Shown: one piece after another, positions 1 to 55,971 of the stretch
How positions within the stretch are numbered: the stretch's first letter is position 1
How the letters are laid out: every line of letters begins with the position of its first letter
DNA from: an uncultured Gemmatimonadota bacterium
Lineage (GTDB): Bacteria; Blakebacterota; Blakebacteria; Blakebacterales; Blakebacteraceae
NCBI GenBank assembly: GCA_964637695.1
Contig: CAZWVF010000009.1
Coordinates: 1-55,971 of the forward strand
Length of the DNA: 55,971 nt
Reading direction: 5' to 3'
Notes under the pieces: generated by a model
The model's database searches: none
What the model was told of the DNA's origin: nothing
The model's input: the letters and a program-made list of their open reading frames with translations, nothing else
Translations under genes and position numbers: made by a program

Positions 1-14
1 GGGCACCTGTTTCA

Positions 15-494
15 CTACCTTTTCGATACCATCAGGACTGCCGCCGGTCCATCGCTGAAAGGCAGGGTTTCAGTGGCCAGTGCATGCTCTTCAACGAGCC
101 AGTCGGGTACAGTCTCCTCCTCAGCAGTCAAACCGGTTACCGACCGTTCGATGACGGGTGAATCGAGAATTGTGTAGGCGGTCAGTGCGATCATGATCAT
201 CGCTGCAGCAGCCACCGTCTGCCACATCCAGCGTGGGATCGATTGGACAGATACAGGCTCGCTCTTCTCCCTCATGAGCAAAGCGGCATTCAGCAGTTCT
301 CTGTAGCCTCCCGGCGGTGGATCAACACTGGCAGCATGACCGGCCAGCAGTTCCACTACCTCGTCTAGATCAGCCATGATACTACGGCACACCCCGCAGT
401 GTGAGAGGTGCTCCTGAAGTTCTTCGGCCTCGCCACTTTCCAGCCATCCTTCTCTCAGTGCTGTTAATCTGGCTGGTTCAGGACAGATATTCAT
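15..494 (-). CDS. Anti-sigma factor with zinc-finger (zf-HC2) and one TM helix
   Basis: HxxxCxxC motif (EHLSHCGVC), hydrophobic TM segment WMWQTVAAAAMIMIALTAYTIL; ATG at 494 overlaps the sigma stop codon (ATGA), so the start is trimmed from the 572 given in the ORF track. Confidence 0.8.
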   Translation of the reverse strand: MNICPEPARLTALREGWLESGEAEELQEHLSHCGVCRSIMADLDEVVELLAGHAASVDPPPGGYRELLNAALLMREKSEPVSVQSIPRWMWQTVAAAAMIMIALTAYTILDSPVIERSVTGLTAEEETVPDWLVEEHALATETLPFSDGPAAVLMVSKR

Positions 495-1135
495 GATGCG
501 ATCCCCCTTAGTTGCTCCCGCAGCTTTATCCGGCCGTAGTGGAGCCGGCTCATGACGGTTCCTTCCGGGCAATCCATTATCTCTGCAATTTCCCTGTGAC
601 TGAATCCTTCCAGATCAAACAAGACTACTACAGTTCGCTGTTCCGGCGAAAGCGTCAGAAGGGCAGCTTTAATTTGTTCTTTTACTTCAGCGATCTCGTA
701 ATCCTTTTCCGGATCATTTTCTTCAACCAGAGTACCTGTCGTATACTCGTCATCGGGATTTGACCGATCTCCACCTCTTATGGAGATTCCCTTCGACCCG
801 ATGAACTTCTCTTCCATTCCGGCAGCGAAAGCTCCGCTTCGCAGTTTCTCTCTCTTCAGGAAGTTCAACGTCTTGTTCACTACTATCCTGTAGAACCAGG
901 AGGAGAAGGAATACCTCCTGTCAAAAGTACCGGCCGATCGATGTATTTCCAGTAGCGCATCCTGGGCCAGGTCCCAGGCATCCTCCCGGTTCCTGGTCAT
1001 CCGTAATGCGATCGAATACGCCTTCTTCAAATACCGCCCGCCCAGTTCTTCGAACGCCTGGCGATCCCCTTCTGCAACTCGCCCGACCAGAGCTTCATCA
1101 GTTCTGGAAGAAACTATGTCGTCACGGCTTCCCAA
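491..1135 (-). CDS. ECF RNA polymerase sigma-70 factor (RpoE-like)
   Basis: Region 2 (AWDLAQDAL...FSSWFYRIVVN) and region 4 (GFSHREIAEIMDCPEGTVMSRLHYGR); TTG start; coupled to downstream anti-sigma. Confidence 0.9.
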   Translation of the reverse strand: MGSRDDIVSSRTDEALVGRVAEGDRQAFEELGGRYLKKAYSIALRMTRNREDAWDLAQDALLEIHRSAGTFDRRYSFSSWFYRIVVNKTLNFLKREKLRSGAFAAGMEEKFIGSKGISIRGGDRSNPDDEYTTGTLVEENDPEKDYEIAEVKEQIKAALLTLSPEQRTVVVLFDLEGFSHREIAEIMDCPEGTVMSRLHYGRIKLREQLRGIAS

Positions 1136-1146
1136 TGGTATACAGC

Positions 1147-1956
1147 CTACTTCCCAACTCCCTTCACAGATCTGGAAGGAAGCTTTTCATCGTTGTAATC
1201 GTCCAGAGATTCAGCAAAACGCAGAGCCCTCAGGTTCAGGTCTGTCTCTGTATGATATTCGAGATGGCGCCTCAACAGCACAGCCGTCTCACGCCTGACC
1301 GCCTGCGACGGGGTAAGCGCCACGGCTGCGGCCACACCTTCTGCCCTGCCCAGATGGTTGATCAGTTCAACCGTCGCTCCCTGGACCGAAACAGCGGCAC
1401 CTTCCACCGGATAACAGAGTCCGCAGCAAGCTTCCCCGCGGGGAAAAGAGAATTTTCCTCCCCCATCAAGAGAGCCGGCGCAGCCCGCACATTCACTGGT
1501 GTGGAGAGCATAACCCAGAAGCCCGGCCATGTGGATCTGGAATACGAAGTTGAGCAGCTGAGGATCTCCCACACCCTCTTCATGGGCTTGCAGGATATTC
1601 AGCAGCAGATCGTACAGCTCTCCACTGGAATGTTCCTGCCACATCAGGCGTCCTGTCAGTTCGAGCATTGCCTGAGAGTAAGCGGACCGGAAGAGATCTT
1701 CCCGGATCGAGGCGTATGGATGCAGCAGATCGGCCTCTGTAACCGTCTGCAGATCTCTGTTCTCCCTGATCGAGAGAGTGATCCGCACTCTCTGCATCGG
1801 TTCCAGTGTGGAGGAGAAGCGACCCTTCTTCCCCCTCGCACCCTTGGCGATTCCTTTAACGAGCCCCTTTTCGCGACTGTAGAAGGTGACGATCCGGCTG
1901 GTTTCCCGGTAATATTGCGACCTCAGTATTACGGCATCGAGAGTCAGAAGTGACAC
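1147..1956 (-). CDS. recO: DNA repair protein RecO
   Basis: N-terminal AVILRSQYYRETSRIVTFYSREKGLVKGIAKGAR, LEPM, CxxC...CCxxC zinc motif; GTG start overlaps mgtE stop (TAGTG). Confidence 0.93.
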   Translation of the reverse strand: MSLLTLDAVILRSQYYRETSRIVTFYSREKGLVKGIAKGARGKKGRFSSTLEPMQRVRITLSIRENRDLQTVTEADLLHPYASIREDLFRSAYSQAMLELTGRLMWQEHSSGELYDLLLNILQAHEEGVGDPQLLNFVFQIHMAGLLGYALHTSECAGCAGSLDGGGKFSFPRGEACCGLCYPVEGAAVSVQGATVELINHLGRAEGVAAAVALTPSQAVRRETAVLLRRHLEYHTETDLNLRALRFAESLDDYNDEKLPSRSVKGVGK

Positions 1957-3350
1957 TAACCTGCCACCGTTAATGTTCTCAGCAGGAAAGTTGCCAGCGC
2001 AAAATATATGAGCAGCCCGATTATATCGTTCGACATGGTCACGAAGGGACCGGTGGCAATTGCTGGATCCACCCTGAGTTTTTCGAAGACCATGGGTACC
2101 ACCGCACCCATTGTGGCGGCGACGATTATGGCGGTCAGCAAGCTGAGTCCTACAATCAGTCCAAACACCGACTGACCAATCCAGAGCCAGGATAAGAATC
2201 CAACCATCAGCCCGCAGATAATCCCCATAACCAACCCTACCCTGACCTCTTTGAAAATCCGACTTCCCGCGTGGATGAGGTCAGACTGCCCCGTAGCCAG
2301 TCCGCGCACTACTATCGTAGATGACTGCAGTCCGATATTGCCTCCTATAGCGGTGATAACCGGAAAAAAAAACGCCAGCATCAAATACTCTTCCATCAGC
2401 GATATATTGAAACTGATGATATAGGCAGCCACCAGCGCACTCACCAGGCTGGTCACGATCCAGGGGAGCCGACTGCCCGCCGCCCGGATCGAAGACCGTT
2501 CAATCAGATCCTCATCGCCAACACCGGCCATACGCCTGAGATCCTTTTCGATCTCCTCCTCGAGCACATCCGCGATGTCATCGTGTGTGATCCGGCCGAC
2601 CAGTATTCCGCCGTCATCGACGACAGGTATCGCCGCCAGATCGTACTGCTGCACCTGGCGGGCCACATCCTCCTGGTTCATATCGACCGGCACGGATACG
2701 ACATCACTCTTCATGAATTCTGCAACCCGACGGGTTCCGGGCGAAAGAAGCAGGTCGCGAAGCCTGATCAGCCCTTTCAGAATGCCTCCGGCGTCCACGA
2801 CATAGACATAGAACATCGACTCCACTTCTTCGGCGGCCCGCCTGATAGCTTCGATGGCTTCATCTACAGTCGAGCTGTAATCCACGGCCACAAAATCCGT
2901 CTCCATGAGGCCACCGGCGGTGTCCTCCCCGTGGACGAGGAGTTCCTTGATCTCCTCCCTTTCTTCGGGTGCTACATGGCTGAGAACTTCTTCGGCCGCT
3001 TCCTCGTCGAGATTGCCCACCAGGTCGGCGGCATCATCGGTGGGCATCTCTTTTACGAGTTCCGCCAGCTCGCGGGGATCGACCAGCTCGAGTACAGAGA
3101 TACGCGAGGCTTCTTCCATTTCGGCCAGGATATCTGATCCGGTTTCGTTATCGAGCAGGCTCAGAACGCGCGCACTATCCTCCGGATCCATCACATCGAG
3201 GATATCGGCTGCATCGGCATAGTGGAGGTCGACAAGGAGATTGCGGATCGAACCCTCACCCCGCTCACCCTGCTCGAGCAACCTGTTGAGTGTGCCTACA
3301 AGCTCCCTTTTATGCTCCTCCAGATCTTCCAGTGTTCTGCGCATAGCCAT
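1956..3350 (-). CDS. mgtE: Magnesium transporter MgtE
   Basis: MgtE_N repeats (DDAADL), CBS pair (EDTAGGLM...LAAIPVVD), TM domain RLPW, GGNIGLQSSTIVVRGLATG, DPAIATGPFVTMSND. Confidence 0.95.
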   Translation of the reverse strand: MAMRRTLEDLEEHKRELVGTLNRLLEQGERGEGSIRNLLVDLHYADAADILDVMDPEDSARVLSLLDNETGSDILAEMEEASRISVLELVDPRELAELVKEMPTDDAADLVGNLDEEAAEEVLSHVAPEEREEIKELLVHGEDTAGGLMETDFVAVDYSSTVDEAIEAIRRAAEEVESMFYVYVVDAGGILKGLIRLRDLLLSPGTRRVAEFMKSDVVSVPVDMNQEDVARQVQQYDLAAIPVVDDGGILVGRITHDDIADVLEEEIEKDLRRMAGVGDEDLIERSSIRAAGSRLPWIVTSLVSALVAAYIISFNISLMEEYLMLAFFFPVITAIGGNIGLQSSTIVVRGLATGQSDLIHAGSRIFKEVRVGLVMGIICGLMVGFLSWLWIGQSVFGLIVGLSLLTAIIVAATMGAVVPMVFEKLRVDPAIATGPFVTMSNDIIGLLIYFALATFLLRTLTVAG

Positions 3351-3697
3351 TATTTTCCGCTCGAATCCGGTCGGGCGATCCTGTAAACATGTTCTCCCGT
3401 CTTCACCATCCCGTACTCCTCTCGTGCGATCCTTTCCAGGGCGGCATCGTCATCGAGCCTGCCCCTCTTTCTTTCCAGTTCACTCTTCCTGGCCTCCAGC
3501 TGTTCGATTCTGGCTTCGATTTCGGCGGCCTCTCGACTGAGTTTTATCTGTTTGAACAGACCGAAATTACTCAGTACCAGCAGATAGAATAAAACCGATG
3601 CCGCACCGATCAGAATAATCCTTCTGGTGGGCAGTCGGCCCGGTATCCTCGGGCGCTTGAAACGTCGGAATTTCTTATCGAGGACTCTCCTGGCCAT
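3350..3697 (-). CDS. ftsB: Septum formation initiator family protein (FtsB/DivIC)
   Basis: Single TM followed by coiled coil and LERIAREEYGMVKTGEHVY; located directly after enolase as in many bacteria. Confidence 0.85.
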   Translation of the reverse strand: MARRVLDKKFRRFKRPRIPGRLPTRRIILIGAASVLFYLLVLSNFGLFKQIKLSREAAEIEARIEQLEARKSELERKRGRLDDDAALERIAREEYGMVKTGEHVYRIARPDSSGK

Positions 3698-3702
3698 TTT
3701 CG

Positions 3703-5978
<2,276 letters not shown>

Positions 5979-6017
5979 TTTATTTCCGGGTCTATAATAG
6001 GAACAGCACCCGACGGC

Positions 6018-6183
6018 ATGGTGCCCTGTCACGCAACAACCGTGGCATTCGAGCGGCGCCGTATCCCGACCGGCTGCGTTGCGTCTCCTCGCCATAGCCA
6101 CCGCTATGTCTCGTCGCCACGCCTTGTCGGTCAAGCACGGCATCACTCTCGGTGCCGACACTTGCTACGTGACATGACACTAG
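6018..6183. mobile_element. 166-bp MITE-like repeat, copy 1
   Basis: 141/166 ungapped identity (hand-aligned) to 44036..44201; imperfect terminal inverted repeats (ATGGTGCCCTGTCACG / CGTGACATGACACTAG); central hairpin CATAGC-CACC-GCTATG at 6093..6108; no coding capacity. Confidence 0.75.
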
Positions 6184-7417
6184 CATCCCCGTCAACGGCA
6201 AGTGCCCCATCGATTTCAGATGCAATCACGATCTCCCGATAGACATCCTGCAGCGGCACTCCCTTTTCCAGTGCCTTCTGCCGGCACGCTTCGTACTCGG
6301 GATGAACCCGCCACCGGTTGCCATCCGGAAGAGCGGACAGCTTGACAGTAATTGTTCCGAGGCTGGTCTTGAGTCTGCCGCGTGCCCGTGCCAGGACCAT
6401 GCGGCCGGTATGGGAGATACGCATGCCCAGGGTGCCGGTTTCCTCGAAAACGAGCTGCTGCAGTTTCGATAGATCGGGGGGATCACACAGGACAGTAAGG
6501 TGAACACCGGGACGACCCTTCTTCATTACAACAGGAGTCACATAGGCATCACGGGCGCCTCCATCCAGCAGGCGCTCTATCATGTAGGGCCAGATTTCAG
6601 GCAGGGTATCGTCCACGGTTGTCTCGATCACCGCAATCCGGTTGCCGCCATGCGTATCGACATCCTCCAGAGTGCCCAGGGTGGCCCGGAGAAGATTGGG
6701 GCGCCCCTCGAGCTGCCGTGTTCCCGCCCCGTAGCCTACCCGTTCCGGGGTCAGGGAGAGGCTGGTGGTGAAGGAATCGACCAGGGTGGTCAGCATTGCT
6801 GCTCCCGTCGGTGTAACAAGTTCGAAGGGGATATCGACTCTCCTGATCGGTACCCCCTCAAGCAGATATGCTGTGGCAGGGGCGGGTACGGGTAGAATCC
6901 CGTGGGCCGAATGAACCTCTCCGTGGCCATCCGATGGAGGTATCGAGAGAATCGTATCCACTTCCAGACTTAAAACGGCTGCTGTTCCGCAGACTACATC
7001 CACAACTGCATCGAGTGCACCAGTTTCGTGCAGGTGAATCCTACCCGGATCAGATCCGTGCACTCTGGCCTCGGCTGCTCCCAGCCTCGTGAAAACCTCA
7101 GCGGCCTTCCCCTTCACGGCCGTGTCGAGTGAAGGGGTATCGAGCCGGTCGAGGAGGTCCTCCACCGTCGTACTGTGGCCTTGCCAGCCACCATCCGTAT
7201 CGGGGATTTCGAGTTCACCGTCTATCACTACATCAACTTTCGTGGCTTCGATCCCGCCCCGCTCGGTGCGTGTCACTTTCAACTGCACGCGATCACCGAG
7301 CCCCAGCGCCTCTATCTGTTTCTCGAGCACTCCGACTTCCACCCCCAGATCAACCAGCGCTCCCAGAAGCATGTCACCGGAGATACCTGCAAACGGTTCA
7401 AGGAAAAGAACTCTCAC
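6143..7417 (-). CDS. larC: Nickel pincer cofactor biosynthesis protein LarC
   Basis: AGISGDMLLGAL, HLHETGALDAVVDV, AHGILPVPAPAT, ELVTPTGAA, ETTVDD, MKKGRPG, ETGTLGMR, PEYEAC; GTG 7417 overlaps larB stop (GTGA). Confidence 0.92.
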   Translation of the reverse strand: MRVLFLEPFAGISGDMLLGALVDLGVEVGVLEKQIEALGLGDRVQLKVTRTERGGIEATKVDVVIDGELEIPDTDGGWQGHSTTVEDLLDRLDTPSLDTAVKGKAAEVFTRLGAAEARVHGSDPGRIHLHETGALDAVVDVVCGTAAVLSLEVDTILSIPPSDGHGEVHSAHGILPVPAPATAYLLEGVPIRRVDIPFELVTPTGAAMLTTLVDSFTTSLSLTPERVGYGAGTRQLEGRPNLLRATLGTLEDVDTHGGNRIAVIETTVDDTLPEIWPYMIERLLDGGARDAYVTPVVMKKGRPGVHLTVLCDPPDLSKLQQLVFEETGTLGMRISHTGRMVLARARGRLKTSLGTITVKLSALPDGNRWRVHPEYEACRQKALEKGVPLQDVYREIVIASEIDGALAVDGDASVMSRSKCRHRE

Positions 7418-8184
7418 GACGAATTCCATACCCTGGCAATGCGCGCGGCGGCACAGCCTGCGCCGAAGCCGTTATCGATATTGACCACCGTTATCCCGGT
7501 GGCACACGAAGAGAGCATGCCGAGCAGTGAAGCAAATCCACCGGCGGAAACACCGTAACCCACGCTGGTTGGAACGGCTACGATCGGACGCCTGACGAGA
7601 CCGCCGACAACACTCGGCAGTGCCCCCTCCATGCCGGCTGCCACAATCAGTACCGCCATCGTGTCGAGCTCCTCCCTGCGTGCCAGAAGCCGGTGAAGTC
7701 CCGCTACACCCACATCGTAGATCCTGTGTGCCTCCATTCCCATCGTTTCGGCGGTCAGGGCAGCTTCTTCGGCGACAGGGATATCAGAGGTTCCGGCCGA
7801 TACAACCGCAACAGGACCACTCATCACCACTCCATCGAGCGAACCTTCAGGTATGTACCTGACGATCCTGGCTACGGGAAAGTGCTCTGCATCCGGTACA
7901 GCTTCGATTATGGCAGCGGCCCTCTCCTCATCCACCCTTGTTGCCAGCATCGCGTTTCCTCTCCCGGCCATCTTTGCGGCTATCGCACTGCACTGCTCGA
8001 CACTCTTCCCCTCACCGAGAAGAACTTCAGGGAATCCACATCTCAGTTCGCGGTGAGTATCCACTGTCGCGAAATCACCCACTCTCTCGAAGGGCAATTC
8101 CTTCAACCGCTGCAGTACCTGCTCTACATCCACCTTGCCCGCCGCAAGATCATTCAGGAGACCAGTCAGATCAGGTTCGTGCAC
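7414..8184 (-). CDS. larB: Nickel pincer cofactor biosynthesis protein LarB
   Basis: DTHRELRCGFPEVLLGEGK, SAGTSDIPVAEEA, DVGVAGLHRL, AGMEGALPSVVGGL, PTSVGYG, VVNIDNGFGAG. Confidence 0.95.
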   Translation of the reverse strand: MHEPDLTGLLNDLAAGKVDVEQVLQRLKELPFERVGDFATVDTHRELRCGFPEVLLGEGKSVEQCSAIAAKMAGRGNAMLATRVDEERAAAIIEAVPDAEHFPVARIVRYIPEGSLDGVVMSGPVAVVSAGTSDIPVAEEAALTAETMGMEAHRIYDVGVAGLHRLLARREELDTMAVLIVAAGMEGALPSVVGGLVRRPIVAVPTSVGYGVSAGGFASLLGMLSSCATGITVVNIDNGFGAGCAAARIARVWNSS

Positions 8185-9173
8185 AGATCCTCCCCTTTTC
8201 GGTAATCGGCCAGCATCTCCAGATACCGGGCTGTAATCTCTTCCATAGCCTCAAGTGATTCGGCCCTTATAATAGCATGCCGGAGCCGGCTTCCACACCA
8301 AAGCCCCTTTGTGTAATTGCTTATATGCTTCCTGATCTCCCTCATGCCCCGCATCTCTCCCTTCTCCTCAACGTTGAATCCGGCATGAAGCAGGGCAACG
8401 CCGAGTCTCTCTTCGACCGCAGGTAGCGGCGGAAGTTCACCACTTTCAAGGTATCCTTTTGTTCTGCTGAATATCCATGGGTTGCCGATTGCACCTCTGG
8501 CCACCATGACAGCTGCACAGTCCGTTGTTTCAAGCATTCTGAGAATGTCGTCAGGTTCGAAGAGGTCCCCACTGCCGATCACAGGAATCGGACTCTCCCT
8601 GACCAGGTGGCCGATCATATCCCAATCGGCCTCGCCTGAGTATCCCTGAACACCGGTCCTGGGGTGGAATGCCACTGCACGAGCACCCTCTTCAGCGGCG
8701 ATCTGTGCTGCATCGACATAGACGAGATTGGACCTGTCCCAGCCAGAGCGGATCTTGACTGTCACCGGGCAGGGTACCGAGGCAACAACAGCGGCGACAA
8801 CATTTCTGTAGAGGACCATGTCATTGAGGATGGCGCACCCGGCTACCTTCCTTGTGACTTTCCTGGCCGGGCAGCCGAAATTGATATCGATGTAATCGGG
8901 TCGCATCTCCCAGGCACGCTCTGCAGCTGCAGCTATTATTTCAGGCGAGTTGCCAAACAACTGGACAGCTATCGGATGCTCCTCCTCAGCGAATGAGAGC
9001 ATGTCAAGAGTGCGTCTGTTGTTTCTGACTATGCCGTCGCTGGAGATGAATCCTGTATATAGTGTATCGGCGCCCATCGATCGGCAGAGCCGGCGGTAGA
9101 CCGAATCGGTGATTCCGGCCATCGGGGAGAGAAAGAGGGTCCCGAGTTCTATCCCATCCAGGGTCAGAGCCAT
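8166..9173 (-). CDS. dusB: tRNA-dihydrouridine synthase DusB family
   Basis: LSPMAGITD, QLFG, DINFGCP, GCAIL, VTVKIRSGW, HPRT, GSGD, VMVARGAIGNPWIF. Confidence 0.92.
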   Translation of the reverse strand: MALTLDGIELGTLFLSPMAGITDSVYRRLCRSMGADTLYTGFISSDGIVRNNRRTLDMLSFAEEEHPIAVQLFGNSPEIIAAAAERAWEMRPDYIDINFGCPARKVTRKVAGCAILNDMVLYRNVVAAVVASVPCPVTVKIRSGWDRSNLVYVDAAQIAAEEGARAVAFHPRTGVQGYSGEADWDMIGHLVRESPIPVIGSGDLFEPDDILRMLETTDCAAVMVARGAIGNPWIFSRTKGYLESGELPPLPAVEERLGVALLHAGFNVEEKGEMRGMREIRKHISNYTKGLWCGSRLRHAIIRAESLEAMEEITARYLEMLADYRKGEDLCTNLI

Positions 9174-9180
9174 CAGCTGC

Positions 9181-10128
9181 TCAGATCGCTCTGGCCAGAA
9201 CCATGCCCAGGCTTGCCCGGTGACGCCACGGACTGAGGGCGGCCAGCAGCAACCCGGTCGGTGTTCCTCCCGCGACAGCCAGACCGGTGGCCAGGCGACT
9301 TTTCATGGATCCGGGATCAATCCATACACGTGGATAGAGGACCCACTGAAGTGATGCTACAGCGTCATACAGGTCATCAGTTACGAGGCTGAATCTTTCC
9401 ACCACCCTCAGACCGGTCATATTCATCAACCCGGTTATGCCTTCAGGTGTGAAGTGCCAGCGATGCCGGGGAGGATCCCAGGCAACAGTGTGAGCTCCGA
9501 AGAAGGTGCGTTCCGTTGCGGCAGCATTGGGAACAGCTACGACTATCTTCCCTTCCGGTGCCATTATTTCCCTGATATGAGTGAGTGTTGAGACAGGATC
9601 TTCAAGATGTTCGAGAACGTGCCACATGGTATAGAGTCTGCCATCGGCGACCTCTTCGGGCAGTGGTGCGGTTATGCTGGTTTCGATGACCTCAAGCCCC
9701 CTGACTCGAGCCGCCTCTACTGCCCGGGGGGATGATTCGATACCCACCACCCTCTCTCCAGGGCATACCCTCCGCCAGACATCCATGAATCCTCCCGATC
9801 CACAGCCAATATCGACCAGCTTGCCTCCGCCAACCCACGGTTTGATGATCGATACCTTGCGCTGCTGGCTTCTGGTCGCCAGCCATCCACGCAGACCGCC
9901 GGGAGTCTGATGGGGCAGGTAATCGGCATCCGGTTCCTCAACCTGTGCATTTTCCATGTCGAGCACGCTCTCAAATGTGCCGCAATCGACGCACACTACC
10001 AGCTGGATAGACCGGCCGTCCGGAGCAAAGCGGTCGGGGGGCAGAAATGTGCTGCCAGCTCTGCTGCCTCCGCAAAAGAGGCAATTCTTCTTCAGCAGGT
10101 CTTCAAGCAGGAGATAAGCCCTTTTCAT
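9181..10128 (-). CDS. Class I SAM-dependent methyltransferase with N-terminal CxxC...CxxC
   Basis: LVDIGCGSGGF SAM motif, MWHVLEHL, VAVPN, WDPPRHRWHFT; CLFC and CVDC pairs; start uncertain (10128 chosen because 10272 lies only 3 nt from the divergent pepA start). Confidence 0.8.
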   Translation of the reverse strand: MKRAYLLLEDLLKKNCLFCGGSRAGSTFLPPDRFAPDGRSIQLVVCVDCGTFESVLDMENAQVEEPDADYLPHQTPGGLRGWLATRSQQRKVSIIKPWVGGGKLVDIGCGSGGFMDVWRRVCPGERVVGIESSPRAVEAARVRGLEVIETSITAPLPEEVADGRLYTMWHVLEHLEDPVSTLTHIREIMAPEGKIVVAVPNAAATERTFFGAHTVAWDPPRHRWHFTPEGITGLMNMTGLRVVERFSLVTDDLYDAVASLQWVLYPRVWIDPGSMKSRLATGLAVAGGTPTGLLLAALSPWRHRASLGMVLARAI

Positions 10129-10164
10129 CAAACTCTTGATTGACTGAGGCACAATGATATCGAG

Positions 10165-10193
10165 ATTATAAACAGCTGAAAGCAGCCTGTCAC
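10165..10193 (-). promoter_or_regulatory. Sigma70-type promoter for the methyltransferase-dusB-larB-larC operon
   Basis: Minus strand GTGACA (10193..10188), 17-nt spacer, TATAAT (10170..10165). Confidence 0.65.
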
Positions 10194-10275
10194 CGTTGAC
10201 AAGGCAGTGGCCGCTGCCCGATGATATCGGTTTGACGGCCATCTTCACCCAATCGCACACGATTGGAGTCACTAT

Positions 10276-11784
10276 ATGAGGATCACCTTATCTCGAACCG
10301 CACCAGCAACTTACAAAGGTGACGCGCTGGTAATAGGGGTAACTCAACCCGATCCGATATCCGGTTCCATTATCAGAAAGCTTAATAAAGAAACTATCGA
10401 TATGATCTCGGATGCGATGAAAGGAAAGGAATTCTCTGCCAAAGAGGGTGAACTGATTCTGCTCCACAATCCTCCAGGGCTGGATGTCAGGAGGCTGTTG
10501 ATCGCAGGCCTCGGCAAAGAGAAAGACCTGTCTACCGAGAGCTGCCGGCGACTCGGCGGAATGGCCTCCCGCAGATTGAGGAAACAGAGTATCGCCGGCA
10601 TGGCGGTAGTCCTGCCCGGCCACCATTCGGAATCTGCCGCGGTGCAGGCTCTGGTTGAGGGATTTCTGATCGGCCCGGGGGGTATTGATGCATACAGGAC
10701 AGATAAGAAGGAGAGAGAGAAAGATCCTTATCACGGAAGCTACACCCGTCTCACACTGCTCACTTCCTCAGTCACCAGTTCTATGCGAAAGGCAGCACAT
10801 ATCGGAGCGACAGTCGCCGAGGGTGTAATACTGGTCAGACGGCTGGTCAATACACCAGGTAATCTGATGACACCTGTTGTCCTCGCTTCAGAAACCAGAA
10901 AAGCCTGCCGCAAGGCCGGCGTTTCGGTGTCGGTGCTGAATGAGAAGCAGATCCGCGACAAAGGTTTCGGTGGAGTTGTGGCGGTCAGCAGCGGGAGTTC
11001 CAATCCCCCCCGTTTCATCGTCATGAGATACATTCCGGAGAGCGCAAAAAGCAGGAAGCGCCCCCCCCTGGTCATGGTCGGAAAGGGAATAACATTCGAT
11101 TCGGGAGGTATCTCGTTGAAACCGACTGCAAGCATGGAAGAGATGAAGGCCGATATGGCGGGAGCGGGAGCCGTTATCGGTGCAATGTCCGTTATCGGGC
11201 GCCTCAAACCGGACCGACCTGTTACCGGAATCGTACCGGCCTGTGAGAACATGCCTTCGGGAAGCGCCACCAGGCCGGGTGACGTGATCACAACATATTC
11301 AGGGAAGACTATCGAAGTGCTCAACACCGATGCTGAAGGGAGATTGATCCTGGCCGACGCTCTCGCCTTCGCCCTGGAAGAAAAACCGGCGGCTATCGTG
11401 GACATAGCCACACTGACCGGAGCCTGCATAGTGGCCCTCGGCCACGTCTATGCCGGATTGATGGGAAACGACACGGACTGGGTGGAGATCGTGCGGGAAA
11501 CAGCTGCTCAACACGGCGAAAAAGCATGGCCTCTTCCGATGGACCCCGAATACGACAATCTGGTTAAATCTGATATCGCCGATGTTAGAAACACGGGGAA
11601 AGATTCTCCAGGTGCAATTTCCGCTGCAAAACTCCTTGAAAAATTCGTCGGGGATACACGCTGGGCGCACATGGATATCGCCGGAATGGACTGGAGAAAA
11701 GAGGCCACTTCGTGGATCGGCTTGGGACCAACCGGATATGGCGTCAGAACACTTACAGCTCTGGCTTTTAGAGAAGATTACTGA
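10276..11784 (+). CDS. pepA: Leucyl aminopeptidase (M17)
   Basis: VGKGITFDSGGISLK, MKADMAG, EVLNTDAEGRLILAD, DIATLTGA, WAHMDIAG. Confidence 0.97.
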   Translation: MRITLSRTAPATYKGDALVIGVTQPDPISGSIIRKLNKETIDMISDAMKGKEFSAKEGELILLHNPPGLDVRRLLIAGLGKEKDLSTESCRRLGGMASRRLRKQSIAGMAVVLPGHHSESAAVQALVEGFLIGPGGIDAYRTDKKEREKDPYHGSYTRLTLLTSSVTSSMRKAAHIGATVAEGVILVRRLVNTPGNLMTPVVLASETRKACRKAGVSVSVLNEKQIRDKGFGGVVAVSSGSSNPPRFIVMRYIPESAKSRKRPPLVMVGKGITFDSGGISLKPTASMEEMKADMAGAGAVIGAMSVIGRLKPDRPVTGIVPACENMPSGSATRPGDVITTYSGKTIEVLNTDAEGRLILADALAFALEEKPAAIVDIATLTGACIVALGHVYAGLMGNDTDWVEIVRETAAQHGEKAWPLPMDPEYDNLVKSDIADVRNTGKDSPGAISAAKLLEKFVGDTRWAHMDIAGMDWRKEATSWIGLGPTGYGVRTLTALAFREDY

Positions 11785-11847
11785 GTGCCGGCGTAATTGC
11801 GGAACGATGCACCAGTGTGCCGCTCCGTAATTACGGAACGGTGCACT
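11784..11847. repeat. Tandem pair of 34-bp REP-like palindromes (degenerate 30-nt copy plus full copy) between convergent pepA and pcnB
   Basis: 11814..11847 AGTGTGCCGCTCCGTAA/TTACGGAACGGTGCACT is a 17+17 inverted repeat with 3 non-Watson-Crick positions; 11784..11813 is a shortened copy. Confidence 0.75.
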
Positions 11848-11852
11848 AAGAT

Positions 11853-13703
11853 TTATTCATTCTTCGAATCTGAGGACCGTCTGAACCTTCCCCACTTATC
11901 AGAATCGGGTACCTGATCACCCGAGGGAGAGTGACCGCCATCCCCCTCGTCTCCGGCTGCTCCCCTGATCGTATCTTCCACCGACCGCCCCGGTTTCATA
12001 TAAGGTATATCTTCTTCAGCCGGCGGCGCGATCTCTCCCGATTCCATCTTCTTCTTCATGTTCATCACGATCGCATTGTGCTGTCCGGCTACTCCGGTCC
12101 ACGACCGGTTCTCCCTCTTGTCGCGGCCGTGTTCCATCTCTTCTGCCTGCAGCGGCTGCTGGATGGCCGGTTGCGTTTCAGCAACAGAACGCTCAGGCGA
12201 GACATCCCGTACTGTCTGAGGCTGCCGGTCGGGTTGTTTTGACTGTACAACCTGTTTTCTATGCGGCGGTTTCGATCTGTCTGGAGGTCGCTGTCGTTTC
12301 CCTGCACCGCGATCTTCTCTCTGGCGGCTCCGATTCCTGTCATCACGCGGTTTCCTCTCCCTTCCCCCGTGACGCTCCCGCCTCCCGGTCGATCCGCTCC
12401 CTCTCTTCTTCCCCTTCAGCAGTTCGGTCCATTCCTTCAATATATTGTCATACCGGCCAGTCGACTCTGCTTCCACACGGAAGAGATCGAAAGCGTCCTG
12501 GAAGTAGGCACGGCTGATCATATCCTTCAGATCACGCTGTCCCGAAGGACGCCTTCTCATCTTTCGAGCCGCCAGGATGCTTTGTTTTACCTGATGCCGT
12601 CGACGGTTCGGCACCCTGTAGAAGGTCTGACCCTCCTCAAGTATCTTATCCACCTCCCTCAGGAATTCACCCTTTACCAGCCTTCCACTTTTGCGCTGTT
12701 CCGCAGAGGCTACCGCCTGACGCAGCGGTGCATTGAAAAGGATGGAAAAGAGCGGAACATCGCGCACCGGCTCTCCCGATTTTATCCATCTGTCAACGAC
12801 CGCAAGTTCCTTGAAGAACCGTTCCCCTTTTGCCGACCTGAGGGCCGTGTGAAGCTCGGGATGTAGAATCTCCAGAAGACCCAGGTCGAGCAGCTTCCTG
12901 AATGCACTCTGAGCAGCACCGCTTCGGAGAAGATGCAGCAGTTCATCTGACATGCGCGCATCTGAGGCTCTACGGAGATCCTTCCTGTGTTTTTTAATAC
13001 TCCTGGCGACACCCGGATCCATCTCGAAACCGAGTCTGGCAGAGTACTCCACCGCGCGGATCATCCTGACCGGATCCTCACGGAACCGGATGTTGGGATC
13101 ACCGATCGTACGGATCTGTTCTGAGTGCAGGTCGGCGAGTCCTCCCACATAATCAATGATCGAAAAATCGGCAATATTGTAGAAGAGAGCATTGATGGTC
13201 AGATCTCGACGATAGGCATCCTGCTGTGGCGATCCCCACGTGTTGTCCTCACGGATCAGCAGATCACGGGTGTCCTCCTCGCTATCTTTCGACTCCTCTC
13301 CGTCGGGCAGCGCAGGAGTGCGGCGGAAAGTCGACACCTCGATGACCTTGCGACCCTTGAACATCACATGTGCCATCCGGAAACGCCGGCCGATCAGCCT
13401 GCTGTTGACAAACAGCTTCCTTATCTCATCCGGTCTGGCGTCGGTGGCCACATCGTAATCCTTCGGCGTTCGACCCAGCAAAAGGTCCCGGACGGCCCCG
13501 CCGACCAGATAAGCTTTATGTCCTGAATTGTGCAGGCGATAGAGGACCTTCAGGGCCTCTTCTTCCATTTTCTTGCGGGATATCGTGTGCTCGGCTCTGG
13601 GTATTATCAGCGGCTCAGAAGGGCGGGATTCCTTCCCAAGGCCCAGCAGCCGCTCCAGTAACCCTTTGGGAGACTTCGAGTTACCCGTATATGTATTCTC
13701 CAT
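11853..13703 (-). CDS. pcnB: Poly(A) polymerase I (PcnB family)
   Basis: LVGGAVRDLLLG, KDYDVAT, PAP-specific signature LIGRRFRMAHV, RRDLTINALFY, RFREDPVRMIRA; long charged C-terminal tail. Confidence 0.9.
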   Translation of the reverse strand: MENTYTGNSKSPKGLLERLLGLGKESRPSEPLIIPRAEHTISRKKMEEEALKVLYRLHNSGHKAYLVGGAVRDLLLGRTPKDYDVATDARPDEIRKLFVNSRLIGRRFRMAHVMFKGRKVIEVSTFRRTPALPDGEESKDSEEDTRDLLIREDNTWGSPQQDAYRRDLTINALFYNIADFSIIDYVGGLADLHSEQIRTIGDPNIRFREDPVRMIRAVEYSARLGFEMDPGVARSIKKHRKDLRRASDARMSDELLHLLRSGAAQSAFRKLLDLGLLEILHPELHTALRSAKGERFFKELAVVDRWIKSGEPVRDVPLFSILFNAPLRQAVASAEQRKSGRLVKGEFLREVDKILEEGQTFYRVPNRRRHQVKQSILAARKMRRRPSGQRDLKDMISRAYFQDAFDLFRVEAESTGRYDNILKEWTELLKGKKRGSGSTGRRERHGGRERKPRDDRNRSRQREDRGAGKRQRPPDRSKPPHRKQVVQSKQPDRQPQTVRDVSPERSVAETQPAIQQPLQAEEMEHGRDKRENRSWTGVAGQHNAIVMNMKKKMESGEIAPPAEEDIPYMKPGRSVEDTIRGAAGDEGDGGHSPSGDQVPDSDKWGRFRRSSDSKNE

Positions 13704-13711
13704 AACTATGA

Positions 13712-13740
13712 AAGATAGTCAGAAAAATGACTTTTGGCAA
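13712..13740 (-). promoter_or_regulatory. Sigma70-type promoter of pcnB
   Basis: Minus strand TTGCCA (13740..13735), 17-nt spacer, TATCTT (13717..13712); only 8 nt separate it from the ATG. Confidence 0.6.
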
Positions 13741-13869
13741 AGCAGGACTTCTCTCACCTGCGATTAAGAAAGTGAAGATATATCCTGTTTCCACTGCGCT
13801 CGCGCCCATCCGGAGGTTGCCGGCCGGCTGACGCCGAGATCGCGGAAAAGGGCTGTTTACGGACGGGAA

Positions 13870-16764
13870 CTAGAAAATCTGGCCTATGGCAAACTGGAAG
13901 CGCCCCGCCCCGTAGCTTCCGCTGAAATCGGTTGGAATCGCGTAATCAAAGAAGAGCGTGAAGAAACCCAGATTGAGCCGTATGCCAGCCCCCACTGCTC
14001 CCAGAATGGCGTTTGAAAGGTATCGATTATCAGGATAGTCAACCGGCTGCCAGGCAGGTTCGTAGCCTTTATTCCATACGGCTCCAACATCGGCGAAGAG
14101 AGCACCTGACAGAAAATCCCACTGAATAGGCATGAAGGGGAGCAGCGGATAGCGGAATTCGACATTCTGTATGGCCAGGTTCTCTCCGTTCAACTGACCG
14201 TAGGCGGTTCCGTGCAGATACGTCGGACCCCCGATCAGGAACTGGCGCCCCTGCGCTCCCGCGACAATTCCACCGGCAAAGGTTCTCATCGCCAGTGCTC
14301 CACGGTGATTGATCGGGAAGTACTTGCGGTAGTCGAGGATTACCGTTGTGGAATTGTAGAGTCCGAAGAGCGAATATGCCTGCAGACGCCACCTCTGACC
14401 GCCGATCGGCCCTGAGATGAAATAGAGGGCCGAATCATAAACATGGCTGACACCGGCCTGGGTGAAGGTATCACTGCCCAGTTCCTCATCCACGTTGATC
14501 TGACCGTACCAGCTGGCCGTCAGAAGTTGGTCCGTGATGTTGACGTAGCTTATATTTCCTTCCAGCCTCGAAAAAGTATTGAATGGGTAGTACCCCATCA
14601 GGGCAACTCCCCTGTAGGTACGGCTCCAGTACTGGGTTCCGACCAGAGAGGAGAAGAGCCCGCTCATGCTGGCTTCCTGAAAGATCGAGACTCCCCAGTT
14701 CAGCCTTCTCGTCAAGTTGACATATGTAGCTGAAATGTTCGAGCGTTCCAGAGATCCATAAAGACCGAGAGCCACCGTTACGTTGTGATTTCCAAGCATA
14801 TCGCTGAAACCGACAACGAAATCCCCCATTACACCGATATTCGAAGAGAATCCCCCTGCACCGAAAATGTAGTCGGCTTTAAGTTTCGTTGAGTAGTCGG
14901 CTTCCTCGAACAGGGCCGGGTCGCCCAGCTCGTATCCGGCCCATACCGGCTCGAAGGGCACTGCATCTGGATCGGGTCCAAGAGCTTCATCACCGAGCGT
15001 TATGTACCTCGGATCATCCATCGTGTATATATCCCACCCCATCGACCTGAAACTGGAGAAAGCCATCTTGCCGGAACTGCTCGACCATGATATGGCAGGA
15101 GAATTTGCCGTAATGCCCGATACACCGGACACAAGGTTCGTTACCTTGCGGATCTCCCTCTGATCCAGATCGTAGAGAAAGATCTGAGGCACGCCGGCCC
15201 GGTCGCTTATGAAAGCCAGCTGCTCTCCATCGGGGCTCCAGACCGGATTGATATCGTGGTAGGCACCGCCGGTCATCAGCTCCACAGATCCCGACACAGG
15301 ATCCACCAGAGCGAGCCTGAATCCGCGGAAATCGAGGTTCCCCACGTCTGTAGGTTCACCCCTGTCGGTAGTCACGGCAATCATGTCGCCATCGGGAGAC
15401 CAGGATGGATGGATGTAGGAGTATATGTCCCTGGTGAGCTGCTGCAGTTCACCCCCATCGCTGTTTGCGATGTAGAGATCCCGCTGGCCGTACTTCATTC
15501 CGCTGAACACCACTTTCGATCCATCGGGACTCAGAGCTGCCGAGGTTATTGACATACCTTCAAATCGCAGTTTTTCCCGCGTTCTGCCCGATTTTGCGTC
15601 TACAAGATGAATGACATCTTCTGTCCCGCCGCTTCCCACGAATGCCAGGATCTCACCATCTGCCGACCACGACATGGTCGATTCGAAGAAGTCGATTATC
15701 TCCAGCGACCCTGAAGAACCGCCGTAGGCAAGAGCGCGGCGGGATAAACCTGTTTCGGCATCCACAATATATACGCCGTCACGGAGGTCGGCATTTGCGA
15801 TAAAGGCTACCCTGTTGCCGTCGGGACTGATCGAAGGAGTCAGGTTCAGATTATAGATCAATCCCTCATGTTCGACGAGCCTGGTAGCTATCGAATCGGG
15901 ACTGTCCTTCCGGGCGATTATCGTCGAATATTTAGAATTCAGCTGCGATTCCCAGAGGTCGCCTATCTCTTTTGGCGTCTGGCTGTACACTCTCTGCAGG
16001 GCCGACATCCAGTTGCGCGTTCGTACAGTTTCCTTGAAGAACCTGCGCAGCGATTCCCTGCCGTAACGCTCTCCCAGAAAATGGTAGAGTCCCTGCCCGA
16101 GGCGATAGACGCGGATATCCTGAACCGTCTCGAATTCAGCCAGGCTCATGAATTCATCATTTATGACCATGTCCCGAAGCCAGATTTCGGTATTCGGATC
16201 GAGGCCTATCGAGAAATACTCGGCCATGCCCTCCATCATCCAGAGGGGGGGCTGCCACTGGAGAGGATTGAGAGAATTACCGGTACCCATGATCTCCATC
16301 TGGAATGCGTGCACGAGTTCGTGTGTCAGGACGTGCGTAAAATCCTCGATCGTCGGCATCATCGGCAGGATGACACGCTGCTTGAGAGATTCGGTTACAC
16401 CCTGTGTACCCTCACCTATCCCGGCCACTGCATTCGTCTGCCGGAAATCCTGGTGGTCAGCATAAATCAGCAGGGGAATGCGCTCTTCAATGTCGACCTG
16501 AAGAATCTGGCTCAGATAGGAATAGGAGCGTTCCGCTATCCTGGCAGCATCGCGGATGGCTTCTTCCTCACCCTCGTAGTAGTGGACATCGAAATGGGTT
16601 GTTTTGAGAGTCTTCCAGTCGAAACGGTCATACTGGACCTTATTGCGACCGAAAACCGCCATCTGAGCATCAGCGGGACTCTGCATCGACAGAATCAGCA
16701 AGGCCGTCAAAACGACTCCGGCTGAAATCATCAATCTGCTGTATCTGAAACAGGGTTTATACAT
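13870..16764 (-). CDS. Omp85/BamA-TamA-family outer-membrane protein with N-terminal zinc-peptidase-like domain and PD40/TolB propeller
   Basis: Strong SD (GGAGGGG), signal peptide, FGRNKVQY, HELVH plus WMMEGMAEY, several xSPDG/WSPDG repeats, C-terminal barrel (NVEFRYP, LFADVGAVW, GAGIRLNLG) ending in Phe. Confidence 0.85.
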   Translation of the reverse strand: MYKPCFRYSRLMISAGVVLTALLILSMQSPADAQMAVFGRNKVQYDRFDWKTLKTTHFDVHYYEGEEEAIRDAARIAERSYSYLSQILQVDIEERIPLLIYADHQDFRQTNAVAGIGEGTQGVTESLKQRVILPMMPTIEDFTHVLTHELVHAFQMEIMGTGNSLNPLQWQPPLWMMEGMAEYFSIGLDPNTEIWLRDMVINDEFMSLAEFETVQDIRVYRLGQGLYHFLGERYGRESLRRFFKETVRTRNWMSALQRVYSQTPKEIGDLWESQLNSKYSTIIARKDSPDSIATRLVEHEGLIYNLNLTPSISPDGNRVAFIANADLRDGVYIVDAETGLSRRALAYGGSSGSLEIIDFFESTMSWSADGEILAFVGSGGTEDVIHLVDAKSGRTREKLRFEGMSITSAALSPDGSKVVFSGMKYGQRDLYIANSDGGELQQLTRDIYSYIHPSWSPDGDMIAVTTDRGEPTDVGNLDFRGFRLALVDPVSGSVELMTGGAYHDINPVWSPDGEQLAFISDRAGVPQIFLYDLDQREIRKVTNLVSGVSGITANSPAISWSSSSGKMAFSSFRSMGWDIYTMDDPRYITLGDEALGPDPDAVPFEPVWAGYELGDPALFEEADYSTKLKADYIFGAGGFSSNIGVMGDFVVGFSDMLGNHNVTVALGLYGSLERSNISATYVNLTRRLNWGVSIFQEASMSGLFSSLVGTQYWSRTYRGVALMGYYPFNTFSRLEGNISYVNITDQLLTASWYGQINVDEELGSDTFTQAGVSHVYDSALYFISGPIGGQRWRLQAYSLFGLYNSTTVILDYRKYFPINHRGALAMRTFAGGIVAGAQGRQFLIGGPTYLHGTAYGQLNGENLAIQNVEFRYPLLPFMPIQWDFLSGALFADVGAVWNKGYEPAWQPVDYPDNRYLSNAILGAVGAGIRLNLGFFTLFFDYAIPTDFSGSYGAGRFQFAIGQIF

Positions 16765-16810
16765 CGCCCCTCCAGCTGTAGTGGCCGGGCCCCTCTCCCG
16801 ACTGTATCGA

Positions 16811-16838
16811 ATAGACGCTGCAACCGGATATTAAGTTC
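16811..16838 (-). promoter_or_regulatory. Putative sigmaE (RpoE)-type ECF promoter
   Basis: Minus strand GAACTT (16838..16833), 16-nt spacer, GTCTAT (16816..16811), about 45 nt upstream of the Omp85-family start. Confidence 0.55.
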
Positions 16839-16860
16839 ACACGTGTGGACTCCTAATTTG

Positions 16861-16894
16861 AGTGCATTGTTCTGCAATTACGGGGCTGTGCACT
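16861..16894. repeat. 34-bp REP-like palindrome, degenerate copy
   Basis: Reverse complement matches 11814..11847 at 26/34 positions; contains the stop codon of the PhzF-family gene. Confidence 0.6.
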
Positions 16895-17825
16895 TAGGTA
16901 TCGTGATTTTCCCTTCAAGGGATCTGGCAGCCATTCCGCCGACCCACACTTCAGAGACAGAGTGTCCAACCAGCTGCAGCTCAACCTCCACCTGACCCGG
17001 TCTACCCACTTCGGCCCCCTGTTCGATAAGGAACCGGCGTCTGTCACCCTCACCGGGCAGATCGTTTATGTATGCCAGATAGCCACCCAGCGAACCGGCC
17101 GCGGTCCCGGTAACCGGATCCTCGTCAATACCTACGGCAGGTGCAAATGTGCGAACATGAGCATACGTCCTTTCACAGCCGGTTTCCAGCGTCATGATCT
17201 GCACCGTTATCACTTTCAGGTCACGGCTCAGCCCGGCGAGTGCACGAAAATCGGGGCGGGCGGTTGTGACAGAGTTCAGATCGGGCATCGCAGCGTGGAG
17301 GCATCTGCAGCCGGTACTGACTATCAGGGGGGGTCCAACTTCTTCATCGGCCTTCTTCAGCTCATCAAGGTCCACACCGAGTGCAACTGCCAGAGTGTCC
17401 AGATCGAGCCGGAATGGTTCATATTGAGGTGGTTGCTGGCCCATCATCACCCTTTCCAGCTTTCCATCCTCGACCTTCAGACGTATCTGCAGCAATCCGG
17501 CTTTCGCATCCAGATGGACAACCATTTCGCCGTCCAGCACGGGTATCATTCCCTTCCACACGAGTGCATGGAAGGCGGCTATCGTGGCATGACCGCACAG
17601 CGGGACTTCCTCCGCAGGTGTAAAATATCTGACAGTGAATGGCCCCGGATACACTCCCCCGCAAAGAAACGCTGTCTCCGATGCATTTACCTCACGCGCG
17701 ATCGCCTGCATCTGCTCATCTGTAAGATCCCCGGCCTCGAGCAGGACACCGGCAGGATTGCCGCCGAATGGAACTTCGGTGAAAGCGTCTATGACCAGAA
17801 GGTCTCTCAGGTTTTTTTCTGTCAC
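16878..17825 (-). CDS. PhzF family phenazine biosynthesis-like epimerase/isomerase
   Basis: DAFTEVPFGGNPAGV, NASETAF, RYFTPAEEVPLCGHAT, VSTG, RTFAPAVGIDEDPVTGTAAG, EQGAEVGRPG. Confidence 0.92.
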   Translation of the reverse strand: MTEKNLRDLLVIDAFTEVPFGGNPAGVLLEAGDLTDEQMQAIAREVNASETAFLCGGVYPGPFTVRYFTPAEEVPLCGHATIAAFHALVWKGMIPVLDGEMVVHLDAKAGLLQIRLKVEDGKLERVMMGQQPPQYEPFRLDLDTLAVALGVDLDELKKADEEVGPPLIVSTGCRCLHAAMPDLNSVTTARPDFRALAGLSRDLKVITVQIMTLETGCERTYAHVRTFAPAVGIDEDPVTGTAAGSLGGYLAYINDLPGEGDRRRFLIEQGAEVGRPGQVEVELQLVGHSVSEVWVGGMAARSLEGKITIPKCTAP

Positions 17826-17894
17826 CCCTCTTTCCTTTCAGGCTGCATATATGAGCCTGTCTGAAAAACACTCCCTCATCATACATGTAAAGTC

Positions 17895-17922
17895 TTGACA
17901 GAGAATGCCGGCCTGCCATCTT
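17895..17922 (+). promoter_or_regulatory. Sigma70-type promoter of rpsT
   Basis: Perfect TTGACA at 17895..17900, 16-nt spacer, TG-extended weak -10 CATCTT at 17917..17922. Confidence 0.5.
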
Positions 17923-17930
17923 GGTAGCTC

Positions 17931-17964
17931 AATGTGCCGCTCCGAAATTAAGGAACGGTGCACT
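17931..17964. repeat. 34-bp REP-like palindrome in the rpsT leader
   Basis: AATGTGCCGCTCCGAAATTAAGGAACGGTGCACT matches 11814..11847 at 31/34 positions. Confidence 0.75.
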
Positions 17965-18019
17965 ATTAACAACTGGTTCCGCAGGTAATTAACCACCCTG
18001 CAAAGCAGGAGGAAAGGTA

Positions 18020-18283
18020 TTGCCGACACACGAATCAGCGGCAAAACGGCTTCGCCAGAACGTAAAGCTGCGGCTGCATAACAGAGCACAGAGATCTGAG
18101 ATCAGGACTCTGATTCGAAATATCCGCCAGAATCCGGAGGCCGATAAGGCTCCAGAACTTCTCAGGGAAGTCTCTATTCTGCTCGATCGTTACTCTACAA
18201 AGGGCCTGCATCACAAGAACAAGGCCAACCGTTTGAAATCGAATCTCTCCAGGCTGGTGAAGTCGGCTCAGAATCCTTCCTGA
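18020..18283 (+). CDS. rpsT: 30S ribosomal protein S20
   Basis: MPTHESAAKRLRQ...NRAQRSEIRT...HHKNKANRLKS; AGGAGG SD; TTG start. Confidence 0.95.
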   Translation: MPTHESAAKRLRQNVKLRLHNRAQRSEIRTLIRNIRQNPEADKAPELLREVSILLDRYSTKGLHHKNKANRLKSNLSRLVKSAQNPS

Positions 18284-18344
18284 CAGCCTGAACCAGGATG
18301 ATATTACAGGTTACATCTTGATAATGGTCTGCAGTGTCGGGAAC

Positions 18345-19142
18345 TCAGACCGTGTAACTTCCAAGTTCTTCGCCGATCTCAATCCGTCCCTTGAAAGCTT
18401 CCGCCGCTTCTCTCTTCAAAGCGACAGGATCGGCAAGGGTCGATTCCAGAAAGTGAACCAGGAGAAGAGCCTCTGTACCGGCAGCGGCGGCGGTCCTCCC
18501 CGCATCGAGGGCGGTGCTGTGACCCGCAGGCATCAGCTCCCGGTCTGACTCCCTGAAAGTCGCTTCATGTACAAGCAGGTCTGCTCCAGCGGCGAGCAGA
18601 GGGAGAGCTTCACATGGAGCCGTGTCGGAAGAATATGCTGCGATGCGTCCTCCGATTTCAACACGCACACCGACGCATTCGAGCGTATGATCCACAGGTG
18701 CGGTCCACATCCTCATCAAACCGGAGCTGTAAACCTCCTCCAGTTGGACCGAAGTGCCGGCCGGCAACGGGATCTCCACCGGTGCCAGAGGAACCTCGGG
18801 TCTATCCATCATCCCGAACGCATCGAGCACCTGGAGGGCACACTTCATGGCCGCTGGTGGAGCAAGCAGTGGGAGAGGTTCATTTCTGGGTGTCGGAATC
18901 AGGCAGTGGATGAGACTGGGCAGGCCGTAGAGGTGGTCGGGATGGTGGTGAGTGATCAGTACTCCGCGCAGATTGTCGGGATCGATGCCTGCCTGTTTGA
19001 GTTTTTTGTGTGGAGAGGCTCCGCAATCAATCAGCCAGACACCCTCTTTCCATAGCAGCGCCAGGCTTGTATTATCCCTGTCGAGCGGTGCGAAGGCTGC
19101 TCCCGTACCCAGCAGAACGATTTTAAAATTTTCTGCACTCAT
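18345..19142 (-). CDS. MBL-fold metallo-hydrolase (RNase Z/ElaC-AtsA-like)
   Basis: LLGTG, LIDCG, THHHPDHLYG (HxHxDH), VDH, YSSDT, LVHEATF, GHST, LVHF. Confidence 0.8.
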   Translation of the reverse strand: MSAENFKIVLLGTGAAFAPLDRDNTSLALLWKEGVWLIDCGASPHKKLKQAGIDPDNLRGVLITHHHPDHLYGLPSLIHCLIPTPRNEPLPLLAPPAAMKCALQVLDAFGMMDRPEVPLAPVEIPLPAGTSVQLEEVYSSGLMRMWTAPVDHTLECVGVRVEIGGRIAAYSSDTAPCEALPLLAAGADLLVHEATFRESDRELMPAGHSTALDAGRTAAAAGTEALLLVHFLESTLADPVALKREAAEAFKGRIEIGEELGSYTV

Positions 19143-19182
19143 GCCATCCAGCCCAGATTATACAGGGATCGTGCAGTTTGAC

Positions 19183-20343
19183 CTACTTTCCCATTCCTAC
19201 GTGCTGTGCCTTCTGAAAAACCTTCCCCTCGGTCCCTATGGATGGAGCTATGATGATCTCGGTCAACTGGAATTCCCGGATATTGCGGGCCCCGACGTTA
19301 CCCATGCTGGTCTGGATGGCTCCGACCAGATTCTGGCTTCCATCATCGAGTCTGGCAGGACCCAGAAGTATCTCCTGCAGGGTTCCGGTTGTACCGACGT
19401 GTATCCGGGTACCCCTGGGCAGATTCGCATGCGGAGTGGCCATCCCCCAGTGGTACCCGCCGCCAGGAGCCTCTTCGGCCTGTGCGAAGGCACTGCCGAC
19501 CATTACTGCATCGGCACCGCAGGCCAGGGCCTTGCATATATCCCCTCCGGCGCGCATCCCGCCGTCTGTAATAATGGGCACGTATTTACCGGTGTTCTTG
19601 TAGTGGAAATCGCGGGCGGTCGCGCAATCGATCGTGGCGGTTACCTGTGGCACCCCCAATCCGAGAACGCCTCGTGTTGTACAGGCGGCCCCAGGTCCTA
19701 TCCCGACAAGCAACCCGTCTATACCCGCCTGCATCAGTTCCAGACTGACGTTGTAACCGACCGTATTGCCGGCAATTACCGTAACCGGTATCTCGCTGCA
19801 GAACTTCTCGAAATTGAGTGTTTCGTATTCGTTCGATATATGCCTGACTGTGGAAACGGTTGACTGAACAACGAAGAAATCGGTCCCGGCATCAGCAGCC
19901 AGTTTCCCGAACCGCTCTGCTCTCTGCGGAATGGCTGAAACCGCCACAGGAACACCACCAGCCTTTATCTCCTCCACCCTCCTTGTCACCAGTTTCTCCT
20001 GAATCGGCGGAGTGTACAGGTTCTGTACCAGGCGGGTGGCTTCTTCATTGTTGGCGGCAGCTATTTCCGCCAGCACCTCACTTGGATCTTCATATCTAGT
20101 CTGAACCCCCTCCAGGTTCAGTACGGCCAGACCGCCGAGCTTTCCCATGGCAATGGCGAATTTGACATCGACCACACCGTCCATAGCACTGGCGATAATC
20201 GGTATCGGGAAACGATGACCCTCGAATTCCCAGGAGGAATCGGTTTCGTTCGGATTGATCGTTACTTCTCCAGGAACCAGTGCGACCTCGTCGAAGCCGT
20301 AACAGCGACGGGCCTTTCTCCCTACACCCAGATACATGCCCAT
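19183..20343 (-). CDS. guaB3: GuaB3-family IMP dehydrogenase-related protein
   Basis: [54 protein letters not shown]; no CBS domains; ATG 20343 chosen by SD spacing. Confidence 0.9.
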
Positions 20344-20488
20344 CCGGGTCATCCTCCTGATATGTGTTGGTACCTTAACAAATGCTGGTCAGCGAAATCT
20401 AGGAGTGTTATCTCTGCGGGCAACTCCATTCTCCAATATGTGGCCGGATGAACACAAGAATTGTGACGTTCAGGTGACACCGTGATCT

Positions 20489-20518
20489 TTCAAATAATCC
20501 CGATAATCGTATTATAAT
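20489..20518 (+). promoter_or_regulatory. Putative sigma70 promoter of the accessory operon
   Basis: TATAAT at 20513..20518 with TTCAAA 18 nt upstream, in an AT-rich intergenic stretch. Confidence 0.45.
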
Positions 20519-20650
20519 CGAAGAGGCATCCCCTAAGTATTTATCTTACAACAAGTTATGTGTTCCGGTTCATTGACATTCTCTCTGGCACATCTGTTGC
20601 GGTGCTTCTTGACAGCAAATAGAGCCCCCGAAGCAGTGGGAGAGCGTGCC

Positions 20651-21517
20651 ATGCTGGAATACTTGAAAATCGAATATATGTGCGCCAGGGAATTCGCCAG
20701 ACTTATCTGCCGCGATTCCAGATACCTGGGCCTGACAGTGTCCATGTATGGCAGGACCCTGAACAGTCCAACTCGGGCTCAGATGCTGCGGGCAGCCTAC
20801 TGTCTGGCCAGGTTGATCGACGATGTACTGGACGGAGATATTATTATTCCGGGTGATCCCGAGGTTTACGTCTTCTATCTGATGCATCAGGCTAAAGCCG
20901 GAATGATCGCAGGCCGGAACCTGCCATCCAGACTCGGACGTTTTGTATTCGAGAATATAAACCGCTTCGGACGCAACAGTGAAATACCGGCCGAATATCT
21001 GCACGTGCTGGTAGAGTCGATGTTAATCGATCGAAGAAGGGCCCGTAAGAAACTGCTCCTATCCGATCGTCAGCTGCACACTCATCTCGTCAAAACCCTT
21101 GAAGCCGCCCACAATGCCGCATTGTGCATTTCGAACGCCCGGGCCAGGGCACCTGACATTCCTCACTTGATCCGAGCTCAGGCCTCTCTCTATACCCTTC
21201 GCGATCTTAAAACAGATATCTCACGGGGACTGGTTAACATTCCTGAAGATGTGGTTACCTTGGCACGTGACCAAGGATGCAATAGTCTATCATACGATGC
21301 GCTATTCTCAACGTCAGCTGTCAAGAAATGGATCGCTGATGAATTTGCGTTCGGGAGAGGGCATTTAGAGGCTGCCGGTCACCAATTGGCAGCAATTAAA
21401 GATCGAAGAACATCTATGATCGTGAGACCTCTTCACAGGGGCCTCAAGCACCTGGCCCGCAGGCTCCCGCCGGTTCTGGGAGTCGATATTTCGGTCAATC
21501 TGATTCCGGTCGAGTGA
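20651..21517 (+). CDS. Squalene/phytoene synthase-family (class I isoprenoid synthase fold) protein, divergent
   Basis: AAYCLARLIDDVLD (DDxxD), ESMLID, TLRDLKTD...RGLVNIP; ATG 20651 has a GGGAGAG SD (ORF is open from 20558). Confidence 0.7.
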   Translation: MLEYLKIEYMCAREFARLICRDSRYLGLTVSMYGRTLNSPTRAQMLRAAYCLARLIDDVLDGDIIIPGDPEVYVFYLMHQAKAGMIAGRNLPSRLGRFVFENINRFGRNSEIPAEYLHVLVESMLIDRRRARKKLLLSDRQLHTHLVKTLEAAHNAALCISNARARAPDIPHLIRAQASLYTLRDLKTDISRGLVNIPEDVVTLARDQGCNSLSYDALFSTSAVKKWIADEFAFGRGHLEAAGHQLAAIKDRRTSMIVRPLHRGLKHLARRLPPVLGVDISVNLIPVE

Positions 21518-21534
21518 GGTGAGGGAGATAAAGC

Positions 21535-22386
21535 GTGATGCTGATGCAATTCGACAAATGGTACCTCGATTGTCAGACCGACCTGGAATTCGGTTACTAC
21601 TATGTATGCCGGCTTTCCATCGGAAGATTGAGGCTGATCAGCAGCGAAGTCCATCATTACGGCACAGAGAAGGTTGTGCACTGGAGCCGGTTGGGACGCG
21701 CATATGCTTCAGGGCTGAGGGAGATGAAGGGAGCCGGGGCAGAGATCAGGGCCCGATCGAACTGCACGAAGTTAAGGCTGGCAAATGGAGAGGGATCCCT
21801 CAACGGATCGTGGCGTTCAACGATTCATCCCCTGCCCAGATACCGGCGACCTCTCTATATGGATGATAACGGCTGGTGCGACTGGAAAGTGTGGTCTCCA
21901 TTCTCGGAGGTCTCCCTGTCGATATCGCCGGACACGACAATCCGGGGATCGGGTTATGTGGACCTGGTCCGGATCACTATCCCCTCCTGGCGGATCCCGT
22001 TCACTTCTCTCCATTGGGGGCGACTCTTCTCGAAGGAGAAATGGTTGATACTCCTTAACCTGCTGACCCCCGGCATGAATACGGCGTGCTCAATAGAGAG
22101 CAGCGGAACCTGCAGCAATGTGGAAATAGATGTAGATCGGAGGGATAATGGTGAGATAGATACATTCAGGTGGTCGATCGATGGTCGTCCACTGAACGCG
22201 GAGGTGGTCCGGGTGCTTCAGAGAGGCCCTGTACTGAACGGTGAACGATTCGGGCGGCTGATCCCGGCCCGTCTGCTCGCCAGACTTGGATCGGGAGGAT
22301 TTGAGGAAAAGTACTGGGTCAACGCTCGGCTGAACGGCTCCGATTACTCGGGTCCGATGGAAGAGGTACGATGGAATGAACAGTGA
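21535..22386 (+). CDS. CrtC/AttH-like (lipocalin-type hydratase/cyclase fold) protein
   Basis: N-terminal KWYLD, DWKVWSPFSEV, RGSGYVD and LHWGR resemble the WWYxD, W..aP..V, GxGYxD and WxWxR motifs of carotenoid 1,2-hydratases. Confidence 0.5.
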   Translation: MMLMQFDKWYLDCQTDLEFGYYYVCRLSIGRLRLISSEVHHYGTEKVVHWSRLGRAYASGLREMKGAGAEIRARSNCTKLRLANGEGSLNGSWRSTIHPLPRYRRPLYMDDNGWCDWKVWSPFSEVSLSISPDTTIRGSGYVDLVRITIPSWRIPFTSLHWGRLFSKEKWLILLNLLTPGMNTACSIESSGTCSNVEIDVDRRDNGEIDTFRWSIDGRPLNAEVVRVLQRGPVLNGERFGRLIPARLLARLGSGGFEEKYWVNARLNGSDYSGPMEEVRWNEQ

Positions 22387-22990
22387 AATCCTGTGCAGCT
22401 GCAAAAACCTTGCCAAGGCGTATGGAAGACATACGGTTCTGGAGGATTGTTCCCTGACCGTTGCCAGTGGTGAACTGGTGGGCCTTGTCGGCGAAAACGG
22501 TTCTGGAAAATCAACTTTGATAAGGTGCCTGCTGGGATTCACCAGACCCTCAGGTGGAATGGTGGAGGTCAGTGGAAAAGTCGGCTACTGCCCGCAGGAG
22601 GATTACCTCAATCCTGCCTACATGGTGGATGAGCACCTTTCGCTGGCCTGTGCCATCTATGGCAGACATGACCATATAGACATGACCTACGTGAACGCAC
22701 TCACCGATCGGCTCCGCCTGGATGAATACAGGGAATGTCCTGTGAAAGATCTGAGTGAAGGCACGCGTCAGAAATTGAAGTTCCTCACCTCGATCATACA
22801 TAAGCCCACTCTGCTCTTAATGGACGAACCTTATGGTGGATTCGACTGGAACATGTACCTGGTCTTCTGGGATCTGATCGGGGAGCTATGCGAGACGGGC
22901 GCCGGGGTGCTGCTGATTACCCATCTTATCTACGACCGTCATCACTTCAACAGGATCTACGAGCTTCAGGGGGGGCGACTCGATGCCTGA
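22376..22990 (+). CDS. ABC transporter ATP-binding protein
   Basis: Walker A GENGSGKST, Q-loop YCPQ, signature LSEGTRQK, Walker B LLLMDEP, H-loop ITH. Confidence 0.92.
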   Translation: MNSEILCSCKNLAKAYGRHTVLEDCSLTVASGELVGLVGENGSGKSTLIRCLLGFTRPSGGMVEVSGKVGYCPQEDYLNPAYMVDEHLSLACAIYGRHDHIDMTYVNALTDRLRLDEYRECPVKDLSEGTRQKLKFLTSIIHKPTLLLMDEPYGGFDWNMYLVFWDLIGELCETGAGVLLITHLIYDRHHFNRIYELQGGRLDA

Positions 22991-23771
22991 TGCGCGATCT
23001 GGCAATCCAGCAACGCGGCTCTTCCTGCTCTCCTTCCTGGAGCTGTGGCGGAATCGATTCGGGCTTCTTCTGCTGCTGATCATCCCGCCGATTTTCCTGG
23101 GGATAGTCGAGTGGACATCAGGTGAGATCCCATTACCGATCGAACTCTTTTTCAAGGGTGAAACCGAGCGGGTGCTGCTGTCACAGAGAGACATATCCCT
23201 GGTATTCATCGGAGCGGCTGTGAGCGGATTCCTGACGGCCTATTACGCGATCCTGCTATTTCAACGGAATTTCGAATACTTCAGGCACTGCATCGGGATG
23301 GGACTTACCCCGACCAGTTTTATCGCTGCGCGTTTCCTCTTCTTTCTCACCGTCGTTGCCGCCCTCGCTCTATTCATCACGATGGTTGTAGGTATCATGT
23401 CACCCCTGAAGAATCCCGGTGGAGTATTCCTGGGATTCCTTCTTGTCGGAGCGGTGTACGGCGCCTACGGAGGTATGGTCGGGCTGGTTTGCAGGGATTT
23501 CATGGTAGCGGTTCTCTGTGTCGTCCTGCTGGCCAATCTCGATGCAGGCTGGCTGCAGAATCCTGTTTTCTATACTACCGCACAGGAAACCGCCATTATC
23601 CACTGGTTGCCTGCCTTCTATCCCAGCCAGGTAGTATTTGCGGCCGCTTTTACGGAGCGGATGAATATGTGGGCGGTTACTCTCAGTGTCCTCTATGGAA
23701 CGATCCTCTTTCTATCAATGCTGGTAATCGCGCACATACGGATCCGTTCCCTACGCAGGTGGTGGAAGTAG
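22983..23771 (+). CDS. ABC-2-type exporter permease
   Basis: About six hydrophobic segments, coupled to the ATPase (8-nt overlap). Confidence 0.75.
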   Translation: MPDARSGNPATRLFLLSFLELWRNRFGLLLLLIIPPIFLGIVEWTSGEIPLPIELFFKGETERVLLSQRDISLVFIGAAVSGFLTAYYAILLFQRNFEYFRHCIGMGLTPTSFIAARFLFFLTVVAALALFITMVVGIMSPLKNPGGVFLGFLLVGAVYGAYGGMVGLVCRDFMVAVLCVVLLANLDAGWLQNPVFYTTAQETAIIHWLPAFYPSQVVFAAAFTERMNMWAVTLSVLYGTILFLSMLVIAHIRIRSLRRWWK

Positions 23772-23773
23772 TC

Positions 23774-25252
23774 GTGGGAAATGCGGCAGCGCATGATCGA
23801 ATCTCCTCCTTCTCCGGCGGAGCATACATTGCCCTTTTCGCACTGGGTGCTCCCCTCCTCTATCTTGTTTTTGGTAAAGCTGCGGACCGCGCAATCGGCA
23901 ACTTCTTCTCAGCGCCCCCGCTCGTGCTGCAGATGGCGGGGGGAATACTCACAATTGCGGGCCTGGCATTTATCATTATCTCGATAATCCTGCTTAACAC
24001 GATCGGTAGGGGATTGCCGATCTCCTCTTTACCACCCGTAGAGCTCGTTACCGCCGGTCCATACGGCATATCCAGGCATCCCATTTATCTGGGTACTATG
24101 CTGACTTTCGCAGGTATCTCCATGATGATCGGTTCATTCTGGTGCACGCTGCTTGCCGCACCCCTTCTCGGATTTTTCTACTTCACATATGCGGTAGGAA
24201 TCGAGGAACCGATCCTTATTTCACGATATGGACAGAGATACAGCGATTATCAGAATCGAACGGCGCTCAGCTTTGAGTTCCCCTTGAGGAAGCGTCTCTA
24301 TCGAATCATCTCCTTCCTGCTGGAAAAACTGTCTGGAGTAATAAACAGGCCTAAGATAGTGCGCCGAGGCAATTTCATCTTCTTCTGGGGATACGGGATA
24401 TGGGTGGCGACCGGTGCGATTTTAGGGCTGACTGTAATGGAAGTTGTCTTGATCTCATTGGGAAGGCCGGCCAGTGATGCGGCGTGGGTGGTAGCCGTAG
24501 TCATGGTAAGCGGCCTGGTAGGAGCCCGCCTGTTGTGGCGTACAGGATTTGCAGTACATCACGGAACCGGTTTTACCCGCTCTGCCTGGAAAGTCGGATT
24601 TGTATCGTGGGGAGTGATGACCGGCTATCTCGTTGGATTGCCTCTGCTCGCCTGGAAAATGAATGTCTCTCCATACCTCTTTTTCGATGTGGTTTTCCCC
24701 TCTGTAATGATAACCCATCCCTTCGGACGGATAGGCTGCGTATTCTACGGATGCTGTTACGGCAAGGAGACGACAAGCGGGGCCCGGATCCGATATGAGC
24801 ACCCCGACTTGAAGGCAGTCAGAGAAGGCAGGGTCAATCCCGAATCACTGAGACCTGCCCAGTTGATCTCGGCAGTGAACGGCGCCCTGATCGCCGCACT
24901 GGTTTTCGGAATCTGGTATTCGATCCCGCTGCCGATGGGTGTTCCGGCTGCCCTGGCGGCTGCCATGTATGGACTGATGCGGATTGGAGAGGAATGGCTT
25001 CGAACTCAGAACAGAGTGATGTGGGGACTCGTTTCTCCCGCCCAGCTTGTGGCCCTCCTGCTGGTCCTGGTGGGTGTGGGCCACCTCCTGTGGATACCAA
25101 TCGGTGGAGGACATATCGTTCACCCGGCTCTCAGTGAAGTTCTTGACGTCTCTGTCACCGCTCAGATACATCTGCTTCTCCTGATCGTTTGCGGTGTGAT
25201 TTCCCTCTTTGCGAGCAGCTACCATTACAGGGCGGTGGGACGATGGAAATGA
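23774..25252 (+). CDS. Fusion of PEMT/ICMT-family membrane methyltransferase and Lgt-like (prolipoprotein diacylglyceryl transferase family) domain
   Basis: N half: LVTAGPYGISRHPIYLG...IEEPILISRYGQRYSDY; C half: GRIGCVFYGCCYG, RPAQL, YGLMRIGEEWLR; GTG 23774 follows the permease stop by 2 nt. Confidence 0.75.
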   Translation: MGNAAAHDRISSFSGGAYIALFALGAPLLYLVFGKAADRAIGNFFSAPPLVLQMAGGILTIAGLAFIIISIILLNTIGRGLPISSLPPVELVTAGPYGISRHPIYLGTMLTFAGISMMIGSFWCTLLAAPLLGFFYFTYAVGIEEPILISRYGQRYSDYQNRTALSFEFPLRKRLYRIISFLLEKLSGVINRPKIVRRGNFIFFWGYGIWVATGAILGLTVMEVVLISLGRPASDAAWVVAVVMVSGLVGARLLWRTGFAVHHGTGFTRSAWKVGFVSWGVMTGYLVGLPLLAWKMNVSPYLFFDVVFPSVMITHPFGRIGCVFYGCCYGKETTSGARIRYEHPDLKAVREGRVNPESLRPAQLISAVNGALIAALVFGIWYSIPLPMGVPAALAAAMYGLMRIGEEWLRTQNRVMWGLVSPAQLVALLLVLVGVGHLLWIPIGGGHIVHPALSEVLDVSVTAQIHLLLLIVCGVISLFASSYHYRAVGRWK

Positions 25253-26613
25253 CGGATAACAGAAGAGAGATATTGCAGGTGGAAGCACCCGCCTACGCCA
25301 ACAGGTACCTGCACTGGTACGGCTGCAGCCTTCACGAAATCGCCCGACAGCACGGCACGCCATCACACGTCGGGTGCTCCGAAGCAGTAGAAGACTCGCT
25401 GGACCTGTTTCATTCCGCATTCGCAGCTGCGGATCTCACCGTAGAGGTCAGGTATTCTGTAAAGACAAATCCACTGCCTGCGTTTCTTACAACTCTTGCC
25501 GATCTGGGAGCTGGATTCGAAGTCTGTTCCGGCTACGAACTGGCGCTGGTCAAAGAGCTGGGAGTTGAAGGAAAGAGAATAGTAGCAACCGGTCTCCGCG
25601 AGGGTTTTCCATTCGCCCGAGAGGCTTGTGAAACAGGTGTTGATATGCTCACGGTTGCTACCGCGGGTCAGCTGAAGTCGATCATATCAGATATCAAGAA
25701 CCTGCCTGGAACCCTCCCTCTCGGTTTAACCATATGCCCCGAGCTCCTGAGAGGCAGGTGGGACCTGACACTCAACACGGGGGCAAAAGGGGCCGCTATC
25801 GGGTTCCGCCCCGGCTCACCCCTGCTGGATGAAGCGATTAGGACCATTGCCTCCCACAGGCAGCTGGAACTGGTCGGTCTTCACATGCACATCGGTTCAG
25901 GAATCCGTTCGGCCGCACCTTACCTCAAGGCCATAAAGATCCTTGAGAAGGTGATCATGGCGGCGGCCCGACTGGGCAAACCGGTAACCATGGTAGATAT
26001 AGGTGGGGGCTACGGCCTCCGCTCGACTCCGGTGCTGGGAGCATGGAAGATCGTCTCCTCTATCCTGGGCCCCGGAGGTTCGAATGCCTCCAATTCCTCA
26101 GCAGGATCCATTCTGAACGATGTTGCCGAAATGGTGTCACAATCGTTCGATCGGCTGCAGAGAGTGGGGATACGTCCCGAGAAACTCATCGCCGAACCTG
26201 GTCGCATCATCTCAGGTCCATGCCAGCTTCTGCTCCTTTCAGTCGTCGACATGATCGACAGGGGTCGCAACGAGCGTTTCCTGCTCTGTGACGGGGGTTC
26301 AATGGCGATCTCTCCTATGCTGATGGCCGAGGGACACCGTCTGATGAGCCTTGTGGAACCGGATAGAGAACTGTTGCGCTACCGGGTACTCGGCAATCTG
26401 CCAACCTCTCTCGACAGGGTCTCGGCATCTGCACTGCTTCCGGCCATGCGCGCCGGAGATCGTATCGCGGTGCTTGACACCGGAGCATACTTCATATCGA
26501 TGAACAATACATTTATCGGGCCGCGCCCTCCTGTAATCTGGATAGAGAACAAGAGTTCCAGAATCGCAAGAAGACGGGAAACCGAGGTAGAGGTTTTCAA
26601 CCGTGACGAATGA
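25249..26613 (+). CDS. PLP-dependent fold-type III enzyme (diaminopimelate/ornithine decarboxylase family), divergent
   Basis: YSVKTN (PLP lysine), EVCSGYEL, HMHIGSG, DIGGGYG, EPGRIISG, GAYFISM; ATG 25249 overlaps the upstream stop (ATGA). Confidence 0.85.
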   Translation: MTDNRREILQVEAPAYANRYLHWYGCSLHEIARQHGTPSHVGCSEAVEDSLDLFHSAFAAADLTVEVRYSVKTNPLPAFLTTLADLGAGFEVCSGYELALVKELGVEGKRIVATGLREGFPFAREACETGVDMLTVATAGQLKSIISDIKNLPGTLPLGLTICPELLRGRWDLTLNTGAKGAAIGFRPGSPLLDEAIRTIASHRQLELVGLHMHIGSGIRSAAPYLKAIKILEKVIMAAARLGKPVTMVDIGGGYGLRSTPVLGAWKIVSSILGPGGSNASNSSAGSILNDVAEMVSQSFDRLQRVGIRPEKLIAEPGRIISGPCQLLLLSVVDMIDRGRNERFLLCDGGSMAISPMLMAEGHRLMSLVEPDRELLRYRVLGNLPTSLDRVSASALLPAMRAGDRIAVLDTGAYFISMNNTFIGPRPPVIWIENKSSRIARRRETEVEVFNRDE

Positions 26614-28006
26614 AAGAGGCAGCTTCAGTAGAGAATCCGGCACGCGCCTGCTCGGTTCTCTTAAGGAAGGTTCATATGCATGGCGGGCTCTCGATCCCCT
26701 TCAGAGAGCCCGTACGATAAGGCAGCTGCGCCGGTTGATGGCCCGCCGGTCGGATGAACTGGCCCGCCGGATAGCTGAGATGACAGAGAGACCTCTCTAC
26801 GAAGCACTGACGCAGGAGGTTTTTCCAGCCCTCGAGATGGCTCACTACTGCGAACGGAGGTTTGCACGAGTTCTGCATCCCCGAACTTCTCTCTACCTGC
26901 GCCCCGGTTTCCTGCGAAACAGGCATACCGTGCATTGGGAACCGTACGGCACGATCGCCGTGATAACCCCCTTCAATTTCCCCTTCTCCCTGGCGATGAT
27001 GAGCGCAGTTTATCTGGCGACGGCGGGCAACACCATCGTCATAAAGCCATCGGAGGCAATGCCCGATATCTCCGACCTGATAAAGGAACTGCTCTCAGAG
27101 ACCGGGCTGGCGCCCTCGATCATCAACGTACTGGATGGCGGCCCTGAGGCGGCCACCTTTCTCGCACAATCGGATTTGATTTCGAAGGTGGTCTTCTTCG
27201 GTGGAAAGAGCGGGGGTAATGAACTGGCCCACATCTGTTCGCGGCGCGGAATTCCATTCGTACTGGAGCTGGGGGGGGGCAGTTCAGCGATAGTTCTGGC
27301 AGATGCTGACCTGAAGAGAACTGCTGCGGGGATAGCCTGGAGCGGATTTTACTCTGGAGGTCATTCGTGCGTAGGTACAGACCGTGTATTCGTGGAATCC
27401 ACTGCAGAAGCTCGATTTCTTCAGCTGCTGGTTAAGGAGTCACAGAGGGTCTGGAATGAGGACATTGACACTTCGATGCTCGAGGCTCCCATCTCGGGAC
27501 ATATCCTCAAAGCCATCGATAATGGAGCCCGCTACATAGCGACTCCGAAGGGAGCCGATGCCGGTCCAGGTGAGACTCCACCTGGGCTGCTTGCTGGAGT
27601 CACACCTCGATCCTCTCTGCTTAAAGAGGAGTTGTTCACTCCGCTGATAGCAATCTGTACCGTCACGAGTGGAGAGGAGGCCGTGCAGATCGCCAACGAC
27701 AGCTGTCAGATGCTGGGTGCCTCGATCTGGACAAGGAATAAACGACGTGCGCACAAACTGGCCCGCGATCTGCGTTCATCCATGATATGGATCAACGACA
27801 CCAGTTTCGGGCTGCCGAACCTGCCGTGGGGGGGATGGGGAGAGGCGGGATGGGGCTCCATATTCTCGCGATTCTCGCTGCACGAAGCCGCCCGGCTTAA
27901 GTGGATCAGTACCAGTCCTGCCAGAGGACGCCGCCCATGGTGGCATCCATATTCCGAGATGAAGATGCGCCTTGCGCGCCTGGCGACCCTCTACTACAGG
28001 AAGTGA
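26603..28006 (+). CDS. Aldehyde dehydrogenase family protein
   Basis: ITPFNFP, GNTIVIKPSE, LELGG, catalytic Cys in GGHSCVG, EELFTP, IWINDT, LPWGG, C-terminal PWWHPYS. Confidence 0.9.
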   Translation: MTNERGSFSRESGTRLLGSLKEGSYAWRALDPLQRARTIRQLRRLMARRSDELARRIAEMTERPLYEALTQEVFPALEMAHYCERRFARVLHPRTSLYLRPGFLRNRHTVHWEPYGTIAVITPFNFPFSLAMMSAVYLATAGNTIVIKPSEAMPDISDLIKELLSETGLAPSIINVLDGGPEAATFLAQSDLISKVVFFGGKSGGNELAHICSRRGIPFVLELGGGSSAIVLADADLKRTAAGIAWSGFYSGGHSCVGTDRVFVESTAEARFLQLLVKESQRVWNEDIDTSMLEAPISGHILKAIDNGARYIATPKGADAGPGETPPGLLAGVTPRSSLLKEELFTPLIAICTVTSGEEAVQIANDSCQMLGASIWTRNKRRAHKLARDLRSSMIWINDTSFGLPNLPWGGWGEAGWGSIFSRFSLHEAARLKWISTSPARGRRPWWHPYSEMKMRLARLATLYYRK

Positions 28007-28121
28007 TTAAAAGAACAAAGAGGAGAGGATCCTGAACTTTGACCGGTTGTACGCAGGTCAGGGTGATGAGGGTCAGCAGGGGCAGGAAGCCGGACCGTTG
28101 AAATCCAGCATCGAGCCGGCC

Positions 28122-29000
28122 TCAGATATCCGCCAGAATACCTCTGTAGATCACTCTGACGGGGCCTTCGAGCCAGATATCGTCGATTCCGCTGTCCCCG
28201 CTGCTGAAATAGACATTCAGAACACCACCCATGGCGCGGATCGAAACAGGTGATTCTGCACCCTCCCGGCTCAGGACCAGCGCGGCAGCAGCGGCACCGG
28301 TTCCACAACTGAGAGTTTCCGCCTCCACCCCTCTTTCGAAGGTCCTGATCGCGAAAGAACCGTCTTGATCGGCTTCCTTCGCAACGAAATTCACATTGGC
28401 TCCTTCACTGCCGAGCTGTTCATGCGAACGGAGCCAGAGGCCTATGCTCTCCAGCGGAACCGCTCCGGGATCATCTGTAAGACTCACGAAATGAGGAACT
28501 CCGACATTCAGAAGCGACCCCGTCACCACCCCTTCGCTCGTATCGAGGGACAGTTCCTTCTGACCCGATGAGGAACCGATCGTCACTAACGCCCTGCGCT
28601 CCCACCCGATGGCAACGTGTCTTCCATCCGCGGCTTCAAAAGTGACCGACCAGATCTGTTTCGCACCGATGCCTTCCGGAAGGTTCCATCCTTCCGGTTT
28701 GGGTGTATCTACGGTCAATTCTGAACCAAGACCGTTCTCCACTGCGGCAGCCCATGCAAGACAACGGGCTCCATTGCCGCACATTCGTCCCTCCCGGCCA
28801 TCTGCATTGAGAAACACCATCTGAAAATCGAATTCTTCTGAATTGCGAAGCAGCAGCACGCCATCGGCTCCCACACCGGTTCGGCGTGCGCACAGATCGG
28901 CCCATCTCTCCCGAGAGGTTCCGGTTACGACCCCTTTCCGGTCATCGATCACCAGGAAGTCATTTCCGGCGCCTGTCATCTTGAAGAATGGTATGCTCAC
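28122..29000 (-). CDS. dapF: Diaminopimelate epimerase
   Basis: KMTGAGNDF, GVGADG, NADG...MCGNGARC, VGVPHFV, GANVNF, TFERGVEAETLSCGTG. Confidence 0.93.
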   Translation of the reverse strand: MSIPFFKMTGAGNDFLVIDDRKGVVTGTSRERWADLCARRTGVGADGVLLLRNSEEFDFQMVFLNADGREGRMCGNGARCLAWAAAVENGLGSELTVDTPKPEGWNLPEGIGAKQIWSVTFEAADGRHVAIGWERRALVTIGSSSGQKELSLDTSEGVVTGSLLNVGVPHFVSLTDDPGAVPLESIGLWLRSHEQLGSEGANVNFVAKEADQDGSFAIRTFERGVEAETLSCGTGAAAAALVLSREGAESPVSIRAMGGVLNVYFSSGDSGIDDIWLEGPVRVIYRGILADI

Positions 29001-30787
29001 TGCAGACCTCCCGATCCCTGCCTTGCCTGATCACCTGTTCCCAGGATCAGAGGAATATCGTAAACACTTTCAAAAGTATCGATAACATACAGAGTATCGG
29101 ATATCACTCCCACCTCTTCGGCAGGACGAAAAGGATTTAAAGAACCGACATCCACGACTCCGTCTCCATCTGTGTCAGCATAGCCCCATACCCAGTATGG
29201 ACCTACAGGAAGATCGGGAGTAAACAGTTCACCCGGCGCGGCAAGTTCGACTTCTGTTCTCGGTGTGGTTCCGCTGCCGACCCCTTCCAGGATTATCCGG
29301 TACATGCCCTGTGGAGGAAGCGGCTTACCTTCTACTCTGAACCTCAGCGTACCTTTGCCTGCAGGCCTGATGCCTCGCCACGTTGCAGAATAATCTTCAG
29401 GAGGACCGATCAATCCCGTCCACGACTTCAGGCTTTCACTTTTAATTATAAGATCGAACAGGGCATCGGGAATAACCGGGTCGAGCACTACCAGCTCGAC
29501 AATACGCGCGTCGAGCCAGTTCGACTCCAGCCCGATCGTGTCCTGACCGCTTAAGATCCACTGTTCGAGCCCACTCGCATCTATCTCAGTTGAGAAGGTA
29601 AGCCTTATTTTCGCACCCTGGTTCAGACTCAGACTCGAATCGGCTGGAGTTATTTCGGTTACTGCCGGCCGGGTCGTATCTGACTGGGCGGGGACGGAGA
29701 ATGTGATCGGGCGAGATGCAGCACGTCCCGGATTACCCCGAGCATCCCTTACTTCCAGAAGATTCGCCTGATAGCGGATACCGGGCTGAAGTCCTTCAAC
29801 CTGAACAATAAGAGTAGCCGGCAAATTGAGAGATAAATAACCACGCATCACATTAACCTGGTCCGTACTGCTTTCGACATTCCCTTCAGCGGTATACGGC
29901 GCAAACGCAACGGCGGGCAGAGTGCCTTCTGCGGGAGGTTCTGTGAACCTGAGATTCACGAAATCACTATTCGGTGCAGAGGCTGACCTCAGGGCAGGTC
30001 CAGTTGTATCTCTCAGAGCGAGATTCAGCATCATCCCATTCACGGGTATATCTTCCTCCTCACACCTCACCTCGAAAGGTGGTACCGCCAGAGGATCGCT
30101 GTCCAGATTATATATTCCGTTGCGATCTGTATCCCTGAAAGCAAATACCCGGTAGATACCTTCTGACATGTTGGACTGCTCGAACCTGCCAGAATCGTCC
30201 GCCTGGGTTATATAGAGGGGTATGGTTCTATCCGGCTCTGATATAAGGGCTGGATTTGCCCTGGAATTAATCTCCGGGTCGTCTCCTACAGGATAAATCC
30301 AGATCCACGCTCCGGGCACGAATCTGCCATTCTCGACAACAGCTCCTCCGACAGAGGACTGATCGAGCACCGGACCTGTCGAGAAGGCAAGGGTTGTTGC
30401 CCTGCCGAGCCGGTTCCTCTGCGTATCGGTCGCATCGGCACCAAGGGTAACCACGATGGTTGTGTTTTCCCGCAACAGCTCAAGAGGTATCAGGCGCAGT
30501 TCTCTGCCTCTCCATTCAACTCGGAGAGTTGGACCGATATCCGGAGTGAAGAAGAGTGCACGTTCGGTTGAACGGTGATCCATGGATTCAGAGAATCTGA
30601 ATACGATCGACTCTCCCCGGTTTACATTGGTCGAACCGGGATCGGGGTATACTCCAACGACGAGCGGGGCTTCCTGATCTACAGGTCCGCCTGGAGGCAC
30701 CCCCTCCTTGGCACACCCTGCGGCACCAGTAAGCAGGATCACAGCCAGAAGAATAAGTTGTCTCTGATTCAGCTCTCTTTTCACCAC
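28997..30787 (-). CDS. Lipoprotein with bacterial Ig-like (Big_5) domains
   Basis: Lipobox AAGC followed by AKEGVPPGGPVDQEAP, FRFSESMD, repeated FS/FT-E Ig-domain motifs. Confidence 0.75.
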   Translation of the reverse strand: MVKRELNQRQLILLAVILLTGAAGCAKEGVPPGGPVDQEAPLVVGVYPDPGSTNVNRGESIVFRFSESMDHRSTERALFFTPDIGPTLRVEWRGRELRLIPLELLRENTTIVVTLGADATDTQRNRLGRATTLAFSTGPVLDQSSVGGAVVENGRFVPGAWIWIYPVGDDPEINSRANPALISEPDRTIPLYITQADDSGRFEQSNMSEGIYRVFAFRDTDRNGIYNLDSDPLAVPPFEVRCEEEDIPVNGMMLNLALRDTTGPALRSASAPNSDFVNLRFTEPPAEGTLPAVAFAPYTAEGNVESSTDQVNVMRGYLSLNLPATLIVQVEGLQPGIRYQANLLEVRDARGNPGRAASRPITFSVPAQSDTTRPAVTEITPADSSLSLNQGAKIRLTFSTEIDASGLEQWILSGQDTIGLESNWLDARIVELVVLDPVIPDALFDLIIKSESLKSWTGLIGPPEDYSATWRGIRPAGKGTLRFRVEGKPLPPQGMYRIILEGVGSGTTPRTEVELAAPGELFTPDLPVGPYWVWGYADTDGDGVVDVGSLNPFRPAEEVGVISDTLYVIDTFESVYDIPLILGTGDQARQGSGGLQ

Positions 30788-32277
30788 CGTAGATCAGGAT
30801 TCTTAGCCGCATGAGCTTCATCTGGACGGCAAACCGGCGTGTGGTGAGGAGCACCCCTGACTGTCAGGGGATCGTCTGCCGCTTCGCGAGCTATCTGCCT
30901 CAATACCTGAGCAAAAGTGTCGAGTGTTTCGCGGGTTTCGGTCTCTGTCGGTTCGATCATCAGAGCCTCTGATACAATGAGCGGAAAGTAAATGGTTGGA
31001 GCATGGAATCCAAAATCGAGCAGGCGCTTGGCGATATCGAGTGTTGTCACACCGTGATTCGATTTCTGCCTGCTGCCCGAGAGCACGAATTCATGCATGC
31101 ATGGTCCCGGGTAAGGCAGGTCATAATCTTCGAGCAGCTGGTTCATCAGATAGTTGGCATTGATAACCGCCGCACGGCTTGCATCTTTCAATCCGTCATG
31201 GCCGAGGGCAATAATGTAACAGTAGGCACGCACCATCACCCCGAAATTACCGTAATGGCCGTGTATCTTCCCGATGCTCTGCGGATAATCCCAAACCCGC
31301 CTGTACACGGACCCGTTCTCCCCGTCAGATTTCTCTTCACGGAGTATGCGCGGAACCGGCAGGAATGGTTCAAGTCGCGATGACACTCCGATCGGACCGG
31401 CTCCAGGCCCCCCTCCACCGTGGGGAGTTCCGAAGGTCTTGTGCAGGTTGAAATGCATGACATCGACTCCGACCTCTCCGGGTAAGACAATTCCCAGAAG
31501 AGCATTCAGGTTCGCACCATCCATGTAAACCAGGCCACCGGCGTCGTGGACCATTTCACATATCCGGTCGATATTCGATTCGAAAAGACCGAGAGTGTTC
31601 GGATTGGTGATCATAAGGCAGGCGACATCCTCGTCGAGCGCCGCCTCCAGTTCTGTCATGTCGACCCGACCCTCTGCATTGCTCTTCAATTCGTGACTGG
31701 TATATCCATTCAACGTCACACTGGCGGGATTGGTACCGTGGGCCGAATCGGGCATCAGAACCCTCTTTCGCTTCTCTCCCTCTCCGCCGACCTCATGGCA
31801 GGCACGGATCACCATCAATCCCGTCAGTTCACCGTGCGCGCCTGCTGCCGGCTGCAGGCTCACCGCATCGAAACCCGATATGGCAGCCAGAAGCCTTTCC
31901 AGCTCCCACATGAGGGCCAGCGCCCCCTGCATCGAACTGTTATCCTGCAATGGATGCATATCTGCTATTCCCGGTAATCTGGCCATCGCTTCGCTGATTT
32001 TCGGATTGTACTTCATGGTACAGGAACCCAGGGGATAGAGGTTCTTGTCCACATGATGGTTTTTGGCCGAGAGACGTGTGAAGTGTCTCACTACCTCACT
32101 TTCACTCAACTCCGGCCAAACCGGAGCCTGGCGCCTCTTCAGCTCCTGCGGTAAATCAGTACCCCGTTCCGGCAATTCCAGTTTCGGAAAGTAAAATCCG
32201 CGCCTCCCCTCCCGGCTCAGATCCATGGAGAGCGGCTCGGGAGCCGATGACCATCCGCTGGGCTGGATCTCCATCAC
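30781..32277 (-). CDS. gcvPB: Glycine dehydrogenase (decarboxylating) subunit 2
   Basis: VVRHFTRLS, YPLGSCTMKYNP, QPAAGAHGE, SAHGTNPAS, HFNLHKTFGTPHGGGGPG, LMIEPTETE. Confidence 0.96.
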   Translation of the reverse strand: MMEIQPSGWSSAPEPLSMDLSREGRRGFYFPKLELPERGTDLPQELKRRQAPVWPELSESEVVRHFTRLSAKNHHVDKNLYPLGSCTMKYNPKISEAMARLPGIADMHPLQDNSSMQGALALMWELERLLAAISGFDAVSLQPAAGAHGELTGLMVIRACHEVGGEGEKRKRVLMPDSAHGTNPASVTLNGYTSHELKSNAEGRVDMTELEAALDEDVACLMITNPNTLGLFESNIDRICEMVHDAGGLVYMDGANLNALLGIVLPGEVGVDVMHFNLHKTFGTPHGGGGPGAGPIGVSSRLEPFLPVPRILREEKSDGENGSVYRRVWDYPQSIGKIHGHYGNFGVMVRAYCYIIALGHDGLKDASRAAVINANYLMNQLLEDYDLPYPGPCMHEFVLSGSRQKSNHGVTTLDIAKRLLDFGFHAPTIYFPLIVSEALMIEPTETETRETLDTFAQVLRQIAREAADDPLTVRGAPHHTPVCRPDEAHAAKNPDLRW

Positions 32278-33632
32278 GACAAAACCCGTGCGAATGAGGA
32301 TGCGAAGGAATCGATTTCGGCCATGGTACGGTTCTCTGTGACGGCCACCGCAAGATCTCCAGGCATCTCTTCACCAAATCCGTTCAGATCCACACCTCCC
32401 AGAAATCCTTCCTCCGCAAGAGCGTCGAGGAGCTGACCGGTATCGCCGGAGAGTGTGAGAGTGAATTCATTGAAAAAGGGAGTGTCTCCGAATGTCAGTT
32501 TCACTCCCGGGATGGCAGCCATCTGCCCGGCCAGGCAGTGAGCCTTCTGCCAGCAGTGTTGTGCAATTTCAGCCAGACCGGCCGGACCGAGCAGGGTCAT
32601 GTAGACAGTTGCCCACGTAGCACAGAGTCCCTGGTTGGTGCAGATATTGCTGGTTGCCTTCGCCCTCCTGATGTGCTGCTCCCTGGTCTGAAGGGTCATG
32701 ACGAACGCCTGTCTGTCCCTGGAATCGACCGTACGACTGATGAACCTGCCCGGCATCCGCCTGATATGCTCGGAACGAGCTGCGAACAAACCCAGATAGG
32801 GGCCACCCAGGCTGAGGGGCAGTCCCAGTGCCTGTCCTTCAGCCGTGGCCACATCAGCACCCCACTCACCAGGTGGAGAAAGAATCCCGAGACTGATGGG
32901 GTAGACCGTGGCGACCACCAGAGGCGGTTTCTGAGAGTCAGACCGGATTATCTCGACCAGCCTGCCCGGCTCCTCCAGAGCTCCGAAGAAGTTGGGCTGC
33001 GACAGGATAACCGCACAGGCAGGTTCGGCAAGCGCTTCCCTGAGTGCCGATTCATCTGTGCGGCCGCTTCCGGTCAAGCCAACCGTAACAACTTCGATCT
33101 TCAGTCCGGCGGCATAGGTTGCGAGCAGTTTCCTGTAATGAGGATTGACTCCGCCGCTCACGACGACACGGTCGACTCCGCGTGTCGAGCGGGCCAGCAG
33201 CATAGCCTCGGCCAGGGCGTGCCCCCCGTCGTAGAGACTCGCATTGGCCACTTCCATTCCCATCAACTCGGCCACCAGTGACTGGAACTCGTAGATCACC
33301 TGAAGTGTGCCCTGACTGACCTCGCTCTGGTAAGGCGTGTACGCCGTTGTAAACTCAGACCTGGAGACGATTGTATCGACCGCAGCAGGTATGAAATGAT
33401 CGTACGCTCCGCATCCCGCAAAACAGACAAGGCTGGAACTGCCCCTGTTCATGGATGCGTACTCTTCCACCCTGGCCCTTACTTCCATTTCCGAAACACC
33501 CTCCTGTATCGGAATCGGTTCCTTCATAAGAAGATGTTCGGGAATTCCCTCAAGCAGGTCTTCGAACCGTCCGGCCCCTATCGAGCGAAGCAGCTCCAGC
33601 TGCTCGCCTTCACTGGAGGGCGCATAGCGCAC
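32274..33632 (-). CDS. gcvPA: Glycine dehydrogenase (decarboxylating) subunit 1
   Basis: GAYDHFIP, EFTTAYTPYQSEVSQGTLQ, NASLYDG, GGPYLG, QTREQHIRRAKATSNICTN; GTG start at 33632 (MRYAP). Confidence 0.96.
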   Translation of the reverse strand: MRYAPSSEGEQLELLRSIGAGRFEDLLEGIPEHLLMKEPIPIQEGVSEMEVRARVEEYASMNRGSSSLVCFAGCGAYDHFIPAAVDTIVSRSEFTTAYTPYQSEVSQGTLQVIYEFQSLVAELMGMEVANASLYDGGHALAEAMLLARSTRGVDRVVVSGGVNPHYRKLLATYAAGLKIEVVTVGLTGSGRTDESALREALAEPACAVILSQPNFFGALEEPGRLVEIIRSDSQKPPLVVATVYPISLGILSPPGEWGADVATAEGQALGLPLSLGGPYLGLFAARSEHIRRMPGRFISRTVDSRDRQAFVMTLQTREQHIRRAKATSNICTNQGLCATWATVYMTLLGPAGLAEIAQHCWQKAHCLAGQMAAIPGVKLTFGDTPFFNEFTLTLSGDTGQLLDALAEEGFLGGVDLNGFGEEMPGDLAVAVTENRTMAEIDSFASSFARVLS

Positions 33633-33637
33633 AACGG

Positions 33638-34027
33638 TTACTCCCCGCCTTCGCCGATCAGCTCTCCATAGGCCTCGGCACTCAACAGTGCATCCAGCTC
33701 GGCGGGATCGCTCATCCGGATCTTGAGCATCCACCCGTTTCCGTACGGATCCTCGTTCACCATTTCGGGGCTGTCCACCACTGCATCATTAATCTCCATA
33801 ACTTCCCCGCTTATCGGTGCATAGAGCTCGGCAACCGCCTTGACGGCCTCGATCGTTCCGAATTCCTCACCGGCAGCGGTGGGTGAGCCGGTCTCGGGCA
33901 GTTCGAGGAATACTACATCACCCAGTTCGCCCTGAGCGAAATCGGTAATGCCTATAACTGCCGTATCACCCTCAACCCGGCACCATTCATGCTCGCTGCT
34001 GTAGACTAGATTTTCAGGAATGTTCAT
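33638..34027 (-). CDS. gcvH: Glycine cleavage system H protein
   Basis: YSSEHEW, GITDFAQGELGDVVFLELP, EAVKAV lipoyl lysine, NEDPYGNGW. Confidence 0.97.
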   Translation of the reverse strand: MNIPENLVYSSEHEWCRVEGDTAVIGITDFAQGELGDVVFLELPETGSPTAAGEEFGTIEAVKAVAELYAPISGEVMEINDAVVDSPEMVNEDPYGNGWMLKIRMSDPAELDALLSAEAYGELIGEGGE

Positions 34028-34063
34028 GGATGCTCCCTGACGTGGCGGCCTGATGCCGCGCAG

Positions 34064-35431
34064 TTAGTGTGTTTCAGCAGGTCTGCTCTGAGAGAGCAGT
34101 CTTTCAATGTAGGAGGTGGTCACCTCCCTGCCCTCTATGAAGAGGGGATCGTTCATTATCCTGATGTGCAGCGGGATGGTCGTCTTGATCCCCTCCACGA
34201 CGAATTCCTCAAGTGCTCCTCTCATGCGCGCGATTGCCTCCTCGCGCGTGGAGCCGTGACAGATAAGCTTGCCCAGCATCGAGTCGTAATAGGGCGAGAT
34301 CTCGTATCCGGCATAGATATGCGTATCTACCCTTATCCCGTGCCCACCGGGCAGGTGAAGCGATTCGATGCGGCCGGGTGACGGAGCGAAATTGTTATCG
34401 GGGTCTTCGGCATTGATCCTGCATTCGATCGAGTGACCCCGTAATTCGATCTCCTCCTGCGTAACGCTTAACTGTTCACCCGCAATCGATCTGATCTGCT
34501 CCTTCACCAGATCGATGCCTGTCACCTCTTCGGTAACCGGATGCTCAACCTGGATCCGGGTGTTCATTTCCATGAAATAGAAGTGTCCATCTCTATCAAG
34601 CAGAAATTCGATGGTGCCGGCCCCCCGGTAATCGACCCGCTTCGCACCCTCCACAGCCGCCGCACCGATCGACACCCTCATCTCTGAATTGACCACGGGA
34701 GACGGACTCTCCTCGACCAGCTTCTGATGCCGTCTCTGGGAACTGCAGTCCCGCTCTCCCATATGGATTACATTGCCGTGGGAATCGCCCATCAACTGGA
34801 CCTCGATGTGACGCGGCTCCACTATCGCCTTTTCGAGATAGCAATCATCGTTGTCGAACGCCGCCTTCGCTTCCGAGCGGGCGAGGGTCCACCGCAGCTC
34901 GAGTTCCTCTTCGCTTTCTGCCAGCTTCATCCCCTTTCCTCCACCACCGGCCGTGGCCTTGATCATCACCGGATACCCGATCTCTTCGGCTGTCTGCCGT
35001 GCCGTTTCCAGGTCGGGTACGATACCTTCGGAACCCGGTATCACCGGAACACCCGCTTCCATCATGAGCTTCTTTGCCCTTGCTTTGTCGCCCATCATAC
35101 GGATCTGTTCCGAGGTTGGACCGATAAAGGTGATCCCGCACTCCTCGCACATGTCCGCAAAACCGGCGTTCTCGGCCAGGAAACCGTACCCGGGGTGGAT
35201 GGCATCGGCGTTGGTGATCTCGGCGGCGGCTATTATGTGCGGAATGTTCAGATACGATTCGACACTTGGAGGGGGACCGATACACACTTCTTCGTCGGCA
35301 AATCTGACATGGAGGGATTCGGCATCGGCTTCGCTGAATACCGCGACGGTTTTTACACCCAGTTCCCTGCATGCACGTATAATGCGAAGTGCTATCTCAC
35401 CACGGTTGGCTATCAGGACCTTGCGAAACAC
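34064..35431 (-). CDS. accC: Acetyl-CoA carboxylase biotin carboxylase subunit
   Basis: [69 protein letters not shown]. Confidence 0.96.
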
Positions 35432-35458
35432 TGGAACTCTCTTCCCGGCTGGACGCCG

Positions 35459-36559
35459 CTACTCTTCGTCATCCTGACCAGTATCAGCACCTCCGCCGGT
35501 GATACCCTGGATCGCCAGGTCGAATTCAGAGGGATTGCTGGAATTGATCTTTGCCACTTCATACTCGACAAGCCCCTCCTGGAACTGCTCCAGAATGCAC
35601 TGGTCGAACGTCTGCATGCCGTACTGGCTCCTGCCGTCTCTGATTAATTCGGGAAGTTCATGCAGGCGACCCTCTTCGGCGATGATATCCTGAATCAACG
35701 CCGTATTGACCATCAGCTCCACACTGGGAACCCTTCCACCCCCCTTCTTCGGCAGCAGACGCATGCTGATTGTAGCAACCAGGACTCCCGAAATGAGTTC
35801 CCGGACCGCCTGATGATCGTGCGGAGGGTAGAAAGAAAGAATCCTTGTTATGGTATGCCTGGCATCGGTTGTATGCAGTGTAGAGAAAACCAGGTGCCCT
35901 GTTTCTGCTCCTGCCAGAGCTTCCGCCATGACCTCCTCGTCACGGATCTCCCCCAGCAGTATCACATCGGGATTCTGACGGAAGATCTGCTTCAGTCCAT
36001 CAGAATAGGAGAGCGTATCGATGCCCACTTCACGCTGGCTGATGCCGGCAAGCTGCTCTTCGTGTATGAACTCGACCGGGTCCTCCAGGGTTATCATCTT
36101 GACTCTTCTGTTTTCGTTGATGTGGCGCAGCATCGCAGCCAGGCTCGTCGATTTGCCGCTTCCGGTAACCCCGGTGACGAGTATCAGTCCCCTTTTTGAA
36201 AGGGCCAGTTCGGACACCTTCGCCGGCAGGTTCAGTGTCTCCAGTCTGGGGATTTCAAGCGGTATATACCGGATGGCCAGATTGAGGCGGTCGAGGGCAA
36301 CGTACGCATTGATTCGGAAACGTCCCACACCGTCCAGCTGATATCCACCGTCCCCCTCGTTCACCTCTTCGAAACGGGCGTACTGTTTTGGATCGAGGAG
36401 CTTCTGGATAGCAATCATCATATCTTCACGCGAGACCGGATCCACTTCGAGCCTGCGAAGGGCGCCATCTATACGTAAAGCCGGTTTGAAGTCCTGCTGG
36501 AGATGAAGGTCGGAAGCGTTGAAATTCACCATCTGTCCGAGTATTTGATCTATCTCCAC
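35459..36559 (-). CDS. PilT/PilU-family type IV pilus ATPase
   Basis: ASDLHL, GRFRIN, Walker A GVTGSGKST, TLEDPVE, QREVG, ILLGEIRD, AETGHLVFSTLHT, GMQTFDQ. Confidence 0.9.
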   Translation of the reverse strand: MEIDQILGQMVNFNASDLHLQQDFKPALRIDGALRRLEVDPVSREDMMIAIQKLLDPKQYARFEEVNEGDGGYQLDGVGRFRINAYVALDRLNLAIRYIPLEIPRLETLNLPAKVSELALSKRGLILVTGVTGSGKSTSLAAMLRHINENRRVKMITLEDPVEFIHEEQLAGISQREVGIDTLSYSDGLKQIFRQNPDVILLGEIRDEEVMAEALAGAETGHLVFSTLHTTDARHTITRILSFYPPHDHQAVRELISGVLVATISMRLLPKKGGGRVPSVELMVNTALIQDIIAEEGRLHELPELIRDGRSQYGMQTFDQCILEQFQEGLVEYEVAKINSSNPSEFDLAIQGITGGGADTGQDDEE

Positions 36560-36560
36560 G

Positions 36561-37067
36561 TCAGGCCTCCGGATCCAGTACTATCATCATCTGGTTGTAT
36601 TCGACCGGCATGGCGTTATCCACCAGAATCTTGACAACCTTGCCGCCATTCTCTGCCTGGATCTCATTCATCAGCTTCATCGCCTCAACTATACAGACCA
36701 CCTGACCGGCCTTGATGATGTCCCCTTTTTCAACATAAGCAGGAGCGTCCGGCGCCGGTGCACGGTAGAAGGTTCCTACAATAGGAGAACGGATTATATG
36801 ATGGGTCTTTTCTGAGTATTCCACTTCTGCGACCGCTGCATCTGATTCAACCGTCTCCGGGGCACCACTTGCTGCCTGCGGCGAAGGCGATTGCATCCCG
36901 GAAACCTCAACCACAGGTGTTCCATCTGTTCCCGACGGAATCAGGCTGACAGCACCGGTACGTCGGGCTACGCGGAGTCTCTCACCCCACCACTTCCGTA
37001 CCTCGATCTCATCGACATCGGTTTCTTCGAGGATCTTGATCAGCCTGCGTATCTCCCGTTCGTTCAT
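36561..37067 (-). CDS. accB: Acetyl-CoA carboxylase biotin carboxyl carrier protein
   Basis: IRSPIVGTFYRAP, IVEAMKLMNEI biotin motif; ATG 37067 with AGGAGAG SD. Confidence 0.95.
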   Translation of the reverse strand: MNEREIRRLIKILEETDVDEIEVRKWWGERLRVARRTGAVSLIPSGTDGTPVVEVSGMQSPSPQAASGAPETVESDAAVAEVEYSEKTHHIIRSPIVGTFYRAPAPDAPAYVEKGDIIKAGQVVCIVEAMKLMNEIQAENGGKVVKILVDNAMPVEYNQMMIVLDPEA

Positions 37068-37087
37068 ACAGCCACTCTCCTGCACTA

Positions 37088-37129
37088 GTTAGTTTCCGTT
37101 CGGAAACACGTTAGTTTCCATCCGGAAAC
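37088..37129. repeat. Two 20-bp direct repeats, each holding a GTTTCC-N4-GGAAAC palindrome
   Basis: GTTAGTTTCCGTTCGGAAAC (37088..37107) and GTTAGTTTCCATCCGGAAAC (37110..37129), 22-bp period. Confidence 0.7.
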
Positions 37130-37135
37130 CAAGGA

Positions 37136-37156
37136 TGAAAACCAGTACGGTTTTCA
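37136..37156 (-). terminator. Stem-loop immediately after efp (possible terminator or processing signal)
   Basis: Perfect 8-bp stem TGAAAACC-N5-GGTTTTCA, 5 nt after the efp stop; no strong U-tract. Confidence 0.4.
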
Positions 37157-37161
37157 ACCAG

Positions 37162-37719
37162 CTAAACTCTGGTTATGTACTCACCGGTCGAAGTATCCAC
37201 CTTAAGAACATCTCCGACATCAACAAACAACGGGACCTGTACAGTCGCTCCTGTTTCAAGTTCGGCCGGCTTGGAGCCTCCGGTAGCTGTATCGCCCCGC
37301 ACACCCGGTTCTGTCCTGACCACCTCTAATTCGACAAACTGGGGTACTTCTACCCAGAGCGGCTTCTCCTCATACCAGAGAACCTTAACAGTAGTATTTT
37401 CCTTCATGTAAGGAACAGCTTCCTTCAACAGTTCGGTGCTCAGCGGGTGCTGCTCATAGGTCTCTTCATCCATGAAGTAGTAGAGACCGTTGCTTTCATA
37501 AAGAAATTGCATGGAACGGGCGATAATCTTCACTTCTACGATCTTTTCACCTGCCCTGAATGTGTTCTCGATAACGGCACCATCGGAGAGTCGACGCAGT
37601 TTGGTCCGTACGAACGCTCCGCCCTTGCCAGGCTTCACATGGAGGAATTCGAGGACCTTCCACAATTCCCCCTCCATCTGAAATGTCATGCCATTACGGA
37701 AATCAGCAGTTGTTGCCAT
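37162..37719 (-). CDS. efp: Translation elongation factor P
   Basis: HVKPGKGGAFVRTKL, TFRAGEK, MQFLY, TEPGVRGDTATGGSKPA, VPLFV, YITRV. Confidence 0.97.
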   Translation of the reverse strand: MATTADFRNGMTFQMEGELWKVLEFLHVKPGKGGAFVRTKLRRLSDGAVIENTFRAGEKIVEVKIIARSMQFLYESNGLYYFMDEETYEQHPLSTELLKEAVPYMKENTTVKVLWYEEKPLWVEVPQFVELEVVRTEPGVRGDTATGGSKPAELETGATVQVPLFVDVGDVLKVDTSTGEYITRV

Positions 37720-37722
37720 TAT

Positions 37723-38808
37723 CTAACTTATCTCCTGTAGTTGCAGCAAGCGGGAGGCATCGGTGAGCAGTACCGGACCTTCTGCGGCGACTGCAACATT
37801 CTCCTCGATACGTACCCCCCCCCTTCCGGGAACATATATCCCCGGCTCAATCGTAAAAACCATCCCCTCGGTCAGTGTATCCTCAGTGGTTCGTGTAACA
37901 TGAGGACCTTCGTGCACCTCCAGACCTATCCCGTGACCGAGATTGTGAATAAAATAGTCGCCGAGACCGGCCTCGTCGATAACTCCTCTTGAAGCTGCAT
38001 CCAGATCCCTGCAGGGAATACCCGGTTCTACCAGCGCGAGCGCCGCTTCAATTGCCTCGTCTAGGATTTCCTGCCACTCCAGAAAATCGGGATCTGCTTC
38101 CCCGATCGCAAAGGTACGCGTAAGGTCGCTGTGGTAGCCGTCCCATATGGCTCCGAAGTCTATGATCACGCATTCCCCATCACAGATCTCTTTACCTGAG
38201 GCGCGTCCATGCGGCATGGCTCCGCGTATGCCGGATGCCACTATCGGTTCGAAGGCACTCCCTTCACTGCCATGGCGGCGAAGACTCTCTTCAATGGCAC
38301 CGGCTACGGCAAGTTCGGTTAATCCCGGTTTCACATTTACGGTCACCTCCACCATCACAGAAACGGCTATATCTGCAGCCTTCCGTATGCTTGCGATCTC
38401 TCCCGCGTCCTTGGAAAGCCGTAATTGTTCTATGGCGCCTTCAACCGGATTCCATTCGACCTGCGGAAAGGAGGAACTCAACTCTTCCGCTTCTGCTACA
38501 CTCAGGCGCCCGGATTCAATACCGACTCTTTGACCGGCGCTGAGAAGACCCTTTAATGCCAGACGAAGAGGCCCCTCAACGATCTCGATGTCAGCATCCC
38601 TGACTTCGTCTCTACTCTGTTCGGTATAGCGTCCATCGGTAAAGAAGCGGGATGAATCTGGAGTAATCAGCAGATGCGCGTTCGATCCGGAGAAACCGCA
38701 CAGGTACCTGTGGTGCACGGGTTCTGTAACCAGGTATGCGTCGAGGTTTTCCAGCTGAGACAGATCCCAGAGTGCAGCCTTCCGCCGGCTGTATGTGCCA
38801 GCGGACAT
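37723..38808 (-). CDS. Xaa-Pro aminopeptidase/dipeptidase (M24B)
   Basis: FTDGRYTEQ, IVASG...PHG, IDFGA...YHSDLTRT, HNLGHGIGLEVHE, FTIEPGIY, GVRIEE. Confidence 0.93.
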   Translation of the reverse strand: MSAGTYSRRKAALWDLSQLENLDAYLVTEPVHHRYLCGFSGSNAHLLITPDSSRFFTDGRYTEQSRDEVRDADIEIVEGPLRLALKGLLSAGQRVGIESGRLSVAEAEELSSSFPQVEWNPVEGAIEQLRLSKDAGEIASIRKAADIAVSVMVEVTVNVKPGLTELAVAGAIEESLRRHGSEGSAFEPIVASGIRGAMPHGRASGKEICDGECVIIDFGAIWDGYHSDLTRTFAIGEADPDFLEWQEILDEAIEAALALVEPGIPCRDLDAASRGVIDEAGLGDYFIHNLGHGIGLEVHEGPHVTRTTEDTLTEGMVFTIEPGIYVPGRGGVRIEENVAVAAEGPVLLTDASRLLQLQEIS

Positions 38809-38831
38809 TTAACTTTCCGTTCCGGGTATGT

Positions 38832-38906
38832 CTAGTGCCATGTCACGTGACAAATGTCGGCACCGAGAGTGACGCCTCGCTCGGCTGTTGCGTGACAGGG
38901 CATTAG
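38832..38906. mobile_element. 75-bp internally deleted copy of the 166-bp MITE-like repeat (reverse orientation)
   Basis: Keeps both terminal inverted repeats (CTAGTGCCATGTCACG / CGTGACAGGGCATTAG, 14/16 complementary) and the subterminal TCACTCTCGGTGCCGAC block, but lacks the central hairpin. Confidence 0.75.
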
Positions 38907-38935
38907 GCTCAATGGATCGGAATCCGGATTGCCAT

Positions 38936-40552
38936 CTATTCCTGAAGACGCCGGAGTTCTTCCAGACGTTCCTTGTAGGAAGCTCTATCCGGCTCCCAGA
39001 GGTGGAGGGCCTCCAGCAGCCTTATCGCCTCATTGGCGTGTCCCTTGGCGACCAGAATCTCAGCCTGGATGGCCAGTTTGATGGAATCTTCGGCATCTTT
39101 TATCTGTACGGTGCCCCCCTCAGCCAGCACATTTTCAGACTCCGCATCGGCAGCATAAGGGAGTGCTTCCTCTCCCTCTCCCTCTCCCCCTCCCTCACCT
39201 TCCTCACCTGCAGCTTCTGCTCCCTCCATTGCGATCTCATCCAGAGCTGTTTCTTCCAATCCGACCGAATCACCCTCCAGCTCCATTGTATCCAGCTGCT
39301 CTGTTGCGGCAGCTTCGTCGGGTTGCATATCGAGATCGCTCTCCAGGGCCTGCAGCGCAGCCTCAACATCGGATGAGGGCTCGGTTGTATCAGTGGCTGC
39401 TTCACCTGCGGCACCTTCATCAGGTACACCCACGTCGTATCCACTGTCCAGTTCGAGTCCTTCTGATGCCTCCTGTACGGCCTCTTCGGAGAGTTCGACC
39501 GGTCCCAGAACCATCTCCTCCTCTCCCAGGACAGAAGCAATCTTCCCTTTATCTTCTCCCGGCAGTTCCCCCTCATCTTCAGAGGTTGCAGAGAAGGGCA
39601 GATCCTCCATAGCATCACCTGCAGATCCAGTTTCCAGACCTTCAATAAGTGAGACCTCCCGTTCCTCATCTCCAGTATCTTCGACTGGCAGAGCTCCTTC
39701 CAGCTCCAGATCGGGTGCATCAGCCGGCGTTTCGACGGGTTCGGCATCCGGTACGATCTCCGGTTCCACCCCGGTTTCTGTTTCCGATTCGCTTATGAGG
39801 TTCTCAAGATCTTCCATCCCGCTGTAACCTGCCTCTTCTACAGTGTCAGCCTGCTCCAGGATCTTTTTCCATATGTCATCTTTGGAGCTATCCTCACGCG
39901 CCCCCTCATCTGTCACTTCCAGCTTCTCACTCTCCAGAGGGCTTTCTTCAAGATCATCTTCACCCTGGTCACCTTCTATCGAGGACCCCGCACCATCCAG
40001 AAGCGCTTCGAGTTCCTTCAAGGCATCCTCGGGACTTCCCAGATCGTCCAGTTCCTGGACGATTTCAGCCTTCGGCTCGTCAGGCTGTTCTACTATCTCA
40101 TCTTCAGGTTCCAGGTCGTCGGCTCTCTCATCAACCATTTCGGGTCCTCCCTCATGTTCTTCCTCGGTCAGTGGCCGCATATCATGGTCACGACCGAGGG
40201 AGCGACATTCAAGTGCCAGGTCGATCTGCCCCGATTCATCGTAGCACATTGCCAGCATTTCCAGAAGGGCGGGAGTGGGGCCATCCAGCTGCAACGCCCG
40301 TTCCAGCGGTTCACAGGCGGCTTCCCACGACTTCTGTTCGATATGCACGCGTGCCAGCACAATATATCCGGCGGCGTAAAGTGGATGCGCCGCAACACCT
40401 CTTCTGGTGAGCTGCAGCGCTTCATCCACCCGTCCCTCTTCCAGCAGAGCATCTGCTGCCACAGCAAAGGAGAAATCAGAGATCATCTCTTCTTCCCACG
40501 AGGCGGAATACTCCCGGGGCAGGGAGGGACGCATCGAATAACCGCTAATCAA
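38936..40552 (-). CDS. Tetratricopeptide-repeat protein with long acidic low-complexity linker
   Basis: N-terminal TPR-like helices (ALLEEGRVDEAL...YAAGYIVLARVH), Glu/Asp-rich central region of about 350 aa, C-terminal TPR-like helix pair; start uncertain. Confidence 0.65.
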   Translation of the reverse strand: MISGYSMRPSLPREYSASWEEEMISDFSFAVAADALLEEGRVDEALQLTRRGVAAHPLYAAGYIVLARVHIEQKSWEAACEPLERALQLDGPTPALLEMLAMCYDESGQIDLALECRSLGRDHDMRPLTEEEHEGGPEMVDERADDLEPEDEIVEQPDEPKAEIVQELDDLGSPEDALKELEALLDGAGSSIEGDQGEDDLEESPLESEKLEVTDEGAREDSSKDDIWKKILEQADTVEEAGYSGMEDLENLISESETETGVEPEIVPDAEPVETPADAPDLELEGALPVEDTGDEEREVSLIEGLETGSAGDAMEDLPFSATSEDEGELPGEDKGKIASVLGEEEMVLGPVELSEEAVQEASEGLELDSGYDVGVPDEGAAGEAATDTTEPSSDVEAALQALESDLDMQPDEAAATEQLDTMELEGDSVGLEETALDEIAMEGAEAAGEEGEGGGEGEGEEALPYAADAESENVLAEGGTVQIKDAEDSIKLAIQAEILVAKGHANEAIRLLEALHLWEPDRASYKERLEELRRLQE

Positions 40553-41063
40553 CTTCCGCCGGTCCCGTGTATGCGCTGAGAATCCTTTCCAGAAGTTGCG
40601 TACTGGAATAACCCGCCCTGAGTGGAATCAGCACTACCTCTCCACCCCTCTCTATTAATTCTTTACCACCCACAACATCGTCTTCAGCATAATCACTCCC
40701 CTTGACCAGCACATCCGGCTGCAGAAGTTCAATCAGATCGAGTGGTGTGTCCTGCTGGAAAGGGATGACCAGGTCAACAGATTCGAGAGAGGCAATCACA
40801 ATCGACCTGTCATCCTCGCTGTTCACAGGTCTGCCATCTCCTTTGCCCAGCCGACGGGCACTCTCATCGTCATTTACTCCGACCAGCAGATAATCACCAA
40901 GATTTTTTGCCTCTGCCAGATACTCTATATGCCCGCGATGCAGCAGATCGAATACACCGTTTGTAAAGACGATTTTCTTCCCATCAAGGTGTTTTTTTCT
41001 GCAGAAGGCAGCTGCTTCGTTCCAATTGACGATCTTGCCCATCAGATCACTCTTCTCCATCAC
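40545..41063 (-). CDS. rfaE2: D-glycero-beta-D-manno-heptose 1-phosphate adenylyltransferase (HldE C-terminal-type)
   Basis: VFTNGVFDLLHRGH, VGVNDD, GRPVN, DTPL, PDVLVKGSDY, GYSST. Confidence 0.93.
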   Translation of the reverse strand: MMEKSDLMGKIVNWNEAAAFCRKKHLDGKKIVFTNGVFDLLHRGHIEYLAEAKNLGDYLLVGVNDDESARRLGKGDGRPVNSEDDRSIVIASLESVDLVIPFQQDTPLDLIELLQPDVLVKGSDYAEDDVVGGKELIERGGEVVLIPLRAGYSSTQLLERILSAYTGPAEVD

Positions 41064-42048
41064 AGACTGCCAGGAGAAGTCTCTCAGGAGTGATCACCAC
41101 AACACCTACTTCACCCACAACCACTCCGGCGGCATAATTGGCGAGTGTCACTGCATCACGCACATCACCTCCGGCAGCCAGGACCGAAGCAAGTGTCGCA
41201 ATCACGGTATCGCCGGCTCCCGAGACATCAAACACATGCCGGGCGCGAGTGCCCACGTGAGTGACAGAGTCATCTGACTCCAGCAGTGTCATCCCGAGTT
41301 CGCCACGGGTAATCAGGACATTTTCCGTATCGAGACGTTTCTTCAGCAGGCGGGCAGCTTCTGCAACACTCTCGTCGTCAAAGAGCCTGGTTCCCAGCGC
41401 GGTCTCGACTTCTTTCAGATTGGGTTTAAAAACGGTCACTCCTTTGTATTCGAAAAACCGTTCGAATTTCGGATCGACGGTGACAGGGAGCCCCGATTCG
41501 TTCAGCAAGGGCAGCACATTCTCCAGTACGACAGTCGAGAGTACACCTTTGTTGTAATCCTGCAGGATAACGGCATCCGCATCACTCAGAGCATCGGCAA
41601 CGTTCTTGCAGAGACCGAGGGCTGCGTCTCCATCGGCGGGAACCGTATCCTCCCAGTCGGCGCGGACAACATGCTGCTGGTGAGCTATGATCCGGGTTTT
41701 TACACTCGTATGTCTCCCGGGATCCTCATGGAGTCCGCTGGTTGAAATGCCTTCTCTCTCCATAAGAGAGAGAAGTTCATCGGTGGCCGATCCCTCTGGT
41801 CCGATCAGGCCGACCAGCAACGGCTCGGCTCCCAGTGACAGAATATTCGCTGCTACATTGCCTGCCCCACCGAGTCGTACAGCTTCCTCCACAACCTCCA
41901 CAATCGGTACAGGAGCTTCTGGAGACATGCGGGATACCCGCCCCCACACATAGCGATCGAGCATGACATCCCCGATGATAAGGATACGCTTCCCTTTAAG
42001 GTTGAAGAGGTGCTCCTCCAATTGTCCGACTTCCATCTCAGTCAACAA
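41047..42048 (-). CDS. rfaE1: D-glycero-beta-D-manno-heptose 7-phosphate kinase (HldE N-terminal-type)
   Basis: IGDVMLDRY, RMSPEAPVP, LGGAGNVAAN, LQDYNKG, VDPK, FKPN, ITRGELGM, DVSGAGDT. Confidence 0.93.
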   Translation of the reverse strand: MLTEMEVGQLEEHLFNLKGKRILIIGDVMLDRYVWGRVSRMSPEAPVPIVEVVEEAVRLGGAGNVAANILSLGAEPLLVGLIGPEGSATDELLSLMEREGISTSGLHEDPGRHTSVKTRIIAHQQHVVRADWEDTVPADGDAALGLCKNVADALSDADAVILQDYNKGVLSTVVLENVLPLLNESGLPVTVDPKFERFFEYKGVTVFKPNLKEVETALGTRLFDDESVAEAARLLKKRLDTENVLITRGELGMTLLESDDSVTHVGTRARHVFDVSGAGDTVIATLASVLAAGGDVRDAVTLANYAAGVVVGEVGVVVITPERLLLAVCDGEE

Positions 42049-42469
42049 AAGGTCCTTTCAGAAAAATCTTTTCGCCGGGAGCTTCGACCCGCCACTTCTG
42101 TCTCCACGCTTCTTCCTCGAGTGCTTCCAAAAGATCGAATACATCCTCGAAATCTTTCAGGTCGTCGTCCTCCGTCTTGCTCAATATCCCTTCATCTATC
42201 AGATGGTGGACGATCACTCCGAAATCCTTTGTGTGGGATATTCCCCACTGGTCGAACACATTCACCGCCATCCTGCCGAACCTTTCGTGAGCCAGCCAGA
42301 CGATCCCTTTCAAAAGTTCAGGACCTGACAGGTGGCGTCTGACAGTCAGGTTTTCGGCAATTCTGTTGAGCGCGTCCATTGTGAAAAAATAAGCTTCCGG
42401 TGGATAGACTCCACGCCTTCGCGCTATTGAATTGACAGCACTCTTTATTTCCAGAAACTCCAGATCCAC
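42038..42469 (-). CDS. Minf_1886-family conserved protein
   Basis: YPPEAYFF, RHLSGPELL, FGRMA, WGISHTKDFGVIV, LSKTEDDDLKDF pattern. Confidence 0.7.
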   Translation of the reverse strand: MDLEFLEIKSAVNSIARRRGVYPPEAYFFTMDALNRIAENLTVRRHLSGPELLKGIVWLAHERFGRMAVNVFDQWGISHTKDFGVIVHHLIDEGILSKTEDDDLKDFEDVFDLLEALEEEAWRQKWRVEAPGEKIFLKGPFVD

Positions 42470-42524
42470 TGGTCTTCACAGCTCCCTGTCTAGAACACCG
42501 GTTACAGCAGGCCGCAGGCCATGA

Positions 42525-42884
42525 TTATGGTACCGTGTCATTGATTGCCACCACTACATTTATGCCTGTTTCCTCCGTGTACTCAAGAACTACACCTTCT
42601 ATGAAAATCGCCGCATTCAGAGTGACACTTTCCGGACTATTGCTTACCGCCCTGAGATAAACCGGATCACCCGAATCCACTCCCATGTATTTCTGCCATG
42701 GCAGGGCTGCATCATCCACACCGATGGTATCTGTTCCTGCTTCCAGGTATTTGATGTCAGCCGTGACGCCCGTGCTGCCCAGTGCCTGAACCTGATATAC
42801 GAGTTCGATCTGCTCCGGATCAGCGCAGCCTGAACCGACCGCTGCCAGCAGCAACAAACATTTTATCCGCGTCAGCCGCCTCAT
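42525..42884 (-). CDS. Small lipoprotein (MmpS-like beta-sandwich possible)
   Basis: Lipobox GSGC after hydrophobic signal; YQV...IKY...LPWQK pattern. Confidence 0.6.
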   Translation of the reverse strand: MRRLTRIKCLLLLAAVGSGCADPEQIELVYQVQALGSTGVTADIKYLEAGTDTIGVDDAALPWQKYMGVDSGDPVYLRAVSNSPESVTLNAAIFIEGVVLEYTEETGINVVVAINDTVP

Positions 42885-42895
42885 GACTGCTCTCC

Positions 42896-43987
42896 TTAAA
42901 CAGCAAACTTGATATTCAGTACATCACCATCAGCTACAGGGTAAGATTTCCCTTCCTGTCTGACCATTCCATCTTTTCTGGCTGCTGCCCACGATCCGGC
43001 TTCAACCAGTTCGTCCACTCCCATTACCTCTGCCCGTATGAATCCTCTGGCCATGTCGGAGTGTATGCCTGCCGCAGCCTCCAGGGCGGACCGACCCCTG
43101 CGCAGTGTCCAGGCACGCAGTTCCTTTCCGCCTGTGGCAGTATAAAAGGTAACCACATCGAGGGCCATATACGCCGAATGGACAACCTCGATTGCCCCCC
43201 CGGGATCAACCCCGTAACCGGCTGCAAATTCCTCCGCTTCATCAGCGGGAAGTCTACCAAGTTCTACAAGGAGATCGGCACAGAGAACCACAATATTCGC
43301 ATCGTGAGCGGCAGCCCATTCGGCCCATTCACCTGCAACTTCAACGGGCAGTTGTTCCTCCCCGATATTTACGACCGGAACAAGCGGCTTGGCAGTCAGG
43401 AATCCGAATCCCCTGAGGAGTTTCTCCTCCTCTGCCGAAAGATCCACATCCCCTGCCCCACTGCCTTCATCCAGAGCGGCAGCGATCCGGTCCAGGGCTT
43501 CGGCTTCAACCTTCTCCCCGGCACTCGCTCCCGCTTTGGCAATCAGAGCTTTCAGCCGTTCCAGTCGTTTCTCGGCCGATTGCAGGTCTGCGACTATCAT
43601 ATCGGTCCAGACCGATTCCAGATCAGCCACCGGATCTACAGGGCCCGCCGGATGTGGCACCGAGGGACGGCCGAAGGAGCGAACCACCACTATCAGAGCA
43701 TCCGCGGTGCGTGCTGCCCCCATCGTCTTCTCATCCAGTCCCCGACCGCCGCGGCCCGCAGCTCCTTCTGAGAAACCCGGTATATCTGCCATCTCTACGG
43801 TGGCTCTCGATACCTGAGGGTGCGGTATTGCCGAGGCCAGTCGCTCGAGGCGATCATCGGGAACTTCGAACACACCCAGCTGCACATTCCCCTCGGCCCC
43901 TGTTCCGGTGGCTGCGTCGAGACCGGTTAGAGCGGAAAAGAGCGTCGTCTTTCCCGAAAGAGGCGGACCCACTATTGCCAGACGCAT
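42896..43987 (-). CDS. ychF: YchF/Obg-family ATPase, divergent paralogue
   Basis: P-loop GPPLSGKTTLF, DIPG, VVRSF, NIGE (NxxE), ELRAWT, IHSDMARGFIRAEV, GKSYPVADGDV TGS domain. Confidence 0.8.
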   Translation of the reverse strand: MRLAIVGPPLSGKTTLFSALTGLDAATGTGAEGNVQLGVFEVPDDRLERLASAIPHPQVSRATVEMADIPGFSEGAAGRGGRGLDEKTMGAARTADALIVVVRSFGRPSVPHPAGPVDPVADLESVWTDMIVADLQSAEKRLERLKALIAKAGASAGEKVEAEALDRIAAALDEGSGAGDVDLSAEEEKLLRGFGFLTAKPLVPVVNIGEEQLPVEVAGEWAEWAAAHDANIVVLCADLLVELGRLPADEAEEFAAGYGVDPGGAIEVVHSAYMALDVVTFYTATGGKELRAWTLRRGRSALEAAAGIHSDMARGFIRAEVMGVDELVEAGSWAAARKDGMVRQEGKSYPVADGDVLNIKFAV

Positions 43988-44035
43988 AAGCTCCCTGAAA
44001 AAACGGGCGAAGTGTGGAACAGGTATTGAAAGACT

Positions 44036-44201
44036 CTAGTGCCCTGTCACACGACAACCGTCGCATTCGACCGGCGCCGAATCCCGACCGGCTGCGTTCC
44101 GCCTCCTCGCCATAGCCACCGCTATGCCTCGTCGCCGCGCCTTGCAGGCCGGACCCGGCATCACTCTCGGTGCCGACGTTTGTCACCTGACACGACTCTA
44201 G
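44036..44201. mobile_element. 166-bp MITE-like repeat, copy 2
   Basis: 141/166 identity to 6018..6183; CTAG at both ends; hairpin at 44111..44126; followed by a second left end (CTAGTGCCCTGAGTCACG). Confidence 0.8.
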
Positions 44202-44258
44202 TGCCCTGAGTCACGAAACGCTGAATAGATGGTAGAAAAGCTGTGTGTTCAGTGGTAG

Positions 44259-45116
44259 TTAAAACCAGTCCAAATAGACGATTCTGAATTCTCTGCCCGC
44301 ACCTCCAAGAGTGTCTGCAATGTTCTTGATGGTTGCTGATTTATCCGCCCCCCGCACGTTATCGAGCAGATTCGTGAAATAGAATTCGAGACGCAGGTGA
44401 GGACTGGCCGCCCACTTCACACCGAAGTTGAGATAACCGTTGCCGTATCCGATCGATTCGTCACCGTTATCGTTCAGTGCGGCATCATATTCTGCGATCA
44501 GATAGAGAAAGGGACTCATAGAGATGTCGACACCCAGAAAAGTATTCAGATCGTTGTCATCGTCCGTTTCACGACTCCTGTTCAATCCAAAATGAAAGCC
44601 CATTTCAGTCAGGATCCTGTAATTCTTGCTCAATACCAGATAGAATCCCGGTGATTTCACTGCATAACGGTCGAGATTCACCGAAGGATCGGGATCGCTC
44701 AGGTGAGGACCGAATCCCTGACCTGCATATCCGATAGCCAGTGCAGGCAGAAGGGTCGATTCAGGTATGAGCCGCGCTTTGAAGGCGAATTCCACATTTG
44801 GATTCCATTCTACTTTTCCCCTCCCGATAACGTTCTCTGCCCCGTAGCTGAATCCGATATTGACCCCGCGCAGGAATCCGATCGTTACGAAGGAGTACAA
44901 CCCGCCTTCAGGATACATACGCATATCGATTTCATAGTTGCCACGATCGAGCAGTCCGGCTATAGGCATATTAACCAGATTTGAGAACTGAAGCCCTGAT
45001 CCATACTCGGGTGGAGGAGGCACCTCCTCCTGGGCAGCAGCGGAAAGAGGCACTGCCAGAATTACTGTCAATGCGATGGGGAGTAATCCCTGACGGATGC
45101 TCTGAGCGGCTTTCAT
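44259..45116 (-). CDS. YjbH-like outer-membrane beta-barrel protein
   Basis: ATG 45116 with GGAGG SD, signal peptide ending AAA-Q, PIAGLL, NIGFSYG, PALAIG, YLNFGVKW, terminal aromatic WF. Confidence 0.6.
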   Translation of the reverse strand: MKAAQSIRQGLLPIALTVILAVPLSAAAQEEVPPPPEYGSGLQFSNLVNMPIAGLLDRGNYEIDMRMYPEGGLYSFVTIGFLRGVNIGFSYGAENVIGRGKVEWNPNVEFAFKARLIPESTLLPALAIGYAGQGFGPHLSDPDPSVNLDRYAVKSPGFYLVLSKNYRILTEMGFHFGLNRSRETDDDNDLNTFLGVDISMSPFLYLIAEYDAALNDNGDESIGYGNGYLNFGVKWAASPHLRLEFYFTNLLDNVRGADKSATIKNIADTLGGAGREFRIVYLDWF

Positions 45117-45171
45117 AGTTATCCCTCCAATCATCCGAATTATAAAGGAAGGGTCCGATGCTGGTACCCCC

Positions 45172-46326
45172 TCAATCTGGATTACGCCGTATCCGGAGAT
45201 ATGTTTCTGTCGACAGCTTTTCACTTTTCACGGTGAGGCTGTCGATCAACTCTCGATCCACTTCGATACCTGTCCCCGGTTCCCCCCTTCTCAGTTGAAT
45301 TGTTCCATCAGGTCGCATGCTCCATTCAGGCGTTACGATATCCCGCTGCCAGTAGCGGGAACTGGGGGATATATCGCCGGGAAAACGGAAGTTGGGCAGT
45401 GACGCCAGCGCAACGTTATATCCCCTTCCAACACCGCTTTCGAGCATCCCGCCGCACCAGACAGGGATACCTGTCTGCTCGCACAGGTCGTGGATTGCGA
45501 TGGAAGGAGAGAAACCACCCACCCGCCCCGGTTTGATGTTGACAATTTTACCGCTGCCCAGCTCGATCATATCGCGCACCCGGTCAACCGAAGTGATCGA
45601 TTCATCGAGACAGATTGGCGTATTCAACCTGGCCTGCAGAGTGGCATGCTGAACCAGATCATCCCACGCGAGCGGCTGCTCGATCATCAGCAGGTCCAGA
45701 TTATCGAGGGCCTGAAGCGTTTCCATGTCAGCAAGGGTGTAGGCATTATTGGCATCCACCATGAGAGGAGCCTCAGGAAACTGTTCCCGCAAGCCGGATA
45801 CGAACTCAATGTCCGCCCCCGGCATCACCTTTACCTTGATCTTCCTGTAACCCTCCTGCAGACAGGCCGACGCCCTGATGGCCAGCTCCTCCGGAGTCGA
45901 CTGAATGCCGATAGAGACTCCCACTTCGATCTGATCCCTGACACCTCCGAGCAGATCGGAAAGAGAGATGCCCTGACGTCTGGCTTCCAGCTCCCACATT
46001 CCCATCTCCACTGCGGCTTTCGCCATGTTGTGTCCCCTGAAGTCCCTGACAAGCAGAGACCACACATCTGCAGGAGAATCGAAGACTTTTCCGATCACCC
46101 TGGGAAGCACATAGTCACGGATCGCCAGCCAGGCTGTCTCTATGGTTTCGCAGGAGTAGTTCGGATACTCTCCTGCAACACACTCAGACCATGCAGTGGT
46201 GCCCTCGCCATCATCGAGCTCCAGCAGAAGTATCCGTCTGTCAGATGTAACTCCAGATGAGATCCGGAACGGTTCCTTCAGGTGAAGCGATACCTCCCTG
46301 AGGGTAACCGACTGTAATGTCAGCAA
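45172..46326 (-). CDS. menC: o-Succinylbenzoate synthase / N-succinylamino acid racemase (enolase superfamily)
   Basis: KEPFRIS, KIKVK, VDAN, IEQP, LDES, NIKPGRVGG, WCGGMLESGVG, PGDIS. Confidence 0.85.
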   Translation of the reverse strand: MLTLQSVTLREVSLHLKEPFRISSGVTSDRRILLLELDDGEGTTAWSECVAGEYPNYSCETIETAWLAIRDYVLPRVIGKVFDSPADVWSLLVRDFRGHNMAKAAVEMGMWELEARRQGISLSDLLGGVRDQIEVGVSIGIQSTPEELAIRASACLQEGYRKIKVKVMPGADIEFVSGLREQFPEAPLMVDANNAYTLADMETLQALDNLDLLMIEQPLAWDDLVQHATLQARLNTPICLDESITSVDRVRDMIELGSGKIVNIKPGRVGGFSPSIAIHDLCEQTGIPVWCGGMLESGVGRGYNVALASLPNFRFPGDISPSSRYWQRDIVTPEWSMRPDGTIQLRRGEPGTGIEVDRELIDSLTVKSEKLSTETYLRIRRNPD

Positions 46327-46502
46327 TATTCACAGCTCCGTTTCAGGTATGGGAACATTTACCACATAGAAGATGTCCATACTCTCTCCGTCGTTGATTT
46401 GCAAGAGCGCAAAGCCATAGTGTAAAGATCGTGCTTTTCTATTCCGTCTTTCTGATAGTTGAACGATCCGAAATATGAGCCGGCTGATCAGGAGAGGTTT
46501 CA

Positions 46503-47105
46503 ATGCAGGAGAACAGTACTGTATCCACCGACACAATTCTGGACCTTATAAGGTCGCGATGGAGTCCGAAGGTATATTCGAACCGTCCCGTCGAAAGGGA
46601 GCGCCTCCGTTTTGTGTTCGAAGCTGCCCGCTGGGCGGCATCTTCAATGAACGAGCAACCGTGGAGTTTCCTTGTGGCGGCAAGAGATGAACCGGAGAAA
46701 TTCGAGAGGATGGCAGATTGCCTGTCTGAGGGAAATGCCGTATGGGCGCGCCACGCGCCAGTCCTGATCCTTTCGATTGCAAAATCGAGATTCGACTACA
46801 AGAACAGGGAGAATCGTCACGCCTGGCATGATGCAGGCCTGGCTACCCAGAACCTGATCATTCAGGCTGCTGCCGCAGGATTATTCGTCCACTCCATGGC
46901 CGGATTCTCTGCAAGCAGGGCTGTGGAGCTGCTTGAAATACCTGACGGGCATGAGCCGGTCGCAATGCATACACTCGGCTACCTGGGCGATCCTTCAGAT
47001 ACACCGGAAGAGATCGTGGATGGAGATCCGGCTAAAAGGAAGCGGCGCCCCCTGGAGGATTTCGTATTCACCGGTAAATGGGGAATTCCTTCAGATCTGA
47101 TATAA
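46503..47105 (+). CDS. Nitroreductase family protein
   Basis: IRSRWSPK, EAARWAASSMNEQPWSF, AWHDAGLA, HSMAGF, KRRPL. Confidence 0.92.
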   Translation: MQENSTVSTDTILDLIRSRWSPKVYSNRPVERERLRFVFEAARWAASSMNEQPWSFLVAARDEPEKFERMADCLSEGNAVWARHAPVLILSIAKSRFDYKNRENRHAWHDAGLATQNLIIQAAAAGLFVHSMAGFSASRAVELLEIPDGHEPVAMHTLGYLGDPSDTPEEIVDGDPAKRKRRPLEDFVFTGKWGIPSDLI

Positions 47106-47395
47106 GAAATCACGGAATTGCTCCAGTCAACAATGCCTACCTCGAACCGGTCGAGACCATCATCTGTTATCCCGCGTATGAGGATATTTCCATCACTGCA
47201 GAAGGCGTCGGGCAGGAAGAAGGATCCGGTTCCACCGGCCACATCTACGATCTCGTTAAACAGATACTCACCACCGGGATCCCATACATTCCATGAGTAT
47301 TGAAGCAGGAAATGAAGAGGCCTGTCGGAGAAACGCTCCTGACACATGCCTTTTCTATCATTCCCGAACACAATATTGACCTGCTGTTCACACAA
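47100..47395 (-). pseudogene. Possible 3' remnant of a 6-bladed beta-propeller gene
   Basis: Frame 46979..47395 reads WNVWDPGGEYL...IRGITDDGLDRFEV, resembling C-termini of such proteins; no plausible N-terminus; runs antisense into the nitroreductase. Confidence 0.3.
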
Positions 47396-47420
47396 TACGT
47401 GTACGGAAAGAGCGGGTGAT

Positions 47421-47446
47421 TGTAACCGTCCACCTCTATTATCGTA
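47421..47446 (+). promoter_or_regulatory. ECF-type (SigW/SigX-like) promoter upstream of the second ECF operon
   Basis: TGTAAC (47421..47426), 16-nt spacer, CGTA (47443..47446). Confidence 0.65.
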
Positions 47447-47464
47447 TACTCGTTTAAACCTTTT

Positions 47465-48052
47465 ATGATCTCATGGCATCGAATGAACAGTGACGAGGCA
47501 AATAAACCGGCATCGAGCCCATCGGGCATTCTGACAGACCAGGAGTGCATCGAACGCACGCTGAAGGGTGATATAGCGGCGTTCGAGGTACTCTACCGGA
47601 TGCACGCGGACCGGGTATACGCCATCTGCCTCCGACTGACCGCCAGCGGGGAACTCGCAGAGCGACTGACACAGGACGTATTCGTACAGATCTGGGAGAA
47701 ATTGAGTTCGTTCCGCGGGGAGGCTGCCTTCACAACCTGGCTGCACAGGCTGGCGGTGAACACTGTCCTCCAGGACCGTCGGAAGGAGAAGCGCCGGCAG
47801 GGACGGTTCGTCCAGACCGAAAACGCTGAAGTGGTCACGACAGTTTTCCCAACACCTGCCATCGGGACAAGAATCGACCTGGAAAGGGCGATCGCACAGC
47901 TTCCTGAACGGGCCCGGGCAGTCTTTGTTCTGCACGATGTTGAAGGGTACCGGCATGAAGAGATCGCAGAGATGATGAACACAAGTATCGGGACATCAAA
48001 GGCTCAGCTTCACAGAGCCAGGGATCTGCTGAGAAAGACGTTGGATAGATGA
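47465..48052 (+). CDS. ECF RNA polymerase sigma-70 factor
   Basis: AERLTQDVFVQIW...FRGEAAFTTWLHRLAVN; LPERARAVFVLHDVEGYRHEEIAEMM...SKAQLHRAR; start may be 47483. Confidence 0.93.
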   Translation: MISWHRMNSDEANKPASSPSGILTDQECIERTLKGDIAAFEVLYRMHADRVYAICLRLTASGELAERLTQDVFVQIWEKLSSFRGEAAFTTWLHRLAVNTVLQDRRKEKRRQGRFVQTENAEVVTTVFPTPAIGTRIDLERAIAQLPERARAVFVLHDVEGYRHEEIAEMMNTSIGTSKAQLHRARDLLRKTLDR

Positions 48053-48714
48053 ACTGTACCGACGCACAGACACTCTTCAATCAATACATGGATGGAGAAC
48101 TTCAATCGACTGAACGATCGGAGTTCGAAGAACATCTGGCTGCCTGTGTTTCCTGCAGTGAGTCTCTCGCCGGGCTGAGGGCACTGCTGGATCAGGCGGA
48201 GGAATTGCCGCCGTTGATCTCGCCACATAACGATCTGTGGCCGGGGATCAGAAATCAGATCGAAGAGAAGACGGTCCAATCACATGTAAGGAGTTCACCT
48301 TTCAGACGCCCGGGATGGCATTCCCGGCCGCTGGTCACGGTCGCTGCAACTTTCATGATCATCGCTTTCTCCGTGATTGCTTTACGTCTTTACAGCGACG
48401 GGATCGATTCGGCCGAGCGGTACCTGGCCGAATGGAATCAGGGTCTGGTCACGCTTGCGGCCATGGAGAAGCAGTACATGGGAGCAACGGAGGATCTCAT
48501 TTACTCCATCAGGGGATATGAGAGCAATCTGCCTGAATCGACCAGGGATGTCATCGAAATGAACCTGGAATTAATAGAAAGCGCCATCCATGATTCACGA
48601 ATGGCACTGCTCAATAATCCATCAGATGCAGAACTGCAGTCGATGTTATCGGCAAATTACCGCCGGAAGATTGAACTGCTGCAATGGACTGCCCAGCTCA
48701 CAACACAATTATAA
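48049..48714 (+). CDS. Zinc-finger anti-sigma factor
   Basis: YMDGEL...EEHLAACVSC, one TM, ATGA coupling to the sigma gene. Confidence 0.85.
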   Translation: MNCTDAQTLFNQYMDGELQSTERSEFEEHLAACVSCSESLAGLRALLDQAEELPPLISPHNDLWPGIRNQIEEKTVQSHVRSSPFRRPGWHSRPLVTVAATFMIIAFSVIALRLYSDGIDSAERYLAEWNQGLVTLAAMEKQYMGATEDLIYSIRGYESNLPESTRDVIEMNLELIESAIHDSRMALLNNPSDAELQSMLSANYRRKIELLQWTAQLTTQL

Positions 48715-48728
48715 AAGGGGATTCAGCC

Positions 48729-49661
48729 ATGAACTACGCAAGAAAGACAACTGGAAATACACTTCGATCGATCGGTAGTGCATTTATTCTGGTCTCCTTG
48801 ATATCGACCAGCGTGGCCGCCCAGCAGAGAGTGGATGAAACCAAAGCTGCCAGAGCCGACGGTCTGGTCAAGATCTACAACCTGAGTGGTTCAATCAAGG
48901 TAACAAGCTCCAATCGCAACGAAGTATCAGTAAAGGGCACCCTGGGAGAGGGAACCGAACGTCTCGATTTCACCGTCAGTGGCAACGAGACGGTCATCGA
49001 AGTTGTGATCATGGATAAAGATGAGAGGAATAGAAGGAACATCCGGCGCATCAGGGGATCGGAGCTCGAAATAACCGTTCCCGCCGGAAGCCGGCTCGAT
49101 GTTGAGACTGTCAGTGCCGACATCACGGTTTCCGGTGTCAGCGGTGACATGGACGTCGAAACGGTCAGCGGAAACCTGGAGGTCGGGGCAACTACCGGAA
49201 GAATCTGGGCCCAGTGCATCAGCGGCGACATCACGATCGCCTCGAGCCGGGGACCGCTGAGGGCCAAAACCGTCAGTGGCCGGATTACCGTGCGTGAAGT
49301 CACCGGACGTTTCGACGTCGGAACGATCAGCGGAGACATCAAGGTAAATGGTATAAACATCGAAGAGGGCACATTCGAATCGCTTTCAGGGGATCAGGAA
49401 TTCCAGGGCACCCTGGCGGCCGGCAGCAACCTGATGATGAAGAATCACAGCGGTTCGATCGATCTTTACCTGTCTGCTGACGTTTCAGCCAGTTTCGATG
49501 TCACGACCTTCAGCGGAGACATCAGGAACAAATTCGGTCAGGAGGCAACCCGCACAAATCGATTCGTACCCGGTGAGGTTCTGGTGTTCGAGACAGGGGG
49601 CGGCTCTGCCCGTGTCAAGATCACAACCTTCAGCGGAAACGTCGAAATCAACAAAAAGTAA
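48729..49661 (+). CDS. DUF4097-family beta-strand repeat protein
   Basis: Signal peptide; repeated ETVSAD/ETVSGN/KTVSGR/GTISGD/TTFSGD units; ATG 48729 with GGGG SD. Confidence 0.85.
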   Translation: MNYARKTTGNTLRSIGSAFILVSLISTSVAAQQRVDETKAARADGLVKIYNLSGSIKVTSSNRNEVSVKGTLGEGTERLDFTVSGNETVIEVVIMDKDERNRRNIRRIRGSELEITVPAGSRLDVETVSADITVSGVSGDMDVETVSGNLEVGATTGRIWAQCISGDITIASSRGPLRAKTVSGRITVREVTGRFDVGTISGDIKVNGINIEEGTFESLSGDQEFQGTLAAGSNLMMKNHSGSIDLYLSADVSASFDVTTFSGDIRNKFGQEATRTNRFVPGEVLVFETGGGSARVKITTFSGNVEINKK

Positions 49662-50559
49662 TCAATGCTTCCATAAATGCCGCGACTCCGGCCGTCAGAT
49701 TGTTCAGACTGTACCCACCTTCAAGCACTCCTGCCAGGGGTGCACCGGTATCTAGCAGTCGCCTGGTAAAAGCAGCATAATCTTCCGGCTTGAGCGTAAA
49801 GCCTGCCAGAGGGTCGAGCGACATCGAATCGAATCCGGCACTGACCAGAATGAGGTCGGATTTCCATTCATCGGTCGCTTCATCTATAGCTGTCAGAAGA
49901 TCTCCAACATAATCTTCGGGCTGCAGTCCCGGCGGGCGTGGAATATTCCAGATATTGCCGCATCCCCTCTCCGGAGCTGAGCCAGTGCCCGGATAGTGAG
50001 GCCACTGATGAATGGAGATATACCTTATGGATGGCTCCTCTTCCACAAGGGCCTGGGTGCCATTTCCGTGGTGTACGTCCCAGTCCACGATCAGAACTCT
50101 TTCAACACCATCTGTCGCCAGTGCATCCCGGGCGGCAACAACCACATTGTTGAATAGACAGAATCCCATGGCCCGGTCGGCCAGAGCGTGATGTCCCGGT
50201 GGCCTCACCGCAGCAAATGCACCCTCTCCTCTATCCAGGGCCAGTCGTGCAGCAGTAATCGAACCTCCTGCCGCTCTCAGGGCCGCCTGCCAGCTGGAGC
50301 TGTTGGTTGCCGTGTCGGGATCGAGTTGGGCACCCCCCCGCTCGCTCGATTCCCTTATGATCTGAAGATATGAAAGTGTATGGGCCCTCATGAGCTGCTC
50401 TTCGGTTGCTTCCGGTGCTTCATGCCACTCGATCACGGGCTGCCAGGATGATTCATGCAGGAAATCGAGCAGCGCCTGCAGTCGCTCCGGTCTCTCCGGA
50501 TGTCCGTACCCCGCACTGTGTTCGAGGCATTTCGGATGGGTTACGACGTGCACTTTCAC
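49648..50559 (-). CDS. Histone deacetylase family protein (Zn-dependent deacetylase)
   Basis: GHPERPERL, VRPPGHHA, MGFCLFNN, DWDVHHGNGTQ, SAGFD, LEGGY; GTG start at 50559. Confidence 0.93.
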   Translation of the reverse strand: MKVHVVTHPKCLEHSAGYGHPERPERLQALLDFLHESSWQPVIEWHEAPEATEEQLMRAHTLSYLQIIRESSERGGAQLDPDTATNSSSWQAALRAAGGSITAARLALDRGEGAFAAVRPPGHHALADRAMGFCLFNNVVVAARDALATDGVERVLIVDWDVHHGNGTQALVEEEPSIRYISIHQWPHYPGTGSAPERGCGNIWNIPRPPGLQPEDYVGDLLTAIDEATDEWKSDLILVSAGFDSMSLDPLAGFTLKPEDYAAFTRRLLDTGAPLAGVLEGGYSLNNLTAGVAAFMEALITFC

Positions 50560-50902
50560 CGTTCGGCCGCCTGATCGAGGGGAAAGATGCAGCCCCGGCA
50601 ATCATTCATGTGTGAGTTCACAAGGGTCGAGACTGGAAACACCTTCAGGTCATCTATCGCAGGTGTGATTGTGTATCGTCCCCACATGACTCAGAGTGTA
50701 ATCCTTTTCCTTCCAATGAACAGAGGCAATCTGTACTATCAAATATTGGAGCATTCTGACTCAGAACACCAGGCATGCTGATTGTAGTGGCCAAATTAAT
50801 TAGGATTCCTAAATTATAGATAATATTAAAAAAGCCACTGCGCAACACGACTGATCACGTTTTAATCAAACCTGCTGAAATGGGAAGTACGAGGAGACTG
50901 AT

Positions 50903-51994
50903 ATGCCACTCACCGAACTCGAGCAGTTCACCATTTCACGTCTCCAGATCCTGGATGAAGAGGGTAATGCAGATCCGGAACTGGAACCCGATCTGAAAGA
51001 GGATGAACTGATCGAAATCTACAGCTTGATGGTTCGTGCACGCGAACTCGATCAGAGAATGCTGAACATGCAGAGGCAGGGCCGGATAGGAACCTTCGGA
51101 CCCTGTACCGGCCAGGAGGCTTCCGTTGTCGGACCAGCATATGCCATGGGAGAGAAGGACTGGCTGGTAACGGCTTTCAGGGAGCTGGGAGCCAGGCTTG
51201 CGCGTGGTGAGCCGATGGAGAATGCACTCCTCTTCCACAACGGTTTCGAAGAGGGCAATGTTCTGCCTGAGGGCACTTCCAACATCGCACCCATCTCGAT
51301 AATCGTCGGGTCTCAGGCGCTTTATGCGACCGGAATAGCATACGCTCTGAAATACAGGGATGAGGATGCCGCGGTCGTAACATTCTTTGGGGATGGCGGA
51401 TCCTCGCAGGGAGATGTCTATGAGGCGATGAACTTTGCGGGAGTGTGGAACGCTCCCGTAGTTTTCATCTGCCAGAATAACCAGTGGGCGATTTCGATGC
51501 GGCGTGAGAATCAGACTGCAGCCTCAACGATAGCACAGAAGGCGATAGCAGCCGGCATCGAGGGCATACAGGTCGACGGCAATGATGTGCTGGCCACATA
51601 TTCAGCCGCAAAGCAGGCACTTGAGAAGGCCCGTTCGAGAGGGGGCCCAACCCTTATCGAATCGACTACCTATCGCCTGATGATGCACACCACCGCAGAC
51701 GATCCGAAGAAATACAGGTCTGAAGAAGAGGAGAAGGAGGCATGGGAGAGGGAACCGATCCCCCGATTCCGGAAATATCTGGAGAAGAAGGGCATCTGGG
51801 ACGAGAAGAAGCAGGAGGCTCTGGAGCGGGAAGTGAAGGCCGAGGTTGACGGCGTTGTAGCCGAATTTGAAGCAAAGACAGATTTCGATCCCGCAATACT
51901 GTTCGATCATGTGTTCGGTACGAAACACGACGAGATCGAGGAACAGCGGGCCCAATTCCTGGCAAATACTGCAAGGGAAGCGGCCGATGCCTAA
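50903..51994 (+). CDS. pdhA: 2-oxoacid (pyruvate or branched-chain) dehydrogenase E1 alpha
   Basis: QRQGRIG, GQEAS, ThDP motif GDGGSSQGDVYEAMNF...NNQWAIS, VDGND, HTTADDPKKYRS. Confidence 0.9.
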   Translation: MPLTELEQFTISRLQILDEEGNADPELEPDLKEDELIEIYSLMVRARELDQRMLNMQRQGRIGTFGPCTGQEASVVGPAYAMGEKDWLVTAFRELGARLARGEPMENALLFHNGFEEGNVLPEGTSNIAPISIIVGSQALYATGIAYALKYRDEDAAVVTFFGDGGSSQGDVYEAMNFAGVWNAPVVFICQNNQWAISMRRENQTAASTIAQKAIAAGIEGIQVDGNDVLATYSAAKQALEKARSRGGPTLIESTTYRLMMHTTADDPKKYRSEEEEKEAWEREPIPRFRKYLEKKGIWDEKKQEALEREVKAEVDGVVAEFEAKTDFDPAILFDHVFGTKHDEIEEQRAQFLANTAREAADA

Positions 51995-52967
51995 ACTGAA
52001 TATGGTGCAGGCGATCAATCTTGGTCTGAAGCAGGAGATGGCCAGAGATGACAGTGTCGTCATCATGGGTGAGGATGTCGGCATCGATGGAGGAGTCTTC
52101 CGTGTCACCGACGGTCTGATAGACAGATTCGGTGAACAGAGGGTCATCGATACGCCTCTGGCCGAATCGGGGATCATGGGTACGGCGACAGGTATGGCAA
52201 TGGCAGGTCTGCGCCCGGTGGCGGAGATGCAGTTCTCGGGATTCTCCTATCAGATGATCCCGCATCTGGAGGGCCACGCCTCCAGGCTGCGCCAGAGAAC
52301 CCTCGGCCACATGAATGTGCCTCTGGTGGTGCGCATGCCTTATGGCGGCGGTGTAAGAGCTCTCGAACACCACTCTGAAAGCCGCGAGGCCATATATGCT
52401 CACATGCCCGGAGTGAAGGTTGTAATCCCTTCGGGGCCCCGCAATGCCAGGGCTCTAATAGTCGCAGCGGTACGGGATCCCGACCCCGTCGTCTTCATGG
52501 AGCCGAAGCACTCCTACCGGGCCTTCAAGGAGGAGGTACCGGAGGAGGAAGAGGTAATGGAGATCGGTAGGTCCCAGATCGTTCAGGAAGGTTCGGCGCT
52601 GACCGTTGTATCCTGGGGCTCGATGATGCGTCCAGTCCTTGCTGCAGTTGAGGAGGTCCGGCAATCCAGGGGGATCGAGATCGAGGTCATCGACCTCCTG
52701 ACAATTTCCCCGATGGACAGCAACACCATCATCGAGTCGGTGAAGAAGACCGGCAGGTGCGTTGTGGTTCAGGAGGCACCGAAATCGCTGGGTGCTGCAT
52801 CCGAGATAATCGCACGTATAAATGACAGGGCATTGCTCTATCTGGAGGCTCCGGTACGAAGGGTGACCAATTACGATGTGGTCACGCCCTATTTCGGGCG
52901 TGAACTCAGTTTTATCCCCAACGCCGGCCGGATACGCAGGGAGATCGAGGAAACGCTAGTGTTCTGA
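51987..52967 (+). CDS. pdhB: 2-oxoacid dehydrogenase E1 beta
   Basis: GEDVGIDGGVFRVTDGL, DTPLAESGI, EMQFSGF, GGGVRALEHHSES, DPVVFMEPK; ATG 51987. Confidence 0.92.
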   Translation: MPKLNMVQAINLGLKQEMARDDSVVIMGEDVGIDGGVFRVTDGLIDRFGEQRVIDTPLAESGIMGTATGMAMAGLRPVAEMQFSGFSYQMIPHLEGHASRLRQRTLGHMNVPLVVRMPYGGGVRALEHHSESREAIYAHMPGVKVVIPSGPRNARALIVAAVRDPDPVVFMEPKHSYRAFKEEVPEEEEVMEIGRSQIVQEGSALTVVSWGSMMRPVLAAVEEVRQSRGIEIEVIDLLTISPMDSNTIIESVKKTGRCVVVQEAPKSLGAASEIIARINDRALLYLEAPVRRVTNYDVVTPYFGRELSFIPNAGRIRREIEETLVF

Positions 52968-53010
52968 GTCAGAAGTCCGTTGCATAACAGAGGGCTCCGC
53001 TGCGCTGCTC

Positions 53011-53071
53011 CGGCCAGGCGCGGCGACGAGGCATAGCGGTGGCTATGGCGAGGAGGCGCAACACCGCCGGT
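53011..53071. repeat. Hairpin core of the MITE-like repeat with different flanks, between pdhB and pdhC
   Basis: 53016..53058 is the exact reverse complement of 44100..44142 (43 nt). Confidence 0.8.
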
Positions 53072-53142
53072 GCGGATGCTGCAGAGGACGAATTACAGCG
53101 GATTTTAGATTCAGGACACTTTACTTTTGAGGAGGTTCGACC

Positions 53143-54444
53143 GTGTACGAGTTCAAGCTGCCCGACCTCGGAGAGGGAATCCGGGAAGGAGAGATCCTCA
53201 AGTGGCACGTTTCCGAGGGGGAAACGATCGGGGAGGACCAGCCGCTGATAGACATCGAGACAGACAAGGCAGCCGTAACCATCCCCTCACCTGCAGCAGG
53301 CGTGGTATCGAAGCTCAACGGCAATGTGGGTGACATCCTGAACGTGGGCGATGTGTTAGCTGTGATCGGAGATGGCAAGGGTGTAGTGACCGAAGTCGCG
53401 CCGTCACTGCCCGCAGAGGTTGCCGAGCCTGTCTCAGAACCTGAGCCGGCCATAACTGCCGAAGCAGTCGCGCCTGCCCCGACAGTTCCCGTTGTGCGTA
53501 CCGGTCCGGTTCCGGCGGCCCCCGCCACCAGGCGTCTGGCCAGGGAACTCGGAATAGACATCAACCTGGTGCCTCCCACCGGTCCCGCAGGACGGGTCAC
53601 CTCGGAGGATGTGCGCCTCTTTTCCGAAGGGAAAACGCCGGAGGCTGCAGTTCCGGAAGCCGGGACCGAATTCGCCGCCGGAACGGCATCGGCCATCCCC
53701 TTCCTCGACCTCGAACCCCTGCCCGATTTCAGCCGGTGGGGAGAGGTCGAAATCGAAGAATTCCGCTCCATCCGCCGCAAGGTCGCCCACAGGATGGTCA
53801 CCTCGATGATCCTGGTTCCACACGTCGCACATATGGATGAGGCCGACGTGACAAATCTAGAAATATTCCGCAGGAAGGAGAGAGAACGGATCGAGGGCCA
53901 GCCGGGTGGAAAGCTGACCTTACTGCCATTTATAATTAAAGCGGTAACGGCAGGTCTGAAGGAGACCCCCGCTTTCAATGCCTCTCTCGATCCCTTCGGT
54001 GAAAAGATCATCTACAAGAAGTACTACAACATCGGAGTGGCCGTTGACACCGGTAAGGGACTGGTGGTTCCTGTCGTCAGGGATACCGACTGCAAGAGCA
54101 TCAGGCAGATCTCGGCCGATATCGAGGATCTGGCGGTCAGGGCCCGCGAGGGAACGCTCACGGTAGACGAGATGCGGGGCGGGACCTTTACGATTACCAA
54201 CGTCGGGCCGCTGGGTGGAACCGCACTCATCCCAACCATCAATTACCCGGAGGTTGCGATTCTGGGGATGGGACGGGCCCAGCCGAAGCCGGTTGTGGTT
54301 GACGGTGAGATAGTGATCAGAACGATCCTGCCGCTCACCCTGGCATTCGACCACCGGATCGCCGACGGAGCGGACGCTGCCCGGTTCGTAACCGAGATGA
54401 TCCGTCAGCTCTCCGATCCGAGTCTGCTCCTTCTGGAGGCTTAA
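53143..54444 (+). CDS. pdhC: Dihydrolipoamide acyltransferase E2
   Basis: FKLPDLGEGI, IETDKA lipoyl lysine, AAPATRRLARELG E3-binding domain, GTFTITNVG, FDHRIADG. Confidence 0.93.
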   Translation: MYEFKLPDLGEGIREGEILKWHVSEGETIGEDQPLIDIETDKAAVTIPSPAAGVVSKLNGNVGDILNVGDVLAVIGDGKGVVTEVAPSLPAEVAEPVSEPEPAITAEAVAPAPTVPVVRTGPVPAAPATRRLARELGIDINLVPPTGPAGRVTSEDVRLFSEGKTPEAAVPEAGTEFAAGTASAIPFLDLEPLPDFSRWGEVEIEEFRSIRRKVAHRMVTSMILVPHVAHMDEADVTNLEIFRRKERERIEGQPGGKLTLLPFIIKAVTAGLKETPAFNASLDPFGEKIIYKKYYNIGVAVDTGKGLVVPVVRDTDCKSIRQISADIEDLAVRAREGTLTVDEMRGGTFTITNVGPLGGTALIPTINYPEVAILGMGRAQPKPVVVDGEIVIRTILPLTLAFDHRIADGADAARFVTEMIRQLSDPSLLLLEA

Positions 54445-54446
54445 CA

Positions 54447-55862
54447 ATGGTAATGGGAGAACTGCATCAGGAGACCGAACTGGCCATCATAGGAGCCGGT
54501 CCTGGAGGATATGTGGCAGCACTGAGGGCAGCCGATTTGGGCAGGGAAGTCATACTTATCGAGGAGAGAGACCGCCTCGGCGGTACCTGCCTGCTGGAAG
54601 GATGCATTCCATCCAAAACTCTCATCAATGCTGTCGAACTGGCTGAATCGGCAAAGCACGCCGATCAGATGGGACTGAAATTCTCAGGTCTCGAATTCGA
54701 CACATCCGCCCTGCTCGCATATTCTGAGAAGGTGATCAAGACGCTGACGGCCGGCGTCAATTCACTTGTGAAAAACAGAGGTATCGAAGTCATCGAGGGG
54801 CGGGCAAGGTTTACCGATAACCGCACCCTGCAGGTCGAAGGTACGGGAAAGATCGATTTCCGCAAATGCATCATCGCCACGGGCTCGCGGATCAACGAGC
54901 TGCCGGCTGCTTACGAAAAACCTGTCTGGAGTTCGGCCGATGCACTGAAGCTGCCCTCTGTCCCGGAAACACTGCTGGTTGTGGGGGGCGGTTACATCGG
55001 AATGGAGCTGGGTCTTGTCTATGCAGGTCTCGGTTCACGGGTGACAATGGTCGAATTCTTCCCCCGGCTGCTGATGGGAGCCGATTTCGATCTGGTCGAC
55101 ATCATGGTCAAGAACGTCTCGGATAGGTTCGAGGAGATAAAAGTCGATTCGAAGGTGACCGGCATCGAGAAAACTTCGGCCGGATTCACAGTGGATATCG
55201 ACCATGAAGGAGAGAGCACCGGATCTGAATACGAGCAGGTCCTGGTAGCGGTGGGACGCAGACCGAACACCGATGACCTCGGCCTGGAGAACACAAACAT
55301 ACAGCCGAATGATATGGGAACGATTCCGGTCGATGAAGAGTTGAGAACCAGCGAAGCGAACATATATGCCATTGGCGATGTGGCACCCGGTCCCATGCTG
55401 GCACACAAGGCCAGCCGGGAGGCCAAGGTTGCAGCTGAGATCATCGCCGGTCACAAATCTGCCTTCGACAACCGTGCAATCCCTGCTGTTGTATTCACCG
55501 ATCCCGAAATCGCCTGGACCGGGCTCACCGAACGGGAGGCCGAAGCAGAGGGCCGCGAGGTGAACGTTGGCAGATTCCCGTTGAGGGCGCTGGGAAGGGC
55601 GAGAACCATGGGACGCACTGAAGGCATGACCAAGATAATCTCCGATCCCGAGAGCAACCTCGTCCTGGGAGCCGGCATGGTTGGACCCCACGTCTCCGAA
55701 CTCATTGCCGAGGCCACACTCGCCATCGAGATGGGGGCTTCTCTGGAGGACCTGATGGTCACGATCCACCCGCACCCGACCATTTCGGAAGCGATCATGG
55801 AGGCAGCCGAAGTCGGCGCGGGCGTTCCCATTCATATCCCGCCTGCAGCAAAGAAATCTTGA
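54447..55862 (+). CDS. lpdA: Dihydrolipoamide dehydrogenase E3
   Basis: GAGPGGY, LGGTCLLEGCIPSK, IATGS, GGGYIG, IYAIGD, MLAHKA, HPHPTISE. Confidence 0.96.
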   Translation: MVMGELHQETELAIIGAGPGGYVAALRAADLGREVILIEERDRLGGTCLLEGCIPSKTLINAVELAESAKHADQMGLKFSGLEFDTSALLAYSEKVIKTLTAGVNSLVKNRGIEVIEGRARFTDNRTLQVEGTGKIDFRKCIIATGSRINELPAAYEKPVWSSADALKLPSVPETLLVVGGGYIGMELGLVYAGLGSRVTMVEFFPRLLMGADFDLVDIMVKNVSDRFEEIKVDSKVTGIEKTSAGFTVDIDHEGESTGSEYEQVLVAVGRRPNTDDLGLENTNIQPNDMGTIPVDEELRTSEANIYAIGDVAPGPMLAHKASREAKVAAEIIAGHKSAFDNRAIPAVVFTDPEIAWTGLTEREAEAEGREVNVGRFPLRALGRARTMGRTEGMTKIISDPESNLVLGAGMVGPHVSELIAEATLAIEMGASLEDLMVTIHPHPTISEAIMEAAEVGAGVPIHIPPAAKKS

Positions 55863-55971
55863 CCGCAGGCGATCCGAACGAAGCACATCTCCAGACAGGA
55901 TCTTACGATCTGGACGAAGATCTGCTTGAAGCGACCCGATCCCGTGGCTGCACCCAGATCCAGCTTTACAG
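55859..55971 (+). CDS. Partial CDS, possibly a lipoate-protein ligase family protein (truncated by window end)
   Basis: TTG overlapping the lpdA stop (TTGA), open to the window end: MTAGDPNEAHLQTGSYDLDEDLLEATRSRGCTQIQLY, resembling the xxDExLL...xxLY start of lipoate ligases. Confidence 0.35.
   Translation, partial: MTAGDPNEAHLQTGSYDLDEDLLEATRSRGCTQIQLY

Follow-up and report, generated by a model that had tools for sequence, protein, structure and literature searches.

Enzymes of the ICMT/PEMT/MddA/LmtA family methylate lipid-linked or hydrophobic nucleophiles at the cytoplasmic face of membranes, with roles in CaaX processing, the conversion of PE to PC, methanethiol methylation, and the methylation of lipid A phosphate. 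To our knowledge, no member is fused to an Lgt-like domain. Phosphorus-free membrane lipids derived from amino acids include DGTS, made via BtaA/BtaB, and ornithine lipids, made via OlsBA/OlsF. Series in which a decarboxylase, a transaminase or oxidase, and a betaine-type aldehyde dehydrogenase act in turn convert putrescine to GABA, and S-methylmethionine to DMSP via DMSP-amine and DMSP-aldehyde. The operon described here lies in a 55,971-nt stretch of DNA (the window) from an uncultured Gemmatimonadota bacterium and belongs to a previously undescribed cluster that uncultured bacteria of many phyla share. Its core is a methyltransferase fused to an apparently inside-out relative of Lgt, and the product is therefore probably an amino-acid-derived lipid and not a carotenoid-like isoprenoid.

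All seven genes are co-oriented on the forward strand of the window (Table 1). The ORF list gave junctions of +17, -11, -8, +2, -4 (ATGA), and -11 nt, the same six values as in an earlier note, which had also placed the genes between guaB3 and dapF; an IMPDH-like gene and dapF were found as the flanks. All starts but the one at 20558 have a purine-rich, Shine-Dalgarno-like stretch before them. The true start of g1 is probably ATG 20651, which has GGGAG 8 nt on its 5' side; g1 orthologues are 283 to 291 residues long. The start of g6 may lie at 25243 instead of 25249. No terminator-like sites were found between the genes on the forward strand, save weak intragenic matches. The seven genes form one operon, and the translational coupling proposed before was upheld.

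Table 1. Features of the gene cluster and its flanks (positions in the window)
Feature	Position	Strand	Description
g1	20558..21517	+	SQS/PSY-fold (class I, head-to-head prenyl synthase-like) protein; accessory
g2	21535..22386	+	Cytoplasmic protein with an AttH/CrtC-type double beta-barrel fold; core partner of g5
g3	22376..22990	+	ABC ATPase, ABC-2/ABCA-like exporter type
g4	22983..23771	+	Presumed six-helix ABC-2-type permease, inferred partner of g3
g5	23774..25252	+	Bifunctional integral membrane protein: ICMT/PEMT-type SAM methyltransferase and Lgt-like domain
g6	25249..26613	+	Fold-type III PLP enzyme, LysA/ODC group, altered active site
g7	26603..28006	+	NAD(P)-dependent aldehyde dehydrogenase; often found with g6 but dispensable
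Promoter-like site TTCAAA-18-TATAAT	20489..20518	+	Upstream of cluster; 10/12 matches in a consensus scan only
IMPDH-like gene	19183-20352	-	Flank of cluster
dapF	28122-29000	-	Flank of cluster

Co-occurrence in other genomes had been set beforehand as a test of the cluster, and the gene sets were found together in MAGs of several phyla. Versions were recovered at 34 non-redundant related loci from at least eight phyla, all of them from MAGs or metagenomes (nearly all MAGs); the full g1-g7 set occurs in MAGs of Bacteroidota and Ignavibacteriaceae, and g2-g7 in Acidobacteriota, Aminicenantes, and others. This spread, together with a gene order repeated in distant phyla, shows that the cluster is not a chance arrangement. 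The conserved core consists of g5, g2, and one PLP enzyme. In 25 of 26 informative loci g2 adjoins g5, and each informative locus carries either g6 or a PALP enzyme, with both together in none. There are two subfamilies, one with the LysA-like g6 and a second, entirely without g6 and g7, that has an ACC-deaminase/D-Cys-desulfhydrase-like PLP enzyme instead; the best matches of this PALP partner were D-cysteate sulfo-lyase, CoM XcbE, ACC deaminase, and D-Cys desulfhydrase. Natural fusions join g2 to the cytoplasmic N terminus of g5 (g2+PEMT+LGT in P0142), g5 to g6 (L013 and P0034), and g6 to g7 (L025). Both g1 and g7 are accessory genes: in L088, a relative with ~90% identical DNA, g1 is internally deleted and g7 is cleanly absent, as g7 is from L017 also, and g7 is present in 17 of the 21 loci carrying g6. 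Other genes were seen nearby at some loci. A HemL-like aminotransferase abuts g7 in L009, L010, L012, and L016, a radical SAM gene repeatedly adjoins the cluster (L003, L012, and L087), and L004 has an Rce1-like gene at a distance of 7 kb.

The seven family assignments of the earlier note held, with the CrtC/AttH assignment of g2 holding at the level of fold only. The g5 protein contains an ICMT/PEMT-type domain (approximately residues 1-165), an amphipathic K/R-rich linker (residues 166-200), and an Lgt-like domain of eight helices (residues 200-492). It matched Pfam PEMT (48 bits) and LGT (91 bits), and profile searches returned E. coli Lgt (5azb; E 2.7e-16) and ICMT (5vg9/4a2n). Foldseek with its AF2 model (pLDDT 90) confirmed the fold, finding 5azb (E 2.6e-6; TM-score normalized to target, 0.66) as well as ICMT chains (probability 1.0). 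Curated family thresholds were not reached, either for the NCBIfam Lgt equivalogs (83.9 vs. 334; 33 vs. 118.9) or for methyltransferases (isopcys_mtase, 29.7 vs. 160; MddA, 25.4 vs. 270). The invariant motifs of g5 are RHPIY...EE, GRIGCxFYGCCYG, and Y399/R403/E407/R410. Equivalents of E. coli Lgt D129, R143, G154, Y235, R239, E243, and R246 are kept, and the invariant catalytic or phosphate-binding residues of the Lgt-like domain persist across proteins that are 27-60% identical; Lgt H103, N146, and E151 are not conserved, with W, C, and C in their places. Lgt proteins of canonical topology that look ordinary (Planctomycetes, Clostridia, and Omnitrophota) share the Cys-rich signature, which is therefore not specific.

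The Lgt-like domain has an additional eighth helix and is preceded by the non-membrane linker, and its loop charges differ from those of E. coli Lgt. Loops that are cytoplasmic in E. coli Lgt contain 4/4/3 K/R residues there vs. a mean of 0.7/0.7/0.5 in g5-type proteins (n = 18), and the periplasmic loops contain 1/4/2 vs. 3.4/6.9/3.5. Because the bias is reversed in every loop, the positive-inside rule predicts an inverted domain whose active site faces the cytoplasm. For this reason, an effect on lipoprotein N termini, which had been raised before, is unlikely.

The g6 protein matched Pfam Orn_Arg_deC_N (115 bits) and Orn_DAP_Arg_deC (28 bits), and scored 176 bits against TIGR01048 lysA (cut-off 298). 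It retains the PLP Lys and the HxHxGSG, GGG, EPGR, and GAY motifs. The LysA sequences MRPAMY and GPLCESGD are changed to S-P-[LM]-L and GNLPTSLD in the g6 family (19/19 aligned members); residues that bind diaminopimelate- or ornithine-type substrates are missing, with a hydrophobic replacement, as is the catalytic Cys. We do not regard g6 as a diaminopimelate, ornithine, or lysine decarboxylase. The g7 protein matched Pfam Aldedh (275 bits), with ELGG Glu222 and SCVG Cys256 at a family-typical spacing of 34 residues, and its best PDB matches were betaine aldehyde, aminoaldehyde, and trimethylaminobutyraldehyde dehydrogenases.

The ATPase g3 matched Pfam ABC_tran (87.9 bits). Its best NCBIfam matches (DrrA, NodI, and GldA) were all under cut-off, and its best PDB matches were the second nucleotide-binding domain of ABCA3/4/7/1, EttA, NosF, and LptB. 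Pfam, NCBIfam, and PDB searches with g4 returned no match; it is called a permease only because six hydrophobic helices can be read from its translation and because it always follows the ATPase gene in related loci. The g3 and g4 frames overlap by 8 nt. Export by this pair, as suggested in the earlier note, or flipping is still plausible but optional: roughly half of the loci lack the pair or carry it in decayed form.

We tentatively propose, with somewhat less than even confidence, that a lipid is transferred at the cytoplasmic face to a free, probably sulfur-containing amino acid, after which the head group undergoes tailoring and methylation and is flipped or exported. We infer that a widespread module has been elaborated in this operon, and that this module produces or remodels a membrane lipid with a polar part derived from a free amino acid. 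The inverted Lgt-like domain would take the lipid from a phosphate-ester donor in the cytoplasmic leaflet (phosphatidylglycerol by analogy, possibly a prenyl phosphate) and pass it to a nucleophile in the side chain of a free amino acid in the cytoplasm. By analogy with Lgt, ICMT, MddA, and the PALP subfamily only, the thiol of cysteine or homocysteine is the most likely acceptor. ICMT itself takes small S-farnesyl-cysteine analogues, and S-farnesylthioacetate occupies its lipid site (PMC545952). With neither the Cys that protonates C-alpha nor the residues that would accommodate a charged distal group, g6 would strip the alpha-carboxyl from the lipo-amino acid, giving an amine or, via decarboxylation-dependent transamination, an aldehyde. 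Loss of the proton-donating residue in DDC makes this PLP decarboxylase aldehyde-forming (PMC7497351). Where g7 is present, oxidation of the aldehyde by this enzyme would yield a carboxylate of the thio-acetate or thio-propionate type. A result equivalent to the DDC switch has reportedly been obtained for C360 of ODC. Methylation by the ICMT/PEMT domain would take place on a carboxylate, sulfur, or amine of the head group; alpha-decarboxylation and methyl-ester formation exclude each other on one and the same carboxyl. The remaining proteins would modify or hold the hydrophobic moiety (g2), flip or export the product (g3/g4), and optionally supply an isoprenoid substrate (g1), and in the second subfamily the D-Cys-desulfhydrase-like enzyme would act as a C-S/C-N lyase in place of g6/g7. 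Not all seven steps can be obligatory, since even close relatives can do without g7 and the ABC pair. The earlier statement that no characterized pathway matches the cluster stands: every NCBIfam equivalog cut-off was missed, and literature searches found no published description.

The earlier note had centered the pathway on an isoprenoid made by g1. In a generalized form, the Lgt-like domain would move a prenyl or presqualene-type chain from g1 or the prenyl-phosphate pool, and g2 would hydrate or rearrange it, like CrtC, kievitone hydratase, or the archaeal OH-GDGT synthase, before attachment, methylation, and export. The g1 protein is a borderline pass for Pfam SQS_PSY (27.9 bits; cut-off 26) and had no match in a PDB sequence search, and both Asp-rich motifs (YCxARxxDDxLDGD and LYTLRDLxxDxxxGxxNIP) are kept in 5/5 intact orthologues, consistent with an isoprenoid product. 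The most constant partner of g5 is g2, whose AF2 model (pLDDT 88) is all-beta and lacks a signal peptide. Foldseek matched it to AttH (2ich), kievitone hydratase (7a0t), 25-phosphosteroid lyase (9fzn), and CghA/Fsa2/Phm7 (E 1e-9 to 6e-11), CghA and Fsa2 being Diels-Alderases. The substrates of characterized enzymes with this fold are all isoprenoid-like or polyketide, which leans toward the isoprenoid alternative, as does the action of its hydratase and lyase relatives at tertiary, isoprenoid-type carbons; C115-x-W117 and Y141-x-D143 of g2 are putative counterparts of the catalytic H/W/Y/D residues of CrtC. The recurrent radical SAM neighbor fits as well, and Lgt-type cleavage of a C-O-P bond would suit prenyl phosphates too. 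However, g1 is intact in only 4 of the 34 related loci, plus the window; it is absent from 28, a remnant in two (including L001), and under deletion in the closest relatives. A desaturase, cyclase, or prenyl-diphosphate synthase is conserved in no related locus. By its modeled fold only is g2 CrtC/AttH-like: Pfam, NCBIfam, and PDB sequence searches returned no match and no likeness to the CrtC or AttH families (PF07143). In addition, the Lgt residues kept in g5 bind the phosphate of phosphatidylglycerol in E. coli. A pathway built around g1 was thus not borne out, and we regard the generalized form as unlikely.

CaaX-type lipidation of a protein or peptide, in which the Lgt-like domain would S-lipidate a Cys of a cytoplasmic or membrane protein and the ICMT-like domain would methylate the C-terminal lipid-cysteine, is improbable. 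Both g5 domains have protein-modifying homologues, both active sites are predicted to be cytoplasmic as in eukaryotic CaaX processing, and the Rce1-like gene of L004 would fit. An Lgt-like enzyme has also been postulated for C-terminal Cys lipidation of MYXO-CTERM proteins (PMC11980579), but those cysteines are periplasmic. No conserved target protein, protease, or small precursor ORF was found in the related loci, where two small ORFs proved to be remnants, one of g3/g4 and one of g7, and PLP enzymes, which require a free alpha-amino acid, are the constant partners, one of them being fused to g5. We likewise give little credence to a soluble product, for which g6, an aminotransferase, and g7 would turn an amino acid into an osmolyte of the polyamine, betaine, or DMSP kind (an omega-amino, betaine, or sulfonium acid), with the PEMT-like domain methylating, the ABC pair exporting, and the Lgt-like domain serving as no more than a membrane scaffold. 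Although decarboxylase, class III aminotransferase, and betaine-aldehyde-type dehydrogenase make up a known reaction series, which the HemL-like neighbor and the closest relatives of g7 recall, a scaffold does not account for the invariant Lgt-like residues, g6 is without the residues for basic or acidic distal groups and carries a hydrophobic replacement, soluble enzymes form one chain with the membrane protein in the g5-g6 and g2-g5 fusions, and the second subfamily does without g6 and g7. That g5 is the host's housekeeping Lgt with an extra domain and unrelated neighbors, as its strongest domain match (LGT) and shared Cys-rich signature might suggest, is very improbable given the equivalog scores, the three replaced Lgt residues, the reversed loop charges, the strict synteny with g2 and a PLP enzyme, and the fusions.

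Returning to the proposed amino-acid-derived lipid, the fold and key residues common to E. coli Lgt and g5 suggest, by analogy, Lgt-type chemistry in which a nucleophile displaces a phosphate ester from a lipid; g5 differs from Lgt in its fused methyltransferase, extra C-terminal helix, charge bias, and operon with PLP enzymes. Its other domain resembles the ICMT/PEMT/MddA/LmtA family, matching Tribolium and Methanosarcina ICMT with an invariant RHPxY...EE cofactor motif. The decarboxylase-transaminase-dehydrogenase series is mirrored in reaction order by g6 (a fold III decarboxylase), the occasional class III aminotransferase, and g7, but the substrate-binding and Cys/acidic residues of LysA/ODC enzymes are missing from g6, which in some genomes is fused to the membrane enzyme, and most loci have no aminotransferase. 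Carotenoid and squalene pathways (CrtB/CrtM/HpnCD and CrtC) share the fold and motifs of g1 and the CrtC/AttH/kievitone hydratase fold of g2, whereas the cluster has no desaturase or cyclase, its synthase-like gene is accessory, and g2 has no sequence similarity to PF07143/AttH. The AttH-like OH-GDGT synthase Hgs, which has the fold of g2, shows that this fold acts on membrane lipids too. Pfam and NCBIfam searches found no BtaA, BtaB, OlsB, or OlsF homologues in the cluster; the proposed logic is nevertheless that of DGTS and ornithine lipids, in which a head group derived from an amino acid receives diacylglycerol or an acyl chain and is subsequently methylated, with the joining here proposed to proceed by Lgt-type alkyl transfer and not by SAM aminocarboxypropyl transfer or N-acylation.

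Seven genes of the plus strand, here g1 to g7, follow one another at junctions of +17, -11, -8, +2, -4 (ATGA) and -11 nt, and the coordinates of their reading frames confirmed the tight spacing described in an earlier note on this DNA. Apart from ATG 20558, every start has a purine-rich ribosome-binding stretch upstream. The true start of g1 is most likely ATG 20651, because this codon has a GGGAG Shine-Dalgarno sequence and fits orthologue lengths of 283-291 aa, and g6 may start at 25243 instead of 25249. The flanking genes lie on the opposite strand, with IMPDH-like, metallo-beta-lactamase-fold and PhzF-like genes on one side and dapF, a Big_5 protein gene and genes for glycine-cleavage P subunits on the other. 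The GC skew switches sign over 20-28 kb, consistent with the inverted orientation of the cluster genes; base composition gave no sign of recent transfer, and neither a tRNA gene nor a match to any Rfam family was found in the whole 55,971-nt window. The PhzF-like gene (window 16878-17825, minus strand) sits between a Tricorn/PD40 protein gene and rpsT, likewise in the related locus L088, and is missing at that position in the syntenic locus L001. HMM searches of each protein confirmed by Pfam the motif-based assignments of g1, g3, g5, g6 and g7, but returned no family match for g2 or g4.

Coordinates and assignments of the cluster genes and the upstream promoter-like site in the window
Feature	Description	Position	Strand	Basis
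Promoter-like site	TTCAAA-18-TATAAT, upstream of g1	20489-20518		
g1	SQS/PSY-like	20558-21517	+	ORF; Pfam SQS_PSY
g2	AttH/CrtC-fold	21535-22386	+	ORF; no family match; AttH fold by AF2/Foldseek
g3	ABC ATPase	22376-22990	+	ORF; Pfam ABC_tran
g4	Presumed permease	22983-23771	+	ORF; no family match
g5	ICMT/PEMT-type methyltransferase and Lgt-like domain	23774-25252	+	ORF; Pfam PEMT + LGT
g6	LysA/ODC-like PLP enzyme	25249-26613	+	ORF; Pfam Orn_Arg_deC_N + Orn_DAP_Arg_deC
g7	Aldehyde dehydrogenase	26603-28006	+	ORF; Pfam Aldedh

A homology search with g5 recovered 53 protein clusters of the same PEMT+LGT architecture, and an exact-sequence look-up of g5 gave no match. In a genome scan of one genome per GTDB species, g5-type loci were found in MAGs labeled Gemmatimonadota, Zixibacteria, Balneolales, Rhodothermales, Bacteroidota, Ignavibacteria/Melioribacteraceae, Acidobacteriota, Aminicenantes, "Eubacteriales", Actinomycetota, Myxococcota/Polyangia and others. 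No cultured organism appeared among the carriers. Locus composition was determined by searching 34 non-redundant loci (numbered with the prefix L) with every cluster protein in tblastn, and co-occurrence of the genes outside the window was evident. Colinear g1-g7 are present in L014 (Bacteroidota) and L015 (Ignavibacteriaceae), g1-g6 in L007 and L017, g2-g7 in L003, L008, L012 and L013 and partly in L009-L011, and g2 with g5-g7, the ABC pair missing, in L019, L021, L022, L025 and L087. A second subfamily of 11 loci, mostly Myxococcota/Polyangia and Gemmatimonadota, lacks g6 and g7 and encodes a PLP enzyme resembling ACC deaminase and D-Cys desulfhydrase (the PALP enzyme), g5 and g2 in that order, with the ABC pair and a PAP2 phosphatase in some. 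The PALP enzymes scored highest against D-cysteate sulfo-lyase, CoM XcbE, ACC deaminase and D-cysteine desulfhydrase, all far under the cut-offs. g2 lies near g5 in 25 of the 26 loci whose contig ends permit judgement, and every informative locus contains either g6 or the PALP enzyme, with none containing both. PAP2 and a radical SAM protein (L003, L012 and L087) are recurrent extras. Another is a HemL/GntE-like class III aminotransferase, which abuts g7 in convergent orientation in Aminicenantes and "Eubacteriales" MAGs (L009:5549-6760, L012:14237-15433, L016:3860-5071 and L010) and could be the source of an amine-to-aldehyde step. On the opposite strand 3' of the cluster in L087 (14732-17977) are genes for a beta-elimination lyase of the tryptophanase family, a PfkB kinase and a PNP_UDP_1 nucleoside phosphorylase; this trio may salvage SAM by-products or be unrelated.

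Several of the proteins are also found as natural fusions. P0142, a 787-aa protein, joins g2-like, PEMT and LGT regions in a single chain and is followed in its locus by genes for g6, g7 and a radical SAM protein. g5 and g6 form a single 962-aa ORF in L013, P0034 combines LGT with the decarboxylase, and g6 and g7 form a single 991-aa ORF in L025. The fusions g2-g5, g5-g6 and g6-g7 therefore place these four proteins in one pathway, and they probably form a membrane-associated assembly. Two small ORFs were considered as RiPP precursor peptides and rejected: the 98-aa ORF of L087 is decayed g3/g4, with the N terminus of the ABC ATPase joined to a permease fragment (L087:10358-10654), and the 53-aa ORF of L003 is the detached N terminus of a split aldehyde dehydrogenase (L003:12902-13063).

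The score of g1 against SQS_PSY (PF00494) is borderline (27.9 bits; gathering cut-off, 26), its Asp-rich Mg-binding motifs DDxLD and RDLxxD are kept in five orthologues, and no match was found among PDB sequences. L088 and its companion L089 share ~90% DNA identity with the window and are colinear save for two clean gaps, corresponding to window positions 20671-21448 (the body of g1) and 26629-28121 (the entire g7); the g5 protein of this variant occurs on at least 24 contigs. The more distant L001 (labeled Gemmatimonadota; g5 62% identical) retains a g1 remnant and g5-g7 only. The seven-gene state is thus one of several, g1 and g7 are accessory, and loss of the isoprenoid synthase is repeated and ongoing across relatives. 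As the earlier note had remarked of the desaturase, no CrtI/CrtN, and no HpnE or cyclase, was detected in the seven genes, in eight scanned flanking ORFs or among neighbor families common to at least two related loci, so the pairing of synthase with desaturase, reductase or cyclase expected of a carotenoid or squalene cluster was not found there.

No Pfam match was obtained for g2 and nine homologues at E values up to 10, and none for g2 in NCBIfam or among PDB sequences. The AlphaFold2 model of g2 (pLDDT 88) nevertheless retrieved AttH NE1406, kievitone hydratase, 25-phosphosteroid lyase and the Diels-Alderases CghA, Fsa2 and Phm7 in Foldseek (E 1e-9 to 6e-11), and the matches to 2ich, 7a0t, 9fzn and 6kaw (E 1e-8 to 6e-11; query-normalised TM-scores of ~0.6) assign it the double beta-barrel AttH fold. 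Because the fold match comes without a sequence match, the description of g2 as CrtC/AttH-like is valid at the level of the fold but does not extend to membership in PF07143 and related families. Few proteins belong to the g2 family: of 1.84 billion representatives searched, 754 matched at E<=1e-3 and 23 at E<=1e-30. The invariant C115-D-W117 and Y141-V-D143 of g2 are spaced similarly to the catalytic residues H239, W241, Y266 and D268 of RgCrtC (PMC4717167), to which they may correspond. These fold relatives and the intact motifs of g1 speak for a pathway centered on an isoprenoid, as first proposed, but this reading is weakened by the dispensability of g1, which is absent from most loci and deleted in a ~90% identical relative; an isoprenoid-centered pathway is unlikely, if still a contender.

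g3 is a clear ABC ATPase. Its neighbor g4 had no match in Pfam, NCBIfam or PDB sequences, and hydrophobicity and conserved adjacency suggest that it is the six-helix ABC-2 permease partner.

g6 retains the PLP Lys and the HxHxGSG, GGG, EPGR and GAY motifs of a fold-type III enzyme (PF02784/PF00278), and its score of 176 bits against LysA TIGR01048 (cut-off, 298) places it outside LysA. In 19 of 19 family members, the LysA sequence "DAGFNDLMRPAMY" is replaced by "CDGGAMS(I/L)-SP(L/M)L", which includes the change of "MRPAMY" to "SP[LM]L", and "GPLCESGD" is replaced by "GNLP(T/S/A)SLD". In LysA and ODC structures, the Arg and Tyr lost here bind the distal carboxylate of diaminopimelate, the lost acidic residue binds the distal amine and the lost Cys (ODC C360) protonates C-alpha. 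Since these substrate and catalytic residues are gone, g6 is, by its sequence, not a diaminopimelate, ornithine or lysine decarboxylase, and the side chain of its substrate is probably neutral or hydrophobic. A second LysA tied to the neighboring dapF was also considered and rejected, the residues being missing and the dapF adjacency limited to close relatives. Mutants of ODC C360 are said to be aldehyde-forming (Jackson et al. 2000). ODC needs its Cys for activity (PMC3289617), and DOPA decarboxylase without its proton-donating residue likewise becomes an aldehyde-forming enzyme (PMC7497351). g6 may release an aldehyde, which would explain why it is often paired, and sometimes fused, with g7. 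g7 belongs to the aldehyde dehydrogenase family (PF00171, 274.7 bits), with a catalytic pair, E222 (ELGG) and C256, 34 residues apart; since L088 and L017 lack g7, the pathway must also be able to end in an amine. The nearest relatives of g7 are betaine, aminoaldehyde and trimethylaminobutyraldehyde dehydrogenases; a pathway to a soluble betaine- or DMSP-like metabolite was weighed alongside these matches and is improbable.

By sequence and fold, the C-terminal half of g5 is a member of the Lgt superfamily: it scored 91.2 bits against LGT (PF01790; cut-off, 24.9) and matched the E. coli Lgt structure 5azb by profile (E 2.7e-16) and in Foldseek (E 2.6e-6). The remainder scored 48 bits against PEMT (PF04191; cut-off, 25) and 22.8 bits against ICMT (PF04140), just under the cut-off of 24, and the AF2 model of g5 (pLDDT 90), which matches 5azb, also matched the ICMT-type structures 5v7p and 4a2n with probability 1.0. 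Lipidation of proteins in the manner of CaaX processing is a further reading of this combination, and we doubt it strongly. g5 remained below the Lgt equivalog cut-offs (NF000778, 83.9 versus 334 bits; TIGR00544, 33 versus 118.9 bits), and that it is an ordinary Lgt is hardly credible.

To assess residue conservation, 18 family members that share 27-61% identity with g5 of the window were aligned. In the methyltransferase half, R101, H102, P103, Y105 and E144 are invariant (RHPIY motif) and E145 is present in at least 90%; in the Lgt-like half, D305, R319, G321-C-x-x-Y-G-C-C-x-G330, K347, R350, Q363, Y399, R403, R410 and H484 are invariant. Mao et al. 2016 reportedly found R143, R239, Y235, E243, G154, N146, H103 and Y26 of E. 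coli Lgt to be essential or conserved. Invariant g5 residues correspond to E. coli D129, R143, G154, Y235, R239, E243 and R246, and the equivalent of Y26 is invariant or present; at N146, E151 and H103, g5 has C, C and W. The three invariant Cys of GRIGCxFYGCCYG were considered as a thiol-activating Zn site and dropped as specific evidence, because Lgt proteins of canonical topology from Kuenenia/Planctomycetes, Clostridia and Omnitrophota share the motif. In many such proteins, ordinary Lgt by all appearances (L040-L084, e.g., L059 Kuenenia, L073 Clostridium and L067 Omnitrophota), the Lgt signature GRxGNFxNxE has become GRIGCF(L/F)YGCCYG, a motif carried by at least 482 relatives in the genome scan. 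Other g5-type Lgt-like proteins lack the methyltransferase domain (L035:9482-10954, L038:9953-11020 and L036); their genes are bordered by molybdopterin-oxidoreductase and 4Fe-4S dicluster genes and occupy the place expected for the membrane-anchor subunit of such a complex.

Canonical Lgt has seven helices, with the N terminus out, the C terminus in and a periplasmic signature motif facing the lipobox cysteines of exported proteins. In g5, the region joining the two domains (aa 141-200) is rich in K/R and lacks hydrophobic character, and eight helices, versus the canonical seven, are predicted after this cytoplasmic linker. Every homologous loop showed a reversed K/R count in all 18 g5-type proteins compared with four canonical Lgt proteins (E. 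coli, Kuenenia, Clostridium and Omnitrophota). The three loops that are cytoplasmic in E. coli contain 4/4/3 K/R in E. coli Lgt and a mean of 0.7/0.7/0.5 in the g5-type proteins, and the three periplasmic loops contain 1/4/2 and a mean of 3.4/6.9/3.5, respectively. Given the established positive-inside rule, we infer that the signature motif and the R403 loop of g5 face the cytoplasm, on the same side as the ICMT-type active site. The partners are in keeping with a cytoplasmic site: g2 lacks a signal peptide and occurs fused to the N terminus of g5, and the PLP and NAD enzymes are soluble. With the site on this side, the presence of an ABC exporter or flippase would make sense.

The reading we favor is a lipo-amino-acid pathway with Lgt-like transfer at the cytoplasmic leaflet; it is plausible, and we hold it tentatively. 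Co-occurrence, fusions and conserved residues are established by the comparisons, whereas topology, donor, acceptor and the sequence of steps are proposals. The Lgt-like domain would move the lipid part of a phosphate-ester lipid, phosphatidylglycerol by analogy with Lgt or alternatively a prenyl phosphate, to a nucleophilic group in the side chain of a free amino acid. The favored nucleophile would be the thiol of Cys or Hcy because Lgt chemistry uses a thiol, S-lipidated cysteine or thiols are the substrates of the ICMT and MddA relatives, the alternative PLP partner belongs to the D-Cys desulfhydrase/cysteate lyase group and the g6 pocket has turned hydrophobic. ICMT itself accepts S-farnesyl-cysteine analogues of small size, and its site is bound by S-farnesylthioacetate (PMC545952). 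The alpha-amino-acid end would next be converted by g6, alone or together with g7, either into an amine or into a carboxylate shorter by one carbon, the methyltransferase domain would methylate O, S or N, g2 would modify or chaperone the hydrophobic part and g3/g4 would flip or export the product. In the second subfamily, the lyase would instead split the amino-acid part, and the lipid thiol that may result would be S-methylated. A bolder version holds that a flipped Lgt-type enzyme lipidates a free cytoplasmic sulfur amino acid, not exported proteins, and so yields a new class of thioether-linked, phosphorus-free glycerolipids or prenyl lipids. Examples would be S-diacylglyceryl-(homo)cysteine derivatives processed to thio-propionate or thio-acetate methyl esters or to sulfonium betaines (lipid DMSP analogues), and the producers would be uncultured FCB-group, Acidobacteriota and Myxococcota of sediments and soils. 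This version is speculative and unlikely.

Environmental lipidomics has left many polar lipids of sediments and soils without a known source or pathway. If the favored lipo-amino-acid pathway is correct, g5 would provide the first non-lipoprotein function in the Lgt superfamily and a rare re-use of a membrane enzyme in the opposite orientation, and genes would be assigned to a new lipid or lipid-linked metabolite of abundant uncultured sediment and soil lineages. g6, LysA-like without the catalytic Cys, would offer a natural test of how reaction specificity is controlled in fold-type III decarboxylases. g5 and g2 form a compact marker pair for detecting the system, and the whole core (~5 kb) is within reach of synthesis and expression.

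The earlier interpretation, an operon for a colorless prenyl-derived lipid, is therefore partly supported, and its claim that the combination matches no described pathway stands: no curated equivalog was reached, and a literature search found no paper on this gene combination or cluster. The sole "Lgt-like" mention found in the literature concerns an enzyme postulated to lipidate MYXO-CTERM proteins (PMC11980579). The parts come from known superfamilies, and we rate the operon as a lipid or lipo-amino-acid biosynthesis with a new enzyme architecture.

Follow-up and report, generated by a model that had tools for sequence, protein, structure and literature searches.

A conserved fusion of a PEMT/ICMT-type methyltransferase with an Lgt-like transferase, predicted to lie inverted in the membrane, in an operon for a putative methylated lipid

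Introduction

Lgt is seen as an antibiotic target and as an essential enzyme with a single task, lipoprotein maturation, for which it faces the periplasm; in Escherichia coli its N-terminus lies outside and its C-terminus inside, and its catalytic cavity and head domain are periplasmic. A contig from an uncultured Gemmatimonadota bacterium (GenBank assembly GCA_964637695.1, CAZWVF010000009.1, 55,971 nt; this whole stretch is referred to as the window) carries a gene in which a sequence-only reading had recognized a membrane methyltransferase fused in frame to a non-canonical Lgt domain. That reading raised the question of what such a protein does. It proposed not a housekeeping Lgt but a lipid-transfer plus methylation enzyme, possibly attaching a lipid made by its own operon to a thiol or amine, with a bacterial analogue of prenylation plus methylation as one idea. 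Here we report a computational analysis of the fusion, its relatives and its neighbours.

Results

The fusion is a genuine and widely conserved gene

The fusion ORF is unbroken from a GTG at 23774 to a stop codon at 25250–25252 (492 aa), and its start codon lies 2 nt past the stop of the upstream permease gene. Its parts are as follows.

23774..25252, + strand: bifunctional membrane protein of 492 aa, a PEMT/ICMT-type methyltransferase joined to an Lgt-like transferase (predicted inverted)
23933..24238, + strand: PEMT/ICMT-type SAM methyltransferase domain, aa 54–155, with R101HPIY105 and E144E145 (Pfam PEMT)
24212..24385, + strand: K/R-rich linker, predicted cytoplasmic, aa 147–204, with an amphipathic helix (172–190) and the Lgt N-terminal beta-hairpin
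24392..25093, + strand: Lgt-like domain, aa 207–440, with seven helices and an orientation predicted to be opposite to that of E. coli Lgt (Pfam LGT, 5azb alignment)
24725..24763, + strand: variant Lgt signature, G318-R-I-G-C322-V-F-Y-G-C327-C328-Y-G330
25172..25249, + strand: eighth transmembrane helix (aa 467–482) and C-terminal S-Y-H484-x-x-x-V-G489-R-W

Residues 54–155 matched Pfam PEMT with 48 bits (cut-off 25) and residues 207–440 matched Pfam LGT with 91.2 bits (cut-off 24.9), both far beyond chance, and every motif quoted in the sequence-only reading (RHPIY, IEE, YG..Y..Y, the signature, RPAQL and the Y399 stretch) was found in the ORF. The AlphaFold model had a pLDDT of 92.7 and a pTM of 0.91. 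When GTDB genomes were scanned, a single-sequence query gave no matches, whereas an alignment-based query did. Homologues have the same start position and the same length, and the architecture was found in >50 protein clusters from many uncultured phyla and independent assemblies. An assembly artefact is therefore ruled out, as the linker, which is conserved and modelled confidently, also indicates. All members come from uncultured organisms (metagenome-assembled genomes), and the distribution of the family is patchy. Separate-gene versions of the two domains occur naturally in Myxococcota; these have an architecture of their own and give no sign of an artefact.

Literature on Lgt fusions and Lgt-like proteins, on PEMT/ICMT and on thioether or sulfur lipids yielded no description of the fusion or its family; the nearest mention was in a paper on myxosortase, which refers to an Lgt-like step of an unidentified enzyme (PMC11980579). 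We conclude that the fusion family is a real, widely conserved and so far unstudied membrane enzyme.

The N-terminal domain carries a SAM site of the ICMT/PEMT kind

Among the SAM-site residues, R101, P103, Y105 and E144 were invariant in 42 family members, and H102 and E145 were conserved in at least 90% of them; the ORF also holds the motifs G-I-E144-E145-P and RYGQRYSDY. Profile searches of the PDB matched the ICMT structures 5vg9 and 4a2n, and Foldseek with the AlphaFold model gave a probability of 1.00 to 5v7p, 4a2n and 5vg9, with a TM score of 0.55 on Ma-ICMT 4a2n. By Pfam, the domain scored under the cut-offs of the ICMT model (22.8 bits, cut-off 24) and of DUF1295 (16.6 bits, cut-off 20.4), and it fell far under every cut-off of the NCBIfam equivalogs for ICMT, MddA and LmtA. 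Precedents in the PEMT/ICMT clan cover O, N and S as methyl acceptors, the known ones including the prenylcysteine carboxylate (ICMT) and the PE amine (PEMT).

Weak similarity to DUF1295 and to sterol reductase was also seen. This would suit a view of the domain as a steroid-reductase/DUF1295-clan reductase attached to an otherwise ordinary Lgt; against this view, the domain has the conserved EE pair that marks the ICMT/PEMT SAM site.

The linker that follows has a mean of 10.8 K+R over the family, and its helix 172–190 contains charged residues and does not cross the membrane.

The Lgt-like domain retains the fold but replaces residues required in E. coli Lgt

The sequence-only reading had suggested alignment and fold prediction, both of which were run. 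The AlphaFold model matched E. coli Lgt 5azb by Foldseek (E 4e-6, TM 0.66 on the target) as well as ICMT 4a2n. Residues were mapped by profile alignment to 5AZB, with topology and residue roles taken from the E. coli enzyme (PMC4728403). R143, G154, Y235, R239, E243 and R246 are kept as R319, G330, Y399, R403, E407 and R410, in agreement with the conserved G, R, G, Y, R and E residues named earlier; the equivalent of D129 is also conserved, the Y235/R239/E243/R246 hydrogen-bond network is present (Y399, R403, E407, R410), and R403 and R410 are invariant in the 42 members. In E. coli Lgt, R143, Y235, R239, E243 and R246 bind phosphate and glycerol. The corresponding stretches read G318-RIGCVFYGCCYG-330, R-P-A-Q363-L and Y399-GLMRIGEEWLR410.

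By contrast, N146, N149 and E151 are replaced by C322, Y325 and C327, so that the Cys assignments made for N146 and E151 held. In place of the signature G142-RLGNFINGELW-G154 the fusion has GRIGCVFYGCCYG, in which the R and the Gly residues are kept. The H103GGL motif at the start of TM3 is absent: the region reads VGFVSWG, matching the His-free GFVSWG named earlier, and a His was found in 0 of 42 members. E151A and E151Q are inactive in E. coli Lgt, where H103 and E151 are both needed and E151 contacts phosphatidylglycerol (PG) (PMC4728403). Within the variant signature, R319, G321, C322, Y325, G326, C327, C328 and G330 were invariant in the 42 members. The pattern R[ILT]GCx[FTS]YGCC was found in 264 stretches of GTDB species genomes, 242 of which encode a relative of the fusion.

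Might the protein nevertheless be a variant of the ordinary housekeeping prolipoprotein Lgt, with an extra domain? In favour of this are the Pfam LGT match and the window itself, in which no second LGT-family ORF was found within 56 kb. The best NCBIfam match is NF000778; the score is only about 84 bits (83.9, cut-off 334), and that against TIGR00544 is 33 bits (cut-off 118.9). These scores, together with the loss of H103 and the exchange of N146 and E151 for Cys, support the claim that this is not a housekeeping-type enzyme. Moreover, the predicted inversion described below turns the site away from exported lipoproteins, and the operon context is different, the family patchy and the operon of the nearest relative variable. 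We regard a housekeeping Lgt as most improbable.

The Cys substitutions themselves proved less telling than the sequence-only reading had supposed. Single-domain Lgt homologues of ~250 aa from Omnitrophota and Kiritimatiellia share the RxGCxxYGCC motif and have Tyr in place of H103; one of them passes the TIGR00544 cut-off, a point that the housekeeping interpretation can also claim. Since these homologues have the canonical orientation, the motif is by itself no argument for metal-assisted or otherwise novel chemistry, and we dropped it as proof of such chemistry. The single-domain proteins are plausibly true Lgts.

Charge distribution predicts an inverted Lgt-like domain

Orientation was assessed by positive-inside analysis (K+R counts) of 42 fusion members, with 32 single-domain homologues as control. 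Loops predicted as 'in' had a mean K+R of 31.1 over the 42 members, compared with 3.1 for loops predicted as 'out'. For the Lgt domain alone the means were 14.0 and 2.3, a bias found in 42 of 42 members, and loops homologous to the periplasmic loops of E. coli Lgt held 11.4 K+R against 1.7 in the others, again in 42 of 42. Among the 32 control homologues, 29 were biased the other way, in the canonical direction. Because the charge bias is present in every member, the Lgt domain is predicted to sit upside-down relative to E. coli Lgt, with a cytoplasmic catalytic face and a cavity that would therefore open on that side, adjacent to the SAM site.

The Lgt part of the fusion has eight helices, compared with seven in E. 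coli Lgt. The eighth (467–482), taken from the AF2 model, is followed by H484 and G489, both invariant in the 42 members; this helix and H484 are absent from the single-domain homologues of canonical type. C-terminal fusions to cytoplasmic PLP enzymes (see below) imply a cytoplasmic C-terminus, which the eighth helix supplies. The predicted inversion, the eighth helix with its invariant H..VGxW motif and the operon with its partner fusions are stronger arguments than the Cys substitutions.

The fusion lies in a tightly coupled seven-gene operon

The fusion gene belongs to a tightly coupled operon of seven genes (20558–28006), in which it is co-transcribed and translationally coupled with the genes for the AttH/CrtC-like barrel, the ABC exporter, the decarboxylase and the dehydrogenase. 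Besides the fusion, the features are:

20489..20518, + strand: promoter-like site TTCAAA-18-TATAAT, ~40 bp ahead of the operon's first gene (consensus scan 10/12, weak)
20558..21517, + strand: divergent squalene/phytoene-synthase-like (SQS-like) protein, 319 aa, with two Asp-rich motifs (YCLARLIDDVLDGD; RDLKTDISRGLVNIP) (Pfam SQS_PSY)
21535..22386, + strand: AttH/CrtC-like double beta-barrel protein, 283 aa, with a fold of hydratases, lyases and cyclases of hydrophobic substrates (AF2 and Foldseek)
22376..22990, + strand: ABC transporter ATPase, 204 aa, DrrA/NodI-like exporter type (Pfam ABC_tran, 87.9 bits)
22983..23771, + strand: ABC exporter permease, 262 aa, multi-pass membrane protein (hydrophobic sequence, context)
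25243..26613, + strand: fold-type III PLP decarboxylase-like enzyme, with LPTSLD for LysA CESGD/ODC Cys (Pfam Orn_Arg_deC_N, 114.9 bits)
26603..28006, + strand: NAD(P)-dependent aldehyde dehydrogenase (ALDH), 467 aa (Pfam Aldedh, 274.7 bits)

The operon recurs in Gemmatimonadota, Zixibacteria, Bacteroidota/Rhodothermales, Ignavibacteria, Acidobacteriota and Aminicenantes. The best NCBIfam matches of the ATPase were DrrA and NodI, and no Pfam or NCBIfam family matched the permease; not counting the window, the ATPase is a conserved neighbour of the fusion at 17 related loci, and the permease is kept together with the ATPase at 18.

The decarboxylase gene overlaps the fusion gene by 10 nt. Its nearest PDB entries are DAP decarboxylases, and against the LysA equivalog it scored 176 (cut-off 298). 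In 23 of 23 operon orthologues the PLP Lys and the HxHxGS, DIGGG, EPGR and GAY motifs are kept, and in the same 23 the active-site Cys (CESGD of LysA, C360 of ODC) is replaced by Pro. ODC C360 is reportedly a precedent for aldehyde-forming decarboxylation. PLP decarboxylases that lack the C-alpha proton donor are diverted to aldehyde products (PMC7497351), and by analogy the decarboxylase of the operon is possibly aldehyde-forming. The dehydrogenase encoded next to it has the Glu of ELGG as well as the catalytic Cys motif, and its nearest PDB matches are betaine-, amino- and trimethylaminobutyraldehyde dehydrogenases.

For the 283-aa protein, sequence searches of Pfam and the PDB gave no match, and the fold was recognised only via the predicted structure (pLDDT 89.7), for which Foldseek returned AttH 2ich, CghA/Phm7/Fsa2, kievitone hydratase and a 25-phosphosteroid lyase (E 1e-8 to 1e-10). 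Besides the window's copy, the AttH-like profile matched in 29 related loci, including distant clades. The SQS-like protein scored 27.9 bits against SQS_PSY (cut-off 26) and had no match in a PDB sequence search; its Asp-rich motifs are invariant in 5 intact orthologues.

These two proteins raise the possibility that an isoprenoid is donor or acceptor, that is, that an isoprenoid (di)phosphate rather than PG is coupled to the head group. The SQS/PSY-like gene opens the operon with its Asp-rich motifs intact, relatives of the AttH/CrtC-fold partner act on prenyl and steroid substrates (a phosphate lyase among them), and the residue that selects PG in E. coli Lgt, E151, has been exchanged. The SQS-like gene, however, is present in only about 6 of ~35 related loci, with a remnant in L002, and is decayed in the nearest relative, where fusion, decarboxylase and ALDH are intact. 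The Lgt residues that contact DAG and phosphate are conserved, and the PlsC and PAP2 partners described below suggest glycerolipids. An isoprenoid pathway thus appears quite unlikely, and the 'operon's lipid' of the sequence-only reading, found in only part of the family as far as its gene is concerned, does not hold as a general partner.

Natural fusions tie the protein to free-amino-acid and lipid enzymes

Five further architectures occur naturally: AttH-PEMT-LGT, PEMT-LGT-PLPDC, PLPDC-ALDH, PEMT-PAP2-LGT and PALP-PEMT-LGT, the PALP part of the last being a cysteine-desulfhydrase-like (DcyD/XcbE-like) PLP enzyme. The AttH-like protein is joined N-terminally to PEMT-LGT in L026, and the decarboxylase is joined to PEMT-LGT in L012, P0034, P0073 and P0075 and to ALDH in L029. 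In a split form, the methyltransferase domain is joined to a PlsC acyltransferase (PEMT-PlsC). In a sister clade, a DcyD/CuyA/XcbE-like PLP enzyme is always found directly upstream of the fusion, scoring just 70–90 bits (cut-off 450); the compound that XcbE cleaves is a cysteine S-conjugate (PMC9457059). Because one locus (L001) has a 53-aa ORF and a gene for a radical SAM protein, a RiPP or peptide substrate was considered and rejected: the small ORF is unconserved and radical SAM genes are in only 3 loci.

The partners bear on whether the substrate is a protein. In a CaaX-like pathway, a protein that is cytoplasmic or anchored by its C-terminus would be lipidated on a Cys by the Lgt-like domain and then methylated on the resulting C-terminal carboxylate by the ICMT-like domain. 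The ICMT-type fold and motif are consistent with this, both active sites are predicted to be cytoplasmic, as in eukaryotic CaaX processing, an Rce1-like gene lies ~7 kb from one homologue, and an Lgt-like step of an unidentified enzyme has been postulated for MYXO-CTERM proteins (PMC11980579). The MYXO-CTERM cysteine, on the other hand, is periplasmic and does not fit a cytoplasm-facing site, and the operon has no conserved protease or candidate substrate gene. Its conserved or fused partners are instead PLP enzymes of free amino acids, PAP2, PlsC, a lipid-binding barrel and an ABC exporter. As the partner PLP enzymes need a free alpha-amino acid and stand beside lipid enzymes and an exporter, the protein-directed analogue of prenylation plus methylation, here in the form of a CaaX-like pathway, is very unlikely.

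A small-molecule alternative is an ether-type betaine-lipid synthase, in which the Lgt-like domain would attach diacylglyceryl to a hydroxyl, such as that of homoserine or serine, and the product would be N-methylated by the PEMT domain, giving DGTS-like phosphorus-free lipids independently of BtaA/BtaB. Head-group attachment and N-methylation are exactly what the two fused domains would offer, among Pfam families the N-terminal domain is closest to PEMT, whose members are N-methyltransferases, and the ALDH resembles betaine- and trimethylaminobutyraldehyde dehydrogenases; the host taxa are environmental and often phosphate-limited. Against it, thiolates are the sole nucleophiles in known Lgt chemistry, the DcyD-like beta-eliminating enzyme of the sister clade would undo an O-linked serine adduct, DGTS needs neither a PLP decarboxylase nor an ALDH, and no match to BtaA/BtaB-type families was found. 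Betaine-lipid synthesis is therefore an unlikely function.

Discussion

What, then, does the fusion make? In our reading, to which we give about an even chance, it would be a cytoplasm-facing enzyme of small-molecule lipid head groups at the inner membrane, and the seven-gene operon most likely builds and exports a methylated membrane lipid. Lipid transfer plus methylation with a thiol or amine acceptor, as put forward by the sequence-only reading, remains the most sensible interpretation of the two domains; the donor lipid is an analogy. A donor of PG type is assumed from E. coli Lgt, in which the PG contact is E151, here replaced.

The Lgt-like domain would move diacylglyceryl from PG, or a related phospholipid, to a small cytoplasmic nucleophile of amino-acid type. 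This would most probably be the thiol of cysteine or of a similar amino-thiol, giving a thioether lipid with release of glycerol phosphate. The PLP enzymes would trim the amino-acid part, in the window's clade through decarboxylation, possibly aldehyde-forming, followed by oxidation by the dehydrogenase, and in the sister clade through C–S beta-lyase chemistry. The fused methyltransferase would methylate the head group on N, O or S, and the ABC-2 type transporter would flip or export the product. As the two clades have different PLP enzymes, it is difficult to propose one methyl acceptor for both. More speculatively, a thiol-activating metal may be bound by the three invariant Cys, possibly together with H484. 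The AttH-like barrel and the SQS-like enzyme fall outside this scheme and could point to an isoprenoid lipid.

A thiol, or cysteine, as the acceptor is a tentative choice, which we rate as less likely than the general reading. The parent Lgt family alkylates a Cys thiol. A second hint is the DcyD/CuyA/XcbE-like enzyme upstream of the fusion in the sister clade, XcbE acting on a cysteine S-conjugate (PMC9457059). Taken as a whole, our proposal is tentative: the inside-out Lgt and the ICMT-type domain might form the core of a pathway to cysteine-derived S-diacylglyceryl thioether lipids that are methylated, phosphorus-free and exported to the surface by the ABC transporter in many uncultured phyla. 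Phyla to which the proposed lipid class would extend include Gemmatimonadota, Acidobacteriota, Bacteroidota/Rhodothermota, Ignavibacteria, Zixibacteria, Myxococcota and others.

If true, a large, oppositely facing sister family would give the Lgt fold a second role, in small-molecule lipid synthesis, and abundant soil and sediment phyla would possess an undescribed lipid class, with a possible bearing on phosphorus economy, membrane biomarkers and innate-immune recognition, the last because the part of lipoproteins that is active on TLR2 is their S-diacylglyceryl-cysteine core. In the single-domain Cys-motif homologues, nature has exchanged residues that E. coli Lgt cannot do without, which bears on mechanism and inhibitor design.

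Among known systems, BtaA/BtaB and the fused BTA1 follow a logic like that of the fusion, placing an amino-acid head group on diacylglycerol and then methylating it to a phosphorus-free lipid; they are, however, soluble Rossmann-type SAM enzymes of unrelated fold, in which SAM donates the head group and no PLP enzymes take part. ICMT/Ste14 and the PEMT/ICMT clan (PEMT, MddA, LmtA; 4A2N, 5V7P) share with the fusion the helical membrane SAM fold and the RHPxY and EE motifs. The carboxylate that ICMT methylates stands beside a thioether-linked lipid, and an S-lipidated cysteine derivative would present the same; the domain of the fusion differs in having just four helices and in being covalently joined to a lipid transferase. 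XcbE, of bacterial coenzyme M biosynthesis, belongs to the DcyD/ACC-deaminase family, that of the PLP enzyme preceding the fusion in the sister clade, and processes its cysteine S-conjugate such that the partner molecule retains the sulfur (PMC9457059); in the window's clade the decarboxylase and ALDH are found instead of an XcbE-like enzyme.

The single-domain Cys-motif Lgt homologues of Omnitrophota, Kiritimatiellia, Verrucomicrobia and Lentisphaerae (NF000778) have RxGCxxYGCC and no His103, like the fusion, whereas they are ~250 aa long with seven helices, a canonical positive-inside pattern and no methyltransferase. E. coli Lgt (5AZB/5AZC; PF01790, TIGR00544) has in common with the fusion the seven-helix fold and the signature Gly residues, and the likeness probably extends to the same alkyl (diacylglyceryl) transfer with a phosphodiester leaving group. 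The fusion departs from it in the change of N146/N149/E151 to C/Y/C, the lack of H103GGL, the extra eighth helix with the C-terminal H..VGxW, the opposite predicted orientation, the joined methyltransferase and scores far below the equivalog cut-offs. Finally, E. coli Lgt stands alone, whereas the fusion lies in an operon with small-molecule and lipid enzymes.

The reading frame encodes a methyltransferase and an Lgt-like domain

The ORF of the fusion (PEMT-LGT, + strand) is unbroken and runs from a sensible GTG start at 23774, 2 bases past the stop of the preceding gene, to 25252, giving 492 aa. In Pfam, aa 54–155 match PEMT (48 bits against a cut-off of 25) and aa 207–440 match LGT (91.2 bits against 24.9). 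All motifs cited in the sequence-only reading, which had proposed a methyltransferase fused to a non-canonical Lgt, were found in this ORF, and its mapping of Lgt residues was borne out when the family profile was aligned to E. coli Lgt (5AZB). E. coli R143, G154, Y235, R239, E243 and R246 are conserved, corresponding to R319, G330, Y399, R403, E407 and R410; N146, N149 and E151 align to C322, Y325 and C327, and the H103GGL segment to VGFVSWG. An AlphaFold model built from 42 homologues is confident (pLDDT 92.7, pTM 0.91), and the fold comparison suggested in that reading agrees with both domains, since E. coli Lgt is among the model's structural matches (E 4e-6, TM 0.66 on target), as are the solved ICMTs. 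The ICMT/PEMT SAM-site residues R101, P103, Y105 and E144 are invariant among aligned family members. These data show a two-domain membrane enzyme with an intact ICMT/PEMT SAM site and an Lgt-type cavity keeping the residues that hold the donor's phosphate and glycerol C3.

A word-indexed search gave 54 clusters, nearly all of ∼490 aa with both domains, a recurrence that identifies the fusion as a natural architecture and not the artefact that had been considered. HMMER, run exhaustively against 1.84 billion representatives, returned 476 at E<=1e-30, ∼55 of them full-length fusions (>370 bits). Scanning GTDB for the motif, with each species represented by one genome, gave 242 relatives, among which the fusion-bearing genomes were MAGs only. 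Carriers include Gemmatimonadota, Zixibacteria, Balneolales/Rhodothermales, Bacteroidota, Ignavibacteria, Acidobacteriota, Aminicenantes, Planctomycetota, Myxococcota/Polyangia and Actinomycetota. In a Gemmatimonadota MAG collinear with the window, housekeeping proteins are 67–89% identical and the fusion protein 61%. As judged from these searches, the family is large and the fusion natural.

The fusion is not a housekeeping Lgt

Against the curated equivalog models for Lgt, the fusion scores far under the cut-offs (33 against 118.9 and 84 against 334), which upholds the earlier claim that it is not the housekeeping Lgt; no second LGT-family ORF was found within the window. The Cys substitutions on which that claim had leaned are insufficient alone: the RxGCxxYGCC motif and the H103-to-Tyr change also occur in ∼250-aa single-domain Lgt homologues, one of which exceeds the TIGR00544 cut-off (139 against 118.9), and they are therefore no proof of new function. 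These homologues lie at L046, L047, L050, L053, L057, L062 (e.g. L062:9962-10708) and ∼25 more related loci, in Omnitrophota, Kiritimatiellia, Verrucomicrobia, Lentisphaerae and one Methanosarcinales-labelled bin. They read GRxGCFFYGCCYG where GRLGNFINGELWG is expected and GFVFYGG where GMSFHGG is expected, so that H103 and E151, essential in E. coli Lgt, are naturally swapped in otherwise canonical-looking Lgts.

Predicted inversion of the Lgt domain

Topology was assessed by counting K+R per loop in 42 aligned members, with helices taken from the AlphaFold model. With the N-terminus inside, the whole protein has a mean of 31.1 K+R in 'in' loops against 3.1 in 'out' loops; for the Lgt domain alone the values are 14.0 and 2.3, with the bias present in 42/42 sequences. 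The K/R-rich loops are the counterparts of the H103 loop, the post-signature 'head' and loop 6-7, which in E. coli Lgt are periplasmic and negatively charged, the central cavity opening to the periplasm (PMC4728403). As a control, the canonical charge bias was seen in 29/32 single-domain Cys-motif homologues placed in that alignment, and three short loops carry 7.1 K+R in these controls against 1.7 in the fusion family. The strong prediction is that the Lgt domain is upside-down relative to E. coli Lgt, which would place both catalytic sites on the cytoplasmic face.

This inversion would be explained by the four-helix methyltransferase domain, both ends of which are predicted to be cytoplasmic, as its SAM site requires, by the linker (58 residues, ∼11 K+R, no membrane span) and by an eighth helix (aa 467–482), not in ordinary Lgts, predicted to bring the C-terminus back to the cytoplasm. 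Such a C-terminus fits the cytoplasmic PLP enzymes that are naturally fused there in some relatives. An ordinary Lgt bearing an appendage is at odds with the scores, the missing residues, the predicted topology and the gene context, and is highly improbable.

Operon and partner genes

The fusion gene lies in a conserved, translationally coupled operon of overlapping or abutting genes (junctions in order: 18-nt gap, 11-nt overlap, 8-nt overlap, 2-nt gap, 10-nt overlap, 11-nt overlap):

20489–20518, promoter-like site upstream of the operon
20558–28006 (+), operon of seven genes
Gene 1, divergent squalene/phytoene-synthase-like (SQS-like) protein, both Asp-rich motifs present
Gene 2, 283-aa protein without sequence matches; confident model (pLDDT 89.7) with AttH/CrtC double-barrel fold
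Genes 3 and 4, DrrA/NodI-type ABC ATPase, then its permease
Gene 5, 23774–25252 (+), fusion protein
Gene 6, fold-type III PLP decarboxylase
Gene 7, aldehyde dehydrogenase (ALDH), closest to betaine-, amino- and trimethylaminobutyraldehyde dehydrogenases

Among other proteins with the AttH/CrtC fold are hydratases of carotenoids and kievitone, fungal Diels-Alderases and 25-phosphosteroid lyase. The ALDH C-terminus (window 27850–28006) carries a tail rich in Trp and basic residues (...RGRRPWWHPYSEMKMRLARLATLYYRK), which lies outside the Aldedh domain and may be a membrane-association segment.

The PLP-binding motifs of the decarboxylase are all conserved. The Cys of LysA 'CESGD', equivalent to ODC C360, a specific precedent for an aldehyde-forming switch, is Pro (LPTSLD) in 23/23 operon-linked orthologues. 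Loss of the C-alpha proton donor makes PLP decarboxylases aldehyde-forming (PMC7497351). By analogy, we infer that the operon enzyme yields an aldehyde, which would account for its tight coupling to, and occasional fusion with, ALDH.

The operon is flanked by housekeeping genes common to the collinear relative. Elsewhere in the window (6143–8184, - strand), a LarC-like (Ni_insertion) gene adjoins an AIR-carboxylase/LarB-like gene, a pair suggesting nickel-pincer cofactor synthesis, with no relation to the fusion. The enolase ORF (3703–5187, - strand) has ∼70 surplus residues ahead of Enolase_N and overlaps a neighbouring ORF without family match (4989–6161); its true start is probably further downstream than listed.

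Related loci and natural domain fusions

When the proteins encoded in the window were compared with ORFs from 83 related loci, three arrangements emerged. Clade A has the window's order, (SQS)–AttH–ABC–ABC–fusion–decarboxylase–ALDH, and clade B (Acidobacteriota, Aminicenantes) is a variant with an extra PAP2_3 gene. Clade C (Myxococcota/Polyangia, some Gemmatimonadota, one Actinomycetota MAG) is without decarboxylase or ALDH; directly upstream of the fusion, in 9/9 loci, is a PLP enzyme of the D-cysteine desulfhydrase/ACC deaminase/cysteate sulfo-lyase/XcbE family. An AttH-like partner occurs in 29 related loci besides the window's copy, clade C and split forms included.

The closest relative, L002 (Gemmatimonadota MAG, collinear flanks), retains fusion, decarboxylase and ALDH; opposite window 20558–23771, L002:9359-9901 holds the SQS-like gene only as a truncated remnant, and the AttH-like and ABC genes are missing, indicating an operon under remodelling within the window's lineage. 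An isoprenoid as donor or acceptor is quite unlikely, the SQS-like gene being found in a minority of loci and decayed in this relative. A ∼400-aa radical SAM protein, missing from the window, adjoins the operon in three distant loci (L001:14420-15559, L011:6368-7561, L026:11339-12580); its best NCBIfam matches, tetraether lipid synthase Tes among them, are all weak.

Partners are also fused naturally (L, loci; P, proteins):

AttH-like–PEMT–LGT: L026
Matching ∼300-aa N-terminal extension without assigned family: P0093
PEMT–LGT–decarboxylase: L012, P0034, P0073, P0075
Decarboxylase–ALDH: L029
PEMT–PAP2_3–LGT: P0137, P0199, possibly more among ∼640-aa HMMER-search proteins
DcyD-like PLP enzyme–PEMT–LGT: P0098
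PEMT–PlsC acyltransferase, with separate neighbouring inverted-type LGT gene: some Myxococcales and Thermodesulfobacteriota MAGs

The PEMT–PlsC proteins lie at L039:9719-11470, L042:9827-11500, L044:4906-7425 and L048:9737-11551.

Since PLP partners need a free alpha-amino acid and PlsC and PAP2 act on glycerolipids, these partners, together with the exporter, argue for a small-molecule lipid pathway rather than protein modification. They speak against the proposed bacterial analogue of prenylation plus methylation: a CaaX-like protein pathway agrees with both domains and their cytoplasmic orientation, but fits neither operon nor fusion partners and is very unlikely. An ether-type betaine-lipid synthase, with a hydroxyl acceptor and N-methylation, would leave the PLP enzymes without explanation, and we regard it as unlikely.

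Proposed pathway

In the small-molecule pathway that we prefer, the Lgt-like domain would transfer diacylglyceryl from phosphatidylglycerol or a related phospholipid to a small nucleophile of amino-acid type in the cytoplasm. The favoured candidate for this nucleophile is a thiol, for example cysteine, because thiol alkylation is, to our knowledge, the only chemistry of the Lgt fold, because the clade C partner is of cysteine-desulfhydrase type, and because of the XcbE precedent. XcbE, a member of that partner's family, cleaves a cysteine S-conjugate (PMC9457059). In the window's clade the PLP enzyme would then trim the amino-acid part by decarboxylation, perhaps to an aldehyde that is subsequently oxidized; in clade C, C-S beta-lyase chemistry would leave a lipid thiol. 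The fused methyltransferase domain would methylate the head group, and the ABC-2 type transporter would flip or export the product. The scheme gives roles to the Lgt-like, PLP, ALDH, methyltransferase and ABC parts, not to the AttH-like barrel or SQS-like enzyme.

Methyltransferases of this clan act on O- (ICMT, LmtA), N- (PEMT) or S-acceptors (MddA); the fusion falls far under every cut-off of the specific methyltransferase models, which do not single out an acceptor atom. We give low weight to the idea that three invariant Cys and the invariant H484 form a thiol-activating metal site, for which the Cys-pair zinc sites of homocysteine methyltransferases are a parallel; it is weakened by the presence of the Cys motif in periplasm-facing relatives.

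No description of the fusion, the inversion, the eighth helix or the operon was found in the searchable literature, and there is a realistic chance that the family marks a hitherto undescribed lipid class. The PEMT/ICMT and Lgt folds are already known; the novelty lies in their joining in one protein, in the predicted inversion, in the eighth helix and the C-terminal motif that goes with it, and in the operon.
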